DNA of 30,260 bases, taken from a virus (lineage: Duplodnaviria > Caudoviricetes). The DNA is taken from positions 1-30,260 of IMG/VR virus record IMGVR_UViG_3300042393_000465, one strand, 5' to 3'. Position 1 is the stretch's first letter. Every line of letters starts with the position of its first letter. The translations under genes were made by a program, and so were the position numbers. Shown here piece after piece: positions 1-30,260 of this stretch. Under the pieces are notes generated by a model. It did no database searches. It saw only the letters and a list, made by a program, of their open reading frames with translations, and had not been told where the DNA came from.

Positions 1-254
1 AGTTGCTTCGATAACCTTGTATTCAATATCGTTTGTTTGAACGTCGGTAATTTCTACTTTCTGCGGGCGCGTTGAATTAGTGTAAACCGCTCCTATTATT
101 ATTCTTTTCATATCAGAAAGGTAAGTAATCTTGTTCCTCATTCGGTGCGTGCGCTTTCATTTGGTCAACACGTGCTTTGTCCTGAATACTTTCACCGTTA
201 CCGTTTAATCTTTCAAGTCGCCAAGCTTCCAACGTATTAAAATATTTAACTTCA
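1..254. repeat. Terminal direct repeat, left copy (circularisation overlap)
   Basis: 1-254 matches 30007-30260 base for base except position 127 (a) versus 30133 (c). Confidence 0.97.
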
Positions 255-478
255 CCTGCTGGGGACGTCCATTCTCGACCTCGCAAATTAAAGCTAACTT
301 CTAACTTGTTACCTACTTTAAAAGCGTCCAATAGATTACATTTGTCTTGTGTTAATTGAAATTCAATATCTTGTGGATACTGCGATTCGTCTGTAATTAC
401 GAAAATTCTTTTACTAAATTTTTCACTTACAACTTGTGTTTCTTTCGCTACCTTGAGCGTTCCGTTAATTTTAAACAT
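113..478 (-). CDS. DUF3127 family protein, putative single-stranded DNA-binding protein
   Basis: Motifs QYPQDIEFQLTQDK, FNLRGREW and YFNTLEAWR are typical of Bacteroidota DUF3127. The acidic tail reads DYLPF here and DDLPF in the second repeat copy, resembling SSB C-termini. Confidence 0.85.
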   Translation of the reverse strand: MFKINGTLKVAKETQVVSEKFSKRIFVITDESQYPQDIEFQLTQDKCNLLDAFKVGNKLEVSFNLRGREWTSPAGEVKYFNTLEAWRLERLNGNGESIQDKARVDQMKAHAPNEEQDYLPF

Positions 479-502
479 ATATTTGTTTTTATTGATTACT
501 AA

Positions 503-661
503 TTATTGCGCTACAAATTCAGTTTTAAGCCACTGAATAAACGCTCTTTGTATGTTTACTTGTTGCGATTGCGCTTCGAGTTCTGCGTCCTTAATTATTG
601 TGTTATCGACCTTTCTAACTTCGTCAATAAATGCGTTTCCGTGTTTCTTTACCGTAGGCAT
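503..661 (-). pseudogene. Probable 3' half of an interrupted small gene (MPTVKKHGNAFIDEVRK...), possibly re-started
   Basis: Backbone-like CpG content resumes at about 655, there is an in-frame ATG at 661-659, and it reads as a plausible continuation of the 1427-1528 ORF. Confidence 0.5.
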
Positions 662-1430
662 CCTCTTGAACACCAAGGTTTGCACAAACTTTATCAATTA
701 AATTTTCAACTTCAACTAATGAAGCGAGATCTACTGCATACGGATTCATAACTTGTTTTTTGAAGTATAGGTTTTTTCTATTATCATTAACTTCTTCAAG
801 TGTTTCTTGTTTATTGGTATTTGACCATTCACGCATTTGTTCTAAATCTTTAACAACCTCTTCTTTATTTGCTATTAGATGCTCTCTAAGAACTAATTTA
901 GCATTTTCAAATACATCTAATATATTAGATGGTGATGTCCCAAATGCTTCTTCTAAAGCATCATCAAGTTCTTTATTGAGTTTATCCCATTTTTCTTGTT
1001 TAGGTTCTTCTTGTGGTAAATCATATTCCCATTTGCAGTGCCCTGACCATTTAGTTTCTGGCTCAAAGAACCTCAACTCACTAACCTTCACCTTTTCACA
1101 ACTAGGATTCTTCACAAACCATTCTAAGAACTCATCATCAATAGCTTGAACACCTTCAGCAATTAAGTCTTGGTCTGTTGTTAGAATGATTTTTTTACTT
1201 GCTCCTGGTGTACCTGCACCTGTATTTTTAAATACTACTTTGTTGTACTCATCATAACACCAATCCCCTTTAATTTCTTCATCAGAAGTGATGTAGATGT
1301 TATGTGGTTTATACCCTACAGATGATATATACCAATCCATTGCCATAGTGCTGTTAGTTAATTTATGTTTACCATCTATAGAATAGAAATTACTTGGTTT
1401 TTCTGTTGGTATTAAATATAAGTTTTTCAT
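624..1430 (-). CDS. Hypothetical phage protein (KKIILTTDQDL / EEPKQE type), recently inserted and chimeric at its 3' end
   Basis: 268-aa ORF whose ATG overlaps the upstream stop (ATGA). I saw only one CpG between about 745 and 1440, in contrast to the flanks. Confidence 0.75.
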   Translation of the reverse strand: MKNLYLIPTEKPSNFYSIDGKHKLTNSTMAMDWYISSVGYKPHNIYITSDEEIKGDWCYDEYNKVVFKNTGAGTPGASKKIILTTDQDLIAEGVQAIDDEFLEWFVKNPSCEKVKVSELRFFEPETKWSGHCKWEYDLPQEEPKQEKWDKLNKELDDALEEAFGTSPSNILDVFENAKLVLREHLIANKEEVVKDLEQMREWSNTNKQETLEEVNDNRKNLYFKKQVMNPYAVDLASLVEVENLIDKVCANLGVQEDAYGKETRKRIY

Positions 1431-1528
1431 AATTTCTTTTTTTGTTCTAAATAGTTAACGTCTTCGAGCAAATCAGCCATTACGGGCAAAATAGCCACCA
1501 CTGCGATTAATTTCTGTTCGTTTGTCAT
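1427..1528 (-). CDS. 33-aa ORF MTNEQKLIAVVAILPVMADLLEDVNYLEQKKKL, probable 5' half of the interrupted gene
   Basis: Translated by hand. ATGA overlaps with both neighbours. Confidence 0.6.
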   Translation of the reverse strand: MTNEQKLIAVVAILPVMADLLEDVNYLEQKKKL

Positions 1529-1653
1529 TTGTCGTAAACTATTAAGGGTTTTATTAACTCGATTATTTTTGCTTTGTTGAACTTTGGAACTGTAACAATT
1601 AGCTTCGTTCCGTCTGTTACTTTTTTACGCCCTGCGTTTCTGCTATTTTTCAT
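1525..1653 (-). CDS. 42-aa basic protein MKNSRNAGRKK..., candidate small DNA-binding regulator
   Basis: Translated by hand and ATGA-coupled on both sides. An RNAGRK basic arm is followed by a beta-strand/helix pattern; a ribbon-helix-helix-like fold is inference. Confidence 0.6.
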   Translation of the reverse strand: MKNSRNAGRKKVTDGTKLIVTVPKFNKAKIIELIKPLIVYDK

Positions 1654-1730
1654 TTTGTTTTAAGTGTTAAAATTTTGATAGTTGCCACTATTGAATAAAG
1701 TACTAATAGATAAATAATTGTTCCAGTCAT
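1650..1730 (-). CDS. 26-aa single-pass membrane peptide MTGTIIYLLVLYSIVATIKILTLKTK
   Basis: Translated by hand. Hydrophobic core, stop overlaps the next ATG. Confidence 0.5.
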   Translation of the reverse strand: MTGTIIYLLVLYSIVATIKILTLKTK

Positions 1731-1752
1731 TGTTTAAAGTTTAAAATGTTAA

Positions 1753-1917
1753 TTAATTAGCTAAATGTTTAATAATATAATTTAAGTCTACTTGTTGAGA
1801 ATTTACAAATTTGTTGAAAATAGTATATAAACCATTTTCAATCCATTTAATTTCAAAAGTTCTTGTAATACCATTGATTGTTAAGTTTACTTTTGAATAT
1901 CTAGTTAAATTTTCCAT
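1753..1917 (-). CDS. 54-aa hypothetical protein MENLTRYSKV...
   Basis: Translated by hand. First ORF after the promoter at about 1940, with an A-rich leader (aaaacaaacacaATG). Confidence 0.65.
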   Translation of the reverse strand: MENLTRYSKVNLTINGITRTFEIKWIENGLYTIFNKFVNSQQVDLNYIIKHLAN

Positions 1918-1931
1918 TGTGTTTGTTTTAA

Positions 1932-1981
1932 AGTGTCCACAAATATAAGTATATTTTATTAATAAACAATACTTTTATTAA
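1932..1981 (-). promoter_or_regulatory. Bacteroidota-type promoter P1 with TTTATTAA boxes
   Basis: TATATTTG (TAnnTTTG -7 element) on the minus strand at 1947-1940. 42/50 identical to 5124-5173. Confidence 0.75.
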
Positions 1982-2006
1982 AAAATAATTGAAAATAATT
2001 TAAAAT

Positions 2007-2037
2007 AAAAAAGCCTACACTAATAAATAGGTAGGCT
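2007..2037 (-). terminator. Intrinsic terminator after endolysin
   Basis: AGCCTAC-loop-GTAGGCT followed by a T-run on the minus strand. Confidence 0.75.
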
Positions 2038-2063
2038 CAAAATTCAGGCGTTCAACTCCGAAT

Positions 2064-2633
2064 TTATATTGTCGTTTCGTGTAAAAGTGTGTAACTGTAA
2101 ACCCTCGATTTCTGCACCTCAACGAATTTGTAAAGTGCATTCATATTCGCCATATTTGCCCCTTGACAACCTGCGCTCCAATTACCAACTTTATTTCCTT
2201 TTCCCATATAATGAAAGTTCGTAAATGCTACTTCGTTGTAAATTGTACCGCCCGTTTCCAAACTTGAATCTTTATCGTTATCTCTCCAATACCACATCGA
2301 TTTAATTTGTCTAAATGCTTTTTTACCCATGTGTCCGTTATCCATTAATTGATAACAACCGCGATACTGTTTATCGTGAACAAGAATTGCAGTTCCTAAC
2401 TTATTCATTGGCTTCAATCTGTAATAAACTCCTGCATCTGTTGTAATTGGAATAATTAGTTCGTGGCGTTTGCCTTTGTCGTCCCAATAAAACGCACCGC
2501 CCCAATCATTAAACGTGTCCGCTGTATTTTCATTTGTGCGCACTCCGAAAAGGTTAATTGAAAATGGTTCACGAAAAACAACCGCTCCGATTTTTTCCAT
2601 TCCTTTAATTACTTGGTCAATTGTTGGTTTCAT
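2064..2633 (-). CDS. Putative endolysin with an L,D-transpeptidase (YkuD)-like His/Cys motif
   Basis: NFH...WSAGCQ resembles the HxnS[H/A]GC catalytic motif. Adjacent to a spanin-like gene, and no other lysin is visible. Confidence 0.6.
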   Translation of the reverse strand: MKPTIDQVIKGMEKIGAVVFREPFSINLFGVRTNENTADTFNDWGGAFYWDDKGKRHELIIPITTDAGVYYRLKPMNKLGTAILVHDKQYRGCYQLMDNGHMGKKAFRQIKSMWYWRDNDKDSSLETGGTIYNEVAFTNFHYMGKGNKVGNWSAGCQGANMANMNALYKFVEVQKSRVYSYTLLHETTI

Positions 2634-3066
2634 AAACTTTTTTTATTACAAATTTAAGATAAATCGGAATAAAAATACCTATTCCTAAACCAAGCCAAAA
2701 CCAATTAAACGGTTTACGCTTGTGAACTTTTGCCAACTTTACAACCTCTTTTGTTTTCCACTTAGTTACATAACGCACCGTTTCGATTGAATCACGCTGT
2801 ATCCTGTATTTGTAGCGTATTTCTTGACGTGTCAAAGGTATTTGTACTTCGGGGCAATTTAAAGGCATTAAAACGGTTATAATTGAATCCTTTCCGTTTA
2901 TCTTAATTACTTTGTCAACACTTACAATTCGTTCGGTTGTGTCAATAGTTCCGCCTTTCTTTAAAAATTTCCCAAAATGGTAACTTGCTGAACAACTATT
3001 TAAACCGATAATTATAATTAAACCGATTAGCGTGAACCAAATTAAAATTATTATTCTTGTTTTCAT
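2617..3066 (-). CDS. Putative unimolecular spanin (lipoprotein with C-terminal TM helix)
   Basis: N-terminal hydrophobic signal with lipobox LNSC and C-terminal hydrophobic FNWFWLGLGIGIFIPIYL. Overlaps the lysin gene. Confidence 0.65.
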   Translation of the reverse strand: MKTRIIILIWFTLIGLIIIIGLNSCSASYHFGKFLKKGGTIDTTERIVSVDKVIKINGKDSIITVLMPLNCPEVQIPLTRQEIRYKYRIQRDSIETVRYVTKWKTKEVVKLAKVHKRKPFNWFWLGLGIGIFIPIYLKFVIKKVYETNN

Positions 3067-3470
3067 TCTTCGCCTCCTTTAAAATCCTTTACTAATTTTT
3101 CAAATTGTTTATTTCCCTGCATTTTAGTTTGAAAGTAAGTTAATATATTATTCAACTTAGTAACCTCCTTAGAAGCTATCGAGTGCGTTACAATTAAGTC
3201 GTTTAATTCTCGTTCTAGGTCTAAAATCATTAACGATTGATTGTAAATTTGTTCGTCTTTCTTTTTTACCTTTTCAGACTTTCGATTATTATCCGCTAAA
3301 ACGTCTTTTAAAACTTTTTGCGTTTCTGAATAATGCTTGTATAAATTATCGTAACGTTCGCATTTTAGTTCGTAATACTGTTTTAAAGTTTTGTACTTAA
3401 ATCGGAATAACGTTCCAAATCCGACTGTAATTAAGCTCAAAGCTCCAATTGTAATTGTGTAAGTGTTCAT
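3063..3470 (-). CDS. Membrane-anchored coiled-coil hypothetical protein
   Basis: N-terminal hydrophobic stretch followed by K/E/L heptad-like sequence. ATGA overlap with the spanin gene. Confidence 0.7.
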   Translation of the reverse strand: MNTYTITIGALSLITVGFGTLFRFKYKTLKQYYELKCERYDNLYKHYSETQKVLKDVLADNNRKSEKVKKKDEQIYNQSLMILDLERELNDLIVTHSIASKEVTKLNNILTYFQTKMQGNKQFEKLVKDFKGGEE

Positions 3471-3496
3471 ATTTATTTGTTTATTAGTTACGTTTT

Positions 3497-3538
3497 AAAA
3501 ACCCCTCGGAATAGTTGCCGATTCTACTCGGAGGGGTT
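3497..3538 (-). terminator. Strong hairpin with U-tract (terminator or attenuator) upstream of the 3470 gene
   Basis: Minus strand AACCCCUC-C-GAGUAG loop CUAUUC-C-GAGGGGUU followed by UUU. Confidence 0.6.
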
Positions 3539-3555
3539 GGCTTACCAGAGCCTGT

Positions 3556-3747
3556 TTAATAATTTGATTTTAATTCACTGTAATAATACTTGTCAAAAAT
3601 TTCCTGTCTTAAATAGTCAAAACCATTAAATTGACAAAAGAAAATTACTTTATGTGCTTTGCTTGAAAAATACCATCCTTTTAAACCTCCTTTAAAAGTT
3701 ATTTCTTCTGCTAATTTTCCGTCTATCATTTTCAAATTCATACCCAA
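3556..3747 (-). CDS. Hypothetical protein (start uncertain)
   Basis: 63-aa ORF in a co-oriented cluster. Confidence 0.45.
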   Translation of the reverse strand: MGMNLKMIDGKLAEEITFKGGLKGWYFSSKAHKVIFFCQFNGFDYLRQEIFDKYYYSELKSNY

Positions 3748-3799
3748 ATCTACTAACTATATTTGTTCACTTTTACGCTATTATGATAAACGGTTAATA

Positions 3800-4024
3800 T
3801 CAATTACAAACGGTTATTTGCGTTTTACTAACTTGTATTTCTTTTCCCTCGAAAAGAATAACCGTGTAATTTAAGTGACGGCTAATTATAGCGCATTTAG
3901 TATCTTTATAAACGCAAGTTCTGTAAGGAATAAAGTATTTCGTTCCTTTTGGTAGTTCGTGGTTTTGTTCAACGATTTGATAGCTTACAAGACCGTTAAG
4001 TTCTATTTTCAGCAGGTATTTCAT
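3800..4024 (-). CDS. Hypothetical protein
   Basis: 74-aa ORF, ATGA overlap with the upstream gene. Confidence 0.65.
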   Translation of the reverse strand: MKYLLKIELNGLVSYQIVEQNHELPKGTKYFIPYRTCVYKDTKCAIISRHLNYTVILFEGKEIQVSKTQITVCN

Positions 4025-4251
4025 AAATTAGATTTTACAATTATATAATTTTTTCCGTTGATTAATTCTTTTCTCATTTCTCGGTCAGGTTTCGCTGTAT
4101 CAATTTCAAACGTTTCAAAAACAACCTCGATATGATTTTCAATGTAGTTTTCTTTTTCCCTACCCTGCCGAATATTTTTAACAAGGTTTCTTAATACTTC
4201 ATTCAAATATTGGTCGTTATCGTAAGTAAGTGAAATTGTTACGTGTTTCAT
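4021..4251 (-). CDS. Hypothetical protein
   Basis: 76-aa ORF, ATGA-coupled on both sides. Confidence 0.7.
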   Translation of the reverse strand: MKHVTISLTYDNDQYLNEVLRNLVKNIRQGREKENYIENHIEVVFETFEIDTAKPDREMRKELINGKNYIIVKSNL

Positions 4252-4601
4252 TCGATTACCTCCAATTCAGCTAAATATAATTCAAGTTCTTCTATTTCGC
4301 TTTCTTTATCAATAAGTAGTTTAAGTGCTATAATTGCTTTCGATTCGTTTTTATTACGCATAGCTTCACGCATAAATTGGTTGTAATTATCAACTGACAT
4401 TTGATTGATTTCAATTTTCTGTTTTGTTGTTTTAATTTCAGCTTCTACTTTCTCCCAATCCAACTCCTTACCATTTTCACAATCGCATTGAGTTAACTTG
4501 TAAGTTACTGAATTTTCAAAACCACCGATTGCTTCTTCGTATTCTCCCGTTCCATCGCATCCTTGACAAACGGTTGTAAATTTTTCTTTAAGTGTTTCCA
4601 T
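4248..4601 (-). CDS. Zinc-finger (CxxCxGxG) plus coiled-coil protein
   Basis: CQGCDGTG and CDCENG motifs followed by an E/K-rich helix. Confidence 0.7.
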   Translation of the reverse strand: METLKEKFTTVCQGCDGTGEYEEAIGGFENSVTYKLTQCDCENGKELDWEKVEAEIKTTKQKIEINQMSVDNYNQFMREAMRNKNESKAIIALKLLIDKESEIEELELYLAELEVIE

Positions 4602-4680
4602 ACTGTAAATTTAAGTTTTAAAATTATTGTGTTTTTTGTTTTTGTGTTAAGCGGTGTTATTCAATTATAAGCGGTAATTA

Positions 4681-4899
4681 TTAAGATATTATTTTTAAAA
4701 ATGTTTTTGCTTCTTTTTCAAAGTCCCAATCGTGATTTGTTATTAATCCTTTTTCGTTTAGAAATATTTGAAAATTAACTAATTTATTTAATTTACCTTC
4801 AAAACAAATATGTGTTTTACTAGGGTGCTGTTGACGACTTGTGTAAAGTATTTTTTTTTCACATTCTTTACACTCCCAAATATGATGCGTGAAACCCAT
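4681..4899 (-). CDS. Hypothetical protein with CxxC...HxC possible metal site
   Basis: 72-aa ORF containing CKEC and HIC. Confidence 0.6.
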   Translation of the reverse strand: MGFTHHIWECKECEKKILYTSRQQHPSKTHICFEGKLNKLVNFQIFLNEKGLITNHDWDFEKEAKTFLKIIS

Positions 4900-4901
4900 A
4901 A

Positions 4902-5108
4902 TTAATTTATTAAGTGAATTAATCCGTAAACGTTTTTACAAATTTGATTTTTAGCTTTTACGCTTCTTTCAGTTTGTTGAGCTATCATTTCTTCAATAAA
5001 CTTTTGTTCTTCTTGAATAGCTTGTTTAACTGCTTCTATTGCGTCCATTCCGTTAATCATTAAGTTGATTGTTCTTTCTTCGATTGATTTAGATAATAAA
5101 GTTTCCAT
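4902..5108 (-). CDS. Hypothetical protein
   Basis: 68-aa ORF, first gene after promoter P2. Confidence 0.7.
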   Translation of the reverse strand: METLLSKSIEERTINLMINGMDAIEAVKQAIQEEQKFIEEMIAQQTERSVKAKNQICKNVYGLIHLIN

Positions 5109-5123
5109 TTGTTTTACCGTTTT

Positions 5124-5173
5124 AGTGTCTACAAATATAAGTACTATTTATTAATTAAATACACTTTTATTAA
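5124..5173 (-). promoter_or_regulatory. Bacteroidota-type promoter P2 with TTTATTAA boxes
   Basis: TATATTTG at 5139-5132 on the minus strand; near copy of P1. Confidence 0.75.
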
Positions 5174-5268
5174 TTTATTTTTGATTTATTTTTGATTTAA
5201 ATAAAATAACCTTTGATTTTCAATAAGTTAGCTTAAATTTATTTTTGATTTATTTTTTTTTAACCGCA

Positions 5269-5301
5269 TAAAAAAAGCCGTCTGAATAAACAAACGACTT
5301 T
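5269..5301 (-). terminator. Intrinsic terminator after holin
   Basis: AAGUCGUUUG-loop-CAGACGGCUU followed by a U-run on the minus strand. Confidence 0.75.
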
Positions 5302-5340
5302 AATTAACCTAAAAACACAATATGGAATGTAAATATACGA

Positions 5341-5763
5341 TTAATCTTTTAAATCTTCAATTTGTTCTTTACTTCTTTTCGCAAAAATAATAAATGCTTT
5401 CCAAACATCTTTGCCCGTTACACTTTCGTAACTTTCATTTATCGACTTCAATTCAGTTACCACGCAAAAGAAAGTAAACATTTTAGTTAATACCAAATCA
5501 ATAGCTATAAAATGCCCTAAAATATCGCTTATAACAAACTTTTCTAATAAGAATATAAATACTATTGCGCCACTATATAAAAGGCTCTTAGAAATAGTGT
5601 GTGAAAGTCTACGTGAACGTATCTTTTGACCTTTCTTATAACTTCGCCAAATTCCGAAACAAGTATCTAAAATGATTGAAACAACCGAAATTAACACAAG
5701 CGGTTTTATCGGTGTTAATATTGAGAAAAAAGATAGTAGCAAAAGTGTTGTTTTAGTTTTCAT
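5341..5763 (-). CDS. Phage holin (phage_holin_4-like)
   Basis: Several TM segments with D..FG...S.KK..I.S.RL..T..K and ELKSINES patterns; located after the fibre genes. Confidence 0.75.
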   Translation of the reverse strand: MKTKTTLLLLSFFSILTPIKPLVLISVVSIILDTCFGIWRSYKKGQKIRSRRLSHTISKSLLYSGAIVFIFLLEKFVISDILGHFIAIDLVLTKMFTFFCVVTELKSINESYESVTGKDVWKAFIIFAKRSKEQIEDLKD

Positions 5764-5978
5764 TAATCTAGTGTTATTGGTGGTACGTATTCACTCAAAG
5801 GTATTTCCAGCAAGTAAGCGTATTCAGTTGATGCTATATCCGCCTCGTCTGAACTGCTCAAAAATAAGAAATAAACGTCGTTTATATCTTGAACAAAGTT
5901 AAAAAATGTGTCTGCGTCAAAGAATACACCTTGTAGACTTTCCGCTGTTTCTGTTGTTACTATTCTTCCTTCTATCAT
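5763..5978 (-). CDS. Small acidic protein, possible fibre-associated chaperone
   Basis: 71 aa, coupled to the upstream fibre-module gene; ends in YVPP. Confidence 0.6.
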   Translation of the reverse strand: MIEGRIVTTETAESLQGVFFDADTFFNFVQDINDVYFLFLSSSDEADIASTEYAYLLEIPLSEYVPPITLD

Positions 5979-6784
5979 ACTTGTCTGCTTAGTGTTGTTT
6001 GAAACGCTTGTACCGCTGTATATAAGTTAGCAGATTCTGTGTCTGTTAATCCATCACCAATTGAAGCAAAGGCGCATTCTTTATTTGTGAAAAAAGTAGC
6101 TCCTCCCAAATCAGTGATATTTACTGCACCAATAAATATTTTTCCAGTTGACCTAACTTGGGTAATAGTAGATGAATTAGTGTTTAATAAAGTGCCATTT
6201 TTATAAATTTTTCTACTACTTGATGAAGTAATTGATCCAGTTGTTAATCCTCTTGAATCTGTTGACGTGCTATCGACTACGCCGCTAAAAATCCCGCTTG
6301 TAGCTCTGAATGAATTTACATTTGTATTTCTTCTTATTACTAAATTTAGACCATTTCCTCCTAAATTAAGTGATACTCCAATTGGTATTTCATTTAAAAT
6401 TGCACTATCTGTTCTTGAATAATAACTTAAATGCGCTGAATTTACGACCATTGATGTGTTAGGTATTAAGAATGTGTCAGCAAAAGCATTTGATGGTGTC
6501 ATTCCAGTAGCTGAATGAGTCCAACCAGTTGCAAATGTTAATCTAAATGCAGCATCTAAATCTCTTGGGTCTTTTAAGTTGAATTTATGCTGTGATGCTG
6601 TGCCACCAACAATAGGATAAATAGCTTTCATTTTAGTCCAAATTGAATACCCTTTCAATGCAAGTACCAAAGTGTTGATTGCATTTTGTTGGGTGTTATC
6701 AGTTATCGCAGCCGCTGTAATGAACGCTTGTGCATCAGGGTCAAAGCTACTTTTTGGCATCAAAGATATTAGGCTTCTGTACAT
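5975..6784 (-). CDS. Putative receptor-binding/tail accessory protein (beta-rich, LamG/ConA-like by inference)
   Basis: S/T/G/N-rich with KIYKNG and IFIGA beta motifs; follows the fibre gene. Confidence 0.6.
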   Translation of the reverse strand: MYRSLISLMPKSSFDPDAQAFITAAAITDNTQQNAINTLVLALKGYSIWTKMKAIYPIVGGTASQHKFNLKDPRDLDAAFRLTFATGWTHSATGMTPSNAFADTFLIPNTSMVVNSAHLSYYSRTDSAILNEIPIGVSLNLGGNGLNLVIRRNTNVNSFRATSGIFSGVVDSTSTDSRGLTTGSITSSSSRKIYKNGTLLNTNSSTITQVRSTGKIFIGAVNITDLGGATFFTNKECAFASIGDGLTDTESANLYTAVQAFQTTLSRQV

Positions 6785-8256
6785 GTCCCTACTATATCAA
6801 ATTTAGTATCTGTTGAATTAAATATGCAACCTATATAAGTAGTCTTATTTGCCACCGTTGTTGTTGGTGCTGTAACTCCAATTGCTCTAAAATTAGCACC
6901 ATAACCAATAGCTCTTGCTGTACCATTATCCTTAATTCTAATAATCAAAGATTGACCTTCTGCAAATGTACCAGTAGGATTTGCTAACGTTAAACCAACT
7001 GCTTGTGCTGTAATTGTTACTATATCATTTGTGCTTGTTGCTGTAACCGTTGCACTAGATACAACTGTTTGAATTCTTGGATTCATAGATGTACTTACTG
7101 AGCCATCTGCCATTAAGAATTGAGCAGACGTTCCGCCAGTCTTTACCAATGTAGTAGCTTCAAGAGTACCGATGATTGTAGCCGCGTTCCCACTACCTGA
7201 TGTCTTATTGACTTTAAGTCCTTCATTAGCACCACCTTTCGTGATAAGCAAACCTATACCACTTCCGCTTGTGTGATTAGCTGTAAGAGTGTCTGTGCTA
7301 CCACTATGTGTGAATGTACCTTTAGCAGCATCTAGGTGAAACGTACCTAAGTCAACGTCTTGTGTTGCACCCGTATAAGGAACAAAACCTGCAATACTTG
7401 GAATTGTTGGTTTATTTAAAATTTCAGCGTCACCGCTTGTTGCGTTCCAATCTGCGTTTACGTTTACTTGTGCGCCGTCTTCAATTCCATCTAGTTTAGT
7501 TTTAAGCGTATTCGTAAAATCGTTTTCGCTTAATCCTTTACCAGCAACCGCGTCAACTTTTAAATCCAAAGCCGTTTTTACCGCTTTTTGTGTTGGGTAA
7601 AACGTGTCGGAATTATCTGTTAAATCTATTTTTTTATTTGCGACATCTTCGGGTGTGAAACCTAAAGCAGGTTCTTTTGTATCTGCGTAATCTTTGGTAA
7701 TTAAACTCGTTCCCGTCGTTGGTGTTGTTGTTACTAATTCGGTGTAAATAATTTCAGAATCCGAATTTATAGGTAATGGTGTACCGTCCCCCTCGGGTAA
7801 ATACATTCGTAAAAAACCAGCTTGAAAATTTAATTCATAACCTACAATACAATGTAACGAAACCCCTTTGTCGCCACCTCGCGACGTGTCGAAAGTCCCC
7901 TTTGATAAACCAGCGCGATTTGCACCTACTACAATTCGGTCTAATTCGGTTAAAATTATATCGTTTGAAAACGTTTCGTTACCACGTTCTAACGTTTGCG
8001 CTAACGTTTGGTCTATTTGTACGTTTAAAAATGCACCATCGTAGTAAATTCTAAATATAAATGAACCTTCACCAAATGAATCACCACCAATAATTGCAGT
8101 TCCATTTCTAACAAACACTTTAAATCCTTTGCCCTCTTCGGGTGTTGGGTCGGTAAATGTTGCATTTTCTATTACGGTATAATTACGATTGTTTTCGGCA
8201 ACTTGGTCAACGGAAACAACTATTGGTGTTTGGCTATTTGTTAAATTTAAATCCAT
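6769..8256 (-). CDS. Mosaic tail/head fibre protein
   Basis: T/G/A-rich with recurrent fibre motifs LGFTPEDVANK, KVDAVAGKGLSENDFT, ADWNATSGDAEILNKP, VPYTGATQDVDLG and GGTSAQFLMADGS. Confidence 0.75.
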   Translation of the reverse strand: MDLNLTNSQTPIVVSVDQVAENNRNYTVIENATFTDPTPEEGKGFKVFVRNGTAIIGGDSFGEGSFIFRIYYDGAFLNVQIDQTLAQTLERGNETFSNDIILTELDRIVVGANRAGLSKGTFDTSRGGDKGVSLHCIVGYELNFQAGFLRMYLPEGDGTPLPINSDSEIIYTELVTTTPTTGTSLITKDYADTKEPALGFTPEDVANKKIDLTDNSDTFYPTQKAVKTALDLKVDAVAGKGLSENDFTNTLKTKLDGIEDGAQVNVNADWNATSGDAEILNKPTIPSIAGFVPYTGATQDVDLGTFHLDAAKGTFTHSGSTDTLTANHTSGSGIGLLITKGGANEGLKVNKTSGSGNAATIIGTLEATTLVKTGGTSAQFLMADGSVSTSMNPRIQTVVSSATVTATSTNDIVTITAQAVGLTLANPTGTFAEGQSLIIRIKDNGTARAIGYGANFRAIGVTAPTTTVANKTTYIGCIFNSTDTKFDIVGTCTEA

Positions 8257-8261
8257 TTTAT

Positions 8262-8915
8262 TTATAAAATAATATTTATTTCAGTTGAATTATCCAAAGT
8301 TACGAAAGTAGTTGATTCTTGCAAAATTCCATCAACAAAAATATCTAGGTTTGTATTTGGTAAAATAAAATCAACATCTGTAATTTCAATAAATGTGTTA
8401 TTTTCGTTTGAAATTGTTACGGGTAAACATTCTGGGTTTGGCGGAAAAGAACCGTTTTCAAAATCGTAATTAATATATGGAATATTACACCAATTTTGTT
8501 CGTCAAATACGTTCATTTGTATTGACATCGACCAACCTGCGGTAACATCGTGCCCCTTGTTTATAAATGGTTCTTTTGCGACGGCTATATTAATATCCAT
8601 GAAATCAACCCAACGTTCTTGCAACATTGTTATTTTAATGTCGTTCAAAATTTGGTAACAATCCGAATGTATTTCTTGAATCATTCGGGTGTTTCCTAAT
8701 TCGTATTGGTCACACACGGTTAAAATCATATTGACACCAACAAAACCGTTACTATCGTTTGAATTTTGTAACGTTGCAATTAAATACGCGTATTGTGGCG
8801 GTGTCTCTTTATTTATCGCGTCGACAAAATCGCCAAAAAAGAAATCGTTTAATTGGCGGTGTTGTTCTTGAATATACTTTAACTCCGATACTATTTTATT
8901 TATAGTCATTCGCAT
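8262..8915 (-). CDS. Virion structural protein, possible neck/tail terminator
   Basis: 217 aa, lies between the adaptor and fibre genes; function inferred from position. Confidence 0.5.
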   Translation of the reverse strand: MRMTINKIVSELKYIQEQHRQLNDFFFGDFVDAINKETPPQYAYLIATLQNSNDSNGFVGVNMILTVCDQYELGNTRMIQEIHSDCYQILNDIKITMLQERWVDFMDINIAVAKEPFINKGHDVTAGWSMSIQMNVFDEQNWCNIPYINYDFENGSFPPNPECLPVTISNENNTFIEITDVDFILPNTNLDIFVDGILQESTTFVTLDNSTEINIIL

Positions 8916-9433
8916 TCGTAGCAGTTTGTTCTATTGTTAAAAATCGGTGTCGTTGAACCATACCAATTCGGAACTATTCCCGTCCTATCTTTTGGCATCA
9001 AATCGTCGGTTACATTGTATTGTTCAAACATTTGCCCGTTATCGTCTCTAAGGTATTTAATTAATTCATTCTTATAGAAATCAGCATCTGCTTTTAAACT
9101 AGCTAAAAACTCGGTATTATCTGCGTCGTTGTTTGCGTTAAAGTTTTGGTCGCTTGTAAGCCCTGCCCCCTTGTTTGTAATCTTAGTTGTAAGGAAAACA
9201 GCACATCGATAATCAACATAAGCAACAACACACGGTAAAATGTAAGTGTCGTATAAAACAGCGTAATCGTCTACTCGATTTGCCTCAACTAAAATGTAGT
9301 TTAGTAACTCCAAACCCAATGCAGGACGCAAATAAATATCTTGGCATCGTTGTATCTGAATGCTTATCGTTTTGGTATCCGCATTTTGTTGCGTTAAACC
9401 GTATTCCTTTACAATTTCTACTGTTGTTATCAT
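8906..9433 (-). CDS. Head-tail adaptor-like protein (DUF6712-like)
   Basis: Helical 175-aa protein with QDIYLRPALG and ITNKG motifs, directly after the portal. Confidence 0.6.
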   Translation of the reverse strand: MITTVEIVKEYGLTQQNADTKTISIQIQRCQDIYLRPALGLELLNYILVEANRVDDYAVLYDTYILPCVVAYVDYRCAVFLTTKITNKGAGLTSDQNFNANNDADNTEFLASLKADADFYKNELIKYLRDDNGQMFEQYNVTDDLMPKDRTGIVPNWYGSTTPIFNNRTNCYECE

Positions 9434-11397
9434 TTTTTAACTATTAATTGTTGATTCCAAATGTGACGGCAGTACGGCGTTGTTACACCCGTGTCTGCGT
9501 TTGTCCAAAAGCCACCGCGATAATTCCAAACATTACGGTCAACGCGTGAACTTATAGTTTCGATTTCTTCGCGTGAATAAAGTCTATTCAAAGAAATTAA
9601 ACGTTGGCAAAATTCACGGCTTTCAGTTAATAAAGGCGGGTTATCGGGTCTTAAAGCATATTTAAAACGAACCTCAAATTCTAGGGTGTCGTTTGTTGTT
9701 AATCTGTTTCCCAAATCGGTAACTTTACCGCCCGTTATTAAATTATATTCGACCATTTTAGCAATATGAACCGCAACCGTTTTAATATCGGATTTTAAAG
9801 CCTTTGCGATTGTTGTAGCGTCTTGACCATCTTCTAAAAGTTGTAAAATTTTACGGTCGAAATCCGTTAAACTTGCGGTAATTTCTCCAATAGTTGCGAA
9901 TATTTCTGCGCTTCTATTAAATACCATTTCGCTTTCAGATTCCCATTCAATAACTTCGTTACTTAATACGTGGTAATTATCCGCATCAACTCCAAAAGTT
10001 GCAAATAATTCAAGTTCATCGTTGTTAAATTGGTGTGAACTTGAACAATTCGAACTAAATATAGTGTTTAAACCTACAATTTTTCGGGCTTCATTTTCTG
10101 CAATTGTTGGAAACGAAGATAAAACAACCGCCAACGCTTGTTCTGCTGTTAATACGCCCTCTTTAATTCGTGCAACAACATCAACTAAGGACGCAATTTG
10201 TGCGCCATTCAACGCGCTTTTTGCAACATCAATTTCGGGTGTTGTCATTGTTGGGTCAATTACATTTGTTGGTGTTTCAATAGGTGTTTCAATCTTAATA
10301 AACGGGTTATTATCCTTTACTTTAACTTCGCCAACAACACCGCTTAATTCTAACATATAATTAAAAGCCCAATTTAAAACGTTTTGTCTAGTAGCGATAT
10401 AATTACCGTTCCAAATTTCGTATAATTCACGGCTTTCTGCTGCGTTAAATGACCCCTCGGTCATTGTCCCAAATAAAGTTGGGGACGTTATTCCGTTAGC
10501 TTGGAAAATGTTTTGTGTAACTCTTTTACTTGTGTATTCATAACGTTTATCTAAGTCGTTACCGTTAAGTTGTTGAACAATTGGTGCGTTATCCTTGCCG
10601 TCCGCAAACGTTACTATTATTTCACCAGCGTTATCAACGCCACCGCTCGTTCCTTTTACTTGGTTAACGTACCTATCCGCTTCTTGCCTTGTTTGTGGTT
10701 GCCCGTTTGGAAAGGTAATCAACGTTCCAGCGCTAAATGAATTTTGAACCAAAGCGTCGAAATGCTTTGATAAATTTACGTCGGTATTTATAGCCGAAAT
10801 TCCACTATAATAAGGCGGTTTCGGGTAAATTCCTTTTTCAAATTTTGCTCGTTTTGTTGGGTCTTTGTAATATATGTAAAACGAACCTTGTTTACTATCT
10901 AAATTTAAAACGCTTAAACTTCGAAAATTAGTTTTATCGCTGTTTTGTATTTGAGCGTTCCAATCGTCCGACAAAAAACAAATGGTTAAATCAATTGAAA
11001 ACCTACAATCGTCCATGTTTAAATGCTCCCACTTAACAACCTTTGAACCGTCCATTGACCAGCTACCTTTTACAACAAAACCCCCATAAGTTTCATGGTC
11101 AGTCGATACCATTTGCAAAACTTCGTTAAGGTCGTAATCGGTATATTTATTTTCTATAAACGTTTCAACTTCAGCGCCACCGCTAACGATTTCTAAACCG
11201 CCTCCTGCAATGTAGTTTACTTTGTTTCTAACAATACCACCTTGCAACGCCGAACCATCGTTTAACTCGTTTAGAAAAAACGGGTAATCGTTCTTTTTTC
11301 CCCACTTTACAAAACCTAATCTGTCGGTCTCTTCAATTGGTTTTATAAAATCTTTTTTGAATGTAAGCGAAACCGCTTTTACTCCGTTATCCGACAT
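9430..11397 (-). CDS. Portal protein with extended C-terminal domains
   Basis: WGKKNDYP, YIAGGG, YPKPPY, GGVDNAG and TSPTLFG are portal-like motifs in the N-terminal ~370 aa; about 280 aa of extra C-terminal sequence. Confidence 0.8.
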   Translation of the reverse strand: MSDNGVKAVSLTFKKDFIKPIEETDRLGFVKWGKKNDYPFFLNELNDGSALQGGIVRNKVNYIAGGGLEIVSGGAEVETFIENKYTDYDLNEVLQMVSTDHETYGGFVVKGSWSMDGSKVVKWEHLNMDDCRFSIDLTICFLSDDWNAQIQNSDKTNFRSLSVLNLDSKQGSFYIYYKDPTKRAKFEKGIYPKPPYYSGISAINTDVNLSKHFDALVQNSFSAGTLITFPNGQPQTRQEADRYVNQVKGTSGGVDNAGEIIVTFADGKDNAPIVQQLNGNDLDKRYEYTSKRVTQNIFQANGITSPTLFGTMTEGSFNAAESRELYEIWNGNYIATRQNVLNWAFNYMLELSGVVGEVKVKDNNPFIKIETPIETPTNVIDPTMTTPEIDVAKSALNGAQIASLVDVVARIKEGVLTAEQALAVVLSSFPTIAENEARKIVGLNTIFSSNCSSSHQFNNDELELFATFGVDADNYHVLSNEVIEWESESEMVFNRSAEIFATIGEITASLTDFDRKILQLLEDGQDATTIAKALKSDIKTVAVHIAKMVEYNLITGGKVTDLGNRLTTNDTLEFEVRFKYALRPDNPPLLTESREFCQRLISLNRLYSREEIETISSRVDRNVWNYRGGFWTNADTGVTTPYCRHIWNQQLIVKK

Positions 11398-11645
11398 AAT
11401 CCTGTTTCTATTAATTTTTGTTCTTGAAATGCTTTATAAATGTAATCGCCCGTTTTCTCAAATTCAGCAAAGAAAATAAACGTGTCAATTCTTGCGTTTG
11501 TTTCAATAATTTCTAATTCTAAATCCGTTGTTGTTTTGCTATCAATGTGATAAAATTCAAATTGATAAACGCCACTATCGTTAACCGATAATTCACTTAA
11601 CGTCAGAACTATTAGGTTTTCGTCGTTGTTTATTATTCTTAACAT
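11379..11645 (-). CDS. Hypothetical beta-rich virion-module protein
   Basis: 88-aa ORF overlapping the portal start. Confidence 0.65.
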   Translation of the reverse strand: MLRIINNDENLIVLTLSELSVNDSGVYQFEFYHIDSKTTTDLELEIIETNARIDTFIFFAEFEKTGDYIYKAFQEQKLIETGLCRITE

Positions 11646-11751
11646 TTTGAATTTTTGGTGTTTCTTGTTCTTTTACAATTCCGTAAACGGTTAAATCCTG
11701 ACCGTTATCTACAATCATGTGACCTAAAATTGGTGAAAATACTTTTTTCAT
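11593..11751 (-). CDS. 52-aa hypothetical protein MKKVFSPILG...
   Basis: Translated by hand. Fills the gap after the terminator and is preceded by TAAATTTG at about 11763-11756. Confidence 0.5.
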   Translation of the reverse strand: MKKVFSPILGHMIVDNGQDLTVYGIVKEQETPKIQNVKNNKQRRKPNSSDVK

Positions 11752-11766
11752 AGTTCAAATTTAAAC

Positions 11767-11796
11767 AAAAAAAGCCGAATGCAAAACACTCGGCTA
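11767..11796 (-). terminator. Intrinsic terminator after putative tail tube gene
   Basis: AGCCGAGUG-UUUUG-CAUUCGGCU followed by a U-run. Confidence 0.8.
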
Positions 11797-11816
11797 ATTT
11801 TCTAATAATGTTAATA

Positions 11817-12335
11817 TTAAGGTGCTGGAACGAAAGCCAACAAAGTAGCTACTAAATTCGCAGGAACGTCTAAAACAGGGTTGTTTTCTTGACCCATAAA
11901 ATTTAAAATCGTTGGTGTCCCGTCAGATTTTAAAGTTCCGCTTGTAAACGTTGAATCCGTACCCATTCTAAGACCCTCTTCAGCTCCTAAAAGCGTGTAA
12001 CTATTATCCGCATTTTGAACAACCGCTGCTAATTCGTTTTTCGCTAACAAATGAATTTCAGCTCTTAACTCTTTTGAGTTTGAATTTAGTCGCATTTGTA
12101 ATGTTTGGTCATAAAAAACAGCGTCGTTTTCATTTCTGCGTGGCGGTGCTGTCCAGTTGGATAAATTTTGTCTTAGTTTATATTGGTAAACTTGAACCGT
12201 CGATGTTAAAGTAGTAACTTCTAAACCCGTTTCCGCCATTGTAAGCGTGTCAATTGGAATAAAGATAATTGATTTAATACCACCAATTGAACCAGCGCAA
12301 ATCCTATCGTTAAAACCTTGTGTTAAATTGCACAT
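11817..12335 (-). CDS. Putative major tail (tube) protein
   Basis: 172 aa with C...GGIK.I N-terminus and beta-rich body; directly after the capsid gene and bounded by terminators as expected for an abundant structural protein. Confidence 0.6.
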   Translation of the reverse strand: MCNLTQGFNDRICAGSIGGIKSIIFIPIDTLTMAETGLEVTTLTSTVQVYQYKLRQNLSNWTAPPRRNENDAVFYDQTLQMRLNSNSKELRAEIHLLAKNELAAVVQNADNSYTLLGAEEGLRMGTDSTFTSGTLKSDGTPTILNFMGQENNPVLDVPANLVATLLAFVPAP

Positions 12336-12349
12336 AATTATTTTGTTTT

Positions 12350-12375
12350 AAAAAGGGGTGTATTGCAACCCCTTA
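12350..12375 (-). terminator. Hairpin terminator after major capsid gene
   Basis: AAGGGG...CCCCUUUUU on the minus strand. Confidence 0.7.
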
Positions 12376-12386
12376 AATTATTAATA

Positions 12387-13352
12387 TTAAACTTCTGGTT
12401 TAAAAACTCCAATTTGGTTCAAGAATGGAACTTGTGTTCCCGCTCTAAATTTCGAACGCAAATATAATTTATCATCGTCTTGTGAATACCACAATTCGAA
12501 ATTATCGAAATCGCTTTCTAAATCCGTTCCGAAAATAAACTCCGATTTTTTACCAAAGTAAAAATTACTTGTTCCGTTCAAACCTGTAACAGCTTCAATT
12601 GTTTTTGTAGTTCCAAACAACATTTGAGTAAATGCGTCTTCGTCAGTTGCTTTTGCGTACAAATTCAAGTTAATCATGTTACGTCTTAATTTTGTAAGTG
12701 TCTCAACACCACAAAAGAAAGTAGTTTCAGGGTTTTCAGTCAAATCAGCATTAACAGCCTGCATTGCTTCATAAGCGTCTAAAAACGCTTCGTAAGTATT
12801 ACCAACAGTTAACGATGCTAATGAACCCGTATTCAAATCAACACAACCATTTGCAACCGTTAGGAATTGACTAAATCCGTTAATCCATTGTAAGTTACCT
12901 GTTCCCGTTGATTTGTTACCTCTCCAAATTAATTTATCCAATTCACGTGCGTGAAGAGACAAAAGATAATTTGTAATTTGCGCTTCGAAAGGTAGTTGTT
13001 TATCCTCAGCCATTGCGCCAGGTTGTAACGCTAATTGCGTCCAAAGACCTTCTAAATCTGAATTACAAAATCCTTTCATGAAACCGATTTTTTCAACTTC
13101 GATATTTCTATCTGTAAAAACCGTGTCTCCAGCAGGTGCCATTTCGCAACCACCAGCTTGGTAAACGATTGAATCGTCCAACAATTTCAACGTTTCAGAA
13201 CCTTTGATTCCCGTTTGTGTTGCGATTAAAGACAAAGTTCTAGCTTCAGATACTTGTCTCGTTAATAATACGTCTTTTTGTGAATCAACGTAAGGTGCTA
13301 AATCTGCTACATCGTAGTCAAATTTTGTTTTAATAAAACTTTTTAAACTCAT
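12387..13352 (-). CDS. Major capsid protein
   Basis: 321 aa after protease and scaffold; ELDKLIWRGN...INGF is an HK97-fold-like spine motif; followed by a terminator. Confidence 0.8.
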   Translation of the reverse strand: MSLKSFIKTKFDYDVADLAPYVDSQKDVLLTRQVSEARTLSLIATQTGIKGSETLKLLDDSIVYQAGGCEMAPAGDTVFTDRNIEVEKIGFMKGFCNSDLEGLWTQLALQPGAMAEDKQLPFEAQITNYLLSLHARELDKLIWRGNKSTGTGNLQWINGFSQFLTVANGCVDLNTGSLASLTVGNTYEAFLDAYEAMQAVNADLTENPETTFFCGVETLTKLRRNMINLNLYAKATDEDAFTQMLFGTTKTIEAVTGLNGTSNFYFGKKSEFIFGTDLESDFDNFELWYSQDDDKLYLRSKFRAGTQVPFLNQIGVFKPEV

Positions 13353-13353
13353 T

Positions 13354-13887
13354 TTATTTTCTTTTTTTCAATAACATATTTTGTTTAGCTGTCAAGTTGC
13401 TATCTTCACCTAATCGGTTAAATTTTTGTGTTTCGTTATCCTTGTTTAAAGGTAATTTTTTGAACGCTTCGAAATCATTTTTCAATGCTTTGTGTTCATC
13501 TGCCATTACTTCGAATGCGCTTGTAATAGATTCAAATCCTTTTGAAAATGTATCTAAAACTTCGCTCATTTTAGCGTTAACAATTTCGTTCACTTTGTCC
13601 GAACTCATTTCTTCGGGTGCAACTACTTCAATGATTTCTGTAATCATTCCGTTTTCATCAACTGAAATCGTGCGACCATCCTCTAACGTGTGGTTACCAG
13701 CAGGTGCAGGAACTTTGTTTTCGCCATCAACAACGAAAACAGCCGTTCCAACCATAAGGTCGTTTTCCCATTCGATAATAGTTCCGTCCATTAAAGTTGC
13801 TGTTTCAAACTTCGCTGGTTCAGGTGCTGAAAATTTCGCTTTTAATTCCTTCATTAAATTTGCGATTGTTTCTAATTGTTTATTCAT
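13354..13887 (-). CDS. Capsid scaffolding protein
   Basis: Acidic with PAPAGNHTLEDG motif and C-terminal coiled coil; lies between protease and capsid. Confidence 0.65.
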   Translation of the reverse strand: MNKQLETIANLMKELKAKFSAPEPAKFETATLMDGTIIEWENDLMVGTAVFVVDGENKVPAPAGNHTLEDGRTISVDENGMITEIIEVVAPEEMSSDKVNEIVNAKMSEVLDTFSKGFESITSAFEVMADEHKALKNDFEAFKKLPLNKDNETQKFNRLGEDSNLTAKQNMLLKKRK

Positions 13888-14471
13888 TTTAACATTAATT
13901 GTAAGTCTTCAATGACTTGGGTTAAAAATTCGTTTTCCGTTTCCTTCATAAGTTCTTCGATTACAAAATCCCCTTCGATTGAAAATCCCGTTAACTCACC
14001 ATTTTTTGCACGTGTGTAAACGTCTTTATCGAGTATTTTATAACTCACTAAAAGTGAACCATCTGTTTCGTCTTTAAATCGTTCGGGTGCGGTAAAACCT
14101 TTCTCGTTATCAATCTGGTATAACATAACCATAAAGGCGTTATTTACCACATTTTTAGATTCGTGTTCAATGTTAAGATTATTAAAGTTTCCTTTTCGAG
14201 CGTAATCAACAACAATATCCGAAATAGCTTGTTTATCAAATAACACATAAAATTCCTCGTTACCATTTTTTCGGTAAATTGGAAAATCTGCCGAAATTGC
14301 GACACCCGTAACTATTTGTTTTTCATCGTTAAATTCGTATCTTTGAACTTTCGAAAACGTTTGAAAAGATTTCTCATGTGCAGGATTAGAAACCAATGAA
14401 TTAAACGAAACGGTTGTTTCGGGGTTTTCAAGGTCAATTGATATTCTGTAAACGGGTAAATCTTTTCTCAT
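13884..14471 (-). CDS. Prohead protease, XkdF-like serine protease family
   Basis: EKQIVTG...ADFPIYR, NIEH and GELTGFSIEG motifs. Confidence 0.8.
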   Translation of the reverse strand: MRKDLPVYRISIDLENPETTVSFNSLVSNPAHEKSFQTFSKVQRYEFNDEKQIVTGVAISADFPIYRKNGNEEFYVLFDKQAISDIVVDYARKGNFNNLNIEHESKNVVNNAFMVMLYQIDNEKGFTAPERFKDETDGSLLVSYKILDKDVYTRAKNGELTGFSIEGDFVIEELMKETENEFLTQVIEDLQLMLK

Positions 14472-14499
14472 TATTGCAAATGTTATAACTTTTATTTAT

Positions 14500-15114
14500 A
14501 TGGCAAAAAAAAACATAAATATTTTTTATCCTTTTAAAAAAGGTAGCGATAAAAGTATTTTAAAAGCTTCAATTAAGTTAATTAAACTAGAATTTCCCGA
14601 CGCAAATATTTACATTGACGAAGAATTTTACAGCATTAACCCAACTATTGACGTCGCGCATAAAGTAATTAATTTTGCACGTGAAAATAAAGGTCGTTTT
14701 CTTTTTATGAATGATAATTTATTAGTAGTTAAACAACCACATAAAGCAATGTTTAGCGGTGAACTATTGGTAAATCCAAACCACCCTTTTAATTATCAAA
14801 TCGCATCACAAAACACAATTGATTTTTTAAATAGTTGTGGCAAACCTTTAAAGAATTTCGAAACACATTCACCCGTTTGGTTTGATTGTGAAAAGGTCGT
14901 TGAACTATTCGATAACATTACTTGGAAAAACGATAATTTTTTTATTAAATCGCTTTACTTGAATTATTACGAATTAATAGGTTTTGAGGGTGTTAACGTA
15001 AAAATCCACGAAACAAATTTACCACTAGCAAAAAGCCACCTAAAAAAATACGGTTGCATTTCGTTAGGTGACAATTTCGATATTAATACGTTGACGTCGA
15101 TTCTTGAGTCTTAA
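14500..15114 (+). CDS. Stealth-like / glycosyltransferase-like protein
   Basis: The only plausible plus-strand gene, filling an otherwise empty 600 bp. Motifs LKASIKLI, FLFMNDN, NFETHSP and KSLYLNYY. Confidence 0.6.
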   Translation: MAKKNINIFYPFKKGSDKSILKASIKLIKLEFPDANIYIDEEFYSINPTIDVAHKVINFARENKGRFLFMNDNLLVVKQPHKAMFSGELLVNPNHPFNYQIASQNTIDFLNSCGKPLKNFETHSPVWFDCEKVVELFDNITWKNDNFFIKSLYLNYYELIGFEGVNVKIHETNLPLAKSHLKKYGCISLGDNFDINTLTSILES

Positions 15115-17347
15115 CGCGGTTTTGTATCTTAGTAATATCGCTTTCTAATACCACTACTTTCGTGGTGTTTTCTGTTGGCACATTTACACCCGTTAAATTC
15201 GTTTCGTTAGTGTTATTCGATTGTTGAGTAAAACTACTCGCACTCGCACCCGTTGTTGGGACGTTACTAGATGCGGGAACTTCGCCACCCGTAAACGTTG
15301 TTGCTTTAATTGCAGCAGCGTTAGCGATTCCCGTTGCTAATGCAAAAGCGGAAAACGGTAAACCAAACGTTACAGGACTTGCTGAAACAGCCTTTACAAC
15401 CGCTAATGCCGTGTCGATTGCAACTTGTGCTAACTTCATTTTCTTATCGCGCTCAAACATTGCACGTTTTATTTTATCCTCTTCGGCAACGTTACCCTTT
15501 ACTTTTTTAAGGCGTTCATTGTCTTGTACGTTTTGCAAGTTATTAAACGCGGAAAATACATTTAACGCTCCTTGTGCAATTTCAATAACCTTTTCAATAT
15601 TAGCTATTGTTTGCGCGGTTTTTTCTTCGTCTATTTTCTTTTGTTCTTCAGCTAATGCTTTACTTGCTTCTAATTGTTTTTCACCAGCTAATAAATTAAT
15701 GTCGTTAATTTCATTTAATTTCGCGGTTTCAATTATTGCAAGTTGTTCAGCGTTTCCTTTTGCTTGTTCTTCTAATGTAAAATACTTGTCGTTAACGGCT
15801 TGTATTTCGTTTTCTTTATCGCTTAATAATCGTTGGCGGTTTTCTTCGCTTATGATTTCCAAAGCGTTTAATAAATCATTATTCGCTTGTATTTGATTTT
15901 TCTCGCTTTCTTGGATTGCTTTTAATTCTAATTCATTTTGACGCTTTAAATTAGCTTGTTGCATTTTATAAAGTTCGTCATCACTTAGTAAAATTTCTTT
16001 AGTTTCTTTTTTCTTATTTTCAACTTTCTTTTTGCTATTGTTCGCTTGGTTTATCAATAATTGATTTTCACTATCTTTAATTGATTCCCCAATTTCAATT
16101 ATAGCTTTTTGTGTTTCTGCTATCAATTCGTCGTTAGCACCTAAAACGTTAGTCGCTTTTAAAATACGCTCATTTAATTCTAGTTCTTTAAGTTGTTGTT
16201 TTTGATAAGCAATTGAATTTCGTATTTTCTTTTCTACTAATGCGTCGGAACTTTTACCTTGTGCTTCTAATAATGCAATTTCTCGTTCTAATCCTTTTTG
16301 TTCAGCGTTGAATGCCTTTTCACGTGCCTTGCGTTGTTGTTCTTGTTTCTCTAATGATTTATCAATACGCTTCATATTTTCAATATGTCTTGCGCTTTGG
16401 TCACGTTCTGTTTTAGTGTCTATAATGTTAAAGTATTCTAGTGCTTTTATCGCTGCATAAATAACCCCAATAAACGGAAAAAATATTCCAACTAAAACCT
16501 TAATTCCAGTTCCTAAATTATCAAAGTAATCGTATGCTTTTAAAACGTAACTGCTTAATTTTTGAACAACAGCCGTTACTTTATCAAAGTTAGCTATCAA
16601 CAAACCAACTAAAACAATAATTGCACCTATTCCCGTTGCTATTAAAGCAGCACGTAAGGCTTTCATTGCAAAACTTGTGGTATTTGTTGCAACCGTTAAA
16701 CCACCTTCTGCCGTTGCCATTGCTGTAGTTGACGCAATCGAACCCGTTAATATAAAATTCTTTGCCTTTTCAAGTCCTATTCTTAATTGCAGTCCTAATA
16801 TAGCCTCTTTATTTAGGTTTTTCGCAACGGTATTAACAGCATTTACAACACCTTGGACGGCTTGTAACTTTACCATTGTTTTTACTAGGTCTTCGTTTTC
16901 GACACCCGTTAAAGCAATGGCACTTTGTAACCCTTGGAAAACCGCTGCACCCGTTTCAATTCCCTGTAACGCCGTGTCTAACCTTACGGTGTCGGAACTT
17001 AAAGCAACCGTTTGTGAACGCAAATCACCTAATTTATCGGTTAGTTGAGCAGCTGAATTAATCGCACGTTGACCAACGGGTGACGAATCACCAGCTTGTA
17101 AAGCTATTGTTTGATATTCCTTTATTAACTTTGATTGTTGACGAATTGATAAATTACCCTCTTTTAATTTTTTATCTATATCGTCTAAATTCTTTTCAAA
17201 GGTGTTTATTCCTTTGCCACTTTCTAAGGTTGTTTGAGTATCTTTTACGTCCTTGTTTAGTTGACTTACCGATTTATCAAATTGGTTAATATCTTCAATC
17301 GAATTACCCGTGTTAACCCTTAGGTTAAAAATTGCTTCAGTACTCAT
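15083..17347 (-). CDS. Tape measure protein
   Basis: 754 aa, A/K/E/Q-rich helical, with central hydrophobic segments ALIATGIGAIIVLVGLLIANF. Confidence 0.8.
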   Translation of the reverse strand: MSTEAIFNLRVNTGNSIEDINQFDKSVSQLNKDVKDTQTTLESGKGINTFEKNLDDIDKKLKEGNLSIRQQSKLIKEYQTIALQAGDSSPVGQRAINSAAQLTDKLGDLRSQTVALSSDTVRLDTALQGIETGAAVFQGLQSAIALTGVENEDLVKTMVKLQAVQGVVNAVNTVAKNLNKEAILGLQLRIGLEKAKNFILTGSIASTTAMATAEGGLTVATNTTSFAMKALRAALIATGIGAIIVLVGLLIANFDKVTAVVQKLSSYVLKAYDYFDNLGTGIKVLVGIFFPFIGVIYAAIKALEYFNIIDTKTERDQSARHIENMKRIDKSLEKQEQQRKAREKAFNAEQKGLEREIALLEAQGKSSDALVEKKIRNSIAYQKQQLKELELNERILKATNVLGANDELIAETQKAIIEIGESIKDSENQLLINQANNSKKKVENKKKETKEILLSDDELYKMQQANLKRQNELELKAIQESEKNQIQANNDLLNALEIISEENRQRLLSDKENEIQAVNDKYFTLEEQAKGNAEQLAIIETAKLNEINDINLLAGEKQLEASKALAEEQKKIDEEKTAQTIANIEKVIEIAQGALNVFSAFNNLQNVQDNERLKKVKGNVAEEDKIKRAMFERDKKMKLAQVAIDTALAVVKAVSASPVTFGLPFSAFALATGIANAAAIKATTFTGGEVPASSNVPTTGASASSFTQQSNNTNETNLTGVNVPTENTTKVVVLESDITKIQNRVKTQESTSTY

Positions 17348-19527
17348 AATTTTATTAATTCAACTTTTGTGTTAACATTTTGTTGCGCGTCGTATTCGCT
17401 AATTTTTTGAACGTAAAATTTCACGCCGTCGATTAGTTTTATTTGTCGCAAATTTAAACGATTTACGTCTAACGGCAACAGCCACATTTGGCATTCAATT
17501 ACTTTACCGAATTTATTAACTATTCGATTTATAGATTTTTTGTGATAAATAAATAAATTATTAATTGGGTAATTAATTACGGTGTAATAAACTTTATCTG
17601 GAACTCCAAAAAGTAAATCAAAGGTTGCGTTTTCTCTTAAATTCGTGTGACCTATAAACGGATAACTTACGTTTGGGTCGGGGTCGCCGTTTTCGTCTAC
17701 ATGAATCCAATTACCATCAACCAAACCACCACGGAAACAAATGTACGCACTACCTTTATACGGCTTTACTACCCCGTTATCAATTGCAATGTTTGACGGC
17801 ATAACCAAATCCGTAACTTCGTCGTTAAGGTTTGGAATATCAACCAAACATTTTGCGCTAAAAGGTAACTCAAACGTCGTTGTTTCGTTGTTGTATTGAC
17901 TTTGTGAATCAATGTTAAACGAACCATATTTTTTGTTTGTTTCAGTTGTGTAACGCGTATTCCAATAATCGTTATCGTCTTTAAATTTTAGGTTGTAGTT
18001 TCTAGTCGCAAAATTAATTGTAGGTGTTACCGTTACGTCCTCTTTGAAATCTATTTTCTTTGTCCAATCCTGCGAACTTTCAATGTAAAAATCATCTAAG
18101 GTTTCAATTTCTAATATAGTAGGGTCGTTTTCATTTGGGTTTACATACAAATTAAGCATATTAATAACCCCTTTAAAAAATACGTCTCCATTCATTTCGG
18201 GCAAAAACGCACTAAGGTAAACAGTACCGCCCGCTGTAAGTTCTTGCGGTTGTTTTCGGTAATTTATATTAACCCCCAAACTTTCAATGGTTGTGGTTAC
18301 AGTCGCGTTATTAATTGCATTTCTTAAAATAGTAGTGTCGTTTAACCTAAACGTTATTCCAAAGGTAAAAACATCGTTTATCTCAGCATTTATTTGTCGC
18401 TTGTAATCAAATGAAAATGTAGTGCTTATTGTTTCGCTTGTAATTGAACCTAAATAAACAACGTCGCTACTTATTAACGAACCATTTTTTAACAAAACCA
18501 AAGCTAATGAATAAGAACCATCGACGGCATAAACACCGCTACCATTCCCTACAATATCAATGTTTAGATTATGGTTTCCATTGTATTGAATTTCGTATAA
18601 ACCTTTTGATTTGGCACGTATGTTTAACGGCGTTCCTGTTTGTGCTTGTGTTAATAAATCCTGCGTAATTGTAGCGTCTACAAATGCGCTAAAAGTATTT
18701 AATTGAGTATTTAAAATATTTGTATTTTGACTGTCTTGGTCACGAACTACATTAATAGTTCTATTAATAACAAAACCGTCCCCTTTGTTTTCTTCGTCTC
18801 CAAAGACACTATCGTTATCCGCTTGTTCTTGGTCTACATTTGGCAACTCGCCACCGCCGTAACAAATCAACATTTTTTTAACCCTTAAACTTTCTAATAT
18901 TTCACTTTGCCATGTAATGCCAACGCGCTCAAACAACTTTAAAAGAACTTCGTAAACATATAATTGCGGTGGTATATCGGTAACTCTAAACGTGTCGTTT
19001 GCAGGTCTATTAAACCCGTTTTCTGTAAGTCCATAATAATAACCTTTCCCTTGGTCTAATAAGTTAGTGTTAACGCCGTTTTTAACAACTGTACCGCTCC
19101 ACGTGTCTACTTGGTGTTGTAGTGTTAATGTATGGTTGTATTCGCTAAAATCTAATTCGTTGATTTTAATTTTATTCATTTGTTGAACGTAGTCAACAAC
19201 CTCACTGTATAACGTAATTTCAAACGATTTGTCTAAGGTGCATCGTTGCAATTGCGCATAACCATTAAACAATAAAATACTATTATAGTAATATTGCGCC
19301 GTTGACCTAATCGTTGGGTCAAAGTTTCCAATACTAGACGCGGAAAACATATAAACGGATTTGAACAATTCAATGTTAGTTCGTGTCCATGGTAAATTAA
19401 TTGTTTTACTACTCGTTCCTTTTCGCTTTGATAAATCTTTAATATCGCCAACGTTGTAGCTAATTGGAAACGGCGCGGTGCTTGTTAGGTCAACAAGTAC
19501 GCCGTTAATAAATAGTTCACCTATCAT
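17344..19527 (-). CDS. Tail tip/baseplate hub-like protein
   Basis: 727 aa beta-rich with DIKDLSKRKGTSSKTINLP N-terminus; coupled to the tape measure gene. Confidence 0.6.
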   Translation of the reverse strand: MIGELFINGVLVDLTSTAPFPISYNVGDIKDLSKRKGTSSKTINLPWTRTNIELFKSVYMFSASSIGNFDPTIRSTAQYYYNSILLFNGYAQLQRCTLDKSFEITLYSEVVDYVQQMNKIKINELDFSEYNHTLTLQHQVDTWSGTVVKNGVNTNLLDQGKGYYYGLTENGFNRPANDTFRVTDIPPQLYVYEVLLKLFERVGITWQSEILESLRVKKMLICYGGGELPNVDQEQADNDSVFGDEENKGDGFVINRTINVVRDQDSQNTNILNTQLNTFSAFVDATITQDLLTQAQTGTPLNIRAKSKGLYEIQYNGNHNLNIDIVGNGSGVYAVDGSYSLALVLLKNGSLISSDVVYLGSITSETISTTFSFDYKRQINAEINDVFTFGITFRLNDTTILRNAINNATVTTTIESLGVNINYRKQPQELTAGGTVYLSAFLPEMNGDVFFKGVINMLNLYVNPNENDPTILEIETLDDFYIESSQDWTKKIDFKEDVTVTPTINFATRNYNLKFKDDNDYWNTRYTTETNKKYGSFNIDSQSQYNNETTTFELPFSAKCLVDIPNLNDEVTDLVMPSNIAIDNGVVKPYKGSAYICFRGGLVDGNWIHVDENGDPDPNVSYPFIGHTNLRENATFDLLFGVPDKVYYTVINYPINNLFIYHKKSINRIVNKFGKVIECQMWLLPLDVNRLNLRQIKLIDGVKFYVQKISEYDAQQNVNTKVELIKL

Positions 19528-20990
19528 AAGATTTGAGAATTATAATCGAATGTTCTTTTCGCGGTTACTTGTTCTTGAATCAACATATCGCGCTTACTTG
19601 TTTTTTGTCGACTTGTTTCGTTCATAACATTTAAAGGTTCATATTCCCAATTCGGAATTTCTAACGTAACACCGCTAACTTCAAATGCTGAAAACATACT
19701 TTCTTCGGGAATTGTAAAAGTTCCAAAAGGGCAACCATCAACTATTAAACTCGCTTGTATTTGAAACGAATAAAATACAGTCCAACCCGTTTCGGTTGGT
19801 AAAATAAATAAAGCCGTTCCAAAAAGAAAATCGTTAATTCTATATTGACCATCTACAAAATCAACTTCAACCGTTTCGGGTTCTTCACCTACTAAAGTGT
19901 AAGTTACCGAAATCGTATTACAAAAAGTAGATTCTTCTTGTGTAAAATTTATCGTTTCAATATAGCACAAAGGCGATTCATAAAGGGAACGAACCAACCA
20001 ATTTTGCACCGCTGGTTTAATCCAATCCGAATTTAAAATTAACCTATCTGTTACCTCTTTTAAATGCGTTAAATGTTGACCGTTTGCAATAGCATAATTG
20101 TAACCAACGTCTGACCATTGACCTAATGTAGTTTCGTGCATTATGGATTGAATATCGCTTTCGTCGATTGAATCTAATTTAAAAGTATATGCGTCCCAAA
20201 CACCGTATTTATTTAACCAAACCAAACGAACACTTGGGTAACGTTCACATTCGCGGTCAATATAGAATCTAAATTTTTCCGATGTACTTAATAAACCTGC
20301 AACTTCGATTTCGTAATAAAAACAATCTTCAAATGAAACACCCGTCAACGCTTCAATATAAGCTACATTTGGATTTATTACAAACAATCGTGAACCTAAC
20401 GCAATAGGTAACAAAGTTGTTTCAATAACAGTTCCACTAATATCGTATAAAAAAACGTTTATTCCTGTTAAGTTGTTGTTTGTAAGCATTCCAATATAGC
20501 ACGAATCCGTACGTCTAACGAATTGTTTTTCGTTACGTGGAAAATCCGTAAGGAATTGTTTTAAATTTGTTCCATCGCTGTTTAATGTGTAATCGTTCCA
20601 ATTCCAATTTAACCATTTTTGCGTTCTTAATGAACCGTTGAACGCTCTTAACAAGCTGCTATTAATACTATCCTGAATAGCACCGCTGTAATATTCCGAA
20701 ACGGTTATTCGATACGTGCAAATTGAATTAAAATAGTTGGTTGTAATTTCACTCAAAGATAATATTTCACTTACTAATCGTGACTTAACAACTTCGCTAC
20801 AATCAAATCTAGCCTGTCCAATATTTGTATTGTAAACTTCATGTTGCGAAATAAATACACCATTAACTTGAACGTCAATAATATATTTAAAATCTGGTTC
20901 TAAACCATGGTCTATCGAATAAAACACAAAGTTCAAAGGGTTGTAAACGGGCATGAACGGCTGGGGTTCACTTATAAAAAGTACACTCAT
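19524..20990 (-). CDS. Tail structural protein (distal tail-like)
   Basis: 488 aa with PVYNP, WLNKYGVWDAYTF and LYESP motifs; in the tail cluster. Confidence 0.6.
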   Translation of the reverse strand: MSVLFISEPQPFMPVYNPLNFVFYSIDHGLEPDFKYIIDVQVNGVFISQHEVYNTNIGQARFDCSEVVKSRLVSEILSLSEITTNYFNSICTYRITVSEYYSGAIQDSINSSLLRAFNGSLRTQKWLNWNWNDYTLNSDGTNLKQFLTDFPRNEKQFVRRTDSCYIGMLTNNNLTGINVFLYDISGTVIETTLLPIALGSRLFVINPNVAYIEALTGVSFEDCFYYEIEVAGLLSTSEKFRFYIDRECERYPSVRLVWLNKYGVWDAYTFKLDSIDESDIQSIMHETTLGQWSDVGYNYAIANGQHLTHLKEVTDRLILNSDWIKPAVQNWLVRSLYESPLCYIETINFTQEESTFCNTISVTYTLVGEEPETVEVDFVDGQYRINDFLFGTALFILPTETGWTVFYSFQIQASLIVDGCPFGTFTIPEESMFSAFEVSGVTLEIPNWEYEPLNVMNETSRQKTSKRDMLIQEQVTAKRTFDYNSQIL

Positions 20991-21484
20991 GCTGTAAATT
21001 TATTAAATTTTGCTTGAAATTGCAAACCTGTCATATCTTCTAACAATTTTGCAACGTCGTTTAGTAATGTTTCGTTAATTACATTCTCGGTCATTTTACG
21101 CGCTTTTAAACCTCGTTGTTTAATATTGTAACTAATTGCATAAGCGTGGTCAATTCCAACACCGTAAGCGCTTTTTATTGCGTTTGCCATGTTAGCACTA
21201 ACAAACGGCGTTCTAAAAGAATATAACGAACCTTGGGTTTTTGATAAACCGTTAACCCCTTGGTCTTGGAATTTATAATATTGGTCTGCTCTAACCTCAA
21301 ACGATAAATTACCCGTTGGAAAATAAACAACCGATTGCGCCAAACCACCTAAATTATTAACATTCTTAAAAACGTAATCTTTTAGTTCGTCGGTTACCTT
21401 TTGACCAATGTCACGAACTAACCTTTCGTAATCGCTTAAAGGTTGCTCGGTTGCTTGTATTCCTAAATCGTCAAACGTGTTCAT
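20987..21484 (-). CDS. Neck/tail completion protein (HK97 gp10-like by inference)
   Basis: GGLAQSV, YYKFQDQGVNG and AISYNIKQRGLK motifs. Confidence 0.55.
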   Translation of the reverse strand: MNTFDDLGIQATEQPLSDYERLVRDIGQKVTDELKDYVFKNVNNLGGLAQSVVYFPTGNLSFEVRADQYYKFQDQGVNGLSKTQGSLYSFRTPFVSANMANAIKSAYGVGIDHAYAISYNIKQRGLKARKMTENVINETLLNDVAKLLEDMTGLQFQAKFNKFTA

Positions 21485-21722
21485 TTATTTGCTCTTTTCG
21501 TTTCTCGTTAAAAAAATGCAACCAAAACAAAGTGGTTACATACGGTTGTTTCGTAACCTCTTTAATACTAATGCGCATATCTTCTGCAACTTGAACAATA
21601 ATCTTTGTCCATAAGAACCATTCATTACCTTTTGGTTCGTCCTCATTTGTGCTATCGCTTTCGACGTCTTCACTGCCATTATAGCTATTTTCCGCTGTTC
21701 TAAGTTGTGCAAAAAAAAACCC
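21471..21722 (-). CDS. Frameshift-accessed C-terminal extension of tail assembly chaperone (GT-like)
   Basis: ORF in the -1 frame of 21536..22195, entered at GGGTTTTTTTTT (21722-21711). Confidence 0.6.
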   Translation of the reverse strand, partial: GFFFAQLRTAENSYNGSEDVESDSTNEDEPKGNEWFLWTKIIVQVAEDMRISIKEVTKQPYVTTLFWLHFFNEKRKEQINEHV

Positions 21723-22195
21723 TGAAAATTTAAGTATTCTTGCCATGGAAAATGCAACCTAAACAATTCCTCGCGAACTTCATTTGGATTAATGATTTTA
21801 TTTTTTTCCTCTTCGCAATATTCCAAACCCTCTTCAATGTAGAAAATTGCTAGTAACTTTTGCGGTTCGTTTATTAGTTCTAAACGTCCCAAATTTTTCA
21901 TGTCTATAATTTGACCCGTTGACCAATGTTTTCTGTCGGTGCTAAACGTGTAAAATTTACCTTGTATTTCAATACGTTGTATTGGGTCTTTTTTCTTGTA
22001 AGTCGATAGTTGTTCAATGTAGTAATTAGACACCCTTATAACATCTTCGTAATGCGCTTTTCGAACTTTTGACAAACGTTCGTCACGAAATATACTTACA
22101 ACCTTAGAACGAAATTCTAGGTTTTCCAATAACTCTTCAAAGTTAGTATCTGTTGTTATTAGGTTTTGCCATTTAGCGATTTGGTCTATTCTCAT
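21536..22195 (-). CDS. Putative tail assembly chaperone (G-like)
   Basis: 219 aa containing the slippery run at codons G-F-F-L. Confidence 0.6.
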   Translation of the reverse strand: MRIDQIAKWQNLITTDTNFEELLENLEFRSKVVSIFRDERLSKVRKAHYEDVIRVSNYYIEQLSTYKKKDPIQRIEIQGKFYTFSTDRKHWSTGQIIDMKNLGRLELINEPQKLLAIFYIEEGLEYCEEEKNKIINPNEVREELFRLHFPWQEYLNFQGFFLHNLEQRKIAIMAVKTSKAIAQMRTNQKVMNGSYGQRLLFKLQKICALVLKRLRNNRM

Positions 22196-22197
22196 TT

Positions 22198-23391
22198 TTA
22201 TGCGATGTAATAAATACCTTTTGTTTTTTTAGTCTTATGCGATTGCACCGACAAAGATAATGAAATAACACTATCGTCGTGCATTCCTTGGGGCGCTGAA
22301 TATTGAACCTTTCGACTTGTTGGGTTGTAAATATAAGTAAAGTTTTCTAGTTCGTCAATTAACCAATCAATGTTTAAAATCTTAATACTTTTCTCTTCAA
22401 AACAAACCGCTAAATCTTCAATCATTATCGGTTTACTTGCTGAACTTGTGACGTGTGGGTAAACGTAATTTTTACATTTGCTTTCTAACAATTCATAAAA
22501 GACGTCCCCTTGGTTGTTAACTTCGACCGCGGTCATGCACTTGAATTGATTTATCTTTTCGGCAACTTTATCAATTATCTTTGACCATTCCGTTTGCCTC
22601 CAACGTTCACAAAATACCATTTGTTTACGTTCGTTGATAATCGTTAAAACGGTGTAATCGTCTGCGCGTCCAATATCTAAACCGCCGTAATTTTTACCAC
22701 TCATTCCCGTTCCAATACAATCGCGAACGTTTCTAAATAACCCCGTACCGCCGTCGATAAATTCCGCTAAATATTCCTGCTTAAAAATATAATCTGGCAA
22801 AGAACGTTTGCGTTCGTCGATTTCTCGTTTGTCAATCATAGGGTTATCATACGACGTAAAAGTAAACGACTTATATCTTTCGTCGTAATTCGGTTGCATG
22901 AACAACGTGTGAAAATGATTTTTTCCCTTTGGTGTTGATATAAACAAAACCTTTTTGCCTTTTACCAATACGGTTGCGCTTAACACTTCGTCCCAAAGTT
23001 CGCGCCTTGTAAATGCCATTTCATCAACTATAAGAAAATCAAATGTATTACCACGAATATTATCTGGACGTTCACCGCTAAAAAATTGAATCGTTGAGCC
23101 TAAACCTTGGATTAACAACTCCGATTTGTTGTAGCTAAATAAAGCGCTGTTTTGTGTGTATTTTTCGAAGTCGGTAAATACTTTCTTTGATTGCTTATAA
23201 ACGGGCGTCACCCACGCAATATTGCAACCTTTGTGGTTAATAGCCCAATATAACATTTGATTAATACCTAGCATTGATTTACCAAACTGACGCCCAATGT
23301 TTAGACAATAATATTTAAACGGTTCATTGTTTATTGAATCGTGTATTAACCTTTGTTTTTCGTGTGGTTTATAACCCTTTATTGTTGACAT
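22198..23391 (-). CDS. terL: Terminase large subunit
   Basis: Walker A GRQFGKS, Walker B LIVDE, coupling motif ISTP, nuclease GLDIG and HDD. Confidence 0.95.
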   Translation of the reverse strand: MSTIKGYKPHEKQRLIHDSINNEPFKYYCLNIGRQFGKSMLGINQMLYWAINHKGCNIAWVTPVYKQSKKVFTDFEKYTQNSALFSYNKSELLIQGLGSTIQFFSGERPDNIRGNTFDFLIVDEMAFTRRELWDEVLSATVLVKGKKVLFISTPKGKNHFHTLFMQPNYDERYKSFTFTSYDNPMIDKREIDERKRSLPDYIFKQEYLAEFIDGGTGLFRNVRDCIGTGMSGKNYGGLDIGRADDYTVLTIINERKQMVFCERWRQTEWSKIIDKVAEKINQFKCMTAVEVNNQGDVFYELLESKCKNYVYPHVTSSASKPIMIEDLAVCFEEKSIKILNIDWLIDELENFTYIYNPTSRKVQYSAPQGMHDDSVISLSLSVQSHKTKKTKGIYYIA

Positions 23392-23792
23392 TAAATATCA
23401 AAATCGAATTTATCTACTTGTTTAGTTTCAATCTTTTCCGAAATACCTAATTTCTTTGCAATTAAGTTAGCATTAAATAGGTTTACCGATGCGCCTTTGA
23501 AATTGTTTGAGTAACAAAACTTGCGTATGTACGTAATGATAGTGACATAATCCGTATATCTATCGTCTTTATTACTTGAATAATGTCCTAAATCGCTTAT
23601 AATTTTTTGTTGAAACAAGTAAACTTCGAACCCTTCAAACGTTATCGGTGTGACTAATGGCGTGTCAACTGCTAAACCATCTTTACCAACGTAATCGCGC
23701 TTATATAACGGATTTTCTTGTTCGTGCTTTACGTATTCCTCAAACAACTCTAAAAGTCGTTCAGGCGTTTCGATATACTTGTGTTTTGCCAT
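23391..23792 (-). CDS. terS: Terminase small subunit (P22 gp3-like)
   Basis: IETPERLLELFEEY, PITFEGF and FNANLIAKKLG motifs; immediately upstream of TerL. Confidence 0.8.
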   Translation of the reverse strand: MAKHKYIETPERLLELFEEYVKHEQENPLYKRDYVGKDGLAVDTPLVTPITFEGFEVYLFQQKIISDLGHYSSNKDDRYTDYVTIITYIRKFCYSNNFKGASVNLFNANLIAKKLGISEKIETKQVDKFDFDI

Positions 23793-23795
23793 GTC

Positions 23796-24059
23796 TTATG
23801 CTTTTGGTTTCCTTACGTATTTTCTTTTCGGTTTTGGTTCTACAACTCCAACAAAATGAATAATAGGTTTCGGTTCGTTTTCTTTAAGTAGCTTCATTAA
23901 TTTAAACATCGCTCTTCGTGTGCAATCGCTACATGAACGGTTTATTTTTTCATTAATTAGGCGTTCTATTTCAAGTTTTTCTTGAAACGTTAGGTCGTTG
24001 CAATATCCATGTTTTTCTAATCGTTCTAACTTAATTGTTAGGTTTTCACTTACGTTCAT
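23796..24059 (-). CDS. Hypothetical protein with CxxC and basic tail
   Basis: 87 aa containing CSDC and KPKRKYVRK. Confidence 0.7.
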   Translation of the reverse strand: MNVSENLTIKLERLEKHGYCNDLTFQEKLEIERLINEKINRSCSDCTRRAMFKLMKLLKENEPKPIIHFVGVVEPKPKRKYVRKPKA

Positions 24060-24246
24060 AAGTCATTATTAAATAGGTTAATAAATACGCGCCAAATGAA
24101 TAATGCACGTTTTCAATATCTTCGCAAATATACAAAATAACTGCAACCCAAAACGATAAACATGACCAACAGTTAAACGGTTTGAAATCTATAAACAAAT
24201 GTTGCTGAATAAAATAAGCTATTCCAATCGCTGTAAGTATTATCAT
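24046..24246 (-). CDS. Small membrane protein with KPFNCxxCLSFW motif (DUF1360-like)
   Basis: 66 aa hydrophobic with CWSC motif. Confidence 0.65.
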   Translation of the reverse strand: MIILTAIGIAYFIQQHLFIDFKPFNCWSCLSFWVAVILYICEDIENVHYSFGAYLLTYLIMTYERK

Positions 24247-24386
24247 TTTTCTTTTAATTTTAATTCACAAAAATAAATTAATTTATCCAATGCAATACCA
24301 ATTTCTGTTGGGTTTGGTTGCGGTATTTCTGCGCCACGTCGCCACGCTTGAAAATTCTTTATAAATTCTAAATCTTCGTTTGTCAT
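24243..24386 (-). CDS. Hypothetical protein MTNEDLEFIKNFQAWRRG...
   Basis: Internal ATG at 24386 overlaps the upstream stop, a better start than 24440. Confidence 0.65.
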   Translation of the reverse strand: MTNEDLEFIKNFQAWRRGAEIPQPNPTEIGIALDKLIYFCELKLKEK

Positions 24387-24919
24387 TCTATTGGTATTAA
24401 GTTTTGTATTTCGGTTTGAAACGTTTCGAAATCCGACCATTTACAAAGGTAGTAAATTCCGCCATCGTTTTCTATTTCAGCTTTTCGTTTTAATTGCGAC
24501 TCTCGAATAGTATCTTTTCCTATTTTCACTTCCAAACTTAAAAATTTACCGTAAATAATTCCTTCAATATCTGACATTCCTTTATTTGAACTTGGAATAA
24601 AACCAATTCCTTTGCGATATTTTCCCTCGCTTGAAATCCTGCGTATTGAATTTGACCCGTAAACGTAACGCAAATAATCTAATATTAATTTTGTTATTCC
24701 GTTGGTATCGTGAACCGATTTACTTATTAAGGATTGCTTAATAACTTCCAAAGGTACTCCCCTTTCGTCTATTTGCACTTCGCTAATTCGTTTCTGAACT
24801 GCCTTTCGTTTTGTAACTGAATATTTGCGTTTAGGAACGGTGTAAGCTGGCATAGAAGTATTTAAACAGTCAACCATATGAACGTAATCAATAAATTGTT
24901 TTAAAGTGTATGGTTTCAT
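24383..24919 (-). CDS. VRR-NUC (PD-(D/E)XK) nuclease, putative resolvase
   Basis: GMSDI...LEVK...RESQ...GGIYYL motif. Confidence 0.8.
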   Translation of the reverse strand: MKPYTLKQFIDYVHMVDCLNTSMPAYTVPKRKYSVTKRKAVQKRISEVQIDERGVPLEVIKQSLISKSVHDTNGITKLILDYLRYVYGSNSIRRISSEGKYRKGIGFIPSSNKGMSDIEGIIYGKFLSLEVKIGKDTIRESQLKRKAEIENDGGIYYLCKWSDFETFQTEIQNLIPIE

Positions 24920-25546
24920 TTAAAATAATTTTTGTTGTGCTACGTGGTTGTTAATTCGTGTCATTGCCTTATCAAAGTACTCTTTATCAAGCTCGCACGC
25001 TGTAAGGTCAAATCCGTAATCATGGCAAGCTATTGCTATTGAGCCACTGCCTAAGTGAGTGTCGAGTATTTTGTCGTTTGGTTTTGCGTATTTGTCAAGT
25101 AGCCATTTGTAAAGATAAATAGGTTTTTGAGTGGGGTGCATCCGTTCACTTTCGTCTTTTGCATTTGCACCAACCCAAGACTTAGTTAACTTTCTTAATG
25201 CACCTCCAAAACTACTCCATGCTAACTCACCATCAGCAAAGTCATTTTCACCTGTTCCTTTATCCCAAAATAACCAAGAAGAAGTTGGTTTAAGAAATTC
25301 AGTCATATAATTTCCACCCCAAATAATTTGATTTTTTGATACTCTAAATAACTCATCAAAATATTCTTTAGTAGGTATTGTTTTATCCCAATCATTTATG
25401 CCTCTATATATTTTCTTTTTACCATTACCTAATGTCATTTTATTTGCACCTATCCCATAAGGAGGGTCTACTATTGCTAAATCAAAATAGTTGTCAGGAT
25501 AGCGTGCCATTAATAGCATATTATCTTCGTTGGTAATAGTTAGCAT
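24920..25546 (-). CDS. Orphan DNA N6-adenine/N4-cytosine methyltransferase (beta class)
   Basis: DPPY catalytic motif precedes HPTQKP and the LDTHLGSGS SAM-binding motif. Confidence 0.92.
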   Translation of the reverse strand: MLTITNEDNMLLMARYPDNYFDLAIVDPPYGIGANKMTLGNGKKKIYRGINDWDKTIPTKEYFDELFRVSKNQIIWGGNYMTEFLKPTSSWLFWDKGTGENDFADGELAWSSFGGALRKLTKSWVGANAKDESERMHPTQKPIYLYKWLLDKYAKPNDKILDTHLGSGSIAIACHDYGFDLTACELDKEYFDKAMTRINNHVAQQKLF

Positions 25547-25671
25547 ATTTCAATTTTAAATTCACGTGAAAAATTACCACTCGCTTTGAGTTGCTTTTTC
25601 TTCCAAAGTGCTAATTGTCTACTTGGGAAATACCAAACCTGAAAGTTAGCGTAAATTAATTTATAAGTCAT
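25540..25671 (-). CDS. Small hypothetical protein MTYKLIYANF...
   Basis: ATG at 25671 near the upstream stop; 43 aa. Confidence 0.55.
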   Translation of the reverse strand: MTYKLIYANFQVWYFPSRQLALWKKKQLKASGNFSREFKIEIC

Positions 25672-25918
25672 TTTTAATAGGTTTAGATTTGTATAAAAAT
25701 TCAACTCCGATTTCGTTTTCTGCACACCAAAAATAGTTTAGTAAAACCATAAATGTAGGGTGTGGTTTTTCGTTCATAAATTCTACAATCAAAGTCCCTT
25801 TGTGGTCATTAATACTACAAATTTCTTCATCAAATTTATGATTAACAATTCTTTGTGCAATTCTACTTAAACGTTCTGTTCTGTAAAATTCATTATAACT
25901 TGGCATTTCTATTTTCAT
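25661..25918 (-). CDS. Hypothetical protein
   Basis: 85 aa, ATGA overlap with the primase gene. Confidence 0.7.
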   Translation of the reverse strand: MKIEMPSYNEFYRTERLSRIAQRIVNHKFDEEICSINDHKGTLIVEFMNEKPHPTFMVLLNYFWCAENEIGVEFLYKSKPIKNDL

Positions 25919-28209
25919 TTCTCTTCAATTTTTTTAATTAAACGTTGAATTTGTATTCTTGAAACCCCTAACAATTCAGCTACTTTTGTTCGGTTAAAAT
26001 CATTATCCGATTTATAAATAGCTTGTAATTTTTCAAAGGTTGTTTCAGCACCTTTTGAAGCCGTTTTTAAATCTTTTATTTCGGTTGCTTCAATCTTTAT
26101 TTTCTTTGCATTCATAACAAAGTAATTACTTAGTTTTTCGGCTTTCAACATGGATTCTTTATTAATCCAAATTACATTAATATTTTCATCAAAGTTACTT
26201 TCAAAAAAATGTATTAACAACGCAAACCTTGGAATGTAGCTTTTTTGTTTTGGGAACATCGATTTAAGATATTCGTTTTCCTCTTCGCTGTTTTGTTCTT
26301 TTGTTATTCTATTAAAAATACGTTTCCATTCTATTTTAGCTTCGCCATCAAAACGAACCCTCAACGGTTCAATATCGTTTTCGTTATTACGCTTAATCAT
26401 TTTTTGTTTAATACCTTGGTAAAACCGAACTATCGTGTCTGAATACCATTGTAAAACCGAATAATCAACTTCGTTATCGTTGTATTCGTCAATCGTTGCA
26501 TCTGGAAAACTTAATAACATACGGTCTAGAAATCCGTTATCTTTATTTTCGTCGGTTGCAAATGTATTAAAAACGCTTGGTTGAATACCGCCCAAAACGG
26601 GAATAAAAGGTTTTTCAATAAACGAACCCGCTCGGGTAATTCTATTTAAGTAAACACTTTTACCGCTCCAACAACTTAACCAAAATTCTAAATCCGACCC
26701 GCTACGGTATTTATTCATATCCTTAAACCACCCCGCAAGTTCATCTTTAAAAACACCAACCGAATTATCGTTTTCTTGGTGTAAATCAACTAACGCCTCC
26801 AATGTAATATCGTTTACTAGAAATTGCGTTTTCTTTGGTAATTGCGGTAATTCCAAACCTAAATCGTTACGTTCTTTTTTACTTAAAGATTCGATATAAT
26901 CAAAGCGTTCTTTTAGTTCCTTATACTTTTTTATTTCTTTAAAGTTTAATTTACTTAGTGGAAAAATTATATTGTTAATACTTGGTGTTTTACCTATTCC
27001 AGCTTTACCAACAACCGCCAACCAAACAACGCTATTTTCAACCCAACCTCTTTTAACCTCAACTTCGGCACAATTACCTATGCACGTTGAAATTAACCAT
27101 AACAAAGAACAACCCATGTAATCAATATTTGAATCCAATTTATTGTTACATTCTAAAATATAGTGTTGAATTTCTTTTGGAAAAATATCTAGTGGAAAAC
27201 TAACATTTTTTATCGGTAAAGGTTTATCAATTTTAGGTTTATTCTCTTCGATTTTTTTCTTTAACCTACTCCCAAAACCTTGTTCATATAAATCCTTTGT
27301 TGACTCTTTAAAATCGCCGTTGTGGTATTTATAAGAATACGCCACAAAAGGCGAAATTAACTTTTCATTTGGGTAAATTGTAGCCGTTGAAAACAAATAC
27401 ATACAACCACTATCGCGGAATACATAACCCGAATGGTCAGATGTTGCATTGTGTCTTTTAATTAAATAATGTTTGTTTTTTTGTCCGTTTGTTGGAATAA
27501 AAAAATCGTCACTTATAACGTTCCAAATATCTGTTTTATCGTTAAAATCCTGCCATGGTGTTATTTCACCATCTAGGTAAATTTTAGAATCCTTTTTTGG
27601 TTCTATTGGTTTTTCATCTATAAAATTATACGCTTTTGAAATTCTCCAAAGTGTTTCCCTATCTTCATCGCTAATAAAATCTATTTGAAAATAAGTTAAT
27701 CCAGCGTATTTATTTTTAGGGTAAATAAAAATATAACCACCTATTCCGCGACTTTCTAAAATAGCTTCTTTATGACCTTTTAACTTTGCGATTTTTTCAT
27801 TACCTACAACTCGTTTTGATTTGTAAAGAATATGAAACCCACCACTTGCTGTTGTGTAAACCGCAAACTTTTTTTCGAAATCAATAATGTTATCTTTTAG
27901 GGTTTGGTAATATTCATTCCAAAATTGATTTTTTTCTATTTGTGTCGATAAAACCTTGGTATCAACATCAACACATTCTAAAAATTCAAACCCCGTAATA
28001 ATACCTATTGCAATTGTTTTTGATAATTCTATTCCGTCTTTTTTAAATATACCACCTTGGTAATTTAATCGCTTTAAAAACTCTTCTTTTTGTAATTTTT
28101 CATTTTGGTTTTTATTCCAACTAAAATTTGGTTTTTTACCGCTTTCAGATTCTCCAACAGTTAAAAGTGAAAACCTTTCTAAAAAATTAATAGCTTGTTG
28201 TTCATCCAT
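25915..28209 (-). CDS. Bifunctional Prim-Pol primase fused to DUF3987-type helicase with C-terminal HTH
   Basis: VDVD, T.SGGFH and ESRG.GGY (AEP); GKAGIGKT Walker A; FKDEL; NGFLDR; C-terminal NRTKVAELLGVSR HTH. Start placed at MDEQQ (28209); the ORF track start at 28242 lies inside a hairpin arm. Confidence 0.88.
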   Translation of the reverse strand: MDEQQAINFLERFSLLTVGESESGKKPNFSWNKNQNEKLQKEEFLKRLNYQGGIFKKDGIELSKTIAIGIITGFEFLECVDVDTKVLSTQIEKNQFWNEYYQTLKDNIIDFEKKFAVYTTASGGFHILYKSKRVVGNEKIAKLKGHKEAILESRGIGGYIFIYPKNKYAGLTYFQIDFISDEDRETLWRISKAYNFIDEKPIEPKKDSKIYLDGEITPWQDFNDKTDIWNVISDDFFIPTNGQKNKHYLIKRHNATSDHSGYVFRDSGCMYLFSTATIYPNEKLISPFVAYSYKYHNGDFKESTKDLYEQGFGSRLKKKIEENKPKIDKPLPIKNVSFPLDIFPKEIQHYILECNNKLDSNIDYMGCSLLWLISTCIGNCAEVEVKRGWVENSVVWLAVVGKAGIGKTPSINNIIFPLSKLNFKEIKKYKELKERFDYIESLSKKERNDLGLELPQLPKKTQFLVNDITLEALVDLHQENDNSVGVFKDELAGWFKDMNKYRSGSDLEFWLSCWSGKSVYLNRITRAGSFIEKPFIPVLGGIQPSVFNTFATDENKDNGFLDRMLLSFPDATIDEYNDNEVDYSVLQWYSDTIVRFYQGIKQKMIKRNNENDIEPLRVRFDGEAKIEWKRIFNRITKEQNSEEENEYLKSMFPKQKSYIPRFALLIHFFESNFDENINVIWINKESMLKAEKLSNYFVMNAKKIKIEATEIKDLKTASKGAETTFEKLQAIYKSDNDFNRTKVAELLGVSRIQIQRLIKKIEEK

Positions 28210-28336
28210 TCCGCCCAATGTATTAAAAATGATAAAGCCCATTAATTCTAAGCAGGTGCGGTGCTTTTAAACTAATAGGCTTTAAATAATTTTTTAGTGA
28301 CTAGTAAGTTAATATCCGCACAATTAACTTTTCACG
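28207..28336 (-). ncRNA. Putative structured 5' leader RNA with two complementary-loop hairpins
   Basis: Hairpin A 28330-28306 has loop UGUGCGGAU; hairpin B 28284-28233 has loop CCGCACC. G-U pairs form only on the minus strand. Confidence 0.6.
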
Positions 28337-28380
28337 TCCACAAATATAGTAATTTTTATTAAATACAACCTATTTTATTT
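28334..28380 (-). promoter_or_regulatory. Promoter P3 for the replication operon
   Basis: TATATTTG at 28348-28341 followed by TGGAC as in P1, with a TTTATTAA box at the same spacing. Confidence 0.7.
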
Positions 28381-28387
28381 ATTTTTT

Positions 28388-28568
28388 TAGGTGTAACATA
28401 GGTGTAACATGATGTTGCACCTAATGTTACACCTTTTTTCTATATTCTATAAGGGTTTGAATGCAATAAGTGTAACCTGTAACATGATGTTACACCAAAA
28501 AAATATTTTTTTTATTTTATTTTTTATTTTTACTAGTGTAACCTATGTTACAGGTTACAGGTTACACC
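28388..28568. repeat. Iteron array, putative replication origin
   Basis: Five TGTAAC, five GTTACA and one GTTGCA variant in three clusters, with an almost pure A/T spacer at about 28497-28532. Confidence 0.8.
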
Positions 28569-28601
28569 AAAAAAAAAGCCTTACAATTACGCAAGGCTTT
28601 A
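28569..28601 (-). terminator. Intrinsic terminator after exonuclease, shielding the origin
   Basis: AAAGCCUUGC-loop-GUAAGGCUUU followed by a long U-run. Confidence 0.8.
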
Positions 28602-28620
28602 AAAAAAATAGTAAAATAAT

Positions 28621-29250
28621 TTAAATTAAGTTGAATTGCAAGTTAGTTTTTATTTGCTCAACGTATTTATCGCGTAAAATTAGCGCCTCTAAGACACGTT
28701 CTTTAATTTTAGATATAATCTCTTCGTCGCGTTCAATAATAACCGTGTGGTGTATTTCTTTACCGTTCCAAATACCGTAATTAAAAAAATATGCTTTATC
28801 TTTTTCGGCGCATAACATTTCCATTTGCATTTGGTATTGATATTTTTTATCAATTTCGTTTGTTGCTATCAATTCAAATAGTGTTTCGGGTTTCGGGCAT
28901 TTGATTTCTAAAACAGCGTTATCGGAAACAATACCGTCGGGACTTGCACCCGCAAAAGTATCGTAAACGAAAAATTCGCATTGTTGAGCATTAATAAAAT
29001 TCTCTTCATTCAAACGATTAAAACATTCAAATGCAAGGGGTTCGTATTGTACCCCTCGTTGCATATCAAAAGACATAAAACTATCCTCTTCGTCACGTCC
29101 GAAAACAAGTTCACACGCTTTCGAAAACGCGTAACCTTCACCCGTTAAACCTAAACCTTTTATTCCCATTAATTTATGGATTTCCGAACCCGTAAAGCGT
29201 CCTAATCTTAATTCGAACCATTCGTTAGTTCGTTGTTCTACTTGCAACAT
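28621..29250 (-). CDS. YqaJ / lambda exonuclease family protein
   Basis: QRTNEWFELRLGRFTGS, GASPDG, LEIKCP and YQYQMQMEM motifs. Confidence 0.92.
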   Translation of the reverse strand: MLQVEQRTNEWFELRLGRFTGSEIHKLMGIKGLGLTGEGYAFSKACELVFGRDEEDSFMSFDMQRGVQYEPLAFECFNRLNEENFINAQQCEFFVYDTFAGASPDGIVSDNAVLEIKCPKPETLFELIATNEIDKKYQYQMQMEMLCAEKDKAYFFNYGIWNGKEIHHTVIIERDEEIISKIKERVLEALILRDKYVEQIKTNLQFNLI

Positions 29251-29761
29251 ATTGTGTGTATTTAGTTAAAATTTCTTCATTTGTAATAAAACCTTTTGTA
29301 ATTGTTTCGATTGTAGCGTTTGCGTTAAATGCCTTTTCGAAATGTTCATCTTTGAACGTTGGTTTTTTCTTTTCGGTAATCGGTGCAATTGGACTTACTA
29401 CAATACCACCTACAACTTCGCGCCCAAACTTTACGTTAGGATTGAACTGTAATTCGATTTTAAAGCCATTCCACGCCATTAAATTACGGCTTTCAACGGA
29501 TTCGATACCTTTTGCAAGTTGAACCATTTTAGCGATTGTTTTTCGATTACCCGAATTTACAACCATTGGTTTAACATCTTCGACGAAATCTAAAAAATAG
29601 CCGTCGGTTTTGTTACCCGAAACGTTAACGCCTGTTTCGTAATACGCCTCTTTAATTGTTAAAATACATTTGCCGTTTTCGGCTGTTATTGCTTCAACAT
29701 CAACACCTGCTAAATGTGTTGATTTTCTGTGTTTCATGCAATCGATGTTTGTTTCCTTCAT
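29225..29761 (-). CDS. Uncharacterised protein, candidate exonuclease partner (annealing/ssDNA-binding)
   Basis: 178 aa overlapping the exonuclease start; KPMVVNSGN..WNG.KIEL pattern. Confidence 0.6.
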   Translation of the reverse strand: MKETNIDCMKHRKSTHLAGVDVEAITAENGKCILTIKEAYYETGVNVSGNKTDGYFLDFVEDVKPMVVNSGNRKTIAKMVQLAKGIESVESRNLMAWNGFKIELQFNPNVKFGREVVGGIVVSPIAPITEKKKPTFKDEHFEKAFNANATIETITKGFITNEEILTKYTQYVASRTTN

Positions 29762-29781
29762 TGTGTTTTTTTTTTAGGTTA

Positions 29782-29877
29782 CTATTTATTGTTTTTTGCG
29801 CGTAAATAATTTAAGTAAAGTTCTATATTGAAATGACCGCGTTTATTCCAATAACTTTCGATGTCTGCTAAATTCAT
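29782..29877 (-). CDS. 31-aa peptide MNLADIESYWNKRGHFNIELYLNYLRAKNNK
   Basis: Translated by hand; fills the gap and has an AT-rich leader. Confidence 0.55.
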   Translation of the reverse strand: MNLADIESYWNKRGHFNIELYLNYLRAKNNK

Positions 29878-29894
29878 ATTACAATTTTAAGTTT

Positions 29895-29932
29895 AAAAAG
29901 CCGTCCAAAACTTAATTATGTGTTGAACGGCG
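29895..29932 (-). terminator. Hairpin with U-tract
   Basis: GCCGUUCAA...UUGGACGGC followed by UUUUU on the minus strand. Confidence 0.6.
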
Positions 29933-29940
29933 TTAATTAA

Positions 29941-30117
29941 TTATAAGTGGTAAAGTCTTAAAAAACGTTCTTTACTGCAAACAAAGTAATTGATTGGGTT
30001 TTTTGAAGTTGCTTCGATAACCTTGTATTCAATATCGTTTGTTTGAACGTCGGTAATTTCTACTTTCTGCGGGCGCGTTGAATTAGTGTAAACCGCTCCT
30101 ATTATTATTCTTTTCAT
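29941..30117 (-). CDS. 58-aa hypothetical protein MKRIIIGAVY... (5' part duplicated at 1-111)
   Basis: ATG immediately after the DUF3127 stop; contiguous across the circular join. Confidence 0.65.
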   Translation of the reverse strand: MKRIIIGAVYTNSTRPQKVEITDVQTNDIEYKVIEATSKNPINYFVCSKERFLRLYHL

Positions 30118-30260
30118 ATCAGAAAGGTAAGTCATCTTGTTCCTCATTCGGTGCGTGCGCTTTCATTTGGTCAACACGTGCTTTGTCCTGAATACTTTCA
30201 CCGTTACCGTTTAATCTTTCAAGTCGCCAAGCTTCCAACGTATTAAAATATTTAACTTCA
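30007..30260. repeat. Terminal direct repeat, right copy
   Basis: Matches 1-254 with one mismatch. Confidence 0.97.

Follow-up and report, generated by a model that had tools for sequence, protein, structure and literature searches.

A loop-pairing RNA leader with a third complementary site at the start codon precedes a phage primase-helicase gene

In plasmids of the IncI-alpha (ColIb-P9) and IncB groups, repZ translation is activated by a pseudoknot, in which a hairpin loop pairs beside the rep start, and is blocked by the Inc antisense RNA, with specificity held in a short loop. Attenuators of the pT181 type are driven by a countertranscript and place a terminator between the promoter and the rep gene. 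The P4 CI RNA is described as ending transcription through base pairing with its two flanking sites, seqA and seqC, and both P4 CI and the P1/P7 c4 RNA (RF01695) are presented as termination control in which a central element is complementary to upstream and downstream leader sites ahead of replication genes (PMC4825925). Table 1 of PMC2864571 gives Proteobacteria and their phages as the distribution of c4. Structured candidates also appear in the tables of Fremin et al. 2023 as unnamed csRNAs: DNAVirus_4940 and DNAVirus_773 lie within 25 bp of VirE/PriCT primases in freshwater phages, and DNAVirus_7276 lies within the same distance of DUF3127 SSB genes in Bacteroides phages (PMC10690425).

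The leader described here is an uncatalogued regulatory RNA structure and a new variant of loop-pairing replication control. It was found in the window, the whole 30,260-nt stretch of DNA that was analyzed. The window is the complete record, and its last 100 bases recur near its start, indicating a complete, circularly permuted phage genome of ~30 kb. Nearly all genes of this genome, which has a G+C content of 33.5%, are on the minus strand, and Pfam and PHROGs profiles matched a terminase, portal, holin, DUF3127 SSB, YqaJ exonuclease, and methylase. Relatives of the SSB belong to Flavobacterium, Cellulophaga, and Nonlabens phages, and relatives of the primase in genome assemblies are mostly from Bacteroidota; no close cultured relative of the primase was found.

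Gene order runs from the YqaJ exonuclease gene (28621-29250; PF09588, E 3e-16) through an intrinsic terminator ending that gene (28565..28600, minus strand; 11-bp stem and T run), ten short repeats, a promoter, and the leader to the primase-helicase gene. The terminator is predicted to set the leader promoter apart from the YqaJ gene. The ten 7-nt repeats (28390..28570), both direct and inverted and lying in an A+T-rich gap, are putative iterons of a likely replication origin. The regulated gene (25915..28209, minus strand) encodes a 764-aa primase-polymerase with a DUF3987 helicase domain (PF13148, E 3e-56) and a weakly matched C-terminal HTH (PF13384, E 3e-5, just below the cut-off); its PHROGs matches are phrog_19930 (primase/polymerase, E 7e-24) and phrog_2373 (helicase, E 4e-38).

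All sequences quoted in the initial annotation of this locus lie where it placed them on the minus strand. The promoter (28341..28368, minus strand) is of the Bacteroidota type and consists of TTG, 17 nt, and TATATTTG at 28348-28341, and transcription would start near 28336. Hairpin A (28297..28335, minus strand) has an inner 8-bp stem (28330-28306) and an outer GUGA/UCAC helix, and its loop displays the address GUGCGG at 28321-28316. Hairpin B (28233..28284, minus strand) is a terminator-like stem of ~21 bp (−21 kcal/mol) with the loop CCGCACC at 28261-28255; its two reported G-U pairs are both internal, and a third, beyond the reported count, is predicted at the internal loop. Two elements had been missed: an interrupted U tract 3' of hairpin B (28225..28236, minus strand; 6 U in 9 nt) and hairpin C (28207..28220, minus strand), a 4-bp stem of CAUU and AAUG around the loop GGGCGG. 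The 3' arm of hairpin C includes the start codon, and its loop is the third site that had been proposed as a weaker partner of loop B. This site is indeed at 28216-28211, one base before the ATG at 28209, but its strength proved close to that of loop A, with pairing energies of −10.1 kcal/mol for the third site and loop B (6 bp plus one bulged A) versus −11.2 kcal/mol for A:B.

Folding and shuffling agree with the proposal that hairpins A and B can kiss through six GC-rich bases. The minimum free energy (MFE) fold of the window leader contains both hairpins with their loops open, and a G+C-rich loop-loop match of at least 5 nt occurred in 0 of 2,000 dinucleotide shuffles of the 131-nt leader. 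The fold energy of the leader is modest (z −1.93), with 9 of 200 shuffles as stable and 32 of 2,000 in a second run. Hairpin B has the features of an intrinsic terminator or attenuator, a stable hairpin followed directly by a U tract, although it was not called by a simple terminator scan, in which the limits on loop and stem rule out long stems with interruptions. Hairpin C alone is marginal (−1.8 kcal/mol in the window and −0.8 to −1.8 kcal/mol across the leaders computed), so a partner would be needed for it to block initiation. A different ATG, at 28242 inside the 3' arm of hairpin B, was rejected as the primase start because it is in frame in 8 of 22 related leaders and out of frame in 14; the ATG at 28209, already favored in the initial annotation, is therefore the conserved start.

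These related leaders, the 22 distinct upstream sequences of the window's own cluster (the clade leaders), all keep the promoter motif TAnnTTTG, and 20 of them have U at 7 of 9 positions after hairpin B, compared to 6 of 9 in the window copy. They comprise two types. Type I (9 leaders) has CCGCAC in loop B, GGGCGG at the third site, and either GUGCGG (7 leaders) or GGGCGG (2 leaders) in loop A, while type II (13 leaders) has CUGCAU in loop B and AUGCAG both in loop A and at the third site. Loops A and B and the third site switch jointly, at the same two pairs, between types, in keeping with the earlier suggestion that loop B could pair with either loop A or the initiation region. Among 15 aligned leaders, the A:B helix was 97.8% paired and the B:third-site helix 93.3%, compared to 31 to 53% in slid controls, and the identical two pairs were changed on both sides in both helices. 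These counts represent one evolutionary switch inherited in many copies, not many events.

In the same 15 sequences, the basal 12 pairs of hairpin B were 100% paired, five of them varying on one side only, and two-sided changes occurred in three of three loop-closing pairs. Stem A was 69.5% paired, with a two-sided change at one inner pair; the score is low because the types differ by one loop base, which shifts the alignment register. A new feature is that the third site forms the loop of an invariant hairpin C, with the start codon in its 3' arm, in 22 of 22 clade leaders. The loop, flanked by CATT and AATG in every case, covaries with loop B, and the four stem pairs, three bases of which are the AUG, never vary, making covariation uninformative for them. 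Linkers are narrow in this clade, at 14 to 15 nt from the base of A to the base of B and 15 to 18 nt from B to C. Apart from 12 unrelated matches among 37 in the second, two tighter pattern scans returned only this clade before the same gene, with no third type of loop, and a loose promoter/hairpin-A pattern gave unrelated matches only.

Across 20 primases placed on a tree with an outgroup, leader type changed 5 times, with at least four changes forced by well-supported branches; 84 to 85 of 500 shuffles gave as few changes, and 0% of bootstrap trees had a single change. Leader type was independent of iteron type, HTH, and primase lineage. This pattern of repeated change on the primase tree, independent of iterons, points to leaders being swapped as modules. 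A separate association was seen at the repeats: repeat type at 28390-28570 varies together with the last (recognition) helix of the primase C-terminal HTH, in the last 20 codons, with three combinations found (window, L001, L002, and L005). This suggests that the origin and the HTH binding domain may co-evolve, independently of leader type.

The leader is not confined to the primase-helicase gene: its two-loop core proved widespread and also occurs before other genes. Of 255 loci (counting the window and some duplicates between scans), 36 were dropped for having no ATG (27), being too short (5), lacking an N-terminus (3), or having a distant ATG (1), which left 219 with a usable 5' end. The 147 distinct upstream regions formed 69 clusters, 36 of which had a promoter-like motif 75 to 170 nt before the ATG, using a pattern widened after initial leaders were inspected, and 32 of these 36 also had a hairpin of at least 12 bp. 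A 5' segment matched the apex of its own hairpin over at least 6 nt in 29 of 32 clusters and at least 7 nt in 22 of 32, compared to 11% and 4% of 992 non-cognate pairs, and the cognate match total was reached by 0 of 100,000 permutations. With two clusters with weak hairpins removed, site A was inside a predicted hairpin in 22 of 27, and at least 6 U occurred in the 9 bases past the last G-C pair of stem B in 22 of 27, versus 8% of comparable 9-mers drawn from 37 element-free clusters. Loop pairing was present without a U tract in three lineages.

Among 42 other clusters, 13 had the element 314 to 2,002 nt upstream, ahead of another gene. The detector found none in the flanks of the remaining 29, some of which are detector misses; for example, the element is visible by eye in L030, L075, L385, and L392. 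Across the class, HNH, SSB, and small unknown genes are headed as well. A blind scan of six cultured phages found two convincing copies in mumin9-1 (before the HNH-SSB unit and before the helicase-primase unit), one in 11b, two in FL-1, and none in P12024S, Fpv8, and 1/32, with one weak extra match each in mumin9-1, FL-1, and the window. By inspection, class members have no nucleotide identity past the promoter and A/U tracts; they share shape rather than sequence, so family models miss them. Their 58 distinct address strings (about four probably false, some near-duplicates) showed ~1.5% cross-pairing after identical ones were collapsed. Cognate duplexes of 8- to 9-mers with flanks had energies of −8 to −12 kcal/mol and cross-type 6-mers −3 to −5.8 kcal/mol, values that are not strictly comparable.

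A third site general to the class was rejected in a test of the 58 addresses. Perfect third sites occurred in 3 of 58 addresses, one of the three in the window clade, versus 1.3% expected, and sites matching 5 of 6 bases or better occurred in 22% versus 20% expected. One unrelated leader lineage (L342) has a perfect 6-nt third site 8 nt before its primase ATG, plausibly an independent case. In three other clusters (L310, L363, and L378), a short hairpin without a U tract lies within the 100 nt upstream of the primase ATG, its large loop pairs with a 5' site, and a second copy of its 3' arm adjoins the ATG; these variants are possibly an independent translational switch.

Compared with the known systems, this leader is a member of neither the P4 CI/c4 nor the IncI families. 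Searches against Rfam returned nothing for the window, for the leader even at E up to 10, or for 20 homologous loci, and the c4 covariance model was among those without a match. The seqA/seqB/seqC arrangement of P4, raised in the initial annotation, is the closest analogy in logic: targets lie on both sides of the central element in 22 of 22 clade leaders, but not generally in the class. Unlike P4 CI/c4, pairing here involves a single 6- to 7-nt loop, hairpin B resembles a terminator in its own right, the rep AUG is directly enclosed by the downstream site with no kil/icd-like ORF between, and no lysogeny genes were found in the window phage. The proposed kinship with IncI/IncB extends to a hairpin loop pairing beside the rep start and specificity in a short loop but does not amount to membership, since a conserved leader peptide and counter-transcript promoter are absent; opposite-strand TAnnTTTG, the only motif used in this comparison, occurred in 4 of 27 elements versus 5 of 37 controls and nowhere within 400 nt of the leader in the window. 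The downstream pairing is also predicted to be repressive here, and there is an extra upstream loop and a U tract. As in pT181-type attenuators, a terminator-like hairpin separates promoter and rep gene and is presumably switched by RNA pairing, but no antisense gene is evident and pairing is confined to loops. The csRNAs of Fremin et al. are marked as non-terminators of 67 to 85 nt, and the main text does not use the words "kissing" or "primase" (PMC10690425); compared by their tabulated descriptions, they are a possible partial earlier detection of the class. Passages on structured motifs in surveys from 2010 and 2017 contain nothing like the leader (PMC2864571 Table 1, PMC5737381), and literature searches covering few subscription papers found no description of the element.

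Gating of the primase gene at the RNA level is highly probable. For how the gate works, we assign a probability of roughly 0.45 to a self-feedback model, combining an attenuator with a start-codon lock, by which the leader RNA would limit expression of its own gene. On the nascent transcript, loop A would capture loop B as it emerges, hindering closure of terminator B, keeping loop B off loop C, and leaving the start codon free. When RNA was truncated just past loop B, the predicted MFE structure included the A:B helix for 5 of 6 leaders, while in full-length RNA this helix was 10 to 15.5 kcal/mol above the two-hairpin fold in the five computed, indicating that pairing is favored while hairpin B is unfinished. 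The same energy difference led to rejection of a stable nested antiterminator in full-length RNA. Hairpin B would end a fraction of the transcripts, which calls for some means of read-through, and short leader RNAs ending at B would accumulate with genome copy number. These RNAs would bind loops A and C on subsequent transcripts, favoring termination and locking the AUG: with loop A taken by the loop B of another molecule, stem B would close and either terminate or, if read through, let loop B pair with loop C, holding the AUG within a stem. Primase-helicase synthesis would thus be under negative feedback, with a specificity set by each loop sequence. Structure at the start codon is reported to tune initiation in Flavobacterium (PMC6847099).

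Trans action would be favored by the 58 addresses, their low cross-pairing, and the exchange of leader types among primase lineages, and in the absence of a conserved antisense promoter, the leader is the only evident address-specific partner. A rough estimate from general helix dimensions suggests that fully folded hairpins A and B on a 14- to 15-nt linker would need a strong bend to kiss in cis, and loop B may be left free in a completed, terminated RNA. Against the model, the terminated RNA holds both A and B and could self-pair and be inert unless geometry or processing prevents this. Neutral compensatory drift and the usual mosaicism of phages would also produce diverse addresses and swapped modules, the window U tract is interrupted, the three-way switch is a single event, and the third site is not general.

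Most of the data are also explained by a device acting in cis only, in which the rate of read-through and translation, fixed or kinetic, is set by A:B (and B:C) pairing while the loops drift neutrally and no RNA acts in trans. The narrow clade linkers are what cis geometry needs, simple dosing would suffice for the HNH, SSB, and small unknown genes that the class heads, and the element occurs in a phage described as lytic only (PMC7077304). Yet linker length does not track stem length across the class (rho 0.06, p 0.78), a loop with two competing partners implies two states and something to trigger them, and a fixed dose requires no 58 different addresses; we consider this reading a serious one with the odds somewhat against it. 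If instead a protein (the primase-helicase, a phage antiterminator, or a host factor) bound the kissing fold regardless of loop sequence and shifted it for autoregulation or timing, loop type would be expected to be independent of primase lineage, as was observed. Promoter-proximal terminators released by proteins are common in phages. Such a protein is nonetheless improbable, given that the class precedes unrelated genes, that its members have only the promoter and A/U tracts in common at the nucleotide level, and that the scanned window ORFs included no candidate regulator.

An IncI/IncB-like arrangement, with a B:C pseudoknot activating translation and a separate counter-transcript blocking it, would account for a loop that pairs beside the rep start as in ColIb-P9 and for the ATG within the 3' arm of hairpin B. 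It is highly improbable, however, because 14 of 22 leaders have that ATG out of frame, leaving no conserved coupled leader peptide, because no conserved antisense promoter was found, and because B:C pairing would stabilize the AUG-containing hairpin and so predicts repression. The chance that the signal acts as DNA, either as three operator copies or as a single-stranded fold used by the primase at the adjacent origin, is very slight. The leader does abut the iteron array, and sites A and C are direct repeats with B as an inverted copy, but every site is in a hairpin loop between promoter and ATG, loop type follows neither iteron type nor HTH, and the class occurs away from origins. The transcribed strand also folded better in 26 of 27 elements, a count biased by choosing hairpins on that strand.

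The leader had also been put forward as a stand-in for a CI repressor of lysogeny, which the gene content does not support. Scans of the window ORFs (30 plus 21 with Pfam, partly overlapping, and 40 with PHROGs) detected neither an integrase nor an S24 repressor, neither was found in five of five relatives rated 98 to 100% complete, and Muminviruses are described as having lytic replication only, from absent lysogeny genes (PMC7077304). Dose or timing control therefore fits better than lysogenic immunity; a plasmid-like state is conceivable. The leader would represent RNA control of replication genes in phages of a phylum for which literature searches gave no precedent, and in phages without sign of lysogeny. 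An extended form of the model, which we regard as unlikely, would make Flavobacteriales phages home to a large family of self-addressed leader RNAs that serve as protein-free genome counters. A terminated transcript would repress its own operon, dozens of orthogonal loop codes would define incompatibility or superinfection groups even in lytic phages, and the window clade would add a second lock at the start codon. The class is directly testable in the cultured phages mumin9-1, 11b, and FL-1 with tractable Flavobacterium hosts. Orthogonal loop pairs would also be of use as regulatory parts in Bacteroidota, where genes are not under Shine-Dalgarno control.

Other features of these genomes were noted in passing. 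Two further promoters of the same type, with closely similar upstream A+T tracts, lie on the minus strand of the window at 5139 and 1947, and their ~20-nt leaders have no such hairpin structure. The ends of the window (1-254 and 30007-30260) overlap across the SSB gene with at least one difference, the last residues reading QDYLPF versus QDDLPF. Genomes with two leaders (L220, L223, L394, and L399) had differing loop sequences in four of four cases, as chance also predicts. Finally, the leader often heads a small ORF family beginning MK(L/I)FIT ahead of replication genes, as in the upstream flanks of L054/L340, L349, and L358 and at 12828-13079 of L394 (mumin9-1 gp37).
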